A stretch of 64,000 bases of DNA from Leucoraja erinacea. Lineage: Eukaryota. The translations under genes and the position numbers were made by a program. The notes below the pieces were generated by a model. That model saw only the letters and a program-made list of their open reading frames with translations, ran no database searches and was not told the DNA's origin. The stretch is taken from positions 16,492,001 to 16,556,000 of the forward strand of contig NC_073386.1 in assembly GCF_028641065.1 (NCBI RefSeq), in the 5' to 3' direction. How positions within the stretch are numbered: position 1 is the stretch's first letter; every line of letters begins with the position of its first letter. This document shows positions 1 to 64,000 of this stretch, piece by piece.

Positions 1-94
1 CTGTTGCATTTATGGTTACTGTTGAAGTGGGGCAACACATTGGAGCAGCAGTAGAGTTTGCTCTCTTTACTACTTTGCAGATTAACTTTAGGAG

Positions 95-776
95 AATCCT
101 GCATTAGCACTCCCAAGTCCCTTTGCACCTCCGATTTCTGGATTCTCACCCCATTTAGAAAATAGTGTACACCTTTATTCCTAATACTAAAATGCATGAC
201 ATCACACTTTGCTACACTATATTCAATCCGCCACTTCTCGGCCCAACCTGTCCTAGTCCTTCTGCAGAGTCCCTGTTTTCTCTACACTACCTGCCCCTCC
301 ACCTATTTTCGTAACATTCTGCTAACTTTGCCACAAAGCCTTCAATCCCCTCATCCAAATCATTAATATACAATGTGAAGAGTAGCGGCCCCAGTACCGA
401 CCCTTGCGGAACTCCACTAGTCACTGGCAGCCAACCAGAAAAAGCCCCCTTTATTGCCACTCTTTGTCTTCTGCCATCCAGCCAACCTGCTGTCTATGCA
501 GGTTTCTGCCATTTGATACTGTGGGCTCTCATCTTCCTAAGCAGCCTAATGTGTGGCACCTTATCAAAGGCTTTCTGAAAAGCTAAGTAAACAACATCTA
601 CTGACTTTCCTTTGTCTGTCCTGCTATTTACTTCTTCAAAGAATTCCAGCAAATTTGTCAAGCAAGACCTCTCCTTCACAAAGCCATGCTGACTTCGGCC
701 TATTTTATCATGAACTTCTCCGTAACCTCATCCTTTATAATGGACTCTAAACTCTTACCAACCACTGAAGTCAGGG
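95..776 (-). mobile_element. CR1-clade LINE reverse transcriptase fragment (decayed)
   Basis: Minus ORF 494-679 RSCLTNLLEFFEEV...VDVVYLAFQKAFDKVPH; antisense of the GVPQGSVLGP motif near 385-425. Confidence 0.9.
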
Positions 777-1034
777 TTGAAGTGCATTCCGTACGAATTG
801 ACAGTTTGGTTAAAGTTCACTGCATTGCTACTTACAGATGGATTAGAGAGAATGTAAATATGGCCTAAATTGGTGCAAGAAGAATTGGGAGGTAACTTGT
901 TTGTACTGATGATCTCAAATGCTACTTTAGCTCCTAAACTGGAAGGTGGTTTCCAACGACAAAGCATGATTCGCAATAAAAGCCAGCGTTACCCAGATAT
1001 GAAAAAAATGATGTGAGAAGCAACAAAATGAAGA

Positions 1035-1160
1035 CGTATGAACTGCAGATGATAGAATTTTAAGCAAAACATCGAGTGCTTGAGGAACTCAATGGGCCAG
1101 GCAACGTCTGTGTGAGGAAATGGACAGGCAACAATTGGGTCGGGACCCTTCTTCAGACAG
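1035..1160 (-). mobile_element. Penelope-like pseudo-LTR fragment
   Basis: aactgcagatg...gacccttcttcaga, the same repeat that follows the GIY-YIG fragments elsewhere; flanked by agaagcaa direct repeat. Confidence 0.7.
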
Positions 1161-2504
1161 AAGCAAACCAGATGCTAAACAGAGTCAGCCATGATCTTTC
1201 TTCAAAGAGGTGAGTTAGCCAATACGGTTGGCAAAACAGTGTCAATGAGGAAAGGTCAAGTATATGATTTTATGTGGACAACCACCATATTGTATTTACA
1301 TAGAAGCAACAATTGAGGAATCTAATTGGTCTTACTAGACCTCACTAAGAATGTAAGATTACACATGGAGTTGTCAAGAAACGAGCAGATGGATGATAGA
1401 ACTTCCGCGATTTTGCGTGTGAGATATTTCACAAACAAACGGAATGCTATAGTCACACCTTGGAACTTCTCCAACTTTCTTTACTCATGCTCACTGCTGT
1501 ATTTATGTTTTATAAGCAAATGGCAACTTTTCAGTCCTTATGAACCAAATTTTTTCTTTAGATAAAAATCTATCATTTTATCAATAATAATAGTCATTGG
1601 CCACCATACTGACAAGCTGTCTTTGATAAAAGAAAACCATCTTTTGATAGCTTCTATATTTTAGGAAGCACTGCAATTTTTCATTGCAGCCAAAAAAATA
1701 ATTTATACTAGAACATGTTAAATCAATTATTCATGTCAAAGTGAAAGGTGCAGTTCAGTCTTCTGGGAGCAAATAGAGCTGCAAACACATATCCACAAGA
1801 CGGGGGAATCATTCCAAAAATTGGCAGATACATTTCAATGCCAATAATTAGATAATAACATATTTTGCTTCACAAAAAGAAATTATTGCATCTAAATTGA
1901 AGCAATCATGAATAAATAAAGCAACCTGACCCCTCGCACATATTTAAAGTAGTTGCAATGTTCAGAATATGGGTGGAGGGGGGGTGAGGTTGGGGTTGGT
2001 GGAGGGGTGAGTAGAATTTCAATTCTTATCCTTTGTGGTATAAAACTCAAGAACTAATGATGATTCTTGCAAAATCTTTATATTATCGGTGACATTTTGG
2101 GTTCGAGAGATGGTACAACATAGATTCTTTAGGGTGCCACTTGCTGCAAAAGAATGAGGAAACGTAAAAAGTTAATTCTGTTATCATTTGAACAAAAGAT
2201 CAAAGGACAAACTAACAGAAATATGACGAGACATTTTGTCAATCTTACGAGTCCACTACAATCCATCTCATTGATATTCTCTAATTGAAGTCTCTTGTGT
2301 ACTTTAGACATCAGCGCAACATCTTTAAGCCTGAGGAAGTTTAACTCACTACAATAACTGAATATAATGCTGATTCATTTCAAGGGTTGGATATTTATTT
2401 TGATGAGAGGAGTTTTGGATAGCAGCTAGATTGGAATTTGGAGGGGCAGAGATGTTAATTGTCATTGAGTGATTCTCTATGTCAATTGACATCCTTTGGC
2501 ACAA

Positions 2505-3320
2505 CCACCTATGCCAATAAAGTCCCATTTGCCAACGTTTGGTCCATATATATCCCCCTAAACCACTTCCTATCAATGTACATGGCTTTCAAATGTACCT
2601 GCCTCAACCACTTCACCTGGCAGCTCGTTTAATATATTCACCACCCTCTGTGTGAAAATGTTGCCCATCAGGTTCCTATTTCTCTCTTTTCCCTCTCACC
2701 TTAAAACTATGCCCTTTAGTTCGTGATTCCTCTATACTGGGAAATGACTGCATTCTCCTTATCTATTCCGCTCATAATTGTATGTACCTCTGTAAGATCA
2801 CCCCTCAGCCTCCTGTGCTGCAAGGATCAAAGTCGTAGCCTGCCTAACCTCCCCATATTAGCTCAGGCCCTTGAGTCCTCGCAACATCCTCTTAAATCTT
2901 CTCTGCACTTTTTCCAGCCCAATAACATCCTTCAATAACAGTAGAGTGGCCAAAACTGAGCACAATATTTCACATGTGGCCTCACCAATCTCTTGTGCAA
3001 CTACAACATAACGTCTCTATTTCTATATTCAATATATCTGACTGATGAAGGCCAGTATGCCAAATGCTGATCAGTCTGAAGAAGGGTTTCGGCCCGAAAC
3101 GTTGCCTATTTCCTTCGCTCCATAGATGCTGCTGCACCCGCTGAGTTTCTCTAGCATTCTTGTGTACCTACCAAATGCCTTCTTCACTACCCCAGTTACC
3201 TCTGAGGGAAGTACATACATGCACTCCTCTAACAACACTCACAAGGGTGCTACCGTTCACTGTGAAGATCTTACTCTAGTTTGACTTCCTAAATACAACT
3301 CCTCACATTTATTTGAATTC
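2505..3320 (-). mobile_element. Old CR1 LINE 3' region
   Basis: Antisense of CR1 ORF2 C-terminus and 3' UTR (accaccctctgtgtgaaaa, agatcacccctcagcctcct); interrupted by a pLTR at 3068-3170. Confidence 0.8.
3068..3170 (+). mobile_element. Penelope pseudo-LTR insertion with hammerhead-like core
   Basis: ctgaaga-a-gggt-ttcg-gccc-gaaacgtt at 3076-3103; 8-bp TSD ccaaatgc (3060-3067, 3171-3178). Confidence 0.8.
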
Positions 3321-3321
3321 A

Positions 3322-3935
3322 TCAACCTTTCACTCCATCAGCCTCCGCATCCAACACATCATTTGTCATTTCCGATGTGATACCACCACATTATGAATGT
3401 GTAATGTTTATTGTCCATTCACAGCTTCTCAAAGAAGCATCTCACAGCACACATCTTTTCATCTCCACCCCTTTCTGCCTTCCTCAGAGACTGCTCCCTC
3501 CGCAACTCCTTGGTCCACTTCCCACCCAAAACACCCCATTCCCAGGATTTTTCCCCTGCAACCACAGATGAAACACTTGCCCTTAAACCTCCTCCCTCGA
3601 CTCCATCTAGGGACCCCGACACACCTTCCAGGTGACACAGTGTTTCACATGCACCTCCTCTAACTTCATCTACTGCATCCAGAGTTACCGTTATAGCCTC
3701 CTGCACAACGGTGGGACCATGCATTGACTCGGCAACTGTTTTGCTGACCACTTGTGTTCAATCCACCAAGGACTACTGGATTTCCCCTTCACACTACTAT
3801 ACTGACCCTTTTGTCCTGGACCTGCTCCATTGTAAGGGTGAGGCCACATCCAAATTGGAGGAACAGCACCTCATTTTTCGCTTTGGTAGCATAGAACCCA
3901 ATGGCATGAATTCTTTAATTTTAGATAACCTCTAC
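3322..3935 (+). mobile_element. Penelope-like element, GIY-YIG endonuclease region (decayed)
   Basis: FTCTSSNFIYCI-like segment and GEATSKLEEQHLIFRFGSIEPNGMN C-terminus. Confidence 0.8.
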
Positions 3936-4214
3936 AAACACTCCCCTTCCCCTTTCTTTTCCCCCATTGCCCCCTCCCCCCCCTTTCATCCGATAAAAGT
4001 CAGTTAACCAGTTCCACATTTTGCAACAAAGTGCGGTGCTGACTCGAAGGGCCGAATTGCCTACTCCTGCGCCTATTGTCTATGTAAAGTTTGAGCAATC
4101 TTTGTTTCAAGTTTCCAAAACATTTTGCAGCCATTGAGGCATTTTTCATATGGAGTCACTACTGTAATATGGGTAAATGTTGTGACATTAATCAACTTTT
4201 CTTTGTAGCCTGTA

Positions 4215-4495
4215 TTTAGACTTCAGGGATACAGGGCGGAAACAGACCTTTGGGCTCACCGAGTCTGCCCTGACCAGCGATCAGCCCTTACGCTAACACT
4301 ATTCTACACATTAGGGGGAATTTTACCAAAGACCTCCACGTCTTTGGAGTGTGGGAGGAAACCGGAACATCCTGAGAAAACCCACTTGGTCGCAGGGAGA
4401 ACGTACAAACTCCGTACAGACAGCACCCAGAGTCAGGATCAAACTCGGGTCTCTGGCACTGTAAGACAGCAACACTACCACTGTGCCGCCACTGT
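4215..4495 (-). mobile_element. tRNA-derived SINE (HE1-like)
   Basis: Antisense tRNA-like head (ggcacagtggtag...gatcctgact), body, and CR1-like tail. Confidence 0.85.
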
Positions 4496-5352
4496 TCAGG
4501 TTATTTGTTTTTCAGTTGTTTCCGATGAGGATATTTTTATTTAACTGGTTGATGCCGGCCCTGATGAGTGCAATCAATTCATTTATCATCTTTTGTTTGC
4601 ATCACAGGTAGCAGCAAGCACTTAAAAGCCATGTCCGTCACTGTGTTCATATGGGCATTTTCATTCTACCTGCATGGTCCCTATCCTGTGGAAAAATATT
4701 TAATTCTCAAGAGTCATGCTGATTTTTGTTTCTTGTTCCACTCATAATGTATGTGTGTCATTGGTGATACTGGACCATGGACTTTATTCTTTCAATGCAG
4801 TCACCCCTTTAAGGGGTAGTTCCTATAATCAACTGCTGCCTAGTTATGCAACAGGTTTGGTGAGGAAAGTTCCAGAAAGAGAGAATGTGAAATAAAGCAT
4901 CTACGAGGATGTTGCCTGACTAAATAATTTCACAAAGAAAATGTATTCATGAAATAGCTTCCAGAGTCAGGCAACATCCTTTTTAATAGTCATAGTTGAC
5001 CAACTATTAATTAACTGACTATTTGATGCAACTTAGAGAACAAATAAGAGAAGTATTGAAACAATTATTTATCCTATTTTGAAGATGTCCATTTGTTGCT
5101 CATTTCTGTGGGGGGAAATTCATAGCTTGTGAATTCTTGGAAGGTTATTAATTGGTTGTTAAATCCTGCAGGTACTGTCCACCACAGCTGACTCATGATG
5201 TGTGCACCCACTGTGCAAATTTGCACAGAGTGAATATAGATTTGTAAAACATGCTAAACAGAGTGAAGGGTGTAATGTTTCACAAGTACCATCCACATTT
5301 AATTTAATTTTTTTGTCACAGTAATAATCATCATATTCAATTATAACATTTA

Positions 5353-5697
5353 GAACATAGAAACATAGAAAATAGGTGCAGGAGTAGGCCATTCGGCCCT
5401 TCAAGCCAACACCGCCATTCAATATGTTCATGGCTGATCATCTAATATCAGAGACCAGTTCCTGCTTTCTCCCAATATCCCTTGATTTTGTTAGCCCTAA
5501 GAGTTATATCGAACTCTCTCTTGAAAACATCCAGTGAATTGGCCCCGACTGCCTTCTGTGGCAGAGAATTCCACACATTCACAACTCTCTGGGTGAAAAG
5601 GTTTTTCCTCATTTCAGTCCCAAATGGCCTATCCCTTATTCTTAAACTGTGACCCCTGGTTTTGGACTCCCCCAACATCGGAACAATTTTTCTGCAC
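5353..5697 (-). mobile_element. CR1 LINE 3' end
   Basis: PMLGESKTRGHSLRIR...FTQRVVNVWNSLPQ; (ATGTTTCT)n tail seen as catagaaa repeats. Confidence 0.9.
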
Positions 5698-6139
5698 AAT
5701 TTGAAATTGTCAGGCTGTTACCCGTGAGGAACTTCATCCAAAAGTGTTCCCACTGTTATGTTTGACGGTACTGTGTCACCAATTGTCCCATTGCCATGGC
5801 AGTCGAGTCATTCCATCACAGCTCGGATTCCTTTAGAAGCATTCTTTTTTATCTTTCATCTGAAATTTTCTCATGGTTAAATTTGACACTTTTTAAAAAC
5901 TGATTTGTATTGACAGTTTCCTGGAATTTCTTTTTACTGGTATACCTGACGTCTGGCATTCTGTCAACTGTAGAGCACCTTAATGACAATGAATGTCACA
6001 ACAATGTGCATATAAATTCACTTTAACAGCTGTATTTAAATCTTAACTAGCTGGTGATAGTTCCTCATGAAGATCCATGGACCTTAACCAGCTGGTGATA
6101 GATTCCCCAGAAGGTGTATCCATTGTATTGATACAATCA

Positions 6140-7060
6140 GATGAAGGAAATCCGAAGGGCAAAAGGGAGGCATGAGAGAGCTCTGGCAATAAGACTAAGG
6201 ACAATCAGAGATTTGGTAAATGGGTAGTTAGTGGGAGAATAGGGTCCCTCAGAAACAAAAGTGGTCATCTATTTATAGGATCACAGGAGATGGGTAAGTG
6301 CCTGAATTAATATTTCTCCTCACAGTTTACTGTGGAGAAAGACATGCAGACTCGGGAGCTTGGGACAGTTAATGGCAGTGCCTTGAAGACAGTCTTATGA
6401 CAGTTGAGGAGATGCTGAACATCCTGTAAAGGCAGGTAAATCTCCTGGGCATGATCAGATATACCCAAAGTCACTATGGGAAGCTAGAAAAAAAAAATGC
6501 ATGAGCCCTGACTGCGATGTATGATTCATCAATAAAACATGAGAGATGTTCAAGAAAATGGGAGGGTGGCTAATATGGTGCCTCCATTTAAAAAAAGGTT
6601 TCAATGAAAGACCTGGGAACTATGGACCAGGAAGCCCTGCATCAGTGATAGGAAAGTTACTGGAGAGGATTCTAAATGATAAGGCATACATGCATTATGT
6701 CATAAGGTCATTTGGAAAGGCTGGTTAATTTAAACATAGTTAGCATGGTTTAGTGCATGGGTGATTGTGCCTCGTGAATTTGATTTGATTTTGGTGAAGT
6801 AACCTCAAAGATTGATGAAGGCAGGACTGTAGTCATAGTCTATCTGCACTTCAGCAAGGTCTTTGATATGCTTCCGCATGGTAATCTGGTCTGGAAGGTT
6901 AGATCAAGTGGGAGCCAGGGAGAGCTAGGTAATTGAATACAGAATTGGCTATATGGTGGAAAGCAGAGGGTGGAAGGTTGTTTTTATGGACTGGATGCCT
7001 GTAACTTGTGGTGTTGGTGCTGGGCCCATTGCTGTTTGTGGTTTATAGCAATGATTTATT
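6140..7060 (+). mobile_element. Old CR1 ORF2 fragment
   Basis: KKG..ERPGNYGP.S.ASVIGKLLERIL; downstream FSKVFD.LPH and GPLLF-like codons. Confidence 0.8.
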
Positions 7061-7207
7061 TGCAATCTTGACCATTGAAAAGACATGCACTATCCTTGTG
7101 ATGACTGCACTGTAGTTTTACAAGAAGCACAGCCTATCAACTAATTTGCCACATGAGTGCAGTCTATTTTGCTCAAGTGAAGCCAATACTTCACTTTTGG
7201 CTTCAAG

Positions 7208-7450
7208 TATTCACTCAGAGAGTGGTGAGTCTCTGGAACTCTCTGCCACAGAAGGTAGTTGAGGCCAATTCATTGGCTATATTTAAGAGGGAGTTAGATG
7301 TGGCCCTTGTGGCAAAAGGGATCAGGGAGTATGGAGAGAAGGCAGGTACAGGATACTGAGTTGGACGATCAGCCATGATCATATTGAATGGCGGTGAAGA
7401 GCCGAATGGCCTACTCCTGCACCTATTTTCTATGTTTCTATGTTTCTATT
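7208..7450 (+). mobile_element. CR1 LINE 3' end
   Basis: FTQRVVSLWNSLPQKVVEANSLAIFKRELD; tail tttctatgtttctatgtttctat. Confidence 0.9.
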
Positions 7451-7639
7451 TCCACTTGGTTCTTTGTTGTCTAATTGATTGACCAATTTTTTTCCCTCGA
7501 CGTAACCACCTGGTTTGGATGGCCCCTACAGAGCTCCTCAACAACTATCAGGAAGGGAGTTGACCAGGCATATCCAAATCATAACAATTCCCAGGCTTTT
7601 CCTGGAATTATGTCAGGAAGTGCAAAAAACAAAAAATGC

Positions 7640-9755
7640 AGATTTGCATTTGAATGGCCCTGGCTCAATGACACTGCCAGAGCCCTAAGAAGAGAGTGCA
7701 GAAAATCAGAACGGGAGTATAAATCTGATAAGCTTCAAATTTCCTTTGAACTTCTGAGAAACAATCTTCTCAAATACCAGGAGCAGTAAAATCTGCGAGA
7801 ACACAATACTTTTCCAACCATATTTCCAAAAATGCCCATAACTCCAAGGTCCTATTTAGTACCATTACCTTTGTCGTATGCCCTGCCCCCAGTACCAGCT
7901 TAGCTGGGTCCCTGCCAAGTGCGAAGAATTTACTACATTTTTCACCAGTAAAGTTGTGAACATCAGAACTAATATTTCCCCTCCCATCCGTGACCTAGCT
8001 GTCTCATTGGTCTGTTCTAAATTAGACTGTTTCCAACCCGTTACTTTATCCTCCCTTGCAAAGCTGGTCTCCATTATGAAACCTGCAACCTGCCCCCTTG
8101 ACATTGCCCCCATTGCCCTTCTGAAGGATGACATTGCAATAGCCGGTCGCAGTTTCCTCTTTATCATCAACAGTTCTCTGGCCACTGACACTGTTCCAAC
8201 CTGTTTCAAGCACGCGGTGGTCCAGCCCCTCCTGAAAAAACCTAACCTAGACCTCACCTTGCCTAGCAACTACAGACCTATTTCCAAACTGCCTTTCCTT
8301 TCAAAAGTCCTTGAAAAGATAATTCTAGACCAACTAATGCCTTATCTACACCAAAATTCCATCCTGGGAAGTTTCCAATCAGGTTTCAGGGCCCACCACA
8401 GCACAGAGTCTGCCTTGTTGAAGGTACACAATGACCTCCTTCTCACCATCGACTCCGGCGACTGTGCAATTCTGCTCCTTCTCGACCTCAGCACAACATT
8501 TGATACAGTGGACCACACCATCCTAATTGACCGTCTCCGGTACGGGGTTGGTATTGATGGCACTGCCCTGAGCTGGTTTGTCTCCTACCTCAAATATAGG
8601 AGTTTCTCTACAAACATAGGTAACTCTTTCTCCTCCCCAGCTAGCCTCTGCTGCGGGGTTCCACAAAGCTCCATCCTAGGCCCCGTTCTCTTCTCTCTGT
8701 ATATGCTCCCCTTAGGCCAAGTCATTCAAAGGCACGGCATTTCTTTCCACTGCTGTGCAGACGATACATAGCTCTATCTCCCCCTGAAACCCAACAACCG
8801 ATCAAATCTACTCAGCCTTATGCACTGCCTCGAAGATATAAAGTGTTCAATGGCCCAGAACTTCCTCCAACTAAACGAGAGCAAGTCTGAGGTCATCCTA
8901 CTCGGCCCCTCGGACTCCATCAAAACGATAGCAGGAAGCCTTGGAAGCCTTACCCCCTTACTCAAACCGCACGCCAAAAACCTTGGCGTGATATATCGCA
9001 TTGAAGTTTGACAAACAAGTCAATGCTGTGGTAAAAGCTAGCTTCTTCCAACTTCGCACGATAGCTAAAATCAAACCACTCCTCTAATTTGACGACCTTG
9101 AAAAGATCATCCACACATTTATCTCCTCCTGCCTTGATTACTGCAACTCCCTTTACACTGGCATCAGCCAATCTTCCATGTCCCACCTGCAATTGGTCCA
9201 AAAACGCTGCAGCGAGACTTCTGATCGGCAACAGAAAAAGGGACCACATCACCCCGATTCTGGCCTCTCTCCACTGGCTCCCTGTGTGGTTCAGAATCAA
9301 TTTCAAGCTCTTCCTTTGGGTATACAAAGCCCTTAACGGGCTTGCTCCCACCTACATAAAAAATCTGCTAACCCACCATTCTACCTCCAAGTCCCTCAGG
9401 TCGGCCGACTTGGGGTTTACTGACCATCCCGCGATCTAGGCATAAGCTCAGGGGCGGCTACGCTTTTGCGTTTGCAGCACCTAGACTGTGGAACTGCATC
9501 CCTCTTCTCATCAGAACTGCCCCCTCCATCGACTCTTTTAAGTCTAGACTTAAAACTTATTACTACTCAGAAGCGTTTGTTGAGGTCCTCTGAGGGAGCT
9601 CTGTATGTATGTATTTATGTACGTATTGTTAGATCTATGTGCCATTGTATGTAGCACGTTAGTACCTGCGTTGATGTAAAGCATTTTGGTCAATGAGAGT
9701 TGTTTTTAAATGTGCTATAGAAATAAAATTGACTTGAATTGACATTGACTTGAAT
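7640..9755 (+). mobile_element. L2-clade LINE, 5'-truncated, with RT domain and 3' tail
   Basis: ORF 7878-8771 NYRPISKLPFLSKVLEK, QSGFRAHHSTESAL, LLDLS..FDTVDH, GVPQ.SILGP, CADDT; HITPILASLHWLPV; tail aaatgtgctatagaaataaa+(ttgac)n. Confidence 0.92.
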
Positions 9756-9789
9756 AATAAACAAAGTAAATACAAAGTTATCGGCAAGC

Positions 9790-9995
9790 CTTAATGGCAA
9801 TTAACACCTCTACTTACTCATGAGACTAAGGAAATTCCACATGTTTCAAATGGCTCATGTCAATTTCTACAGGCACTCTATATGAGGTATCTTATTGGAA
9901 TGCATTACAGCTTGGTTTAGCAAAAGCTTTGCCCAAGACCTCAATGTGTAGAGGGTTCTGGGCACCGCTCAGTACATCATGCAAAGAAGTTCCGC
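9790..9995 (+). mobile_element. Rex1/Babar LINE fragment (decayed)
   Basis: LYLLMRLRKFHM..VNFYR...CITAWFS...RVLGTAQYI-like translation. Confidence 0.6.
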
Positions 9996-10011
9996 CTCAG
10001 GTGAAAATTTA

Positions 10012-11098
10012 AGGCAGCATGGTGGCGCGGCGGTAGAGTTGCTGCCTTGCAGTGCTTGCAACGCCAGAGACTTGGGTTTGATCCTGACTACCGGTGCTGT
10101 TTGTACGGAGATTGTAAGTTCTCCCCGTGAACATGTAGGTTTTCTCCAAGATCTTTGGTTTCCTCCCACACTCCAAAGACGTGCAGGTTCAAGAGTCAAG
10201 AGTCAATTTAATTGTCATTTGGACCCCTGGAGGTCCAAACGAAATGCCGTTTCTGCAGCCATACATTACACACAAATAGACCCCAGACACAACATAATTA
10301 CATTTAACATAAACATCCATCACATAGCTGTGATGGAAGGCCAAATAAACTTATCTCTCCACTGCACTCTCCCCCCCCCCCCGATGTCAAAGTCATAGCC
10401 CCCGGCTGGCAATGGCGATTGTCCCGCGGCCATTGAAGCCACGCCGGGTGGTGCGAGGTCGCACACCGGGTCTTGGTGTTAGAGCCCCCGGTGTGCGCTC
10501 GCAGAGTCCCGCGGCCATTCCAGCCGCGCGGGGCAGTGATGTAGGCCCCGCTCCAGGAGCTCTTCAACCCCGCAACTCGGGCGGGAGAAGTCGCCGTTGC
10601 AGGAGCCCTGAGAAGCGGTCTCCCTCCAGGGAGCGGCAGCAGCAGCGCTCCTCCACCGCTCCACCCGCTCCGGACTCGGCCAGCTCCGCGACGGCAACGG
10701 TGAGTCGGCACCTGAGTCCCCGGCTTCTTCCTGTTGGAGGCCGCTCCTCGTTGCGGCCTCAACGACACCTGAGACCCGACGAGAAAAGGTCGGGTCTCCA
10801 GTGCAGGGAGAGATTCAAAAAGTTCCCCCCCCCCCCCTCCCACCCCACCCCCCCCCCCCCCACACACACACCCCAACATAAAATAACAAAAACTACATAA
10901 AAACACAGACAAAAAAATAATAAAAATGCGGACAGGCTGCGAGGCCGCGTTTGTAGGTTAACTGGATTTATACAAGTGTAAATTGGATTGAAAGTGCGTG
11001 TAGGATAGTTTTAATGTGCGGGGATCGTTGTTTGTTGTGGACTTGGTGGGCCGAAGGGCCTGTTTCCATGCTGTACCTCTAAACTAAACTAAACTAAA
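10012..11098 (+). mobile_element. tRNA SINE split by a GC-rich insertion
   Basis: Head 10012-10189 resumes at gtttgtagg 10949 and ends in an (aaact)n tail. Confidence 0.85.
10190..10948 (-). mobile_element. GC-rich non-autonomous retroelement with Rex1-type tail
   Basis: Interrupts a SINE with a gtt duplication; minus strand ends in stem-loop + TGACAATTAAA + (TTGACTC)n. Confidence 0.75.
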
Positions 11099-11234
11099 TC
11101 TGCCAGGTGAAAATCAAAAAAATAACTGCAGATGCTGAAAATCTGAGTTGTGATGAAGGTTCACCAACCTGAAATAATGGCTCTGTTTCTCTTCTCATGG
11201 ACCTGCTGAATATTTCCAGTGATTCCAGTGCACA

Positions 11235-11570
11235 GAGTAGGTGCAGGCAGGATGTTCTGGATGTCGAGGGAGTTTTGGATCAGGGTCACGGATTAAGGTT
11301 AAGAGTTAAGCTATTTAAGATGGAGATGAGAAGTGATTTCTTCTCACAGTGACCCTGTGGAATTCACTAACTCAGAACATAATTGAAACCAAATCGTTAA
11401 CTATATGGGAAAAAAAGATTAGATATTGTTCTGGGGCAAGAGGGATTAAAGAACATGGAGGGGGAAAAAATTGGAACAGAGTACTGAATTTGGATAATCA
11501 GCTGTGATCGTCTTGAATATTGGAACAGACTTGAATGAAATCCCTCTAGTCTTATTTTCTGTGTTCTTAT
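11235..11570 (+). mobile_element. Old CR1 3' end
   Basis: Degenerate match to younger CR1 tails (gagatgagaagtgatttcttctcacag...gtactgaatttggataatcagc). Confidence 0.65.
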
Positions 11571-12365
11571 TTTTAAACCTATATCCAGTTGAAAATACCA
11601 TAGAATGATTGGTTTAATGCAACTCCTACATCAGCATTCTAACCATATGTTTGGGGTTTTGATTTTTATAAAAAGATATTCTGACAGCCATCCTGTTTCT
11701 AAGCGTTATTTATTGGTGTGCTTTAGTATTTACCAGTCATTGAATTGATTTCTTTCAGATTAAATCTCTCGGGTATCATTATTACTATTTCTGAGCAAAC
11801 AGGGGATGGTGAGATCCATGTTTAACAAATATGGATGCATGTTATCTTGAGATGCGCTATTCTGTGTACACAATAACATCAAACTCTTATTGCACCAAGG
11901 CTAAAGTAATGTCACTGGGTAGAGGTGATGGAAAAAGCACCTGATGTTTCTAGGCAACAGGAGGTTCCAGTGATCGGACTTAATGTCATTGTTTCTTTAT
12001 AAGCATGTTACATTGAAGAACTAAAAATGAAAATTGAAGTCTAAGGTCTAATGTAGGTTAAACACTGAATTTTAACAATTGATAGCCGAGTTATGTGCGA
12101 GTCCTATCAGTTTAGATGATCCATATGGTGGAGAAAAATAGATCTCAGTTTGCCTCAAAAGATGGTTTCTTTACACGATGCAATGAGCAGGAGTGGAAAC
12201 CTAGCACCACCAACAGGACGCATAGCACCACAGCAGGCACATTTGTTAAAGGCAATCATAAGGACAATTCGTGCTTTTAAAATAATATGGGAAAAATGCA
12301 GTGAGTAAGGAACAAGTGACTTCTATATATCCCTAAGATCACCTTAACTGGCTACCGTAAATTAC

Positions 12366-12620
12366 TGGAGGTAGACACAAAATGCTGGAGTAACTCAGCG
12401 AGACAGGCAGCATCTCTGGAGAGAAGGAATGGGTGATGTTTCGGGTTGAGACCCTTCTTCAGACTGATGGGCAGGACAGAGATAGAATGTCCGACTACAT
12501 TCTATCTCGCCCGGTGTCCCGCCCACTCCCCTGACATGAGTCCGAAGAAATGAGTCTCGCTGAGTTACTCCAGCATTTTGTGTCTAGCTTCGATTTAAAA
12601 CCAGCATCTGCAGTTCTTTC
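12366..12620. mobile_element. Foldback of two inverted Penelope pseudo-LTRs
   Basis: gacacaaaatgctggagtaactcagcgagac...gtctcgctgagttactccagcattttgtgtc; TSD ctac(c/t)gtaaattac at 12352-12365 and 12621-12634. Confidence 0.8.
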
Positions 12621-12869
12621 CTACTGTAAATTACCTTTGGGTGCAAGTAATTAACAAAATAACCAAATGGGAGTTGATGGGCACCTGAGAGAGAGAATAA
12701 GTTGCAAAGCTACAAGAGCAAATGGGTGTGGAAATGGGACAGATAGATTGCTCTGCTGAGAACCACCATGGACCTATGGGACTGAATGGCCTCCCATGTT
12801 ATAATACACCAGTGTTGGATTTAGTACTGTTTTCTCTGAGTCAGACCATAACCTTGAATTTTATAGTAA

Positions 12870-13005
12870 TTTTAGTTTAGAGATACAGCACGGAAACAGA
12901 CCCTTCGGCCCACCAAATCCGCACTAACCAGTGATTCCCGCACACTAACGCTTTCCTATGCACACTAGGGACAATTTAACATTTATACCAATTAACCGAC
13001 AAAAA
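12870..13005 (-). mobile_element. SINE 3' half
   Basis: tttagtttagagatacagcacggaaacag...cacactagggacaattt. Confidence 0.8.
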
Positions 13006-13484
13006 CAGTGCTACTTGAATGCTTTGAAAATTTTTGTCTCGAAAATATATTCATGCAGTGGGCTCCAGATCCCACATTTTTGGAGTGTCAATATTTTCCT
13101 TCACTCCCAGTCCAAACATACTCCCAATTTTTAGAAATCTATGCATAATAATTGACTCACTGTGCCAAGCGAAATAGGCCCTTCAAATGTACTGAATGTA
13201 ACTTCATGATAATTTTACTCATCTTGATTAAAACCTTCCTTAGCCTCCTCTGTTCTGCAATAAACAACCTTAAGTCAGAACAATCTTTCTTCAAAATTAA
13301 ACTTCTCTATCTCACCAAGTTCTTTCTGACCTCTCTAGTACTGCAACGTCCTGCTACAAATTGGCACCAGAACCGTGACCTAACTAGGGTTTTAAATGGT
13401 TCCAGCTTGGCATCTTTGGTCTTGTATCCTAAATATAGGGAAGAAATCCTTATCTTATTGATATTCCCACTTTTACAGTGTAGA

Positions 13485-13670
13485 TCAGTGGCGCATGGTG
13501 CAGCAGGTAGAGCTGCTGTCTGACACTTACGAACACCCAGTTTCAATATAGACACTGTGTGAATTTGGAATGTTCTCACTGTGATTATTTAGATTTATTT
13601 TGGGTAGTAGCATTCCCAAGGTGTGCAGGTTGGCAGGTTAGTTAGTTGTCGTGAATTACCCCCAAAATAG
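13485..13670 (+). mobile_element. Degenerate tRNA SINE
   Basis: gtggcgcatggtgcagcaggtagagctgctg head and degenerate body. Confidence 0.6.
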
Positions 13671-13679
13671 GCAGATGGT

Positions 13680-13987
13680 AGTTTAGAGTTTAGAGATACA
13701 GCGTTGAAACAGGCCCTTTGGCCCCCCCCGGACCTGCGCCGACCAGCGATCCCTGCACACTAACACTATCCCACACACACTTGGGACAATTCACAATTTA
13801 CCAAGCTAATTAACCTGCAATCCTGTACGTCTTTGGAGTGTGGGAGAAAACCGGAACTCCCAGAGAAACTCATGCAGGTCACGGGGAGAACGTGCAAACT
13901 CCATACAGACAGCACCCGTAGTCAGGATCGAACCCGGGTCTCTGGCGCTGTAAGACAACAACTCTACCGCGGTGCCACTGTGCCATG
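13680..13987 (-). mobile_element. tRNA SINE, full length
   Basis: Head with B-box GGTTCGATCC on the minus strand; CR1-like tail. Confidence 0.9.
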
Positions 13988-14654
13988 TTGATGGCATGTG
14001 AGAGAGAATAGGCTACATGGACAAAGGTGGTGGAATGGGACTGAACGATAGTACAGACTTGATGGGATAAGTGTTGTGAGAAACATATTAATAGTGGTTT
14101 GTTACCCTTGCTTAAATTTCCCTAGATACTCTATGGGTGACTGTGTGATGGGTTTCCTCCAATATATGCTTAATGTTATATTAAACGCTACCTCTCTTTA
14201 GTGGTTTGCTCCCAGTGACACGTTTGAAATCATTCTTGAGACAGTTCTGACTTCACAACTAAAATTCCATCAAAACCACCCACTCGCCATCCTCCCATGT
14301 TGAAGGAGATGACAGTTTGCAGTGAAGAAGAAATTAAAAGTCTGTAGCTGTATCTGGAGCACGAACGATGTCACTGGCAGACAGGAAGAATAATTAAATT
14401 GCTACTGACCCAGAGAACAAATCAATTGTGTCTCAGCTTTGGATGAATGTTGCAAAGTGCAGGGCAGTAAAGGACACCAATCTGTCTAGCCGTTCAGAAC
14501 GGGAATGTTGTAAGAATTTTACTGAATTAATTCATTTGAATATATAATCAAAAGCTGAGAGTCATAAAGCTGTACAACATAAAAATGGACCGTTCGACCC
14601 ACCTTGTCAATGCCAACCTTTTTTGCCCATCTACACTAATCCCATTTGCCCACA

Positions 14655-15164
14655 GTAGAGAGCATGCTGACCGGTTGCATCGTGGCTTGGTTCGGCAACT
14701 TGAGAGCCCTGGAGAGAAAAAGAGTACAAAAAGTAGTAAACACTGCCCAGTCCATCATCGGCTCTGACCATCTTTCCATCGAGGGGATTTATCGCAGTCG
14801 CTGCCTCAAAAAGGCTGGCAGTATCATCAAAGACCCACACCATCCTAGCCACACATTCATCTCCCTGCTACCTTCAGGTTCAGCAACGACCAGGTTCAGG
14901 AATAGCTACTTCCTCTCAGCCATCAGGCTATTAAACCTGGCTCAGACAAAACTCTGAACATTCATAACCCATTATCTGTTATTTGCACTTTATCAGTTTA
15001 TTTCTTCATGTGTGTATATTTATATTTATATAATGGTATATGGACACACTGATCTGTTTTGTAGTCAATGCCTACTATGTTCTGTTGTGCAGTAGCAAAG
15101 CAAGAATTTCATTGTCCTATCAGGGACACATGACAATAAACCCACTTGAACTTGAACTTGAACT
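14655..15164 (+). mobile_element. Rex1/Babar LINE 3' end
   Basis: ESMLTGCIVAWFGN...IIKDPHHPSH..LLPSG..RFRNSYF..AIRLLN; tail tgacaataaa+(cttgaa)n. Confidence 0.88.
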
Positions 15165-15507
15165 ATGTCCATATCTTTCAAGGCCATCGGTGAGCACAAC
15201 ATGCTGGAGTAACTCAGCAGGTCAATCAGCATCTCTGGAGAAAGTGGACGGGTGACATTTTGGGTAGAGACCCTTCTTCCCTGTCATGTCTATTTAAGGG
15301 TCTGTTTAAATGTCCCTTAAATGTAGTGATTGTATCTGACTTCATCACCTCACTTGGCAGCAAGTTCTAGATATCAAGCACAATATGATTTTTATTTTTT
15401 TAAAACACACCCCTCAGATTCTCTTTAAAGCTCCTCCCCTCACCTTAAACCTATGCTGTCTTGTTTTTGATACCTCTACCATGGGAAAAGAGATTCTGAC
15501 TATCTAC

Positions 15508-16352
15508 TGGATGAGTGGGCAGATGCATGGCAGATGAAGTTTAATGCGGATAAATGTGAGGTTATCCACTTTGGTATCAAAAAACAGGAAGGCAGATTAC
15601 TATCTAAATGGTGTCAAGTTGGGAAAAAGGGAAGTACAACGGGATCTGGGGGTCCTTGTTCATCAGTCAATGAAAGTAAGCATGCAGGTACAGTAGGCAG
15701 TGAAGAAAGCGAATGGCATTTGGCCTTTATAACAAGAGGAGTCGATTATAGGAGCAAAGAGGTCCTTCTGCAGTTGTGCAGGGCCCTAGTGAGACCACAC
15801 CTGGAATTTTGGTCCCCTAATTTGAGGAAGGACATTCTTGCTAATGAGGGAGTGCAGCGTAGGCTTACAAGGTTAATTCCCGGGATGGTGGGACTGTCAT
15901 ATGCTGAGAGAATGGAGAGGCTGGGCTTGTACACTCTGGAGTTTAGAAGGATGAGAAGGGATCTCATTGAAACATATAAGATTGTTAAGGGTTTGGACAC
16001 GCTAGAGGCAGGAAACATGTTCCCGATGTTGGGGGAGTCCAGAACCAGAGGCCACATTATAAGAATAAGGGGTAAGCCATTTAGAACGGAGATGAGGAAA
16101 CACTTTTCTCACAGAGAGTTGTGAGTCTGTGGAATTCTCTGCCTCAGAGGGTAGTGGAGACCGGTTCTCTTAATACTTTCAAGAGAGAGCTAGATTGGGC
16201 TCTTAAAAATAGCGGATTCAGGGGTTATGGGGAGAAGGCAGGGACGGGGTACTGATAGGGGATGATCAGCCATGATCACATTGAATGGCGGTGCTGGCTC
16301 GAAGGGCTGAATGGCCTACTCCTGCACCTATTGTTTATTGTCTATTGTCTAC
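15508..16352 (+). mobile_element. Young CR1 LINE 3' fragment
   Basis: MKFNADKCEVIHFG...LVRPHLE...RRMRRDLIETYKI...RTRGH; (attgtct)n tail; tctac flanking repeat. Confidence 0.92.
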
Positions 16353-17920
16353 CCAACCCATGCCTATTATAATTTTACAGGCCTCTGTAAGGTCACCCTT
16401 CAGCCTCCTTCACTCCAGGAAAAACAAGGTAAGCCTATCCTATCTTTCCCCACAACTTGAGTCCTCCAGTGTTGGCAACATCCTTGCGAATCTCCTTGGC
16501 ACTCACCCCAGTGCATCCACATCCTTCCTCTTGTATGGTGACCAGAACTGTACATACGTAATACACAATACTCCAAGTGGAGACCAAACAGCGTTTTGTA
16601 AAGTTGCATCAAAACATCCCAAGATACTTGAAATCAATGTTCATTCAGCTGGGTTGTAGACTCCCCAAGCAAAATATGAGGTGCTGTTCCTACAATTTGT
16701 ATGTGGCAGAAGGTATTTAATACCGTCTTATTACAAATTGTGTCCTGTCTGAAGTAACGGTTTCTCACGTCTGTATGTTTGCATGAGCACAGGTATCATC
16801 TCCCAGTTAAATGTTAATATATAGAGAAGCTGAGCAAATTATGAACAGATTTAAAAACCTATTTCCAGTAGAAGGGATCAACTCAAGCGCATATTTCCTA
16901 AAGTATTAAAAGAGGTTTTTAAGTATTTTTGAGTTATGAAGATTATAATTTTTTTATGTTTTTTTCGCTTTTGTTCGTACAAAGTTTTGAATGGTCTTGA
17001 ATGTTGCACCAGAGAGAGAGAACCCTTAAAGTTTTCTCCAAATTGCAATTGGAAAGATGATCTGAGGGTGAAGCTACATTTTTTGAGGTCCATGTTAAAC
17101 TGCAGTGCTTGCTGACAATTGAAAAACCTGCTGCCTTCTGTCAGAATGTTAATATAATAATCTGGTGGTTATTTTCTGGCCTATTAATTCAGCGGCCTGG
17201 ACTAGCATCTGGCGATAAGAGTTCAAAACCCACCATAGCGGCTTGACATTTGAAATTCAGTTAATTAAATAAATCTGGAAGAGGTATTAGCAGTGGTGGC
17301 ACTGAACCACGAATTGTATAAACCTATTGATTTCCTCAATGCCGTTTATTGTCAAATCATGAGAAACAGCACAGAAGGACACTGTGCAGCATTTAAGTCT
17401 AAGTTGCCTCTCTGCAAAAAACATGCACATACTCCCACTCCCTTTCCTTACCTTTATGGCCTTGTAATTATTTTTAAATGACTGATCCAATTCCCTCCTT
17501 AAAGCCACAACTGAATTGGCCTCCAAAACTCGGTGGTGCAATGACTCCAGATCCAATCTGCATAAAGTAGTTTTTGTTCTGTTGCTTTTGATTATTTCTA
17601 TTCTTTCTCAATCTGCCTCCTCTGAACCTGGACCCTTCCAACCAATTGGAATGGTTTATCTCTCTCCAGACCCCATATCATTTTGGGCACCTCTGTTCTG
17701 TTTCTTCACAACTTCTACTCTAAGGAGACTAATCCCACAATTCTAAAGCAGCGGGCCACTGAGTTGTGATACCGGCTGCTAATCATTGCTTTACATGGAT
17801 AACTTTCATTGCTTTTCATTGATAAATTCTGTAATGCCTTCTGTATGGCCCTGTTATGGCTAGCACAATGAATACGTCCGGCATCTTGTAAAAATAGTTT
17901 ATTTACAACAATTAACAGAA

Positions 17921-18737
17921 ACTTCCGGTATTGTACTTCCGGTGGCGCTGGTGCCAGCAGCCTCCACCTTCAGCCGGGTATGTTTTTGTTCTTTTGTTTA
18001 TTTAGTTATGTTGAAGTGTGTTTTTTTATGATTTTTTACATGTTTTTATGTCACGGTGTGGGGATACCGTCCTTCAATCCTGTCAGGACGCGAGTTATCC
18101 AGTCGCGTCCTCGCCCCCCCCCCCTCCCCCCACAGTGGCCTACCTACCTGGATTGGCGCAGCCTTTCCTGCCGGGATCGACCGGAGCCCAGCAGCGGCGG
18201 GACAGCGCTGGAACATCGCGGGGCTGGCGATGCCTTACCGGGGGTCGCCGTCTGGAGCCCGGAGTGCTGGACCTGCTGCACCCATCCCGCTGCGGTTTGC
18301 GGAGCTCCCAACGCGGGCGGCGCTGACTAACAACGCGGGGTCCTGTGACTCTGCCCGGCTCAGCCTGCGGACTCAGGAGCGCTGCGGCTGACCAGTAGGT
18401 CCGGGCCGCTGAGGAGGAGGATGTTCACCGTCGGGGTCGGCGTCGGGTCCACTAGCCCCGTGACGCTGCGGGGGATCGGATGGCCCCGACCATGGATGAA
18501 CCTGAGCATCGGAGGGGAGGCTGGCTGGACTATGGTGCCTTCCTCACCTTGGTGCCACTGTGTTATGTTGTGTCGTGGACTCTGTTTGTGCTTTTTTTTT
18601 AAACATTTTTTTTTTTTATATGTTTTAATATTTATTATTTATTTATTTTTATGATACTGACTGTAAAGGAAAATTCATTTCGTTGTCTCTAATTGAGACA
18701 ATGACAATAAATTTGAATACAATAAAATACAATACAA
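17921..18737 (+). mobile_element. GC-rich non-autonomous retroelement with Rex1-type tail
   Basis: acttccggt x2 head, T-rich spacer, GC-rich body, ttgtctc-taatt-gagacaa + TGACAATAAA + (aatac)n. Confidence 0.75.
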
Positions 18738-19176
18738 GTGGAATCAACTTCCTCCTGTGATGGATACAATAAAGTTCAGCTTTGTCACGGTGTTAAAGTC
18801 CACAAAAGTTAAAGTCCAGAGGCCCCGCAGTCGGAGCACTTTCGCTGGCTAACCTCGGCCAAAGGATTGCCCGCTCTGCAATGGTAAGTCCGCGGCTCAC
18901 CCGCGGCTTGAAGCTCCAGGCCGATCCCCACGAAAGGCCGCACCACTCCACGTTGTAGGCCACAGGGGGGACGGATATGCAACACGGAAAAAAAATCACA
19001 TCTCCTTCAAGGTAAGTGGCTGAAAAATGTTTCCCCCCCCACCCCCCACCCTCCACATAAAACATATCAAGAAAGAAAAACACATCTATTTAAGACATAC
19101 TTAAAATAATAAAAACAGAGAAGGGACGAGACAGACTGTTGGCGAGGTGGCCATTACTGGCGCCACCCGGTGGTCA
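18738..19176 (-). mobile_element. Related GC-rich element, 3'-truncated, tail-to-tail with the previous one
   Basis: Minus head ccaccgggtggcgcc, T-rich spacer, poly-G, GC-rich body, ccatcacag motif. Confidence 0.65.
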
Positions 19177-19874
19177 TGCTGCAACTGTAACTATGCTATC
19201 ATCCTGGACTGCTTTGCAAATGAAGATGAAGGTGACAATGCCTCTCAACTTCCTCCCCATTGGATCACTTCAGTTGGCAGCAGCAAACACTTGCTATATC
19301 TGTAAAACATTTTCTCCGCATTAATAGAGGTCACCAAGGCTTTTCGATCTGGGATGAATGATTGTATTTATTTTGATTTCAGTGAGGAGGAAGGGTCATC
19401 TCAGGCACGGCAAATTCTCATGCGTGAGAGCCATTTTAATTATTTACTGGCCTTCTCACCATCTCCACACAATGCACCAAATCCTCTTCCCCTTTGTAAA
19501 ATAACTACCCTTGATAATTTCCCTGTACAATATAGGTGTTTGAATGATTACTGTCTGTAATGTTGACCAGACTGCTACATAAATATGCAAATAGACATCA
19601 CTAGGTGGAGACAAAGAACTGCCTAGTTCAGCCACCACTTTCAAATTTGGTTTTGCTGTAACGTGCTGCACAATTCTCCTTCACTCCTTAACTCTCAATT
19701 ATTCAACCTCTGATTTTTTGCTCCAATTACATAATTTAACATGTGCCTTTATCTTTCTTTCCTTATATATATAAATCAGAGCTATCAGACCCAGGATGCC
19801 TTAATGCTGTCATCACCACTTCATTGTTATTTAAAAAAAACAAGAGTTATTATAACTTGTACATGGTACAATGA

Positions 19875-20192
19875 ATGGCACAGTGGCATAGTGGTAGAGC
19901 TGCTGCCTTACAGCACCAGAGATTCTGGTTCGATCCTGATTACGGATGCTGTCCGTGTGGAGTTTGCACCTTCTCCCAGTGACCGCATGGGTTTTCCGCA
20001 GGTGCTCCGGTTTCCTCCCACACTCCGAAGATGTACAGGTTTGTAGATTCATTTGCTTTTGTAAAATTGTAAGTTATCCCTAGTGTGTAGGAAAGTGTCA
20101 GTGTATGGGCTGATCACTGGTCGGTATGGACTCGGTGGGCCGAAGGGCCTGGTTTCCCGCTGTATCTTTAAACTGAAGTAAACTAAGTCTAA
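19875..20192 (+). mobile_element. tRNA SINE, full length
   Basis: tggcacagtggcatagtggtagagc...ggttcgatcc...gggccgaagggcctg...(aaact)n. Confidence 0.9.
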
Positions 20193-20302
20193 ATTTGCAG
20201 TGGACAAGTTCATGCCACACAATATCATTATGGAATTACCGGTAGGTGTATGTAGCACAGTTGAAATTATATCATCAATTCTTCTATACTGAATAATGAC
20301 TT

Positions 20303-21352
20303 ACCAGGAAGCGGTAAAATCTGCTAGAACTAAATACTTCTCCACCCTCATCTCCAAAACTGCTCACAATTCCAAGGTCCTTTTTAGCACCATCACCTCC
20401 ATCATTTGTCCTGCTCCCAGCACCAGCTTAACTGGGTCCCCCTGCTAAGTGCGAGGAATTTACTGCATTTTTCACCAGCAAGGTAAAAAACATAAGAACA
20501 AATATTTCCCCTCCCACCTGTGACCTGGCTGTCTCATTGGTCTGCTCTTCAAAATTAGATTGTTTCCAACCCGTTACTCTACCCTCCCTTGTAAAACTGA
20601 TCACCACCATGAAACCTACTGCCTGCCCCCTCGACACTATCCCCTCTGCCCTCCTAAAGGACATCATTACAACAGCCAGTCCCAGCATCCTTGCCATCTT
20701 CAACAGCTCTCTGGCCACTGGCACTGTACCTACCTGCTTCAAGCATGCGGTGGTCCAGTCACTCCTGAAAAAACCTAACCTCGACCCCACCTTGCCAAGT
20801 CTCCGGTACGGGGTTGGTATTGATGGCACTGCCCTGAGCTGGTTCATCTCCTACCTCAAAGGCAGGAGTTTCTTGACTAACATAGACAACTCTTTCTCCT
20901 CCCCAGCTAGTCTCTGCAGTGGGGTTCCACAAGTTTAATCCTCGGCCCCATTCTCTTCTCCCTGTATATGCTCCCCTTAGGCCAAGTCATTGAAAGGCAC
21001 GGCATTTCCCTCCATTGCTACATAGACGATATACAACTATCTCCCCCTGAAGCCCAAAAACCATCAAACCTGCTTAACCTTACCCGCTGCCTTGAGGATA
21101 TAAAGTGCTGGATGGCCCAGAACTTCCTCCAACTAAATGAGAGTAAGTCTGAGGTCATCCTTCTCGGCCCCTCGGACTCAATCAAAATGATAGCAGGCAG
21201 TCTTGGAAGCCTTACCCCACTACTCAAACCTCACGTCAAAAACCTTGGCGTGATATTTGACTCAGCACCGAAATTTGACAAACAAGTCAATGCCATGGTA
21301 AAAGCTAGCTTCTGTCAGCTTCGGACGATAGCTAAAATAAAACAATTCCTCC
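20303..21352 (+). mobile_element. Second L2 copy with internal deletion
   Basis: Near-identical peptide to the 7.8-9.1 kb copy (KHAVVQSLLKKPNLD joined directly to LRYGVGIDGTALSWF). Confidence 0.9.
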
Positions 21353-21436
21353 ATACACATCTGCAGTTCCTAGTTTCCAGGTGAGTTAGCAAGTTGTCAA
21401 AAAACCACAAAGAACCTGCAAAAGAATAAAGTGCGA

Positions 21437-21863
21437 ATAAGTTAGGTCTTTATTCTCTGGAGCGCAGAAGGTTAAGGGGGGACTTGATAGAGGTCTTTAA
21501 AATGATGAGAGGGATTGACAGAGTTGATGTGGATCAGCTTTTCCCTTTGAGAATAGGGAAGATTCAAACAAGAGGACATGACTTAAGAATTAAGGGACAG
21601 AAGTTTAGGGGTAACATGAGGGGGAACTTCTTTACTCAGAGAGTGGTAGCGGTGTGGAATGAGCTTACAGTGGAAGTGGTGGAGGCAGGTTTGTTGGTAT
21701 CATTTAAAAATAAATTGGATAAGCATATGGATGAGAAGGGAATGGAGGGTTATGGTATGAGTGCAGGCAGGTGGGACTAAGGGGAAAAAAGTTGTTCGGC
21801 ACGGACTTGTAGGGCCGAGATGGCCTGTTTCCGTGCTGTAATTGTTATATGGTTATATGGTTA
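21437..21863 (+). mobile_element. CR1 LINE 3' end (different subfamily)
   Basis: IEVFKMMRGIDRVD...TRGHDLRI...FFTQRVVAVWNEL; (ttatatgg)n tail. Confidence 0.9.
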
Positions 21864-22307
21864 AAATGAGAGGGCAGGGAGTAGCTATACGGAATATGAT
21901 GTTGCAAAATGTACCATTATCCACTGGAAGGAGGAACAAAAGAGCAACTTACTATTCTGTGGATTCTGAGAATGTAATTTAACTGAAGATGATGATATGG
22001 CTGAGAGGCCTAACCTGTTCCATTCCAGCAGCACACTCAGGTAGGTCGACTGGACAGTGAGGCCCAGGGGGACTCTATCCATGCCATGTCCAGGCAAGAG
22101 GGAATAAGAGGCAGAGGTGAGAGAAATTCATGAAACATGCTCAAGGGCTCTTGGTGTCAGCCACAGTAGAGGGGAAACCCTATTTGAGGAAAATATCTCA
22201 GAGGCAAAAGTGTCATTGGAACAGAGTCATCAGTGATTGAGTTACCTCGAAAATGGAATGGAGTCTCACAGGAGGTCAGGGTAAGAAGAAGTATAATCAA
22301 GATAGAT

Positions 22308-22864
22308 GTAGACAAAAATGCTGGAGAAACTCAGCGGGTGAGCCAGCATCTATGGAGCGAAGGAATTCAAGGACCCAAGCAGTATTTCCAGATGCGGCAA
22401 AGGTTCACCTGCACCTCCTCCAACCTCATCTATCGCCGCTCGGTTCGCAATAACCAACCTGATCTCCCGGTTGCACACCACTTCAACTCCCCCGCCCATT
22501 ATGAATCCGACCTTTCTGTCCTGGGCCTCCTCCATGACCAGAGTGAGGCCCACCATAAATTGGAGGAGCAGCACCTCATATTTCATTTGGGCAGTTCACA
22601 CCCCAGCAGTATGAACATTGACCTCCAATTTCAGGTAGACCCGCCTTTCTCCTCCCCTTCCCAGCTCTCCCTCAGCCCACTGTCTCCGCCTCTTCCTTTC
22701 TTCTTCCCGCCCGCTCCACCCTCACATCAGTCTGAAGATGGGTCTCGACCAGAAACGTTGCCTATTTCCTTCGCTCCATAGACGCTGCCTCACCCGTTGA
22801 GTTTCTCCAGCATTTTTGTCTACCTTCGATTTTCCAGCATCTGCAGTTCCCTCTTAAACAAAAC
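22308..22864 (+). mobile_element. Penelope-like element: inverted 5' pLTR piece, GIY-YIG fragment and 3' pLTR
   Basis: FQMRQRFTCTSSNLIY...HFNSPAH...LEEQHLIFHLGS; inverted repeat 22308-22366 / 22764-22823; 16-bp TSD. Confidence 0.88.
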
Positions 22865-22907
22865 ATCAAGATAGATGTAGTTTTTTCATGGGCTTGTAAT
22901 GGATGTA

Positions 22908-24056
22908 GAAGCATAGAAACATAGAAATTAGGTGCAGGAGTAGGCCATTCGGCCCTTCGAGCCTGCACCGTCATTTAATATGATCATGGCTGATCATCCA
23001 ACTCAGTATCCCGTACCTGCCTTCTCTCTATACCCTCTGATCCCCTTGGCCACAAGGGCCACATCTAACTCCCTCTTAAATATAGCTAATGAACTGGCCT
23101 CAACTACCCTCTGTGGCAGAGAGTTCCAGAGATTCACCACTCTCTGTGTGAAAAAAGTTCTCCTCATCTCGGTTCTAAAGGATTTCCCCCTTATCCTTAA
23201 GCTGTGACCCCTTGTCCTGGACTTCCCCAACATCGGGAACAATCTTCCTGCATCTAGCCTGTCCAACCCCTTAAGAATTTTGGTAAGTTTCTATAAGATC
23301 CCCTCTCAATCTCCTAAATTCTAGAGAGTATAAACCAAGTCTATCCAGTCTTTCTTCATAAGACAGTCCTGACATGAATCCCAGGAATCAGTCTGGTGAA
23401 CCTTCTCTGCACTCCCTCTATGGCAATAATGTCCTTCCTCAGATTTGGAGACCAAAACTGCACGCAATACTCCAGGTGTGGTCTCACCAAGACCCTGTAC
23501 AACTGCAGTAGAACCTCCCTGCTCCTATACTCAAATCCTCTTGCTATGAAAGCCAACATACCATTCGCTTTCTTTACTGCCTGCTGCACCTGCATGCCTA
23601 CCTTCAATGACTGGTGTACCATGACACCCAGGTCTCGCTGCATCTCCCCCTTTCCCAATCGGCCACCGTTTAGATAATAATCTGCTTCCCCGTTTTTGCC
23701 ACCAAAATGGATAACCTCACATTTATCCACATTAAACTGCATCTGCCAAACATTTTCCCACTCACCCAGCCTATCCAAGTCACCTTGCAGTCTCCTAGCA
23801 TCCTCCTCACACCTAACACTGCCCCCCAGCTTAGTGTCATCCGCAAACTTGGAGATATTGCCTTCAATTCCCTCATCCAGATCATTAATATATATTGTAA
23901 ATAGCTGGGGTCCCAGTACTGAGCCTTGCGGTACCCCACTAGTCACTGCCTGCCATTGTGAAAAGGACCCATTTTACTCCTACTCTTTGCTTCCTGTTTG
24001 CCAGCCAGTTCTCTATCCACATCAAGAAGACTGAACCCCCAATGCCATGTGCTTTA
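22908..24056 (-). mobile_element. CR1 LINE, RT domain to 3' end
   Basis: ORF 23356-23946 SGVPQGSVLGPQLFTIYINDL...KFADDTKL; catagaaa tail. Confidence 0.95.
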
Positions 24057-24059
24057 AGT

Positions 24060-24160
24060 AGTGATCCTGAGATGGAGATAGAGAGATGCGGAAAGTGAAG
24101 GGAAGAATCAGAGATGAAAGAAGTATAGGAGAGCGCATGGTTGAAATTGGGTGACAAATG
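24060..24160 (-). mobile_element. Penelope RT fragment
   Basis: NFNHALSYTSFISDSSLHFPHLSISISG resembles the PLE RT motif FHP.LKFT..IS...LPFLD. Confidence 0.55.
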
Positions 24161-25504
24161 CCACCCAAACACTCATAGTCATACAGCTCGGTTTCAAGCC
24201 CTTCACCCAATTGGTCCGTGCCAACCAAGATGCCCATCTAAACCAATCCCATTTGCTCTCATCTGACCTGTCACCCTCTAAACCTCTCCTATCCAGATAC
24301 TTGTCCAAATGACTTTTAAATGTTGTTATTGTACCAGCCTCAACTATTGCCTCTGGCAGCTTGTGCTCTATATGTCTGAAAGTTGCCCCTCTTTCCCAGA
24401 GGGTGTTAATAGATAGTGTGAATCCACAGTCTTTTATCCAGAATAGAGGAATAGAGGATGATAGGTTTAAGGTGAGAGGAAATGTAGATGTCGATGTATT
24501 CTATATAACATAACATCCACACTCGTGCCTTCACTGGTGAAACTCAATGTCCTTACTCTTTGGGCTTGCTTTATTTTTCACCACTAGGTGGTGGAAGATG
24601 TCTACTCTTTTCTCTGCAAATTCTCCCAGGCAGAAGAACCACTCTGGTAGTAGTAATGTGCAGTGATATTATACAGGATCCAGGAAGAGCATGCTCTGCT
24701 TACTCTAAAAGCAAATCTATTCAGCACTGTCTGCTTTACTGTTGTCCTGTATTATCTTTCAAAGAAGAAAATATGCAAATATGGTTGACCTTGAAGAACA
24801 TAAGAGAAAATAAATGGAGGAAGAACAAGACTAATCGCACCTTAATCTGCCACTTAACAATGGCATGGTAATATTTTGCAGCTGCATTTTCTTGTTCTAA
24901 CATTTTACTGCTTGATTCCTTTCATATCCAAAACATTATCAGTCTCTGTCTTGAATATAATCAATAACTGGACCTCTGCAGTCATCATAGGTAGAGGATT
25001 CTGAGATTCTCGATCCTTGGTGAAGATTTTGTTTCTCATCTCAGTCCTGAATGGCCATCTCCTTCTTTTAAGCCTATCATTCCAGACTTCCAAACAAGGG
25101 GAAAGATCCTACTAATAAGTCTCATGAGAAATCCAGAAGTTTCAACACGATCACCACCCCCCAACTTCCCTCCTCTAGGTCCAGTCTGCTTAACCTCTCC
25201 TTATCGGAGAAGTTCCACCCCACCTCCCCACCCAAGGAATCGTTCTGGTAAACCATTGTGGCATTTACTCTGTGTAGAACAGTGTCACTCATGCTATGAG
25301 TCATACTGTGGCTCTGCCCACTGACTTAATAGAAAGCCCTTTTCCCCTTCTTTCCTAGTCTTGAGTTGTTTGTTAAGATGAAGTTACCTATGCTGTATTG
25401 TTAATAAAAGTCTTTGGATCTTAATCACTGTGTGTGAGTTAAGTCAATCCAACACTGTGTCTCAGGTATATTGGATACGAAGACCTGATCATTACAGACG
25501 TCAG

Positions 25505-25770
25505 AAAATAGACAAAAAACCCTGGAGTAACTCAGCTGGACAGGCAACATCTCTGGAGAGAAGGAATGGGTGACGTTTCGGATCAAGACCCTTCTTCAAA
25601 CTGAGGGTCAGGGAAGGGAGAAACTCGAGATATGGAAGGGTACAAAGAGCATGTAAGGTGTGAAAAGGACAGATCAAAGCAGACGTTGAACAAGGAAATG
25701 TACAATGGTTTATTGTTGGCTGAGGAGAAGGTGACAACGAGGCATACAAACAGTAAAATTAATCAGGACC
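25505..25770 (-). mobile_element. Penelope pseudo-LTR
   Basis: ctggagtaactcagc...gacgtttcggatcaagacccttcttcaaactga. Confidence 0.8.
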
Positions 25771-26097
25771 TTTATGCAGGTCACTCAACGGTTCAATGTT
25801 TTTTTATTGTCACGTATGTATTGCACAGTGAAATTCTTTTGCACAGCTCACAAATGCTCCAATGCCATTTTTGACGCTGTTTCCAAAGAAAACATTCCAA
25901 AGTCCAAAGTGTGGTCCACATGCTGAAAGTACTGGAGCCTCCCAAATCCAGGTAAGCTCAGGTAAGCGCCAGGCTGTTGGAGGACCATAGCCTGGCGTCC
26001 CTCTCCTCTCCAGACCGCCTTCACCATAACCCTTTATAATTTCAGTATCAGTTCAAAATGCTTTTCCAAGAAACTTGTACTCTTTAAATGTAGAAAC

Positions 26098-26490
26098 TTA
26101 TAGAAACTTACAAAATTCTTAAGGGGTTGGACAGGCTAGATGCAGGAAGATTGTTCCCAATGTTGGGGAAGTCCAGAACAAGGGGTCACAGTTTAAGGAT
26201 AAGGGGGAAATCATTTGGGACCAAAATGAGAAAAACATTTTTCACACTGAGAGTGGTGAATCTCTGGAATTCTCTGCCACAGAAGGTAGTTGAGGCCAGT
26301 TCATTGGCTATATTTAAGAGGGAGTTAGATGTGGCTCTTGTGGCTAATGGGATCAGGGGGTATGGAGAGAAGGCAGGTACAGGATACTGAGTTGTATGAT
26401 CAGCCATCATCATATTGAATGGCGGTGCAGGCTCGAAGGGCCGAATGGCCTACTCCTGCACCTATTTTCTATGTTTCTATGTTTCTATGT
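26098..26490 (+). mobile_element. CR1 LINE 3' end
   Basis: LDRLDAGRLFPMLGKSRTRGHSLRIRG...; (tttctatg)n tail. Confidence 0.92.
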
Positions 26491-27231
26491 ATGCTTACCA
26501 TTTTCCTCAAATGCTGTTTTATGCAGCGAAGGTTGGTAAATAAAGAGAGTGACATTCCAAACACTCATTGGGCTTGCTTTAGTTTTCACCACTAGGTGGT
26601 AGAAGGTGTCTACTTTTGCCCAGCGCAAAGTCTCTCTGGAGTCTCTCAAGAAGAACTGCTCTGGTCGCTATGGGCAGCGATATTACACAACATCCAGGAA
26701 GTCTGCTGCTATGCATACTTCAAAAGTAAATTTTCTCAATGCTGTCTAATGTAATCTCTGCTTCAGCCAAACGCTGAAAATCATGAACTCATCTGGCAAA
26801 AAAAAGTTACATAAAAGTCAGGGTTGTTGAAAGTCTTGATCAAAGTAACCAATTGTGAATGTATGTGAGTTTAATACATTTTTAATGAGGAATTTAACAA
26901 CAATCAAGGGAACAGAATGACATAAAATTACATTTAACGTGAGAAAAGAGATGGTCTTCCAAATAAATATTAGTACCATTTGGATAATAATGGCTGCAAA
27001 CTAACAACATGACTATTGCTGAGCAATAATTATTTGTATGTCTCATCATCAGGGATCAAATTTGTTGAGAGTAATTGGAAAATGACTAAATGTACAAGCA
27101 GATGAATGAAGTAGGTAGAGTTTTTCTGGATTGACAGTTTTAGATTTCCTGCATCTGCAGTGATTTGATTTCTGCCTAACTAAAGTTAACATATTACACT
27201 GCAAATAATTCTCTGTGGTTGATTACATATA

Positions 27232-27540
27232 TTTAGTTTAGTTTAGAGACACAGCATAGAAACAGGCCCTTTGGCCCACAGAGTCGACATCCACCATCGA
27301 TCACCAGTTCACACTGGTTCTACATCCTCCCACTTCGCACCCACTTACTTCACACTACAGCCAATTTAAAGAGGTTAATAAACCTACAAACCTGCACATC
27401 TTTGGGATGTGAGAGGAAACCCATGCAGTCACAGGAAAATGTACAAACTCCATACAGACAGCACTCGAGGTCAGGATCAAACTCTGGTCTCTCATTCTGT
27501 GCGATAGTGGCTCTACCAGCTGCGCCATGGTGTTGCCCAA
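27232..27540 (-). mobile_element. tRNA SINE
   Basis: Antisense head gggcaacaccatggcgcagctggtagag; tttagtttag tail. Confidence 0.8.
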
Positions 27541-27594
27541 CCTTGTTGTTCATGGTGCTGCCCAACCTTGTTGTTCATGGTGCTGCCCAACCTT

Positions 27595-28290
27595 CAGTAT
27601 GGCCTTGATTATGACATAAAGTATAACGCTAAGAAAAGCCGCATAATGATAGTTAGAAGCGCTGAGGACAGGAAATCAACTTTTCCGACCTTTTATTTGT
27701 CAGACAGTCCTCTTGCTGTGTGTGAGGAAATTAAATACCTAGGTCATGTCATATCCGATGACTGGACGGATGACAAAGACCTCTACCGACAGCGCTGTAA
27801 AATTTATTTTCAAGCTAACATACTTATAAGGAAGTTTTCTATGTGCTCTGACTGTGAAGTTTTCCTTGTTCAGAACCTATATCACACCGTTATATACTGC
27901 TCAATTGTGGTCTAACTATAAGAAAAAGAGTATGCAGAGGCTCAAGGTAGCATACAATGATGCAATGAGGTTGCTGCTTCGTGTCCCTAGGTGGCATAGT
28001 GCCAGTCAATTGTTTGTGTCCACTAGAGTGCCAACCTGTGGGGCACTCTTAAGACAGCTGATGTTTAGTTTTATGTGTCGCCTGGACAAGTCAGAGAACC
28101 ACATAATTGAAGCCCTAGTCAGCCCTCTAAAAAGCTGCTATAGATTCACTTCTAGGCTAAGATGGCATTGGTGCAATAGCTTGTATATCTTATAGGCTAA
28201 TATGCAATTTTTAATGTATTTTTTGTATCTCCTTATACTGTATGATGTGTTATATGGACCTGTGTCTGAAATAAAGCTTTTATTATTAAT
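27595..28290 (+). mobile_element. RTE-X-like LINE 3' fragment
   Basis: IKYNAKKS...IKYLGH..DDKDLYRQ...ANILIRKFSMCS / KFSLFRTY..PLY.AQLW...RLKVAYND.MR; one frameshift; aataaa + (tta)n tail. Confidence 0.75.
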
Positions 28291-28322
28291 GGCTGCGTTT
28301 GAAACTTTTCTAATTGTTACTA

Positions 28323-28376
28323 GGGGTGAGAGATTGCAACCTTCACGTGGTCCACCCTGTTTTGACTAATGCAATC
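28323..28376 (+). ncRNA. HDV-like (CPEB3-type) self-cleaving ribozyme, minimal P4
   Basis: P1 ggggtga/ccaccct (G1-U wobble), P2 gattgca/tgcaatc, P3 acc/ggt, L3 ttcacgt, G28359 for P1.1, J4/2 ctaa with catalytic C28366. Confidence 0.8.
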
Positions 28377-28459
28377 AACCCGACGTGCACAAACAAATAG
28401 ACCAAATAGAACAAGTTGTCCTACAACTTTAGGTTGTGCACACCATACGCTAGAAGAAG
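28323..28459 (+). mobile_element. Short non-autonomous retroposon (ribozyme head, ccatacg + GAA-repeat tail; Ingi/Vingi- or RTE-like)
   Basis: 11-bp TSD aatt(g/a)ttacta at 28312-28322 and 28460-28470; tail ccatacgctagaagaaga. Confidence 0.75.
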
Positions 28460-28810
28460 AATTATTACTAATCCTGCCCATAACATGACAATGCTGGAAT
28501 AACATTTCAGTATCTACTCAGTGGTTTCGAAGAGACTCGCAAAAAGTAACATCAGGAAAATTCAAAACCTTGCTTCTTTTAGTAATCTTGATACCAAGTG
28601 TGTATTATAGGAATTCACATGATAGGTTTTTATAGTGAGCAGGGGCTTAATTGAACATAGAACATTGAAATGTACAGCACAGGAGCAGGCTCATTGGCCT
28701 GCAATGTCTGTGACGAACATGATGCCAAAATTAACTAATCACATCTGCTGTACATGATCCACATGCCTCAATTTGCTGCATATCCATGTGCCAATCTAAA
28801 AGCCTCTTAA

Positions 28811-29841
28811 TATGTATGTTACAAAACCTACCTGAATCGTGGTTGAGAATCTGCCCCACCCCGTGTGCGCAATTTTGGCACTGTTTAGAGGGGGCGGGTT
28901 TAAAACGCGATTTTTACTAGGCTGTTGCAATCGAAAATGTTCAGCCTAGTAAATCATTAACGGAAAATCGCTGAAAGACCCCGTCGCAAAAGGTATTATT
29001 AGTTTTTATGGCCTTGTATAATAGTTATAGTAGTTTAAAAATCACTCTCTAAACCCGCGACCTCTCGCAGCCCCAGGGTTTTATAAAGCAAACAATTAAA
29101 AGTATGTACCTTATTTTTACATTAAAAGGGGCTTCTTAAGAACCCTGTAATAAAGTTTTCTATAGCGAGTAACTCATTTTGGACTCTTTATATCCCGCAG
29201 TATTTTTCTGGGCATTTGAGGGCATAAATCCAGCGCAATGTGAACGTTCTAAACCAGCGCGTTCACAGGATTCCACTAGAAAGCTGATTTAAAATGGACT
29301 TTAATTTACAGCAATTGAACACTAAATTCCTTCCATTTGGCCTATAAATTGATGTAAATGAGATTTAAAAATCATGTTTTATTGTGAATTATTTGTGAAT
29401 ATTATTTGGACACTTAGGCTATTTAAAAATGTTAATCATTTATTAAGAAATGGATAGATGTTTAGATCTAGTAATTGAAGTTTGAAATTAGGTACAATTG
29501 GGTAAATTATATGCTTTAATTTCAGGTCATCCAAGTAAGATTATTTTATATTTGTTTCAGAATGGTTCAATCTATGATAACTGAAAATTTCATTCAGTTC
29601 TCTTAATTTTTAAGAAAGTTATGGGCTTTTGACTGTTCACGATCACAGCTTTTTTGTTATGTCCATAGAAAATCAATAGGGAACAAGATGCTAATTTCCG
29701 AGTATGAAAATGGCCATAACTTTTTATTACTTGAGATATGAAAGTGAATTAGGTGTCAAATTAAACTTATTTTTATGCTTTATCTGATGGGATAAATTGC
29801 AGACTTGATTTTTTAAATCTCAACATTTTGTAACATTGCTA
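28811..29841. mobile_element. Non-autonomous DNA transposon (hAT-like), about 1.03 kb
   Basis: TIR core atgttacaaaa (28816-28826) / ttttgtaacat (29826-29836); TSD ctcttaa(t) at 28804 and 29842; splits a CR1 tail. Confidence 0.75.
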
Positions 29842-29886
29842 CTCTTAATTACCATGATCATATCTGCTTCCACCACCACCATGCAT

Positions 29887-30195
29887 GTGGCACAGTGCCA
29901 CGTGGTAGAGTTGCTGCCGCACGGCACCAGAGACCCAGGTTTGATCCTGACTACGAGCACTGCCTTTGTGGAGTTTGTGCGTTCTACCTGTGACTGCGTG
30001 GGTTTTCTCCGGGGGGATCCAATGTCCTACCATATTCCAAAGGCTTGCAGGTTTGTAGATCCATTAGCTTTGGTAAAAATTATATATTGGTCCCAGTGTG
30101 TAGGATGGGTTAGTGTATGGGGATCGCTGGTCAGCGCGGACTCTGTCGGCTGAAGGCCCTGTTTCCACATTGTATCTCTAAATGAAACTAAACCA
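29887..30195 (+). mobile_element. tRNA SINE
   Basis: Head gtggcacagtgccacgtggtagag; tail tgtatctctaaatgaaactaaac. Confidence 0.85.
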
Positions 30196-31189
30196 TCCCT
30201 GGCAACACATTCCAGGTACCCACCACCCTCTGTATAAAAATACACCTTGCATATTTCCTTTAAAATGTGTCCATCTCACCTTAAAGATGTCCTCTGGATA
30301 AAAGGTGGAGTGAAATGGAAGTCCAAAACTGGCCGCTGCATTTTCAGATCTAACTGAGGTTGCTTGTTTCAAAATGCATTTATTGTTATTTTCCAGAAAT
30401 AGGATGCATGGAAACACAGCAGATTTTACAGCTGCTATATGATAAACTCCACTATCACAAAAGGTGCTTATGCAGTATACTGGTTTTATTTCTCTTGTAA
30501 AAATCTTGTCCTTATTCAAGAAGCCGCCAGTATATTTTACAGAATTGGGAATGGTGAAGGGAATAAAAGAGCAAGTGAAGGTGATGAACAGAGTGATCTT
30601 TGTCTTGTCCTTGAAATGTAAGAGTAAGAGTCAGAGAAAAGAGACGTAATATCTTAAAAAATCATGTCACCAGCAGTGAAATATTGCTTTCATGAAATTT
30701 TAAAGAGCAAAGGATTTTGTTAAGGAAAGACTATCAATTTCTGACAATTTATCGACTCAATTGCAGCATGCAAATCCTGGCCACTGCGATTTCACTTAAT
30801 ACAGGAAAAGTCTTTGATCGGGCAGGATGAAGGTAAGTACATTGCACTGTGATGTTCTGGACTGAAGGCACCTACGTCGTGTACAATTAAGTGCTACATT
30901 CAAATCACTGAGAGCTGCAAAACCTCACCTCTGTCTTTCAGTATGAAAGGGAAATAGCTGAATGGCTTTCTCACCTACTGCAATCAGTAGTAGTAATAAT
31001 TGGATAAATAGGAGTAACTGTAATCCTGCCAACAGGCAGTGCTATAGAATCAGAGCAATAATTCCTTATATTATTGGGAAGAGACGTGTGCATTGGTACT
31101 GGTATTGGATTATTATTGTCACATGTACCAAGATACAGTGAAAGCTTTCTATGCAATTAAATCAGATTATATATTCTATACATCGTGAG

Positions 31190-31550
31190 TACAAAATCAT
31201 GAGAGGAATAGATCGGGTAACCATACAGAGTCTCTTGCCCGGAGTAGGGATATATGAAAACCAGAGGACATTGGTTTAAGGTGAGGGGGAAAGATTTACT
31301 GGGAACCTGAGGGGTAACAATTTTTACACAAAGTGTGGAGGGTGTATAGAACAAGCTGGCAGAGGAGGTAGTTGAGGCAGGCATTATTGTGACGTTTAAA
31401 AAACATTTTGACTGGTATATGGATAGGGTAGGTTTAAAGGATTATAGACCAAATATAGGCAGGTGGGACTAGTTTAGATGGGGCATGTTGGTCGAGGTGG
31501 TCAAGTTGAGCCGAAGGGCCTATTTCCACGCTGCATGACTATGACTCTAA
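31190..31550 (+). mobile_element. CR1 3' end
   Basis: ccagaggacattggtttaaggtgagggg...gccgaagggcctatttccacgctg...(atgact)n. Confidence 0.85.
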
Positions 31551-32307
31551 ATATACATCAGTATAATCAAACCATTAACAAATACAATAGATAGTGCAAC
31601 AGGAATAATGCCCGAGTGCAGTATAATTTGAAATAGAGATTTAAAAGAGTGGAAATATAGTATTGCATGATAGCAGATCTTCAGCATGCAAGTGTCAACA
31701 TGCTCTGGTGTCTTCTTGCATGTAGGCTGATGTAAGCATGAGTGTGTAAGTTTGAATCAGAGTTAGATTTGTTTATTGGACTAAGATTCATTTTTTGATA
31801 TATATATATACCAGCGTGCAATGACATTCCATTTGGCACGAATCTCATCGAGTGCACATCGTCAAGTTTATTTTTACATGCACATGTACAGTGAGGTACT
31901 GATACAGACAGCTGCAGGAGCTAAAATGCTTTCCATAAGGATGATCAGAAAGCAGATAATTATAGCAGTCAATGGCCAGAATCAGGTCTGAAGATTTGGA
32001 TGATCATTTGACAAAGCACCGTACAGCACCTGAACAGGTCTTTCGGCCACAACATCTGTGCCGACCATGATGCCGATGTGAACTGCACATCTGCCTGCAT
32101 GTGGTGTGTATGCCTCAATTCCCTGCCTGTCCATGGGTCTCGCTAGGTGCATCTTTAATGTTGTGATCATATCTGCCCCCATTACTTCGGGGAGAAGGCA
32201 GGAGAACGGGGTTGAGAGGGAAAGATAGATCAGCCATGAATGAATTGCGGACCACACTTGATTGGGCAAATAGCCTAATTCTGCTCCTATGACATGAACT
32301 TCTCTTT

Positions 32308-32654
32308 TTTTGTCCATTTATTAAAAAATAATAGTTACACTCCAATAAACCAAGCCAGAACCCACCACCATAATACAATACAAACATATTCATAATAAAC
32401 TATTATACAATTATGATACAATCCTTAGTGAGGATATATTCTACACCCTGCGGAGCCCAGCGGTCCTGGAACTCCCTCACGGTGCCCGTGTACAGGGCGT
32501 ATTCCCTTTCTAACCGCACCCGGGCACGGACGTATCCTCGGAAAAGGGATAAAGCCCTCCACTGTCTGGCGCCTTGACTCGCAGATGGCCAGCTTGGCCA
32601 GGCCCAGGAGCAACTCAACCAGGACATCTTCAGCCCTACCCTCTCCCCTATGCA
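32308..32654 (-). mobile_element. Tx1/L1-clade LINE 3' end
   Basis: EDVLVELLLGLAKLAI.ESR / LFRGYVRARVRLE...FQDRWAP; aataaa + oligo-A; 14-bp TSD atgaacttctcttt (32294-32307, 32655-32668). Confidence 0.8.
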
Positions 32655-33308
32655 ATGAACTTCTCTTTGCAGGGTGTTTCAAACATCTACCACTCTCTGT
32701 AAAGTGAAGAGAACTTCATAAATCTCCTTTAAACTGAACCCTCTAGTATTTGACATTTTCACCCTGAGAAAAACACTTTGACCATACCCTTATTTAGGTC
32801 TCTCAAAATTGTATATACCTCTATCAGGTCTCTCCTCAGCCTCTGATGTTCCAGTGAAAACAACCAACCTCTCCTTAAGATGATAATCTCTAATCCAAGC
32901 ACCATCCTGGAAGAACCTACGCTGCAAGCTCTCCAAACTTAAAGTTTCTAGTCCAGTATGTGTGAAAGGATCTTTGGTACCACTACAAGTTATGTTACAA
33001 AGCTCTTGTGTTGTCAGCCTATCGGCTTTATGCTGGCTCTTCCAAAGTTGTCTCTGCTTTTGCTGGGTTTTGAAATTAACATTCCTGAAATGCAGTAACA
33101 CGTGAAACAATAGTTGTTTTCTCATGTACTTCAAACCTTGAGTTGATGGATCCGTTGCTAATCAACTTCACATTATGTTGCAGCTAATTTTAATATCTTG
33201 TTTTAGGGCATTCAGGCTTTCCATTTCCTTATGCTCCAGATAAAGTCATGCATGCTATTATCAACACTTTGTACTGGTGGTCAATATCTAAGGGACATAG
33301 TGAGGTGG

Positions 33309-33726
33309 TGTTGTGTTCGACGAATCACTGGATTCAGACAACTGAGTTTTTGATTCACAAGTAATTTATTACACTACTAAATAAGGCACATCTTACCACG
33401 TATCCCCGAATATCCCTGAATGCACTCGCAAACCCCGAGTACACAGCAGAGCACGCCGTAGGATGTTTCTAAATACACTCACATAAACCTGTACACACTC
33501 GTAAACTCATCAGAGCATGCCACAGGGTGTTTCTGTTCTTGATCACGTGGCTCCGTTTGCAACACGGTCCAAGACTGGGGTTCTCTCACCGAAAGGACGC
33601 CCAACACTATCCATTGTGGCATTTCTTATCAGAGCAGACTGCGCCACACTGAGTCTGACAACCAATACAGGTCCTGCCCAGGTGACGACAGGGCTCCGTC
33701 TCTGACCACTGTCCGTACCCTGAACA
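33309..33726 (-). mobile_element. Solo LTR (418 bp)
   Basis: TGTT...AACA termini; 5-bp TSD ggtgg/gttgg; AATAAA on the minus strand at 33365-33370 near the 3' end; CpG-rich interior. Confidence 0.65.
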
Positions 33727-33770
33727 GTTGGTAAGTCAGGAAATTAAGCCAACCAAGGGCAATGTGTTGT

Positions 33771-33927
33771 GTAGGAAGAAACTGCAGATGCTCGTTTAAG
33801 CCGAAGATAATAGACACAAAATCCAGGAGTAACTCAGCGGGACAGGCAGCATCTCTGGAGAGAAGTATTGGGTGACGTTTCGGGTCGAGACCCTTCTTCA
33901 GACTGAGAGTCAGGGGAAAGGTTTTCC
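33771..33927 (-). mobile_element. Penelope pseudo-LTR with intact hammerhead-like core
   Basis: Reverse complement of 33874-33901 is ctgaagaagggtctcgacccgaaacgtc; 11-bp TSD caatgtgttgt. Confidence 0.85.
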
Positions 33928-34034
33928 CAATGTGTTGTTAACTCAACCATTCCAATATTGCCACAAACTAAGTTCCTCCAGGGCATTTGGTGCCCATAGT
34001 CCCATAGCAGCCAGCAAATCTATCCTCCCTATTT

Positions 34035-34171
34035 CCCAAATTGGAACTGGAACTTTGGTTCTTGTTTGTATGTCCCTGCAGCACTCTCTCATTATTAATA
34101 TTGGAATTGCTACTTTCATATATGGTCGGTGGAAACTCTCACAAGAACCAAAGTTCCAGTTCCAATTTGGG
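34035..34171. repeat. Perfect 31-bp inverted repeat with 75-bp spacer
   Basis: cccaaattggaactggaactttggttcttgt (34035-34065) / acaagaaccaaagttccagttccaatttggg (34141-34171). Confidence 0.95.
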
Positions 34172-36156
34172 CAATTGGAAGGCCTTGGAGCATGATCAGA
34201 ACAGAGACAGTAGCTGTGGAAGGAGATTGCCGGGGAGCAGAGGAAATGTCATGAAGACCTCCCACCTGTAGCCAAGTTCAGTGACAAAGTCCATCAACGA
34301 ATAACCACTCAACTCCATTCACTGGCTACTCCATGCAACGCACTCCCAATCTCCTCAATCAACAATCCATAGTAATCAATAACCATACCGAACCATCAAC
34401 ATCCTCTACTCACATTCACATCCTCGCCTTACTCCCATACTCACACGTACATCTCACAACCTGTACATGGCCGGCACATGACAGAGCAGTGTGGCAAGGC
34501 AGTCTCCCTTGCATGAGTGGGTATGTGAGACATGCAAACTGCACTGGCAAGATGTCAAGAATCTGGCGAGATGTCTTACCGCATTAACAGGGTGGTTGTA
34601 TCGAGCGTGGGTATGGCCAACACAGCGCTGGTGATCAGGGGTGATTGCTCAGATCTAAACATCTTTTTTCAGTATGGAGCTGACCACCTATGACAAATGG
34701 ACAAAGTAGCAGTGGCTGTGCATTGTACGACATTTATAAAATCCATGTCTATCGAGTATAATGTGCAACATTATTATATTGCATGATTCATGTGAATTTC
34801 TACCCCATGTTTTAAGAAAGCAAATCTTACTTGGTCGTTACCAATTAGTTTTGATACGGGGAGAATTAAGATGAGGGAAGGAAGACACCATATTCCTTCA
34901 ATTGATCATCCCTGTAGAAGTTGTTAGGTGTCATTAGAGACTTCTGAATATCTATAGTCGCCTTGGGCAACATGGACAAACAAATAAACTAGTCGGTTTT
35001 CTGTAATGTCATAATATGTATTTAAAATGTGGAAAGTGGTATTTCTGAGGTAATTTTTGGCATTTCAGTAGCTTCAATAATTTTTATATCAGCTACCAAA
35101 GAATATTCTTAATAGCTGTTTATTTAATTAGTATAGTCTTTATAGAATAAAACACCTAACATGAATATGAATTTAACATGTTATCCATTAGTATGAACTG
35201 TTTCATGGCTATTCATTTTACATTTACCTCAGTAAAAATAGATTAAAAATGTGAATGCTCAATATGAATAGTTTTACATTAAACATTTCTACATGTGTAT
35301 TTATTTATTCAAGAGGCAAAAGTGAATTGTGCACGATCCCGGGAAGTGCATAGATTAAGTCAGTGTTATGTACAAAGTTGATAATCTCATCCGTATATTT
35401 AAACATCTGAAAAGTTTAGCAATCTTCAAAAGAGGCATTCAGCTTAGTTCTGATCCCTGAGAAGAGGAAAGAATGGTGAAGCTACACGTGCCACAGTCTC
35501 ACTTGGTTAGTTTGGGGGACACAGTTTATACTGCTACTGTGTGCTCAATGGGGAAAAAAAATCCCTTACCCTTCACCACATCAATTGTCACTTCGACAAA
35601 CATGAAATAAAAATAAAAAGGGCACCATGAGAAAGTTTCTTGCACTACATACATGCTAATATTTCAGTGAGGATGAGTCATTTGCTCTTCTATGCCATTG
35701 TAAGTAATCCTGATCTGTTTCAAGTGACGACTACATGGAAACTGAAGCTGCCTTGATAAATGGGGAAACCTTTGCAAAAAAAAAAATGCTCTAACATACA
35801 TTTTTAATGGCCCGATTGTTCGATTTAATTCCTGTGCAGGTTTTTCTTTTTAATGTGAAAATAGTCATATTTTGTCCCAGATTAGTACAGATAACAGCTG
35901 ACAGACTCTCCTGCTCAAGGTATTTGCTGGACATAATTCATTCATAAACCAGTAATGCAGCCATTTATCATCTGAATTTTTTCTCGCCCTCTCTGTCTCC
36001 GCTCCCGGCTCTCCTGAGTCTCTGAGCTCTGATGTATTAGCCGGCATATGCAAGCTATGAATTATCTGCTGAACAGAGTCAATTATCCACTATAGAAATG
36101 AGAGCCTGGGTGCCAATAGCCTGGAGGGGTCCTGCTGTATTTACGGTATGAAGGCA

Positions 36157-36222
36157 GAGAGAGAGAGAGGGGGGGACAGAGAGAGAGAGAGAGAGAGGGG
36201 GAGAGAGAGAGAGCGGGAGAGA
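36157..36222. repeat. (GA)n purine tract
   Basis: Direct reading. Confidence 0.95.
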
Positions 36223-36566
36223 CTGAAAAAGATCACCTCCCCCAAACTACCTTCTATCAGCCTCAGCTAAAGGAACTGTTAGAAAATTTAATGCAATAAT
36301 CCATTTTTATATGCCATTTTTATGACTGCTTTAATGGCAAAATGTTTTATAATAAACCCTTCAGTCTACTAACACATTTTCTGTCATATGCTTTCTTTCA
36401 CTTTTTTTCTGGTCTCTCCTCAGCCTTCAATCAAAGCCTTCAGATTGACTGAAGTGACTAATAGAATGGACAGCTAATGGAGTATTGGATAGTTTTTTTC
36501 CCAATCCCCAGCTACAGGCCTATTTGCCTTTGTCATGTAGAGGTACCATTGATTTTTCTCCCTTTC

Positions 36567-36630
36567 ACTCTCTCTCTCTCACTCTCTCTCACTCTCTCTC
36601 CCTCTCTCTCCTCTCTCTCTCTCTCGCTCT
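36567..36630. repeat. (CT)n pyrimidine tract
   Basis: Direct reading. Confidence 0.95.
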
Positions 36631-36907
36631 CCAAACAGTGCCTAGCCCGAGCATGTTGCTACACAAAACCAGGGCAACCTCGCTGAGTGACACAAGTGAC
36701 ACTTAGGGAAATGAGGCCATTAGACAGAATTATAGGGGTGCTTGATGGATCAGTAATAGGCTCTGATGATGGAATTTAACACAGACCCCCACCAGGGACA
36801 GGTCTAATATACACTTCAGCAGATCCCTTAATAAACCTCCTTTCAACATTTTGAGCTGTGAAGTTTTAGCCTACTAAAAATAAAATCCGCTTTCATTGCA
36901 TTAGTAT

Positions 36908-36912
<5 letters not shown>

Positions 36913-36939
<27 letters not shown>
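36913..36939. repeat. (TG)n microsatellite
   Basis: Direct reading. Confidence 0.95.
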
Positions 36940-37954
36940 TGGTGTGGGGGTGGGAGGGGGAGGGGGTGGTTGGTGTCAAGATTTCAATGCAAGTGTGTGT
37001 GCATGTACTGTTGTAAATATATATATGCTTTTCTGTGCAGGAATTTATACACCTCTGCTTGTGGGTCTATGCATCGCATTATATTTTCCGATATCTGAAA
37101 TCTTTTTTAAGGGTTTTAGGAATTGGAATAACTCACATTTTTTGAAAGTGCTGTGGGCAGACAAAGAAGTTAAATTTGCTAAGCTGTAAATTGTTTGAAA
37201 GATTAAACTGGTGCTCTCTTTATCCTTACTGTTTATGCAAGACAATAAAATTATAGGTTAAGTAGTGAGGTACGTTTTTACCCTTTTTTTTTTACCTCTT
37301 TGCAAGACAGTACTGGCTTCTCTAAATCCTCTTTTGGCTTTAATCTGAATATAAAGATGCGGAAAGGATTAAATTCTGCTGGTGAATAAATCGTTTGTTT
37401 GTGCCAGGATCCATTAGTCTGCTTTTAAGGTGGTTTATGTTACTTTCATTTGTTTGCCTCAAGCAGGTAGGAGGAACAAATACATATCCAAACAAAGAAA
37501 GCTCTTAGTAGTGTTTGTTGGAACCAAAAAAGTAAAGATTTTATTGCTTTTATCAACATGCGGCAGTTTTGGCTTGGCTGCCAAGGAAAGATTAAATTCA
37601 CAATAAATTAGAACCCATACGAATAAACTGACCTCACACTATTGACTATAATGTAAACCATTTACTGATCTGTAGTTTGAAATGTGTGTGGGTTTTCATG
37701 AGAGGGCAAAAACATTTGATTTTTTTTTTTTGGAATGGGTCATGATTTGGACGAAACAACATTGTATGTTGGAGCAACCTTTGAAACGGCAAGATCTGAT
37801 TTTGGACCAAGATCCAAAGTTAGAGGGCTTGATAGGATAGTAGGTGGAAGGTAATTGTTTTCCTACTTGAGCCAAGACTATGAAACCATCTAAGGGAAGG
37901 TGTAAACCACCCAGTAGTGGGTCTACACACTAGGTCAGCTTCTATGTAGTCCAG

Positions 37955-38250
37955 ATTTGAAGTTAGACTTTAGACATACAGTGAGGAATCTGGCCCTTCA
38001 GTCCACTGAGCCCACACTGACCATCAATCACCCCCACACACCAGCACTATCCTACACACTTGGGACAATTTACAAATTACAGAAACTAATTACATTAACC
38101 TACAAACCTGTACGTCATGTGAATATGGGAGGAAACCGGAACACCTAGAGAAAGCCCATGTGGTCACAGGGAGAACGTACAAACTCCGTACAAACAACAC
38201 CAGTAGTCAAGATCGAGCCCGGTTCTCTGACGCTGTAACTCCACTGCTGT
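37955..38250 (-). mobile_element. tRNA SINE
   Basis: gggaggaaaccggaacacc...gagaacgtacaaactccgtac...gatcgagccc. Confidence 0.85.
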
Positions 38251-38769
38251 TGTAAGGATGAAGGTTCTCTTCCAATTTTGAATGGTATGTAAGTAGCAAG
38301 TGCAGGCATTCTTCTAGAAGTTTGAATCAGTGTGAACATTTCAGAATAAAACGCTTCAGATCTTCATGGCTATACAATTTCAACACCATTAAGGCTTTAC
38401 TCTTGGAAACAAAACTGTGTGTGAAGCAGAATGAAGGGCACTCGCACTTTTCTGTTTAGACCACTTCAGTTTTTCAGTTCTACAACATCGATGGTTGGTG
38501 TGGACTCTGTGGGAGGATGGGCCTGTTTCCATGCTGTATCTCTAAGCTAAACTAGGAGGGAAGTAACACCTGTTAAGGTTAGTAAAAGAATGTTCAATAT
38601 TGATATTTTCTCAATTGGCTTCTTCAATGATTGTCCTGATTTGAATTCATTGTGTAGATGTATCCTTAGACATATCTAATTCCCAATAGAACACAACAAT
38701 AGAGTACAAAAACCTGCAAAAAGGGGAATAATTTTGTCCATTTTAAAGACTTGGCGTATCATGGATAGA

Positions 38770-38890
38770 CATGAAGAAGGGTCTCGACCCGAAACGTCAC
38801 CCATTCCTTCTCTCCAGAGATGCTGCCTGACCCGCTGAGTTACTCCAACATTGTATGTCTAATTTGGTGTATATCAGTTCCTTTCTCCAC
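38770..38890 (+). mobile_element. Penelope pseudo-LTR
   Basis: tgaagaagggtctcgacccgaaacgtcacccattcc...gagttactcc. Confidence 0.85.
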
Positions 38891-39491
38891 TTGGAGTATC
38901 ATGTGCAGTGTTAATCTGTAACATGGACACACAACCAAAATTCCAGAAATGTTTGACAAAGATGATAAAAGAACTGGGAGAATGAAACCATCCATAACGT
39001 TCAAGCATCCAGGAGGTTTTATTACTGCAAAACAGAAGATGAGGAGATGATTTGATGCAATTTTCCAGACCAATGTTGTGGTTTGAAATCTTGAATTCTA
39101 AGTATTGTTTTCCATCATAGTTTGAGACAAGAACAAGGTGGGCGAGTTGGTATAAGTAGAAAATAGCCACTAACTTGTTGCATTCATTAATTTATAAGGG
39201 GAATGTCAAGAATGAAGAAATATCTGTTGTATGTTGCAGTTGAAAGAAACTTAGGTCAATAGATCTAAATGGGAAGAGATCATTAGGAACAGGATCATGG
39301 TTGTTGTCCAGCTTGAATCTACTTGCATTACTCTTATCCTTATCCATCACTAGGGTGTGCATTTCAGAGAGAGAATTCCGTGCAAAGGTATATTCACTAT
39401 AGCTTCTCCATACAGTATATACCCTTTTGAATGCCTTTATCACTTTTAAAGGCTGGTAGATCAGACATCAAGCATTTAAAAAAAAAAAAAT

Positions 39492-39585
39492 GTTTTATGA
39501 TATGCCTGTAAGGGAAATTCATTTCGTTGTCTCAAATTGAGACAATGACAATAAATTTGAATACAATACAAGAATACAATAAAAA
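39492..39585 (+). mobile_element. Isolated 3' tail of the 17921-18737 family
   Basis: aaattcatttcgttgtctcaaattgagacaatgacaataaatttgaatacaatac, near-identical to 18670-18737. Confidence 0.85.
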
Positions 39586-39743
39586 GTGTAGCTAACCTGT
39601 TCTAATAAATTTAACCCTTTAATCCTTAGTATCACTGCAGTAAATCTTTGGTGCATACACTCTGATTTCTTCATCTCTCCTTTAATACAGTACCCAAACC
39701 TTCATGCTCCAGGTTAGATCTGATCAAGGTGCTGCAACTAAAG

Positions 39744-39844
39744 GTAGGCATAAAATGCTGGAGTAACTCTGCGGGACAGGCAGCATCCCTGGAGGGTGGT
39801 GATGTTTCTGTTCGAGACCCTTCTTCAGACTGATTTGACTAAAT
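39744..39844 (-). mobile_element. Penelope pseudo-LTR
   Basis: 12-bp TSD ctgcaactaaag at 39732-39743 and 39845-39856. Confidence 0.8.
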
Positions 39845-40054
39845 CTGCAACTAAAGTATGGTTTCCTTATTCTTGGATACCAAACCATTTGAAGTATTAC
39901 TTACCTGTATCATCTCAATAGATACTTGATCAGTTTTGGTGCAAGCCTTTAACAATTTCTGCCTGTCAGTACTAAGATCCCTTCGTTCCTCTGTATTTCC
40001 TGTCTTATTACTACAAAAAAGTTACTTGTTTGTCCGACTTGGCTCGAAATTATG

Positions 40055-40750
40055 GTAAAATCAAGAGAGGAATAAATCAGGTAGATGAACAGCATTCTCG
40101 CCCAGAGTAGGGGAATCGAGGACCTGAGGACATGTTCAAGGTGAAGGGGAAAGGATTTAATAGGAATCCGAGGGGTAACCTTTTCACACTAAGGGTAGTG
40201 GGTGGATGGAACAAGCTGCCAGAGGAGGTAGTTCAGGATGGGACTATCCCAATGTTTAAGAAACAGTTTGACAGGTACATGAATAGGACAAGTTTGGAGG
40301 ATATAAAACAAAGTTTGGAGGATGAAACATATAAGATTGTTAAGGGCTTGGACACACTAGAGACAGGAAACATGTTCCCGATGTTGGGGGAGTCCAGAAC
40401 CAGGGGCCACAGTTTAAGAATAAGGAGTAAGCCATTTGGAACGGAGATGACAAAACACTTTTTCTCACACAGTGGTGAGTCTGTGGAATTATCTGCCTCA
40501 GAGGGCAGTGGAGGCAGGTTCTCTGGATGCTTTCAAGAGAGAGCTAGATAGGGCTCTTAAAAATAGCGGAGTCAGGGGATATGGGGAGAAGGCAGGAAAT
40601 GGCCTACTCCTGCACCTATTGTCTGTCTATTGTCTATTGTCTATTGTTTTTTGATATGGACCAAACACAGGCAGGTGGGACTCGTGTAGCTGGGACATGA
40701 TGTTGGCCAGTGTGAACAAGTTGGTCCAAAGGGCCTGTTTCCATGCTGTA
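40055..40750 (+). mobile_element. CR1 3' end with a second CR1 3' end nested at about 40325-40650
   Basis: RGNLFTLRVVGGWNKLPEEVV, then ETYKIVKGLDTLETGNMFPMLGESRTRGH; two different tails. Confidence 0.85.
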
Positions 40751-41294
40751 TCACTCTATGACTCTATGAAAGCTGATGCCCTCACTGTTCCCCAACATGG
40801 AACTCGACCCAACACAGCTTTGCATGGTCAATCAATTCTTTGCTTTCAGGTTTAATGTTGTCAGTGACCTAAGATGTGACTGTCCATCCGATTAGCCAAC
40901 CACCGATCTATGCAGTAACTTGAAAAATACCATTTATGCAACCTACCAATCCCTTTATTTCTGCTTTGTTTAGTTTATTGTCACATGTACTGAGGTATAA
41001 TGGAAAGTTTTTGATACATGCTAACCAGTTATTCCAGCATTTTGTGTCTATCGGCGGAAAGACTACACATGATTGCAATTGAGTATTCCACAGTGATAAA
41101 AGAAAAAACGTTTAGTGCAAGATAAAGTCCAGTAAAGTCCGATTAATTATAGTCTGAGGGTCTCCAATGATGTCCGAGGGTCTCCAACCTAAGCCATGTC
41201 ACAAGATCCACGTACTCTATTTTTGTTTGTGATCTCCACTGTGGAATCTCATTAAATGCCTACCAGTGTTTTAAAATATAAATTATATTAATTG

Positions 41295-41560
41295 ACTTAC
41301 CATCACCTGGCGGGGTCCCAACATCGGGAGCCTGGATCGCCTCAATGCAGAGGGAGAATAAGGAGGGAAGGGACAAGGACTTTAAGACTTTTGCCTTCCA
41401 TCACAGTGAGGTGGTGCCTGGTAGACTCATTGTGGTGGATGTTAAATTGTGTTAAGTGTGTGTTTTGTTATTTTGTTCTGTGTTATGACTGCAAGGTATA
41501 CAATTTCATTCAGACTGAAATGTATGAATGACAATAAAGGATACTTTACTTTACTTTACT
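41295..41560 (+). mobile_element. 3' part of a GC-rich Rex1-tailed element
   Basis: gccttccatcacagtgag...ctcattgtggtggatg hairpin; TGACAATAAA + (acttt)n. Confidence 0.7.
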
Positions 41561-41719
41561 CCTCTCTCCCCCATGTTAGTGCCCTCAAGCAATTTATCTA
41601 AGTTAGTCAGATGCGGTCTAGCCTTTACAAGCCTAAGGTCAATGACCAGCTCGCACTTGGTCAAGTGCTTGGACAATCCATCCCTGATGATAGATATCAG
41701 TAATCTCCTCACAACTGAT

Positions 41720-41965
41720 GATAAACTGCAGAAAAAAGACACAAATGCTGGAGTAACTCATCAGGTCAGGCAGCATCTTTGGACAAGACAGATACAAAAT
41801 GCTAGAGTAACTCAGCTGGTCAGGCAACATCTCTGAAGAAAAGGAATGGGTGATGTTTCAAGTCAAAACCCTTCTTCAGATGGAGAGTCAGGAGAGTGGG
41901 AAACTAGATCTTTGGAGAACGTGGATAGATGGCATTTTGGGTCGGGACACTTCTTCAGACTGATA
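41720..41965 (-). mobile_element. Penelope pLTR nested in another pLTR
   Basis: Inner copy flanked by atctttgga at 41775-41783 and 41908-41916. Confidence 0.75.
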
Positions 41966-43629
41966 AATGAGTTCCTTGCATACTGTGTTCGAGTGGGAGA
42001 AGCCTAACATGAAGTTTGTGGCTGGAAAGTACCAGATGCACCAAGAAACCAGTTTCTGTGCTGTATTGTTAATGTAATCTTATGTGTTTCAGATTCATTC
42101 ACCAGCTGTGCACAGAAAAGCTATTATAGTTGTAACATTAGAATGCCAATCATCCAAAATATTTTCAATTCCCAAATCCTAATATACTGTAAATCTACAA
42201 TGCAAAGGTTAAGTGCTTGTCCATAAAGGAGGGAAAGTCAATCAGTTGAGCTGCCACACCCCAGAACTAGGTGTCAAATCTGATAAGTCGATGAGAAAAA
42301 AAAACTAATTTCTGGTTTATACTATAAAAGAAAATATTCTTTCAGTGCCTTAGGGTTCCGGATTCCCTGATCCTTACTCTCTGCTATCCGTGCAAATTAA
42401 AGAGGTAAAATCAAGGGCATCATTTAACAGATGTAATTACTGGATATAAGCAGTTTGCCACACATGTCATTGTTGTAAAATTCCCAATAAATGGTGTCAT
42501 TCTTGGTTGAAGCTCCAGTGTGCAGGGAGACCAAGGAAGGATTTGAGAACAAAGCTGACGATTTAAGATCAAGTTATTTCTCGAAGAGGAGCCTATGTGA
42601 GCCAGCAATGCAATAACCAGGAGTTAATGGTTTAGATGTAAGTTTATTATTGCCATAAGTATCTCTAAATTAATCCCTGATCTGAATGCATTGAGGTACA
42701 GTGAAAAGCTTTGTTTTGCATGCTATCCAAACAGATATACCATACATAAGTACAATTAAGTCATTCTTAAATACAATAGATAGGGCAAAGGTGAAGATAC
42801 AGAATGCAGAATATAGTTCTCAGCAATGTAGTGCATGAATTGCACAGACAACAGAGTTATAGAAAGCCGTATGTTTACAAAGCAGAGAATGAGTGATATG
42901 AGCCAGGTAGACATTCGAGTAATCAAGTTTCAAGCTGTGACAAATCATGGATCAGAATTTCAAACACCACATAAGTTGGCTAAAGGCCCAAATAGCCAAT
43001 GTTTTGTACTGGAAATATGTAGTCTGAATAATATTCTGTGTGGTCTGTAGAACCCCTCAAGGTCAAGTACAACTGGGAGTTTACAAACAGCCCTATTGAG
43101 TGTCAGGCTAGAAGACAAATGAACATTTCAGGAGCTATGGAATAGAGTTTATGTGTGGACCGAAAACAACAACCTTACTCTTTGCACACTTGGCTGTAGA
43201 AACCTTCTGCTTATCTCGTCTTGGATAGAGGTGAAGAAGCCTGATAATTTGGAAATGAAGTAGGGATCGAGAAGAAAGCAACTTGTTGGACTTTAGGAAG
43301 AGAGAAATGGAGAAGAGCATCAGATATAGGATCAGGAGTCAGCCACAAGACACTTCATTCAGCGAGAGCATGGATGATTTTATCGTTTGAGGATTTGATT
43401 TGATCGTTGCCTCAGCTCCAATTTCCCACTAGTACTGTAAATCCCCAGTAGACCCAACTACCTGCCAATCTCAACCTTGAAAATAGATGCTCTGCATTAA
43501 AGAACTGCAACGATCCATGACTCCCTGAGAAAGGACATGGCACCCATCTTTTAAGAATAAGAGATTACTTAATCAGGTGACCCCTTATCCTTAAAATATG
43601 TTCTTTTTGGATCACTGCATGAGGGGAAG

Positions 43630-43878
43630 TGACTTTAGAGATACAGCGCAGAAACAGGTCCTTCAGCCCACCGTGTCTGCACCAACCAGCGATCACTCAG
43701 TATACATCTATCCTACACACTAGGGCCAGTTACAAACCTGTATGTGTTTGGAGTGTGGGAAGAATCTAGAGCACCTGGAGAAAACATACATAATCTGTAC
43801 AGACAGCACCTATAGTCAGAATTGCACCTGGGCCTCTGGCGCTGTATGGCAGCAACACTATCGCTGTGCCACCATGCC
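43630..43878 (-). mobile_element. tRNA SINE
   Basis: tttagagatacagcgcagaaacagg...ctgtgccaccatgcc. Confidence 0.8.
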
Positions 43879-44366
43879 TTCTTGATATCTACCCTCATTC
43901 GATTTTATCTGTTGCATAAGATCATCTCTCCTTCTAAACGTCAATGGTAGGAAAATTAACACCTTCTCTTGACAGAAATAAACCAAACTTATAACCAAAT
44001 ATAAGCAGGTTTCTAGGATTCAGATCAATGAGTGGTGAAACGGGTGGCACGGTGGCGCAGCGGTAGAGTTGCTGCCTTACAGCGTTTGCAGCGCCAGAGA
44101 CCCGGGTTTGATCCCGATGGGTGCTGTCTGTGAATTGAATGAACAGATGATGTTTTGGGTCGAGACCCTTCTTCAGACTGAAATAGAGTCGGGGAAGAAA
44201 GATGAAAAGTGCGTACGGGATAAATCTACCCCATTGCAGATATTAGACTTTGTCTCTGGAACTGGTGTGCTGCAGTGTTGAGAACGATATTCTTGGCTCT
44301 GTATCTTCCCCTTTGCTCAACCTAATGTTAGGTGAGATTGTTTATATATATATGTGTATATATAAA

Positions 44367-44685
44367 TGGGCGGCACGGTGGCACAGTGGTAGAGCTGCTG
44401 CCTTACAGCGCTTGCAGCGCCGGAGACCCGGGTTCGATCCTGACTACGGGTGCTGTCTGTACGGAATTTGTACGTTCTCCCCGTGACCTGCGTGGGTTTT
44501 CTCCGAGATCTTCGGTTTCTTCCCACACTTCAAAGACGTACAGGTTTTTAGATTAATTGGCTTGATATAAGTGTAAAATTGTACCTAGTGTGTGTAGGAT
44601 AGTGTTAATGTGCGGGGATCGCTGGTCGGCGCGGACTCGGTGGGCCAATAGGCCTGTTTCCACACTGTATCTCTAAACTAAACCA
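44367..44685 (+). mobile_element. tRNA SINE, full length, young
   Basis: gggcggcacggtggcacagtggtagagc...ggttcgatcc...(aaact)n. Confidence 0.92.
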
Positions 44686-46071
44686 AAGAACATATCAGGA
44701 TTACAAACAAGTATCTTTATTACTTGTCACCAAGTGCTGTAGTAACACAGCTGGTCAGGACGCATCAGTGGAGGGTGTAGATGGACAACGTTTTAGGGAT
44801 CTGGCCCAAAGCATTTCCTACTCATTCCCTCTGCAGATGCTGCTTGTCCCACTGAGTTCCTCCAGCACTTTGGGTTTTGCTCAAGATTCCATCACCTGCA
44901 GTTCCTTTTTGTCTCTATCTTTATTACTTGTCAGAGTAATACGAGATGGTATTACTCCTGTACACCATATGACCAGCCTGATACATGATGCCTGTCCTGC
45001 CCAGTGCTGACTCGTGCCATCAACCCAGCCCTGCCACACGTCTCTATCTTCATTACTTGTCAGAGTAATACGAGATGGTGTTATTCCTGTATACTATATG
45101 GTTGGCTGGCCATCAATCCAGCCCTGTCATATGGCCATATGTTGGATTTTAAAGAAGTGCATGGCGTGACTCAAGTATCTGATGATTCTGATCAATGGAA
45201 GGCTTAGAAGGATTGCCAGAACCGCCGTTACAGCAGAAGCAGCGTGCCAAGAAACTCTGTGTGATTTTGAGGATGTGCCTGTCCTGTTTCCTAAGGTGGT
45301 TGGTCATAACTTGCCAATGTGTTTACTACCTTCTGGGCATTGTGCACATTCACAAGTTACCAAAACTACACTACAAGGTGCTTGACTCTGTAAAGAAAAC
45401 TCTGCTGGGAAATTGCTTTCTCATCAAGATGTGACTGCAGAATGAAGTATGAAGCACAGGAGAATGATTTTACACCTTGACTATGCAGCATCTCAACACG
45501 TACTGACAGTGGATCTGGGGGGACGTGTATATTCGTACTTTCATTCTGATAAGTATATAAAATGTTCCAGCCAAATGTTTTATGACCCTAACAGGAATTG
45601 ACTGTATTAGGGAATGCTACTTACACTTGTCAGTGCACGGTAGTTAATAGCTAGACAGGCTGTAAAGCTCCATCTAATACCTTAAAGAGGGCCAACTATA
45701 TTTCACCATGTATCGATCAGGCCACTGTATGTGTTTTCACATGTCCCTGATCCTGTTTGCAAAGCTGTAAAGTAATAACAGTACTCATGTCAAGAGGGTA
45801 ATTATCATTGATTTAACCCAGTGTGACAAATTTTTCAGTCATGCTGCCTAATTCATACTCAAAGTTTGAATCCGGTGACTGCCTTTGGAGGGTGTTACAA
45901 CTGAGGAAGATTAAAGGCTATTCTCAATGGGAAAACCTTCAGAGACCTCCACCAGCTAAATGTGCTCAAAGGGGAGGCAGGGACACTGGCAAGCTTCAGA
46001 AATGCCACAGAATCACCAAAGGTTTCCAAGTGTCACCCTACCCCCAAAGACAGAATCAAGATGCCTAAATG

Positions 46072-46690
46072 ATGTGCAGGAAGGAACTGCAGATTCTGGT
46101 TTACACTGAAGATAGACACAAAATGCTGGAGTAACTCAGCGGTGTTAAGCTGCATCTCTGGAGAAAAGGAATAGATGACGTTTTGGGCCAAGACCCTTCT
46201 TCAGACTGACTCAGGGGAGAGGGAAACTAGAGGTATGAAAGGGTGCAGAACACTGCTGGCCAAGGAGCCCACAGTGGTCCATTGTTGGCTGTAGAGAAGG
46301 TGAATACGAAGGGATTCGAGCAGTGAATCTAGCAGGTGGACTAGGGTGGGGGAGGGATGGGGAGAGAGGGAATGCAAGGGTTACTTGAAGTTAGAGAAAT
46401 CAATATTCATACCACAGGGTTGTAAGCTGCCCAGGCAAAATATGAGGTGCTGTTCCACCAATTTGCATGTTGCCTCATTCTAACAATAGATGAGGCCGAG
46501 GACAAAAAGTTCTGTATGGGAAAGGGAAGGGGAGTTAAAATGTTTGGCAACTAGGAAATCATATAGGCAAGGCAGAGTGAGCGTATGTGTTCAGAAAATC
46601 GACCGCCCAGTCCACACTTGGTCTCGACAATAGTCTAGTTCACACCGAGAACAACAAACACAGTAGATGAGGTTGGAGGAGGTGCAAGGT
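46072..46690 (-). mobile_element. Penelope-like 3' end (GIY-YIG fragment plus pLTR)
   Basis: Antisense TSSNLIYC...ETK..LG.RF.EH...LVEQHLIF followed by the pLTR. Confidence 0.8.
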
Positions 46691-48374
46691 GTTTCAGATT
46701 TGGGCTTCTTTCAAGTGCAGTTGGTGCCAAAGCACGCATCTTCGTGCATGTGCAAGAACAGGAAATGTAGCAGTTCAGGTACTGAGACAGCTGCCTAGCC
46801 ACTCAGAACAGGAAGCAAATGAGTTTGCCAAGGATGATCTGTGCACATTGAACCAGGGAATGGTTACTTGCATCTCTAGAAATAAAAAGGGAAAAGCTGA
46901 GTAGGATGTCAGCTTTCTCTTTAAAGTCCATTGGATCCACTTGCTGCCTGGTTCAAATAGCCAGAACATTCACATTGCACGCTGTCAGTGTTTACACTGC
47001 AATCAATGCCTCGTTTGGCCCGAGTTCTTAACTTGCACATGGCAACAGCTTCCTGCAAATTGTAGCAGGAAATTCTCAGGAATATCACCAGCAGTTGAGG
47101 TAATATACTGAAATTTACAACATGGGTGAGAAATAGATGGTCGGCAGCTGAAGTGTGAAAAACTGTGCGTTTAGCTCTTGATTCAACTGTTGTGACTGTT
47201 TTATGCCATATTGCTTGAATATGTCTCGTTTCCTGGCTGATGGTGTTACTTTTACATGGGTGTAGCGGCACCAAACGTGGTGAATAAACATTTGCTTTAT
47301 TCAGTGAGATAATAGGTTTGAAATACAGTTTGGTCCTCTGGCATAATAATGTCATTGCTGCTGCAGCTGAGTGAGGGTGTTGTCTTGAGCTCAGCTACCT
47401 GTTGACTGAGGTGATTTCAAGGTGAGATATGCTTATGTAGCAGAACACTCCCCTTAACCCCATGACGTCACTTGACAGCCCTCGTAACCACTGACGAGGG
47501 TTCGACCGCAAGTGGTCTGACCATCAGTTGACGGCACATGGGCACATTTATTTGTATTTGCTGAAATGATTTGCACATTCATTTGCCCGTTGGTGAATTG
47601 CATGTTTTGCTATCAAATGGATATGTGTGTATTTGTGTAGGAGGAAACTGCAGATGATGGCTTGTGCCAAAGATAGACACAACATGCGAAGTAATTCAGC
47701 GGATCAGGCAACATCTCTAGAGAATAAGAATAGGTGACATTTCAGGTCGGAACCCTCCTTCTTGATTTGTATTTGTGTTTATTTCAAACTGTTTATTGGA
47801 CATCTTTGAGATTCAAAGTCTGATCATCTCACTATGCACCCAGAGTAAACCATCACCAGTTAATCATTATTCTACAACATCGCAATTGCTAGGTTAACAT
47901 ATAAATCCGGAATAAATCATATGGAGTTTCCAAATGGTGAAGTTTGCAGGTAATAATAAAAATGGAAGACAGGAAGTCCTGCCTTGTAGATTACAGTGAT
48001 GTATTTTCTCAGTATTTTTTATGCGAGATATGTTAGAAATATGATATTGATTTAGAATGCAACAAAATGCTGAACCTGGCAGGTGGTGCAAAATGAAATT
48101 ATGACTTGAAAAAGGGTCAAAATAAGGTAACAATCCTGACTTAATTGAACATAAGGAAGACCTATTAAGGCTCTTTCTGCACTGTGCTGACAAGATGCAA
48201 TTGACAAGTGACAGACATAGATGTCCTCTCCTATGTACTGACAAGTGTAAGCAGCATTGATTAATATTGTCACTTCTCGTTGGAATTAACCAGACAGAAA
48301 ACTGAACCTCATGGTTGTTTACCTGCAACCAAAACAAAATGCAGCGCTGTAAACATGAGAGCAATATTTGTGTG

Positions 48375-48650
48375 GTTTAGTTTACTTTAGAGATATAGCG
48401 GGTAAACAGGATCTTCGTCCCACCGAGTTTGCGCTGACCAGCGATCCCCACACATTAGCACTATGCAACACACTAGCGACAATTTTTAGCAAAGCCAATT
48501 AAGCTGCATACCTGTATGTCTTTGGAGTGTGGGAGGAAACCCGAAAACCCACTTGGTCACAGGGAGAACATACAAACTCCGTACAGACAGCGCCCGTGGT
48601 CAGGATCAAACCAGGGTGTCTGGCGTTGTTAGGCTGCAACTCTACTGCAG
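48375..48650 (-). mobile_element. tRNA SINE
   Basis: Typical body and tail in antisense. Confidence 0.85.
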
Positions 48651-48804
48651 AAAAGGCTTAGAAAAGAAATGAACTCCAAGACCTCAGCAAGTGCTCTTGA
48701 CTGCCAGAACCACATCAGTTACTCACAAATGCAGGTAGCCAGAATTCTGAACCTCAAGCAATTAACTAAGTTACGCGTTAGACTTATTCAGCTAGTGAGT
48801 CACA

Positions 48805-49055
48805 GAGTCATACAGTGTGGAAACAGGTCATTCAGTCTAACATGCCCACACCAACCAACATGTCCCATCTACATGTCCCACTTGACTGCGCTTGGCCCAT
48901 ATCCCTGTAAGCCTGTCCTACCCATGCACCTGTCTAATTGTTTCTTAAACGTTGCGATAGTCACTGCCTCAACTACTTCCTCCAGCAGCTCGTTCCATAC
49001 ACTCACCACCCTTTGTGTGAAAAAGTTACCTCTCAGATTCCTATAAAATCTTTCC
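48805..49055 (-). mobile_element. CR1 3' end
   Basis: NLRGNFFTQRVVSVWNELLEEVVEA. Confidence 0.88.
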
Positions 49056-49464
49056 CCCTTTTGGGGGGAATTTTGCTGTAACACTGTATGCATTATGTAA
49101 GTATATGCACCTTAATCATTTGGAATGTCATAGTGAATTTGATGTAAAGCTGTGCGGGATATTGTATCATTATAATACACTGGATGTTACAGTGCGTGGT
49201 GTCCAAAATACACTGCAACATCACGTGCAATAAAGGTCTACACAAACTTTGACCCGATATATTGAGGCACCAGATCCACTGTGACCCAATGTGTAACCAG
49301 GTAACGTCAAACAGCATCCAGCCTCTTGCTAAATATTCTAAATTTCATCATGAATTGCAGGATCTAGAGAGAGTAATTTTTCAATCATGCACTAGCAGTG
49401 AGCAAGGTTCCTCGTCACAGGTACATGGTCAACGCATTTTTTGTTTACTCACAGTCATAGTCTT

Positions 49465-49752
49465 ATTAGAGTTTAGAGATACAGCATGGAAATAGCCCCT
49501 TTGGCCAACCCAGTCCACGTGCACCAGCACTATCCTACACACTAGGAATTATTTATAAATCTAACAAAGCCAAGAAACTTACAAAGCTCTACGTCTTTGG
49601 AGTGTGAGGAAACCGAAGCACCCGGAGAAAACCCATGCGGTTACAAGGAGGACTTACAAACTCCGTACAGATAGAAAGGCCATGGTCAGGATCGAACCCG
49701 GGTCTCAGACGCTGCAAGGCATCAACTCTAATGCTGCACCACCGTGCCACCC
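49465..49752 (-). mobile_element. tRNA SINE
   Basis: caggatcgaacccgggtctc antisense B-box; tail gtttagagatacagc. Confidence 0.8.
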
Positions 49753-50439
49753 CAGTATTGGACTATAATTTCCTGGTTGGTCCTTTTCCCACTTTCGAAG
49801 AAGGCCGTATTATTTGTCCATCTTTCATTCCTTTGGGCCAGTTCCTATTTCTAAACATAGTTACAAATTCATTCCTCTGCTATTTTATGGCACCCATACC
49901 ACCTGGAACTGGTGAGTTGATATTTTTAGTATCACTACTAATTTAAATACAGTAAATTTTCAAATATTTTACAACAGTTGCAGCTCCTTACTGTGAATGT
50001 AATAGAAGCATGTGTAGGTAACATGATCATTTTATTTTGCTCTGCTATTTTTGAAGGTCAGGTTGATCAACAACCTTGTGTTTCCCTACCAGTCGTCTAT
50101 TTTCCTTCATTCTCTCAATGTAATTTTATTTTTCATTAGCAGTTTTAAATACAATGACTGAGTATCTGTATCATCTGTGGCAGTGAACTTCAAAGATTTA
50201 TAATCCGCTGGGTAAAATAGTTTCTTGTCATCTCCTCTCTAATGACTGACCCCCATACCTTGAGAAAATGCCCTCTAGTTATTCACCTTTCCAATGCAGA
50301 ATGGTGAGTCCTCAGCAATAGTCTTACCTTTGTACTCCTATGCCCACACGTCAATGAGTTATGGGCTCGTCACAATGTTAAACTCTTCTTCATTGCCTCC
50401 GCCTCTGGACGTTTTTCTCTGGCTAGGAGTCCTCATCTC

Positions 50440-51700
50440 CCAGTGCTGAACTTGTCCTGTCCCCAACACTCCCCCTCCTCGTGCTGTTCCCTCTTGCCGG
50501 CCCTCTACTTTCTTTTGTCTTTTTCCTCCACCCAGACGGAACAAGGATAAACTTCCCCTAGTTCTTAACTTTCACCCCACAAGCCTCTGCATCCAACACA
50601 TCATTCTTCGACATTTCCACTACCTTCAATGTGATACCCCCACCATTCACACCTTCCTATCCTCACCCCTTTCTGCCTTCCACAGAGGTGGCTCCCTCTC
50701 CAACTTCTTGATTCATTCAGCCCTTCCCACCCAAACCCAGGTACGTTCCCCTGTAATTGCAGGAGATGCAACATCTGGCTCCATACTTCCATCATCGCAT
50801 CCATCCAAGAACCCCAGCAGCCCCCAGCAGATGTGACAGAAGTTCACGTGCATCTCCTCCAACTCCATTTACTGCACCAGTGTTCCCGATGTGGCCTCAT
50901 GTACATTGGCGAGACCAAGCGTGGACTTGGTGACTATTTCGCTAAATACTTGCACTCGGTCCACCAAGGCCTGCTGGATCTCCTGGTTTCTAACAGTTTT
51001 AATTCTGCTTCCTATTCCCCTTGATGTCCTAAGCAACCTCCACTGCTGGAGATAAAAACTGAAGGAACACCACCTCATATTCCACTTGGGTAGCTTACCA
51101 TCTACTTGTATGAAAATATGAAATCTCCAATTTAGGCAACCAACCAACAAATACGCCCCCTCCCCCCTTTATATTCCACCGATCTTCCCTGTGCCCCACC
51201 TGGATGTGCACTAATTTCTCCCTTTTCGCTTTCCCCTCTGTCTCCTTCCATCTACATTCATTCCTCTGGCTTCTTCTATCAATAGACAATGGCCAATCCT
51301 TATCTATTTATCTCACACTTTTTGTCTTTTCATCTCTGGCCTTTATCCAACCATCTGTCAATCACCCCCCTCCCACCAATCTGTATCCACCTATCACTTT
51401 GTCTTACACCCACCTCCCTTCCAGCTTCCTCCCCGCTCCTGCCCCATGGCAATCAGTTTGAAGAAGGGAAGGTAGACACAAAAAGCTGGAGTAACTCAGC
51501 GGGACAGGCAGCATCTCTGGAGAGAAGGTGACGTTTCGGGTCGAGTATCATCTGTAGTTCCTTCATACACAGCTTGAAGAAGGGTCCCACCCCGAAACGT
51601 CACCTCTCCATGTTCTCCAGAGATGCTGCCTGACCTGCTCAGATTCTCCAGCACATTGTGTGTTATATTTGCAAATTATCACCTGCAGTTCCTTGTGTTT
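50440..51700 (+). mobile_element. Penelope-like element 3' region (GIY-YIG) with tandem and inverted pLTR pieces
   Basis: CSRCGLMYIGETKRGLGDYFA; pLTR pieces at 51450-51700 including gaagaagggtcccaccccgaaacgtc. Confidence 0.85.
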
Positions 51701-52214
51701 ACCCTCTAGTTCTAGACTCTGCATTGAGGAAACAACATCACAGCATATACCTTGTTTGTTCCAATGCAATTGACTATCAATTTTCTAAACTCCAGTAGGA
51801 AATAGGGCAAACTCCTCATCCCATATTCCCCCCAACAACACCTTCAGTTGTTTTCCCACTTTCAATGGAAAAAGAGGGACATCAGCTAGTTATTCGCCTT
51901 CATTGCCTATAATAATAATAATAATAATAACTTTATTTGTTAAGCACCTTAAAAAAACAACCAAAGCTGACCAAAGTGCTATCCTTCATTCTAAAATGTC
52001 CCTTCATTTCCAAGCAGTAAATATTATAAATGGTAACGTTTTTAGCCAAACGCAGACATACTTAAAGGAGATAGGCTCCTTATCTTTTTACATGTTGTTA
52101 GTTTGAATTTGTGAATCTTTATCCCCATGTTTTTGAGTCGGAAATCCTCCAAAGGATTCCTCCCCAAATTCAACTCGTCCCAACCGCCCCCCGCCAACGG
52201 GTAATCCTTATCCT

Positions 52215-52535
52215 CATATAGTCATAAAGTGCCCTTCGGCTTATCTTATCCGAGCTAAAATGCCCTATCTAAACTAGTCCCATTTACCTGCCTTTGGCCC
52301 ATATCCCTCTCAATCTTTCCTATCCATGTACCTGTCCAAGTGTATTTTAAATGCTGCCTGCCTCAACTACCTCCTCTGGCAGCACGTTCCGTGTACGCAC
52401 CACCCTCTGTGTGGAAAAGTGGTCCCCCGGGTTCCTATTAAACCTTTCCCCTCTCACCTTAAACCCCACGTCCTCTGGTTCTTGATTTCCTCACCCTGGA
52501 CATGAAAGACTCGGTGCATTCACCCTATCCATTCC
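52215..52535 (-). mobile_element. CR1 3' end
   Basis: Antisense tail: ctagtcccattt...caccaccctctgtgtggaaaa...ctctcaccttaaacc. Confidence 0.8.
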
Positions 52536-52879
52536 CCTGGTGCCAGAACTGAGTTCAAATCCAAGGTAGCAGATATTCAGGGAGAGACCACCCAGCCCCC
52601 TGCCCTCCGGTGCAATCATCGTTCAGCATTAATGGGTTGAGAAGGGATGGCTATGTATTACTGAAATTTAAAAAAAATTGGTGAGTGTTCAAAGAAAAAG
52701 ACGGAAACAAGTGTGCGCGGCATTAAAAATATAAGAGCAGTAGTAGACCCCCGTTGCTTTAACGCCCAAACTTATTTTCAGAGAATGTTTCGCTTTCCGT
52801 TAGCGTTGATAGTGAGAGTAATGGAATATGACTGAGCCAGTGTACATGGGGAAAAGCTACCGTGAGCAGTACAGCGAAT

Positions 52880-55420
52880 AAATAGTGGTCTTAAAAAATC
52901 CCCTACTCATACATGGCTGGCTTTGCCCTTGACCTGTACATTTCTCCTTTTTGATCCAGCAGCTTTCTTCGTTTAGTCTCTCCCCCTTCTATTTAAACGT
53001 GACAGATATTTTTTTTAACTCACATCCCCTCAGTGTTACTTGAATTTAACAAGTGGGCTGGAATGCATGGCTGTGTCACAGCGGGTGAGGAAAAAGCTCA
53101 CAGGGGAGTCTTTGTTAAAACTGTTAAGTATTAATTTCTCCTGACGAATTTCCGCTGTCATTTCCCTAATATCGTGCACATGAAATAATCATGTCTTAAA
53201 CCCAGCAGTAATTGAAGATGATTTTCATTTTCCTGGCATCTTGGGAGCAATAATTTCCAACATATGAGATTTAAACCTCTTAGCAGAATGCTTTATACCT
53301 CGTTCCTTGACACGCTGGTTTTAGCTCGTTCTCCCTCTCTCTCTGGTGTTCTATCTCTTCCCTCTCCTCTCTCTCTCTCTATCTCCCTCTCTGTTCTCTC
53401 TCCCTCTCTCTGTTCTCTCTCTCGTTCTCTCGCTGTTCTCTCTCTCTCCTCCCTCTTTCTCTCTCTCTCTCTGATCTCCCCCCCAGTTCACCATTACTAG
53501 TGGTGCTTGAGTTGCCATTCTTTTTTTAAATGCTACACCATCTCCTTCAGGTTTATTTCATTTCCTTTTCATCAAAACTTTACATCATTTTAGTTTTATA
53601 TATATTTTGACCCCCCCCCCCCTTCTCTCTGTTTTTTCCAGATTCGTCATTCTGCACAAGGGCGTCTTTTGCCTTAATATTTCCCATTCTGTTCAATCAG
53701 TTTTTCCCCCCCACCCCCGACTGCACCTCTCAAGCTATTTCACCTCCCCGCGGTTACAGTGCATGGCCCCGTGGCTGACAGTGATTGCAGGGTGGGGTGA
53801 AATGATTTGGACGGGATTGAATGGGCAGTTCCCTGTTTTTGTCCAGTCCTGGGCCAACTGTACGCAGACCAGTTTCTCTGTGGTGCGCTCTGTTCAGTGA
53901 CCTGGAGTGGACTAACCTTGGTGCTACAAGGTAGATTCGAGTAACAAGTGCGGACCAGAGGCCAGACTTATTCTTGAGCTTAGTTCCGTCAGCCTTTTCC
54001 TCTTAAATCCCTCATCATTTACTCCCACCCCCCTCCCCCACCTCCCTCCCCGCTGATCTCATCCGCTGTACCTCTGTCTTTCATTGACTTTATTCTCTAT
54101 CCACCACTTTCGGATAATTCTATGAAATCATTTGCTACTGTTTATTTATTTCCCCTCGCTACTTATTTAACTTTTTGTTAATACTTTTCCAAATCCTCTC
54201 CTGTTTTACTCTGCGTGTTTCCTTCTCGTCCTCTGTCTGTTTCCCACCCCCCCCCCCCCCCCCCCTTCTGTCTGTGTGTGTGTGTGTCTGTGTGTTTCTG
54301 TGCTTTCATTCACAGCCAACTCTCTCTCTCTCTCCCTCGGTCTCTACACAGACGCATTCCCGGCGATACCTGACTGATGGCCGCTAGAAGTGTTGAGATT
54401 TATTAGTGTTTATGCTGGAAGTAGCGGGCAGCCCGCTGCTGAGCTGCGCGGACACAGCACGCCGCAGATTGGGATTTGTCCGCCTTGTATCTGGGAAGCG
54501 ATTTATCAGCCGAGTGGGAGCCAGAGGCGCTGGCTGCCACCTTCTCTGCCTTTCACGGGGGCCACTGGGGTACAAGCGCGCTGATCACAAAATCTATGTA
54601 TGCAATCATATTTCTCTTTAGGTGCGATGAAGCAGTAATACTTGTCACCGCCTGATGAAAGTCATTATTCTGATTAAGTCCCTAAAATATTTCATTTGTC
54701 AGTGACACTCCTTAAGTACTTCCATACTTGCGAGCAGCCAACTGTGTCTATTGACTATGTACCACGTCAATTTACATCGCCAGCGACAACATTATTGTCG
54801 CTAATGTGCCCAACAATACGCACCTATCAAGCTCTCCTATTTCTCCTCGGCTTGCCCTCGGATGTGAAGGTTGTCTACTTTAAAAAATGCATTTTTTTTT
54901 TTTGGTACTCATTTTCAATGTCATAAATTTCAATTTGTGCCTGCAAATTCAGCTATTATCACCTGCGACAAACTTTACAGTCATTCTCCCAAACAGAATG
55001 CAATTTGCTGCCAATGACTAGCAAATGAAACCTGGATGCGAGTTCATTTGTGTGTGTGTGTGTGTGTGTGTGTGCTGTTCCACACTGCTCACACCCCCCC
55101 CCCCCCCCCCCTTCCCAACACCCCACCCCACTAACAATTCTTGTCAATTCTTGCCCTCGCCTTGTTCCACCTCACTTTAACGCCTGCGTTAGTGGAAGAT
55201 CGATTTGTGTGTGTGTGTGTGTGTGTAACGGATACACGTTCCTTCCGCCCTCCCTCGGTTTTTAACAGTTAAATGACGGCGAGAATTGAATGATCTGTCA
55301 AGCCCTTCTAAGTGCACAAGACAGAGTGACAACATTAAAACAGCCGGAGAATGCACACTGAACAAATAAGTTGAGATACAACACAATAATGTTTTTTTCA
55401 TTTCCTGACAAATTTATTGA
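52880..55420. promoter_or_regulatory. TE-poor block, putative conserved non-coding elements
   Basis: About 2.5 kb with no recognisable TE, locally raised CpG, and unique sequence separated by CT/TG/poly-C tracts. Confidence 0.45.
53330..53472. repeat. Imperfect (CT)n tract
   Basis: Direct reading. Confidence 0.9.
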
Positions 55421-55877
55421 ATAAAGAGGGGCACCCAACCCCATCGCACCACAGATAGGTTTTTTCCAGATCCTCCTTTATTTTGTAGCACATTTGCCAC
55501 AGGTTTTGTTTCCTTCGGCCTGAATGCGGGATCAGTCTGTAGGATCAGCATCCACGACTTTCTCCGGGCTGAATTTCTGAGTTCAGAGAGTGAGGTTGAA
55601 GGAGTGAAGTTGAAGGAGTGATGGTGTGAGTTGACAGGGTCCCACTCAGAGTAATCCACAAATCTCAGTTCACTACCTCCAAGCGTTCAAATGATTGCTT
55701 CCTAGCCATCAACTGTTGATGGGCCGAATGGCCTCATTCCACTCCTATAATTAATGAATTGATTACATTTAAATCATAGCTTGGTTTTGCAGTAGAAAAA
55801 CTGCTAAAACAGCTCAAAATACCCCACCACCGCCCTCCGCCTCCCCATTGTTTACCGAATCTTCTTAATCCTTCAGT

Positions 55878-55980
55878 AAAATAGACACAAAATGCTGGAA
55901 TAACTCAGCGGATCAGGCAGCATCCCTGGAGAAAAGGAATAGGTGTTGTTTCGGGTCCAGACCCTTCTTCAGACTGAGAG
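55878..55980 (-). mobile_element. Penelope pseudo-LTR
   Basis: TSD at(c/t)cttcagt at 55868-55877 and 55981-55990. Confidence 0.8.
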
Positions 55981-56332
55981 ATTCTTCAGTGAGTTCTACT
56001 GCCAAAGAATATTTTATAGGGCTATGCAACACATGGGATCTTGCTTTGCCTTGGCATCCTGCCAGGGCCTTCAGTAATCATTGTTATGCAATGATGCTTG
56101 AATTAACAATTGCAACAGGATTATTTTAAAGAAATCATTTGTAGGTGATTTCTGCAAATTTTTGAGCCAATCAATATTATAAATTAACTCATGCAATTTT
56201 GGCCTCTGTAAATTGCCCCATGTGTAGGGAGTGGGAAAAGTGGGGTAATATAGAATTAGTGTGAATGGATGATCGATGGTTGGCACGGAATCAGTGGGCC
56301 AAAAGGCCTGTTTCCATGCTGTAGTTCTAAAC

Positions 56333-56530
56333 CAATGGTTACCAACCTGGGATAAATTTTCCCCCAGGGGTAAATTTCGCCCATCCAGGGGGTAAATTTG
56401 GTGATTCTGGATTTGTACAGATTTTTTCTCATTGACTGACTGTGTTTGGTTCTGGTATATATATCTGTTATTAGTTGTTCTTAAATAAGTGAAATAACAT
56501 TGTTATGTGCTAATAAAGTTGCCGGAGGTG
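56333..56530 (+). mobile_element. Left end of a hAT/Charlie-like DNA transposon
   Basis: caatggttaccaacc after ttctaaac; three ggg(g/a)taaattt subterminal repeats; right end not found. Confidence 0.45.
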
Positions 56531-56759
56531 CATTGGCCATAATGAGTCAAAACACAGTCAAAATACTGTGAGAAATATCACTCATGCTTGTAATCACTCT
56601 CGTTGTAATATATGCCTCTGGAAGGCCCTTCACCTCCAGCCTCCAAAATGGCAAAAAAGATTAAACATAAAAGGAATGGTTTTACTGGGTCATCTAATGT
56701 TTTTACCTTGTAAGTAGCAGATAGTGACCATCAAATATCAAACAACTTCTGAACTTCAT

Positions 56760-56895
56760 TAGACTGAAAAAGGGCCTCGACCCAAAACACTACCTGGTCC
56801 TTCTCTCCAAAGATGCTGCCTGTCCCGCTGAGTTACTCCAGCATTTTGTGTCTATCTTTGATTTAAACCAGCATCTGCAGTTCCTCCCTATACAT
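56760..56895 (+). mobile_element. Penelope pseudo-LTR
   Basis: gatgctgcctgtcccgctgagttactccagcattttgtgtc...catctgcagttcc. Confidence 0.8.
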
Positions 56896-57129
56896 TTTGT
56901 CTGGACTTCAGTAGTTACATTATCACTTAGATTTAGTTTAGTTTAGTTTAGTTTATTGTCACATGTACCGAGATAAAGTGAATTTTTTTTTTTGCATGCT
57001 AACCAGATCTTCAATAAATCTTCATAACAGACACCTTTTTCCCCCATCTCTGCATCCTTTGCCTGAATGCATGAGAATCATCTTCAGCTCCTGCCAGTAG
57101 TTGTACCATAGGGCGTAATGTGTCATGAA

Positions 57130-57360
57130 ATAGGTGGCAAATTCAACAAGGATAATATAATGATTATGGGGATGTTGTTTGGGAAATCAAAATAGTGGTA
57201 ATAGACTGGAAGATGGATTCATGGAGGGCATAAGAGATGATTTTCTATATCGATACACTGAGGAATTAACAAGGGTATTAGCTTTTTTAGAACTAGCATT
57301 GTGCAAAGAGAAAGGGTTGATTAATAATCTGGTAGTTAAATTAGAGAAAAATGCAATAAC
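57130..57360 (+). mobile_element. CR1 endonuclease-region fragment
   Basis: FMEGIRDDFLYRYTEELTR..AFLELALCKEKGLINNLVV. Confidence 0.6.
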
Positions 57361-57584
57361 ATTTTTTTAAAGATTAAATATTCCCTCATATCGGTCATGA
57401 ATTACCAACCCCTTATTTTTGCCATGCAGTTTGGGATTCAATCGACATGGCCTCGACCCGAAATGTCACCCATTCCTCTATCCAGAGATGCTGCCTGTCC
57501 CGCTGAGTTACTCCAGCATTTTGTGTCTATATTCTTTCCAGAACTGGTTTCCGTTGCCAGAACAAAATCCCCAGCATATAATGG

Positions 57585-57897
57585 GTGGCAAGGCGGCGCA
57601 CTGGTAGAGTTGCTGCGTTACAGTGCCAGAGACCCGGCTTGGCTCCTGACTATGGGCGCTGTCTGTACAGAGTTTGTACATTCTCCCTGAGACCTGCGTG
57701 GGTTTTTTACGGGATCTCCGGTATCCTCCAACACTCCAAAGAAGTGCAGGTTTGTAGGTTTATTGGCTTGGTAAAATTGTAAATTGTCCCTAGTGTGTGC
57801 AGGATTGTGTTAGTGTGCGGGGATCGCCAGTCAGCATGAATTGGGTGGGCTGAAGGGCCTGCTTCTGTGCTGTATCTCTAAACTAAACTAAACTAAT
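57585..57897 (+). mobile_element. tRNA SINE
   Basis: Head, body and (aaact)n tail. Confidence 0.88.
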
Positions 57898-58739
57898 AGT
57901 TGCTGATCGTTCTCCCATCTTATTACTTCTACCCTTTTGGGAATCAAAAGTGTTGGTTCTGCTATTACATAATGCCGTGATGTAAGCTTCACATATAGTC
58001 CGTGCCTTGTTAATAGTATGGCAGTTATCCTGATATGGGACAGACATTAATTGTCAGCGTGGCCTACTTTCATTGCAAGCTGTTTCAACACGAAGGAACA
58101 TTTTCAGGCACATTTATTAAATCATTTGTGGATAGGTATCTGGTGATTTAATTAGTTTCATGTATCTGGGACGGAGAAATATATATACATGAGCAGAGTT
58201 CTTGACATGCAACTCAATTCTTATTCTAATCCATGAAACATGCTAAATGACAAAATAATGGTTCCTTTTCAAAACAAAAGCAATAACCCTGAATAACAAC
58301 CTAAGGGGAAAAGATAGTTAAAATATTCCCATTAGTCCTCACTGAAGTCAGCTACTTCATTGTAACTACAGTGCATCACAATGTTTTCAGAGGCAGGTGA
58401 GCACAGGAATCTCATTGTACTTTTTGAAGCCATTGCCATGGGTTTCATGACATGCATTTGTATCTATTGATGCTCTTTTGGAACATATTCCATTCCAATA
58501 TTTCAACAAGAGACGCGAGACACCAAAACCATTCTTAATAGTTAATTATTGTACTTACTATACTTAAAATTGATGCTTAATGTATTGAAAGAAAGGAGTG
58601 CAGATTCAGATTAGTTAATTGTCATGTACACTGGGGTGCAGTAAATGTACTTGTTCACACGAAGCTCATAGAGTACACAGTTTACACGGACAAATATAGA
58701 TGCCGCAATAAATACAATGATAGATGCAACAATAAACGC

Positions 58740-59115
58740 AGGGGTAGCCGCTAGTAGAGCTGCTGCCTCACAGCACCAGAGACCCGGGTTCGATCCTGAC
58801 TTCGGTGTGGTGCTTGCATGTTCTCCCTGTGACTGTGTGGGTTTTCTCCAGATGCTCCAGCTTCCTCCCACATTCCAAAAGCGGCATGGGTTGGTAGGTT
58901 AATCGGCCTTTGTAAAGTGCCTCAAGTGAGTGAGGAGTGGTTACCAAAGTGGGCTCTATGGAATCCCCTTACCCATCCACTCCTTACTAGTGTGAACGGG
59001 TGATCCCCCGCACCCCTCCCCCCTCCCCCCCCCACTCGTCTGAATGGGTGACCAATAGTTGGCGTGGAGCTGGTGGGCCAAAAAGCCCGTCTCACTGCTG
59101 TGTCTCTAAACTTGA
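58740..59115 (+). mobile_element. tRNA SINE (diverged)
   Basis: gtagagctgctgcctcacagcaccagagacccgggttcgatcc...gtctctaaac. Confidence 0.75.
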
Positions 59116-59199
59116 AATAACAACAAATGCAGAACGGTACAAAGCTCGTAGTGCAATATGGTTAGGATTGCCGAGAGGGAAAAAAAAATGGCTAGGATT

Positions 59200-59675
59200 G
59201 CAGGCATCTTTGACAATACTTCCAGCTCTCCAATGTAACGCACTGTGAAGATACAGTAGACTGGGTGGAAGTAAGTGAAGAACCTGTGATGGACGGGGCT
59301 GTGTTCACCACCCTCTGCAGGTGCTGGTGGGCAAGAACAGAGCAGCTGTCATGCAGGCTGAGATGCAACCCACCGGATTACTTTCTATGGTGCATCTATT
59401 CAAGTTTGAGAGGATCCTTGTGGACATGCCAAATCCTCTCAGATCCTTTATGAAGTCTGAAACGACTGTGACAAATTCATTCAGGTCCACTGCCGAGTCC
59501 CTGAACATTGCTGATGGTAAGGGCTAGGTTGTTGTTCTACATCAGGGTCCCGATATTTTTTCAGCACTTTGCCTCATCACTGTTGTTGATCTGACAGTGT
59601 TATCATCAGCAAATGTAATGATCGTGTTGGTGTTGTACTCGGCCACATAGACGTGGATGTACAGGCAATAGAACT
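59200..59675 (-). mobile_element. Rex1/Babar RT fragment
   Basis: Minus translation YCLYIHVYVAEYNTNTIITFADDNTV and LRGFGMSTRIL.N..RCTIES..GCISA. Confidence 0.75.
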
Positions 59676-61111
59676 AAGTAGTGAGTTTTAAAATTATCTC
59701 AATTCATTGGGTTTTCAGGAGCATCATGATTTCCTATAGAAATAGTAAGTCATTTTAAATATTGGTTGTGTACATAAAAAATTTAACAATGATTTTCATT
59801 GGAAATATAATGGCAATACTTGGCGTGGGATTGAAAGGAGCATGGGACAGTATGCTGATAATGCTTTATGAATAGAGACAGCGAGGATATTAAGCCTGGA
59901 TTTTAATGACTAAACCCAAGTAGGTAGCAGGAATTTGCAATTCAGTTAGGTTAATCACTTAATAATTTTCAGTTTACACATTGTGACAATAAAACAAATG
60001 CATTTGAGTCTATGAAACCTATTTGGAGTTTCTTTCAAATTACAATATTGCAGGAGTTAAAATTAAACTGAGCACTAAAAATGGCATTTTAAAGTTAGGC
60101 AAATTTTAAGAAAATTAGTTTCTTATTCGCTGAAGGCTACCTGGTGGACTGCAGTTTTGGAACTGACTACCTTTTCAATGCTGAGTACTGCTGGATACTG
60201 CTGATCCTCTCCTGATGACATAACATGTTCATAGGAGAGTAACAGTTAAGGAGTGCATGAAACTGAACTGGCAGAAAATGTGTATCGTCCATAGGGATGT
60301 AACCAACCATCACCAAACTTGCAATTTTCACTGCACAATTCCACCCTGAATGGAACACTTATAAATTCATGAGAAATGCTGGTGTCAACCAGGTGTAACT
60401 ATTGTATTTCCTCACTATTTAGTAAATTATCATCACCTCATTGTTTTCCACATATGTTTTCACTCATCAGCATGCTGGAAAAAATTACAGACATCATCAA
60501 GGGAATATAGGGGACAAATATATAATCTACAGGAAGAAGGCTCATGATCTCCATGTCCATGAGGGGGGAGTGAGTGAATGATTCAGTGTGTCCATAAGTA
60601 GGACACTTATAAATATGCAGGAGTTTAGGAATTTGTACATTAGCATGCAGCTCAGGCAAAGGAGAGGAAGATACAACACCTATCCTTGTTCAACATTCGC
60701 GTAAACAATGCTCCATAAAGTTTGACATTTCACAAAGAAGTATGTTTTGAGATGCAATTCATATGCTTCAGAATTACTGTAATTCAGTTACGTTGTTTTT
60801 AAAGGGGAATGCTTTAGAATGCTTGTACATTTGCAGCTGTAAGTGAAAACAGAAAGAAAAAAAAGTAGGAGATAGTCAGCAGGTCAGGCACCATCTGGGG
60901 AGAGAGAGACGGCTAATGCTTCAGGCCAGAGAGTGTTCATCAAAACTGGGGAACTAAGAAAACAAGTGTGATTAAAGTGGCAGAGATGGGTGAAGGGTGG
61001 AGAGAACAGAAGGACTGTTTGTCAATGTAGGTGGAGAATGGAATGAAACATAAGCATGGTTCAAGGGCCTGGTTCAATGATTTAGGAGGAACACTCAAAC
61101 AATATAAAACT

Positions 61112-61425
61112 GATGGCACAGTGGCTCAGCAGTTGCGTTGCTGCCATTACAGTGCCAGAGACCCAGGTTTGATTTTGACTACGAGTGCTGTCTGTACAGA
61201 GTTTGTACGTTCTCCCCATGACCGCGTGTGTTTTCCCTGGGTGCTTCGGTTTCCTCCCACACTCCCAAGATGCACAGGTTTGTAGGTTAATTGGCTTCTG
61301 TAAAAATTGTAAATTGTCCCTAGTGTGTATGTCCTTGTGTAACGGGGATTGCTGGTCGGCACGGACTCGGTGGTTGAGGAGCCTGTTTGTGCTGTTTCTC
61401 TAAACTAAACTAAAACGAAACTAAT
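61112..61425 (+). mobile_element. tRNA SINE
   Basis: Head, body and (aaact)n tail. Confidence 0.85.
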
Positions 61426-61719
61426 AAAAAAACATTTATTGAAACAATAATAAAACTATAACCAAATCACAGCAAAGCAGAAAAGGAACACTGAGTCTCA
61501 CACGTCTTTCAAAACGCAGAGTCACATCATAAAGCTCATCGGTAATTTCTTAAGACATTGGACTGAAGATTTTTCTTGAAGTCACATGGAGTGTGCACTT
61601 ATATAATTAATAAGCCTGAAATTCTACCCTAATCTACAAACAACAGTTGACCATGTTTTTAAAACTAGCTGTTCTTGTTAGTACTAATAAAGTTTTATTT
61701 ATCAGAACAGGGCTAGTCT

Positions 61720-61936
61720 CATTGCTCTTTCCCTCTGGAGGGGAAACAAAGGACAATGGGGACCCAGCGTGGGGAAACTACTGTGGTGGGTGAGGGGGGA
61801 GAGGAGGGGGGGGACAAAAAGGGGAGTCGGCTTGCTTTGTAACTTTGACAGTGCCAGAGGTGGCTGCATTGTGTATGCAAGCAAAGAATCTCACTGTGCT
61901 TAGTCACATGTGACAATAAAGTATTCCTATTCCTAT
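61720..61936 (+). mobile_element. G-rich element with Rex1-type tail
   Basis: aagaatctcac-tgtg-cttagt-caca-tgTGACAATAAA + (tattcc)n. Confidence 0.6.
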
Positions 61937-62454
61937 GTCCCTGAGAAAGAAAGATTTATCTTATCTCTTACTAGGTGTCCTTGCAGCTGCATGATCAGAG
62001 ACCTTATGAGATGCTTGATTCTCCCAAATGAACCTCAGTATCACCCAAGCATCCGCTTGTCTTTCTCAGCGAGCCTTGACAAGATGTTAGTAAACAACTA
62101 AATTTTAGCAGAAAAGTTTGTTTGATCGTGACATTACATAGCCCAAGAGAGTCTTTAGAAGCCCCAAAAAAGAATTAGAACTATGCAATCTGGAATGACA
62201 CAACTGTTCTTGCCCGATATTCTATTTCAGCATTATTTTCCAGCACCATTCCTATAGAATGGAGATGTGGAGAAGTTTCTTTAGCTAGAGGGTGGTCAAC
62301 CTGAGAATAAAAATGCATTAGAATGGGAGAGTGTAAATGGGTGATTGATAATTGGCGCAGATCCAATGGGCCAAAGGCACTGTTTCTGTGCGGTATCTCT
62401 TTATGAAATCTTTTTCCTGGGGTATAAATGTCAAAGATTAAAGTTAGAGAAGCA

Positions 62455-62680
62455 ACAACTAAAGGAGATGTACAGGGCAAGTTTGTAATGCAGGAAGTTG
62501 TAGATGTCTGGAACATACTGCCAGGGATGGTGGTGGAGGCAGATATGATAGGCTTTTGGATGGGCAAATGGATATGCAAGGAATGGAGGGTTATGGATCA
62601 CGTGCAGGCAGAGGATATTAGTTTAAATTGGCATCATGTTTGATGAGGAGTTGGCCGAATGACCTGTTCCAAGGTTCCAT
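62455..62680 (+). mobile_element. Old CR1 3' end
   Basis: KGDVQGKF..QEVVDVWNILPGMVVEADMI. Confidence 0.75.
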
Positions 62681-63039
62681 GCCTTGAACAGACCTGCACT
62701 GTTCGACGTGCTATGACACCATGATTCTATGTACTCGCAATGACACAAATGCTGTCAGTGTTGTACAAGAGAAGGTGATGAATGCTTGGCAGAGGAGAGA
62801 GAAAAACAATGCTGGTACTATGAAATACAGAGCACTGCATTTGCTACAAATATGAAATAAAAGTGAAATGGAAATATGGAGCAGAACTAGAATCTGTGGA
62901 GAGAGAAAGAGTGGGATAATGTTACCTGTCAATTACCTTAAATTATATTGGCCAGTCCTGGCATAAACAAGTGAGGTTGAATTCAATATTGAATCCCAAA
63001 GGCTACTACGATGCACTGCTCTGTATACATTCAAAATTG

Positions 63040-63658
63040 TCAGGTGGACTTTACATCATAAAATACAGTGACCTCAATCCACTGCAGGGCCGGGAACCCA
63101 CTCGGTAGGCCCAGCCCAGCTCCCACGCCGTGGACCAAAGACCTGTGCTGCAGACTGGGAATCCATCCCGAAGGCCTGCCTTGCCCGCCCAGAGTAGAAG
63201 GAGTCGGACGGAGGGCTGGTAAGCAGACCGGCGGCAGGAGAGAGTGTCATGCCTCGATGGTGGAGTGGGCCACTGGAGGCCCTGCAAAAACCTGGGCGCT
63301 CGGCTGGACTGGCGCCACTCCAGGAGGCCGAGCACGTGGACTGGACACCGTCTATAGCGGTGGAGCAGCGATGGAGGACACCATGGCTGCGCTTAGCCAG
63401 GCCGACCCAGCAACATCGCCAGGACAACGGGCCTTCATGGTCAGGTCAAGAACCCTGCACTTACAAACTGGGACTTGAAATGGCGCCAAAACTGGCGACT
63501 CTGAATACTGTCTCAGAGTACTACTGCTATACACTTGTACTGCATCTGAGATGTGTATCTAAGTTATATCTAAGTGCTTATGTATAGTGATACTTGTACT
63601 AAACTGTATACAAAATTGCATGTGACAAATAAAGTACCATTAAACCATTGAACCATTG
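63040..63658 (+). mobile_element. GC-rich non-autonomous element with Rex1-type tail
   Basis: GC-rich body, ggact repeats, aaatggcgcc, gtgacaaataaa + (accattga)n. Confidence 0.55.
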
Positions 63659-64000
63659 GAAGCAGAAGTACAAGCTTAATTTGGAATAGAAAGGAATATA
63701 ACCTGATTAAGTAGTAACTCCAAACATGATAGAATAAATATGATGCTAAAAGATTGGTGGAAATATTATTAATTTGTTGTTCAGAAAATAACAAACTTGG
63801 CTTCCAGATGTTTACACTTAGTGCAAAGTGTTCAACCGGCAGCAGTAATAAAGTGATGAATGACCATTGCTCTGGAATTCATTGCTGATTTTTGTGTTTT
63901 GTGTTTGTGACAAATTCTGTAGTACAGTTTTACTATTTTACTGTTGCTTCACCCATATTGCTGTGGAATATTGATAGATTGCTACATTTAGAGTCATAGT

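What the first reader, a model, noticed from the sequence alone, without database searches (positions are those of the whole stretch)
28323..28459. 137-bp retroposon headed by a complete minimal HDV/CPEB3-type ribozyme
Seen: nested double pseudoknot in HDV order. P1 5' ggggtga (28323-29), P2 5' gattgca (28332-38), P3 acc (28339-41), L3 ttcacgt (28342-48), P3' ggt, P1' ccaccct (28352-58; G1-U wobble, one A-C mismatch), G28359 for P1.1, vestigial P4, J4/2 ctaa (C28366), P2' tgcaatc (28370-76). The predicted cleavage site (5' of G28323) abuts the 11-bp TSD aatt(g/a)ttacta. The rest is a second hairpin (gtgcacaa/ttgtgcac enclosing aagttgt/acaactt) and a ccatacg-GAA-repeat tail. Known: L3 UUCACGU with a single P1.1 pair matches the mammalian CPEB3 ribozyme; HDV-like ribozymes process the 5' ends of R2, RTE and Ingi/L1Tc retrotransposons; P4 is dispensable. 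Inference: a promoter-less SINE-like element that self-cleaves out of host transcripts and is copied by a Vingi/Ingi- or RTE-type LINE; each copy could cut host pre-mRNA.
Basis: partly seen in the sequence, partly recalled or inferred. Interest (0 to 1): 0.88.

Follow-up and report, generated by a model that had tools for sequence, protein, structure and literature searches.

The report
Mini retroposon headed by HDV-like ribozyme
A 137-base jumping element, very abundant in this chordate genome, begins exactly at the predicted cut site of a stripped-down hepatitis-delta/CPEB3-type self-cutting RNA fold, so it probably trims its own front end out of longer transcripts, although cutting has not been shown.

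Summary
28323-28459 is a 137-bp insertion flanked by a 10/11 target-site duplication. Its first 54 nt fit every helix of a P4-less HDV-like double pseudoknot.

The fit is not chance. The descriptor hit 0 of 300 shuffles of the window. In DNA contigs of three organism labels, thousands of family pieces end exactly at G28323, with unrelated flanks. The family's majority letter turns this copy's A-C mismatch into G-C.

Metagenome contigs hold an APE/RT LINE family that starts with the same core plus a P4 hairpin. Its heads match Rfam's CPEB3 ribozyme model below threshold, in 6 of 8 loci against 0 of 20 controls.

Cleavage is not shown. One poly(A) RNA run gave no pile-up of read starts at G1, and about 300 reads crossed the site. 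The window element misses the CPEB3 model. No partner LINE is in the window.

Best reading: an ORF-less bipartite non-autonomous LINE derivative with a minimal ribozyme head and an (AAG)n tail. That is a new variant of a known kind (NARTc/RIME, R2 SIDEs).

This scan had already noted the same family on other pieces of this genome.

The parts
28312..28322 (+). left target-site duplication AATTGTTACTA
   Evidence: D1: 10/11 identical to 28460-28470. It abuts G28323.
28323..28329 (+). P1 5' strand GGGGTGA; predicted cleavage is 5' of G28323
   Evidence: The family 5' boundary lies here: loose ends in 211/219/251 contigs. 28329 is G in about 97% of family word depth, which would pair with C28352.
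28330..28331 (+). J1/2 (GA)
   Evidence: 28330 G>A in about 22% of family depth; this position is unpaired.
28332..28338 (+). P2 5' strand GATTGCA
   Evidence: I9: 7/7 complementary to 28370-76. No variant at 5% or more is listed (5 rows not shown).
28339..28341 (+). P3 5' strand ACC
   Evidence: pairs with GGT 28349-51.
28342..28348 (+). L3 TTCACGT (C28344 is the proposed P1.1 partner of G28359)
   Evidence: Identical to the L3 of the RF00622 consensus printed. Only CpG transitions at 28346/47 are listed, at 6-7%.
28349..28351 (+). P3 3' strand GGT
28352..28358 (+). P1 3' strand CCACCCT
   Evidence: 28354 is A in about 46% and G in about 54% of family depth, and both pair with U28327. 28353 C>T at about 5% keeps a G-U pair.
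28359..28359 (+). G for the single P1.1 pair
   Evidence: Sequence. No variant listed. The pairing itself is inferred.
28360..28365 (+). P4 stub TTTTGA (no P4 helix)
   Evidence: 28363 is C in about 92% of family depth, which gives a U-closed UUCG loop in most copies. The reading as a mini-hairpin is inference.
28366..28369 (+). J4/2 CTAA with the proposed catalytic C28366
   Evidence: 28367 varies (T about 64%, G 28%, A 8%). No variant is listed for 28366, 28368 or 28369.
28370..28376 (+). P2 3' strand TGCAATC
   Evidence: I9
28377..28442 (+). 3' module: outer hairpin 28385-92/28434-41 enclosing inner hairpin 28413-19/28423-29; presumed recognition site for the partner LINE's reverse transcriptase
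   Evidence: I2 and I11. MFE -13.9 kcal/mol, z -1.66 (11 of 200 shuffles fold as well). The majority letter G at 28442 (72%) would add a pair with C28384. The role is inferred.
28443..28459 (+). CCATACGCT + AGAAGAAG tail
   Evidence: Family 3' loose ends lie at 28459-28461, and many continue GAAGAA, so the tail is an (AAG)n microsatellite of variable length.
28460..28470 (+). right target-site duplication AATTATTACTA
   Evidence: D1

Best explanation
28323-28459 is one old copy of a very abundant, ORF-less, promoter-less non-LTR retroposon. It is a 'bipartite non-autonomous LINE' type element made of two modules.

The 5' module (54 nt) is a minimal, P4-less HDV-like ribozyme with a CPEB3-type core. 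When a copy is transcribed as part of a longer RNA, the fold is expected to cleave just 5' of G1. That would define the element's 5' end and leave a compact pseudoknot there.

The 3' module is a nested hairpin plus an (AAG)n tail. It is expected to be bound by the reverse transcriptase of a partner LINE. The partner would copy the RNA into AT-rich DNA by target-primed reverse transcription, giving the 11-bp target-site duplication.

Shown: the insertion and its TSD, the abundance, the family 5' end at G1, the fit to the fold, and a related core at the head of an autonomous LINE elsewhere.

Inferred: catalysis, the partner LINE, and the role of the 3' hairpin.

This particular copy carries two departures from the family majority inside the fold (A28329 and T28363). 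It may be a weakened or dead copy.
For: (1) TSD 10/11, flush with both ends.

(2) Family size. 7,246-9,070 contig pieces at 80% likeness or more were laid per DNA run. Summed word depth was 0.14-2.5 million inside the element, against 20-39 in the unique 3' flank (the tool warns that this is not a copy number).

(3) The family 5' boundary lies at 28323 in 211, 219 and 251 contigs of three organism labels. The upstream letters are unrelated and AT-rich (agreement about 0.35). The 3' boundary lies at 28459-61 with GAAGAA continuing.

(4) The full HDV descriptor is met only here in the window and in 0 of 300 shuffles.

(5) The family majority letter G at 28329 (97%) makes P1 a perfect 7 bp. The two polymorphic stem positions (28353 C/T, 28354 A/G) keep pairing. 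No variant at 5% or more is listed for C28366, C28344, G28359, P2 or P3 (5 rows not shown).

(6) Lineages other than the window family. A pattern scan fetched 117 metagenome loci. 12 of them carry one LINE family. Each copy starts at GGGGAGG with a different upstream flank. Each has the order P1/P2/P3/L3 TTCACGT/P4/C-N-A-A/P2'. An APE domain (Exo_endo_phos_2, E 9e-6, score below Pfam's cut-off) and an RT domain (RVT_1, E 1.4e-11) lie downstream. A 13th locus, L044, is a third lineage.

(7) P1 positions 5-7 read TGG/CCA in the window family majority, TCA/TGA in L044 and AGG/CCT in the LINE. P3 reads ACC/GGT or GCC/GGC. The P2 strands share no sequence: they pair 7/7 in the window copy and in the LINE family, but only with a bulge in L044 (by eye, no perfect P2 of 5 bp or more). 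0 of 66 pattern-like sites outside those 13 loci have the full fold.

(8) Within the LINE family 93.6% of cells pair, against 43-59% when partners are slid. One pair switches G-C (6) to A-U (5).

(9) Rfam's CPEB3 model RF00622 hits 6 of 8 of these LINE/L044 loci (22-32 bits, E 1.5e-4 to 0.23). It hits 0 of 20 control loci.

(10) No tRNA or other pol III head.

(11) Print precedents. Bipartite ORF-less non-autonomous LINEs from RTE, Ingi, Vingi and R2, and 5' ribozymes in six LINE clades (PMC5786205, passages). P4-less minimal HDV-like ribozymes exist (PMC10879173, introduction passage).
Against: - No cleavage evidence. In the one RNA run laid (X22, poly(A), raw reads, about 6% of the run), table 6 lists no excess of molecule starts at 28323. 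252 + 47 reads continue upstream across the site. Both orientations are read about equally. Earlier notes of this scan report starts at G1 for other copies; I could not reproduce that.
- The element itself is not found by RF00622 at E<=10. It matches RF02682 only at E 4.8, and nothing reaches gathering score.
- MFE folding is no better than shuffles, and a competing helix (28332-37 with 28347-52) is preferred.
- Within the family there is no two-sided compensatory change.
- The ribozyme half is not clearly less variable than the 3' half: about 8 of 54 against about 14-18 of 83 positions listed as polymorphic.
- My covariance model's hit at 28323 (28.7 bits) is circular. Its training loci were fetched with a pattern taken from this site.
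- No partner LINE was found.
Confidence: 0.7

Rival explanations
1. The head descends from a LINE 5' ribozyme but no longer cuts. After losing P4 it serves only as a compact 5' structure (end protection, a reverse-transcriptase or ribonucleoprotein contact, or a stop for reverse transcription). The uniform 5' end would then reflect full-length copying of a short template that starts at a transcription start or another processing site.
For: - No start peak at G1, and many read-through reads.
- RF00622 does not find the element.
- A competing nested helix is favoured in MFE folds.
- The P4-bearing LINE heads score with RF00622, but this head does not.
Against: - P4-less HDV-like ribozymes are described as a class ('minimal drzs', PMC10879173).
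- No variant at 5% or more is listed for the proposed catalytic C, L3 (apart from CpG decay), G28359 or the A-A of J4/2.
- The boundary sits exactly at the predicted scissile bond rather than a few bases away.
Confidence: 0.17
2. Chance resemblance. An ordinary short retroposon, or a LINE 5'+3' deletion derivative, whose first 54 nt merely happen to fit the HDV descriptor. Its 5' end would be set by an internal promoter.
For: - The descriptor was written post hoc.
- Roughly 5e-8 per position (my own arithmetic) would still give hundreds of chance fits in a Gb-sized genome.
- Energy z-scores are about 0.
- The Rfam hit has E 4.8.
Against: - The fit starts at the very first base of the family, so there is one position to test, not a whole genome.
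- 0 of 300 shuffles fit.
- The family majority repairs the one mismatch.
- The same core, in the same position, heads an APE/RT LINE in other DNA, with compensatory differences in P1 and P3 and an unrelated, fully paired P2. That LINE matches the CPEB3 model, while 0 of 20 controls do.
Confidence: 0.06
3. The active ribozyme matters mainly to the host. Copies in introns and UTRs would act as widespread co-transcriptional cleavage sites, as proposed for the mammalian CPEB3 intron, rather than serving transposition.
For: - The element is transcribed in both orientations as a passenger of longer RNAs: 806 of 816 laid reads run on into unlike flanks.
- The CPEB3 ribozyme is an intronic example (PMC10274809, passages).
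Against: - Most reads cross the site uncut.
- The variant shares at the CpG sites are similar inside and outside the head, about 3-8% in the DNA runs. That is as expected if copies are not under selection after insertion.
- This locus had 0 reads in its unique flanks.
Confidence: 0.07

Closest known systems
NARTc/RIME and other Pr77-bearing non-autonomous elements of the L1Tc/ingi clade (trypanosomatids)
   Same: Short ORF-less derivatives keep the LINE's 5' end, which holds an HDV-like ribozyme. They are mobilised in trans (PMC3383444 abstract; PMC5786205 passages).
   Different: There the 77-nt head is also an internal promoter and has a fuller fold, and the hosts are protists. Here the head is 54 nt and P4-less, it has the CPEB3-type L3, the host is a chordate, and no promoter is evident.
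R2 SIDEs (short internally deleted elements of R2) in Drosophila
   Same: The 5' ribozyme plus the 3' protein-binding end are retained and the ORF is deleted (PMC3414825 abstract).
   Different: R2 is site-specific in 28S rDNA and uses a restriction-like endonuclease. This family is dispersed in AT-rich sites, has 11-bp TSDs and an (AAG)n tail.
Bipartite non-autonomous LINEs of RTE and Vingi clades (Kojima 2018)
   Same: The architecture is the 5' end plus the 3' end of a single-ORF APE LINE, with a microsatellite tail. RTE heads are predicted ribozymes (PMC5786205 passages).
   Different: That paper's list of clades with 5' ribozymes (R1, R2, R4, RTE, Ingi, LOA) does not include Vingi. The partner clade of this family was not determined here.
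Mammalian CPEB3 ribozyme (Rfam RF00622)
   Same: Same L3 UUCACGU, a G-rich P1 start, the CCCUGU junction and a C-N-A-A J4/2, as seen in the model consensus printed. LINE-head relatives score 22-32 bits against that model.
   Different: CPEB3 has a P4 helix, is single-copy in an intron, and is described as mammalian (PMC8256844 and PMC10274809 passages). The window element has no P4 and gets no RF00622 hit at E<=10.
Minimal (P4-less) HDV-like ribozymes, drz-Mtgn type, and phage theta ribozymes
   Same: A double pseudoknot without the P4 domain (PMC10879173 introduction).
   Different: Those come from metagenomes and phages. That paper states that their origin and function are largely open. This one sits at the head of a eukaryotic retroposon.

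Membership tests
HDV-like ribozyme (fold class) | Nested double pseudoknot in the order P1-J1/2-P2-P3-L3-P3'-P1'-(P1.1)-P4-J4/2-P2' | tested here: met
   All helices are present in that order. P4 is reduced to a 6-nt stub. P1 has one mismatch in this copy, which the family majority letter removes.
HDV-like ribozyme (fold class) | Conserved core letters: G at +1 closing P1, a C in L3 with a G after P1' for P1.1, and C followed by N-A-A in J4/2 | tested here: met
   G28323-U28358, C28344/G28359 and C28366-T-A-A. No variant at 5% or more is listed at these places except the N (5 rows not shown). The list of core letters is recalled, and is partly visible in the RF00622 and RF02682 consensus lines.
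HDV-like ribozyme (fold class) | Pairing preserved by compensatory change among relatives | tested here: inconclusive
   Within the family I saw only one-sided changes. Between three lineages P1 positions 5-7 and P3 position 1 change on both sides. P2 has unrelated letters: 7/7 paired in the window copy and the LINE family, bulged in L044. Within the LINE family 1 of 17 pairs covaries. The lineages were fetched with a pattern from this site.
HDV-like ribozyme (fold class) | Site-specific self-cleavage 5' of G1 | not testable with these tools
   The one RNA run shows no start peak at 28323 and many read-through reads. This is neither proof nor disproof.
HDV-like ribozyme (fold class) | Match to a curated covariance model at gathering score | tested here: not met
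   No Rfam family reaches gathering score. The best match is RF02682 at 13.8 bits against a gathering score of 44. Rfam models cannot score the pseudoknot.
CPEB3 ribozyme family (RF00622) | Score at or near the family's gathering threshold | tested here: not met
   No RF00622 hit at E<=10 on 28200-28600. The related LINE heads reach 22-32 bits against a gathering score of 35.
CPEB3 ribozyme family (RF00622) | P4 helix present; single conserved intronic locus | tested here: not met
   No P4. The element is a high-copy dispersed repeat.
Bipartite ORF-less non-autonomous LINE | No coding capacity; TSD; LINE-type 3' tail | tested here: met
   137 nt, TSD 10/11, (AAG)n tail.
Bipartite ORF-less non-autonomous LINE | 5' and 3' ends shared with an autonomous LINE of the same genome | not testable with these tools
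First-reader notes of this scan name a Vingi-like LINE; I did not check them.
Classical SINE | Head derived from tRNA, 7SL or 5S RNA with a pol III promoter | tested here: not met
   ARAGORN found 0 genes in 27800-29000. No Rfam match to tRNA, 7SL or 5S.

The most novel reading that the evidence does not exclude
A 54-nt, P4-less HDV-like ribozyme is catalytically active. It is carried in the order of 10^4-10^5 copies in a vertebrate genome, so this animal's transcriptome would hold thousands of self-cleavage sites. The same CPEB3-type core heads autonomous LINEs in other organisms. On that reading, the 'mammal-only' CPEB3 ribozyme would be a domesticated LINE or retroposon head, and the orphan 'minimal drz' class would have a eukaryotic retroelement source.
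Probability: 0.25. Interest if true: 0.8.

Novelty: new variant of a known kind. Interest (0 to 1): 0.6.

Why it matters
Ribozyme-headed LINEs and their short derivatives are known. If the reading holds, this family would add three things.

1. It would be the first biological setting in a eukaryote for the P4-less 'minimal' HDV-like ribozymes. A 2024 paper states that their origin and role are open (PMC10879173).

2. It would be a vertebrate genome carrying such a ribozyme in a very high copy number. That gives a natural library of variants for structure-function work and a possible source of widespread RNA cleavage.

3. It gives a concrete lead on where the mammalian CPEB3 ribozyme came from. 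An independent curated model of that ribozyme recognises LINE heads with the same core.

A 54-nt self-trimming 5' module plus a roughly 80-nt 3' module is also about the smallest complete retroposition template one could use. This is relevant to the RNA-template designs reviewed in PMC13708176.

Nothing here shows catalysis. The value of the finding depends on a simple cleavage assay.

Tried and rejected
**Approaches that led nowhere**

- A second copy or a partner LINE in the window. blastn of the element and tail or motif searches found nothing above chance.
- The LINE at 22920-23946(-) ends in a TTTCTATG repeat, not (AAG)n. The LINE pieces just upstream (27568-28195) end near 28290 without such a tail.
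- blastn of the element against the 117 metagenome loci matched only the ribozyme core, never the 3' module. That LINE family is therefore a relative of the head, not the partner.
- A TSD search to find the 3' ends of the metagenome LINE copies found none in the sequence held. I did not determine its clade or tail.
- Nested MFE folding gave no signal.
- The covariance model R1 gave a clean single hit, which I discount as circular.
- Organism. I could only reach 'Chordata' as the commonest phylum among the few members with a taxon record in the top two nearest clusters of a window RT ORF; the third listed cluster was commonest Arthropoda. The skate or cartilaginous-fish label comes from earlier AI notes and is unverified.
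- The search of earlier findings by sequence was blank.

**Readings considered and rejected**

- A tRNA-type SINE.
- A circular-RNA 'retrozyme-like' cycle. No back-joints appeared in the RNA (table 5).
- The opposite-strand reading. The tail and TSD fix the orientation.

**Literature**

- I found no paper in the held library that joins HDV-like ribozymes with shark or skate retroposons (search listings), or Vingi with a ribozyme.
- Repbase and Dfam could not be searched, and subscription papers are mostly absent.
- Ruminski 2011 and Kojima 2011 are not held. I know them only through citations in PMC5786205.
- I did not ask for supplements. Supplementary figure S1 of PMC5786205 may show Vingi 5' ends that bear on this.
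Full report
**1. What is there**

The repeat finder returns four things independently:
- the 11-bp direct repeat AATTGTTACTA (28312-22) / AATTATTACTA (28460-70), 10 of 11 identical;
- the 7/7 inverted repeat GATTGCA / TGCAATC (28332-38 / 28370-76), which is P2;
- the outer hairpin (28385-97 / 28429-41);
- the inner hairpin (28413-19 / 28423-29).

P1 (28323-29 with 28352-58) has a G1-U wobble, five Watson-Crick pairs and one A-C mismatch. P3 is ACC/GGT around the loop TTCACGT. G28359 follows P1'. Six bases stand where P4 would be. CTAA (28366-69) precedes P2'. The window holds no second copy (blastn).

**2. Is the fold more than chance?**

I wrote an HDV descriptor with these requirements:
- a 7-bp P1 with at most 1 mismatch;
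- a J1/2 of 0-4 nt;
- a P2 of 5-8 bp, perfect;
- a 3-bp P3;
- L3 TYCNCGN, then a G;
- 3-89 nt, then C-N-R-A, then P2'.

It hits only this site in the window on either strand. It hit none of 300 dinucleotide-preserving shuffles of the 64 kb. With any L3 allowed, the window gives 8 loci against a mean of 3.05 in 40 shuffles. The L3 constraint therefore carries much of the specificity.

The descriptor was written after I had seen the site, and the L3 motif came from recall. By my own arithmetic, a fit rate of roughly 5e-8 per position would still allow hundreds of chance fits in a Gb-sized genome. The descriptor alone is therefore not decisive.

Rfam gives no gathering-level hit in the window. 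In the 401-nt search it gives one weak match in exact register: RF02682 (HDV ribozyme of F. prausnitzii), 13.8 bits, E 4.8, 28323-28376, full model.

Nested MFE folding is no better than shuffles:
- whole element, z -0.37;
- first 54 nt, z +0.10;
- first 37 nt, z -0.84.

MFE folding also prefers a helix of 28332-37 with 28347-52, which competes with P2 and P3. These programs cannot score the double pseudoknot. I count the result as no support rather than as evidence against.

**3. The family**

I laid one RNA run and three DNA contig sets (three organism labels: A, C and D) on 28173-28609 at 80% likeness or more.

- *Abundance.* 7,246-9,070 contig pieces per DNA run fell on the element. Summed word depth was 0.14-2.5 million per bin inside the element, against 20-39 in the unique 3' flank. 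The tool warns that this is not a copy number; I read it only as 'very abundant'.
- *5' boundary.* Loose ends 'before' 28323 occur in 211 (X1), 219 (X4) and 251 (X10) contigs. The upstream letters are unrelated and AT-rich (agreement about 0.35). The family's 5' end is therefore G1, the predicted scissile position. This is the strongest single result, because it leaves one position to test rather than a genome.
- *3' boundary.* It lies at 28459-61, and many copies continue GAAGAA, so the tail is an (AAG)n tract of variable length.
- *Age of this copy.* Contigs of labels C and D run from inside the element (28435 and 28421) into the unique flank with a few differences (table 8). No joint that skips the element was seen. 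This very insertion therefore predates the split of those organisms.

**4. Family letters against this copy (table 3; 5 rows were not shown)**

- 28329 is G in about 97% of depth. That turns this copy's A-C mismatch into G-C, so P1 is a perfect 7 bp in the family.
- 28363 is C in about 92%. The P4 stub then reads as a U-A-closed UUCG loop in most copies (my reading).
- 28354 is A in about 46% and G in about 54%. Both pair with U28327.
- 28353 C>T (about 5%) keeps a G-U pair.
- 28330 in J1/2 varies (22%).
- 28367, the N of C-N-A-A, varies (T about 64%, G 28%, A 8%).
- 28346/47 and 28364 show CpG transitions at 6-8%. The CpGs outside the head show about 3-8%.
- No variant at 5% or more is listed for C28366, A28368, A28369, C28344, G28359, P2 or P3.

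There is no two-sided compensatory change within the family. The head is not clearly less variable than the tail half: about 8 of 54 against about 14-18 of 83 listed positions. That is what one expects if copies drift freely after insertion and only source copies are under selection.

In the 3' module, the majority G at 28442 (72%) would pair with C28384. G at 28383 (43%) would pair with C28443. Together they would lengthen the outer stem.

**5. RNA**

In the poly(A) run X22 (raw reads, about 6% of the run read), 816 reads were laid, and 806 of them ran on into unlike sequence.
- Both orientations are read at similar depth (about 58:42).
- 252 reads carry loose upstream letters at 28323 and 47 at 28322, so they cross the predicted cleavage site.
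- Table 6 lists no excess of molecule starts at 28323. Its threshold is 5 or more starts amounting to a fifth of the depth beside.
- Reads crossing the 3' boundary are not in excess over those crossing the 5' boundary (at least 198 against 299 in the listed rows).
- The unique flanks of this locus had 0 reads.

In this data set the element therefore looks like a mostly uncut passenger of longer RNAs. Follow-up notes of this scan on other copies (s1-877453, s1-878676) say that public RNA data show starts at G1. I could not reproduce that with the one run available to me. Standard poly(A) libraries are a poor detector of 5'-OH products, so this weakens the cleavage claim but does not refute it.

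**6. Relatives elsewhere**

I scanned the metagenome collection with GGGG-N(11-19)-TTCACGT-N6-CCCYG.

*One LINE family.* Twelve loci (L006, L014, L024, L034, L042, L043, L060, L067, L088, L094, L108, L111) come from four sample prefixes and belong to one repeat family.
- Each copy starts at GGGGAGG (GGGGGGG in L060), and the 12 bases upstream differ in every copy.
- Each continues J1/2, P2, P3 GCC, TTCACGT, GGC, P1', G, a 23-33-nt P4 hairpin, C-[TC]-A-A, P2'.
- The strict descriptor is met in 4 loci (L006, L034, L067, L111). The other copies carry one or more mismatches.
- Downstream, L034 gives Exo_endo_phos_2 (E 9e-6; 26.0 bits against a cut-off of 27.4) and L024 gives RVT_1 (E 1.4e-11). L111 reads like the start of an APE domain by eye.
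- This is an autonomous-type APE/RT LINE headed by the same kind of ribozyme.

*A third lineage.* L044 has P1 GGGGTCA/TGACCCT and P3 ACC/GGT, in an AT-rich contig of unknown nature.

*Between the three lineages.*
- P1 positions 5-7 are TGG/CCA (window family majority), TCA/TGA (L044) and AGG/CCT (LINE).
- P3 position 1 is A-T or G-C.
- The P2 strands share no letters. They pair 7/7 in the window copy and in the LINE family. In L044 they pair only with a bulge by eye, and one search found no perfect P2 of 5 bp or more there.

*Controls and counts.*
- Of 66 pattern-like sites outside these 13 loci, 3 have P1 of 6 or more pairs with P3 = 3, and 0 have the full fold. The pattern does not force the fold.
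- Within the LINE family (12 rows; L044 and the window left out because MAFFT misplaced them), 93.6% of 204 cells pair, against 43-59% with partners slid. One of 17 pairs switches G-C (6) to A-U (5). 15-16 of 500 shuffles reach the observed covariation measures. That is modest, as expected for close copies.

**7. Link to CPEB3**

Rfam's RF00622 (mammalian CPEB3 ribozyme) hits 6 of the 8 fold-bearing loci I gave it: 22.1-31.8 bits against a gathering score of 35, with E from 1.5e-4 to 0.23. L044 and L094 did not hit. It was the only ribozyme family to appear.

It hits 0 of 20 pattern-matching loci without the fold at E<=10.

The model consensus printed shows L3 UUCACGU, the G-rich P1 start, CCCUGU after P1' and CGAA before P2'.

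The window element itself gets no RF00622 hit at E<=10. It is CPEB3-like in its core, but it is not a member of that family.

A covariance model built from the 12 LINE heads finds one hit in the window: 28323-28384, 28.7 bits, E about 2e-5, with the next best at E 0.85. I discount this result. The training loci were chosen with letters taken from this very site.

**8. What it is and how it most likely works**

The element has no pol III head and no coding capacity. It has a TSD and a microsatellite tail. It matches the 'bipartite ORF-absent non-autonomous LINE' of Kojima 2018 (PMC5786205, passages read). Per that paper:
- such elements are reported only from the RTE, Ingi, Vingi and R2 clades;
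- they keep the LINE's 5' end;
[quoted passage not shown] NARTc (PMC3383444, abstract) and R2 SIDEs (PMC3414825, abstract) are the worked examples.

P4-less 'minimal' HDV-like ribozymes are a described class of unknown origin (PMC10879173, introduction passage).

The most likely mechanism has three steps:
1. read-through transcription of a source copy;
2. self-cleavage 5' of G1;
3. recognition of the 3' hairpin and (AAG)n tail by a partner LINE's protein, then target-primed reverse transcription into AT-rich DNA.

Cleavage, the partner and the role of the 3' hairpin are all inferred.

**9. Partner and organism**

No partner is in the window. The metagenome LINE shares only the ribozyme core with the element. 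First-reader notes of this scan name a Vingi-like LINE with the same 3' end (s1-910987, s1-911053).

I identified the organism only as probably chordate. 'Skate/shark' is from earlier notes.

**10. Novelty and verdict**

The kind is known. The variant is not in the papers I could search: a 54-nt P4-less head with a CPEB3-type core, in a very abundant chordate retroposon. Repbase and Dfam could not be consulted.

This scan had already found and followed up the same family on other pieces of this genome, so this window adds one more copy rather than a new discovery.
- the RF00622 result with its control;
- the exact family boundary in three organism labels;
- the shared orthologous insertion;
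- the negative RNA result.

Interest is 0.6. It would rise sharply with a positive cleavage assay.

Noticed in passing
window 27568-28290 (+): Directly upstream of the insertion lie two frame-shifted ORF pieces that read like the C-terminal part of a LINE reverse transcriptase (27568-27915 and 27854-28195). They are followed by a short 3' UTR that ends near 28290 in ...AATAAAGCTTTTATTATTAA. DNA contig depth over 28173-28292 is in the thousands to 140,000, so this is another abundant repeat. It has no (AAG)n tail.
   Followed up: partly
window 22920-23946 (-) and 7878-8771 (+): Two LINE reverse-transcriptase fragments (RVT_1, E 4e-11 and 6e-20). The minus-strand one ends in a TTTCTATG repeat. 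A similar 8-mer array lies at 26462-26490.
   Followed up: partly
window 28395-28397, 28381, 28446, 28450: Variant shares differ strongly between the RNA reads and the DNA contig depth. For example A>G at 28395-97 is about 10-35% in RNA against about 1% in DNA depth, and C>T at 28381 is about 34% against about 4.5%. The likely cause is different weighting of subfamilies. RNA editing in the hairpin loop is not excluded.
   Followed up: no
L034 602-714 (-): One metagenome LINE copy starts with a partial tandem duplication of the ribozyme head. The first 41 nt are followed by a complete head.
   Followed up: no
L043 5933-6560 (+): This copy keeps the ribozyme and only about 330 nt of the LINE's 5' region, split by an unrelated ~290-nt stretch, before similarity to the other copies stops. 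It may be a truncated or internally deleted derivative of that LINE.
   Followed up: no
L044 1188-1263 (-): A third lineage of the same ribozyme type (P1 GGGGTCA/TGACCCT, P3 ACC/GGT, L3 TTCACGT, CCAA). It sits in a very AT-rich 1.5-kb metagenome contig with no ORF downstream. Its context is unknown. RF00622 did not hit it at E<=1.
   Followed up: partly
L067 14498-14624: A long perfect-looking hairpin gives sub-threshold matches to the miRNA precursor models MIR2606 and mir-1284. It is probably an inverted-repeat element rather than a miRNA.
   Followed up: no
window 27526-27594: A 25-nt unit repeated 2.8 times at 97% identity, just upstream of the LINE fragment.
   Followed up: no
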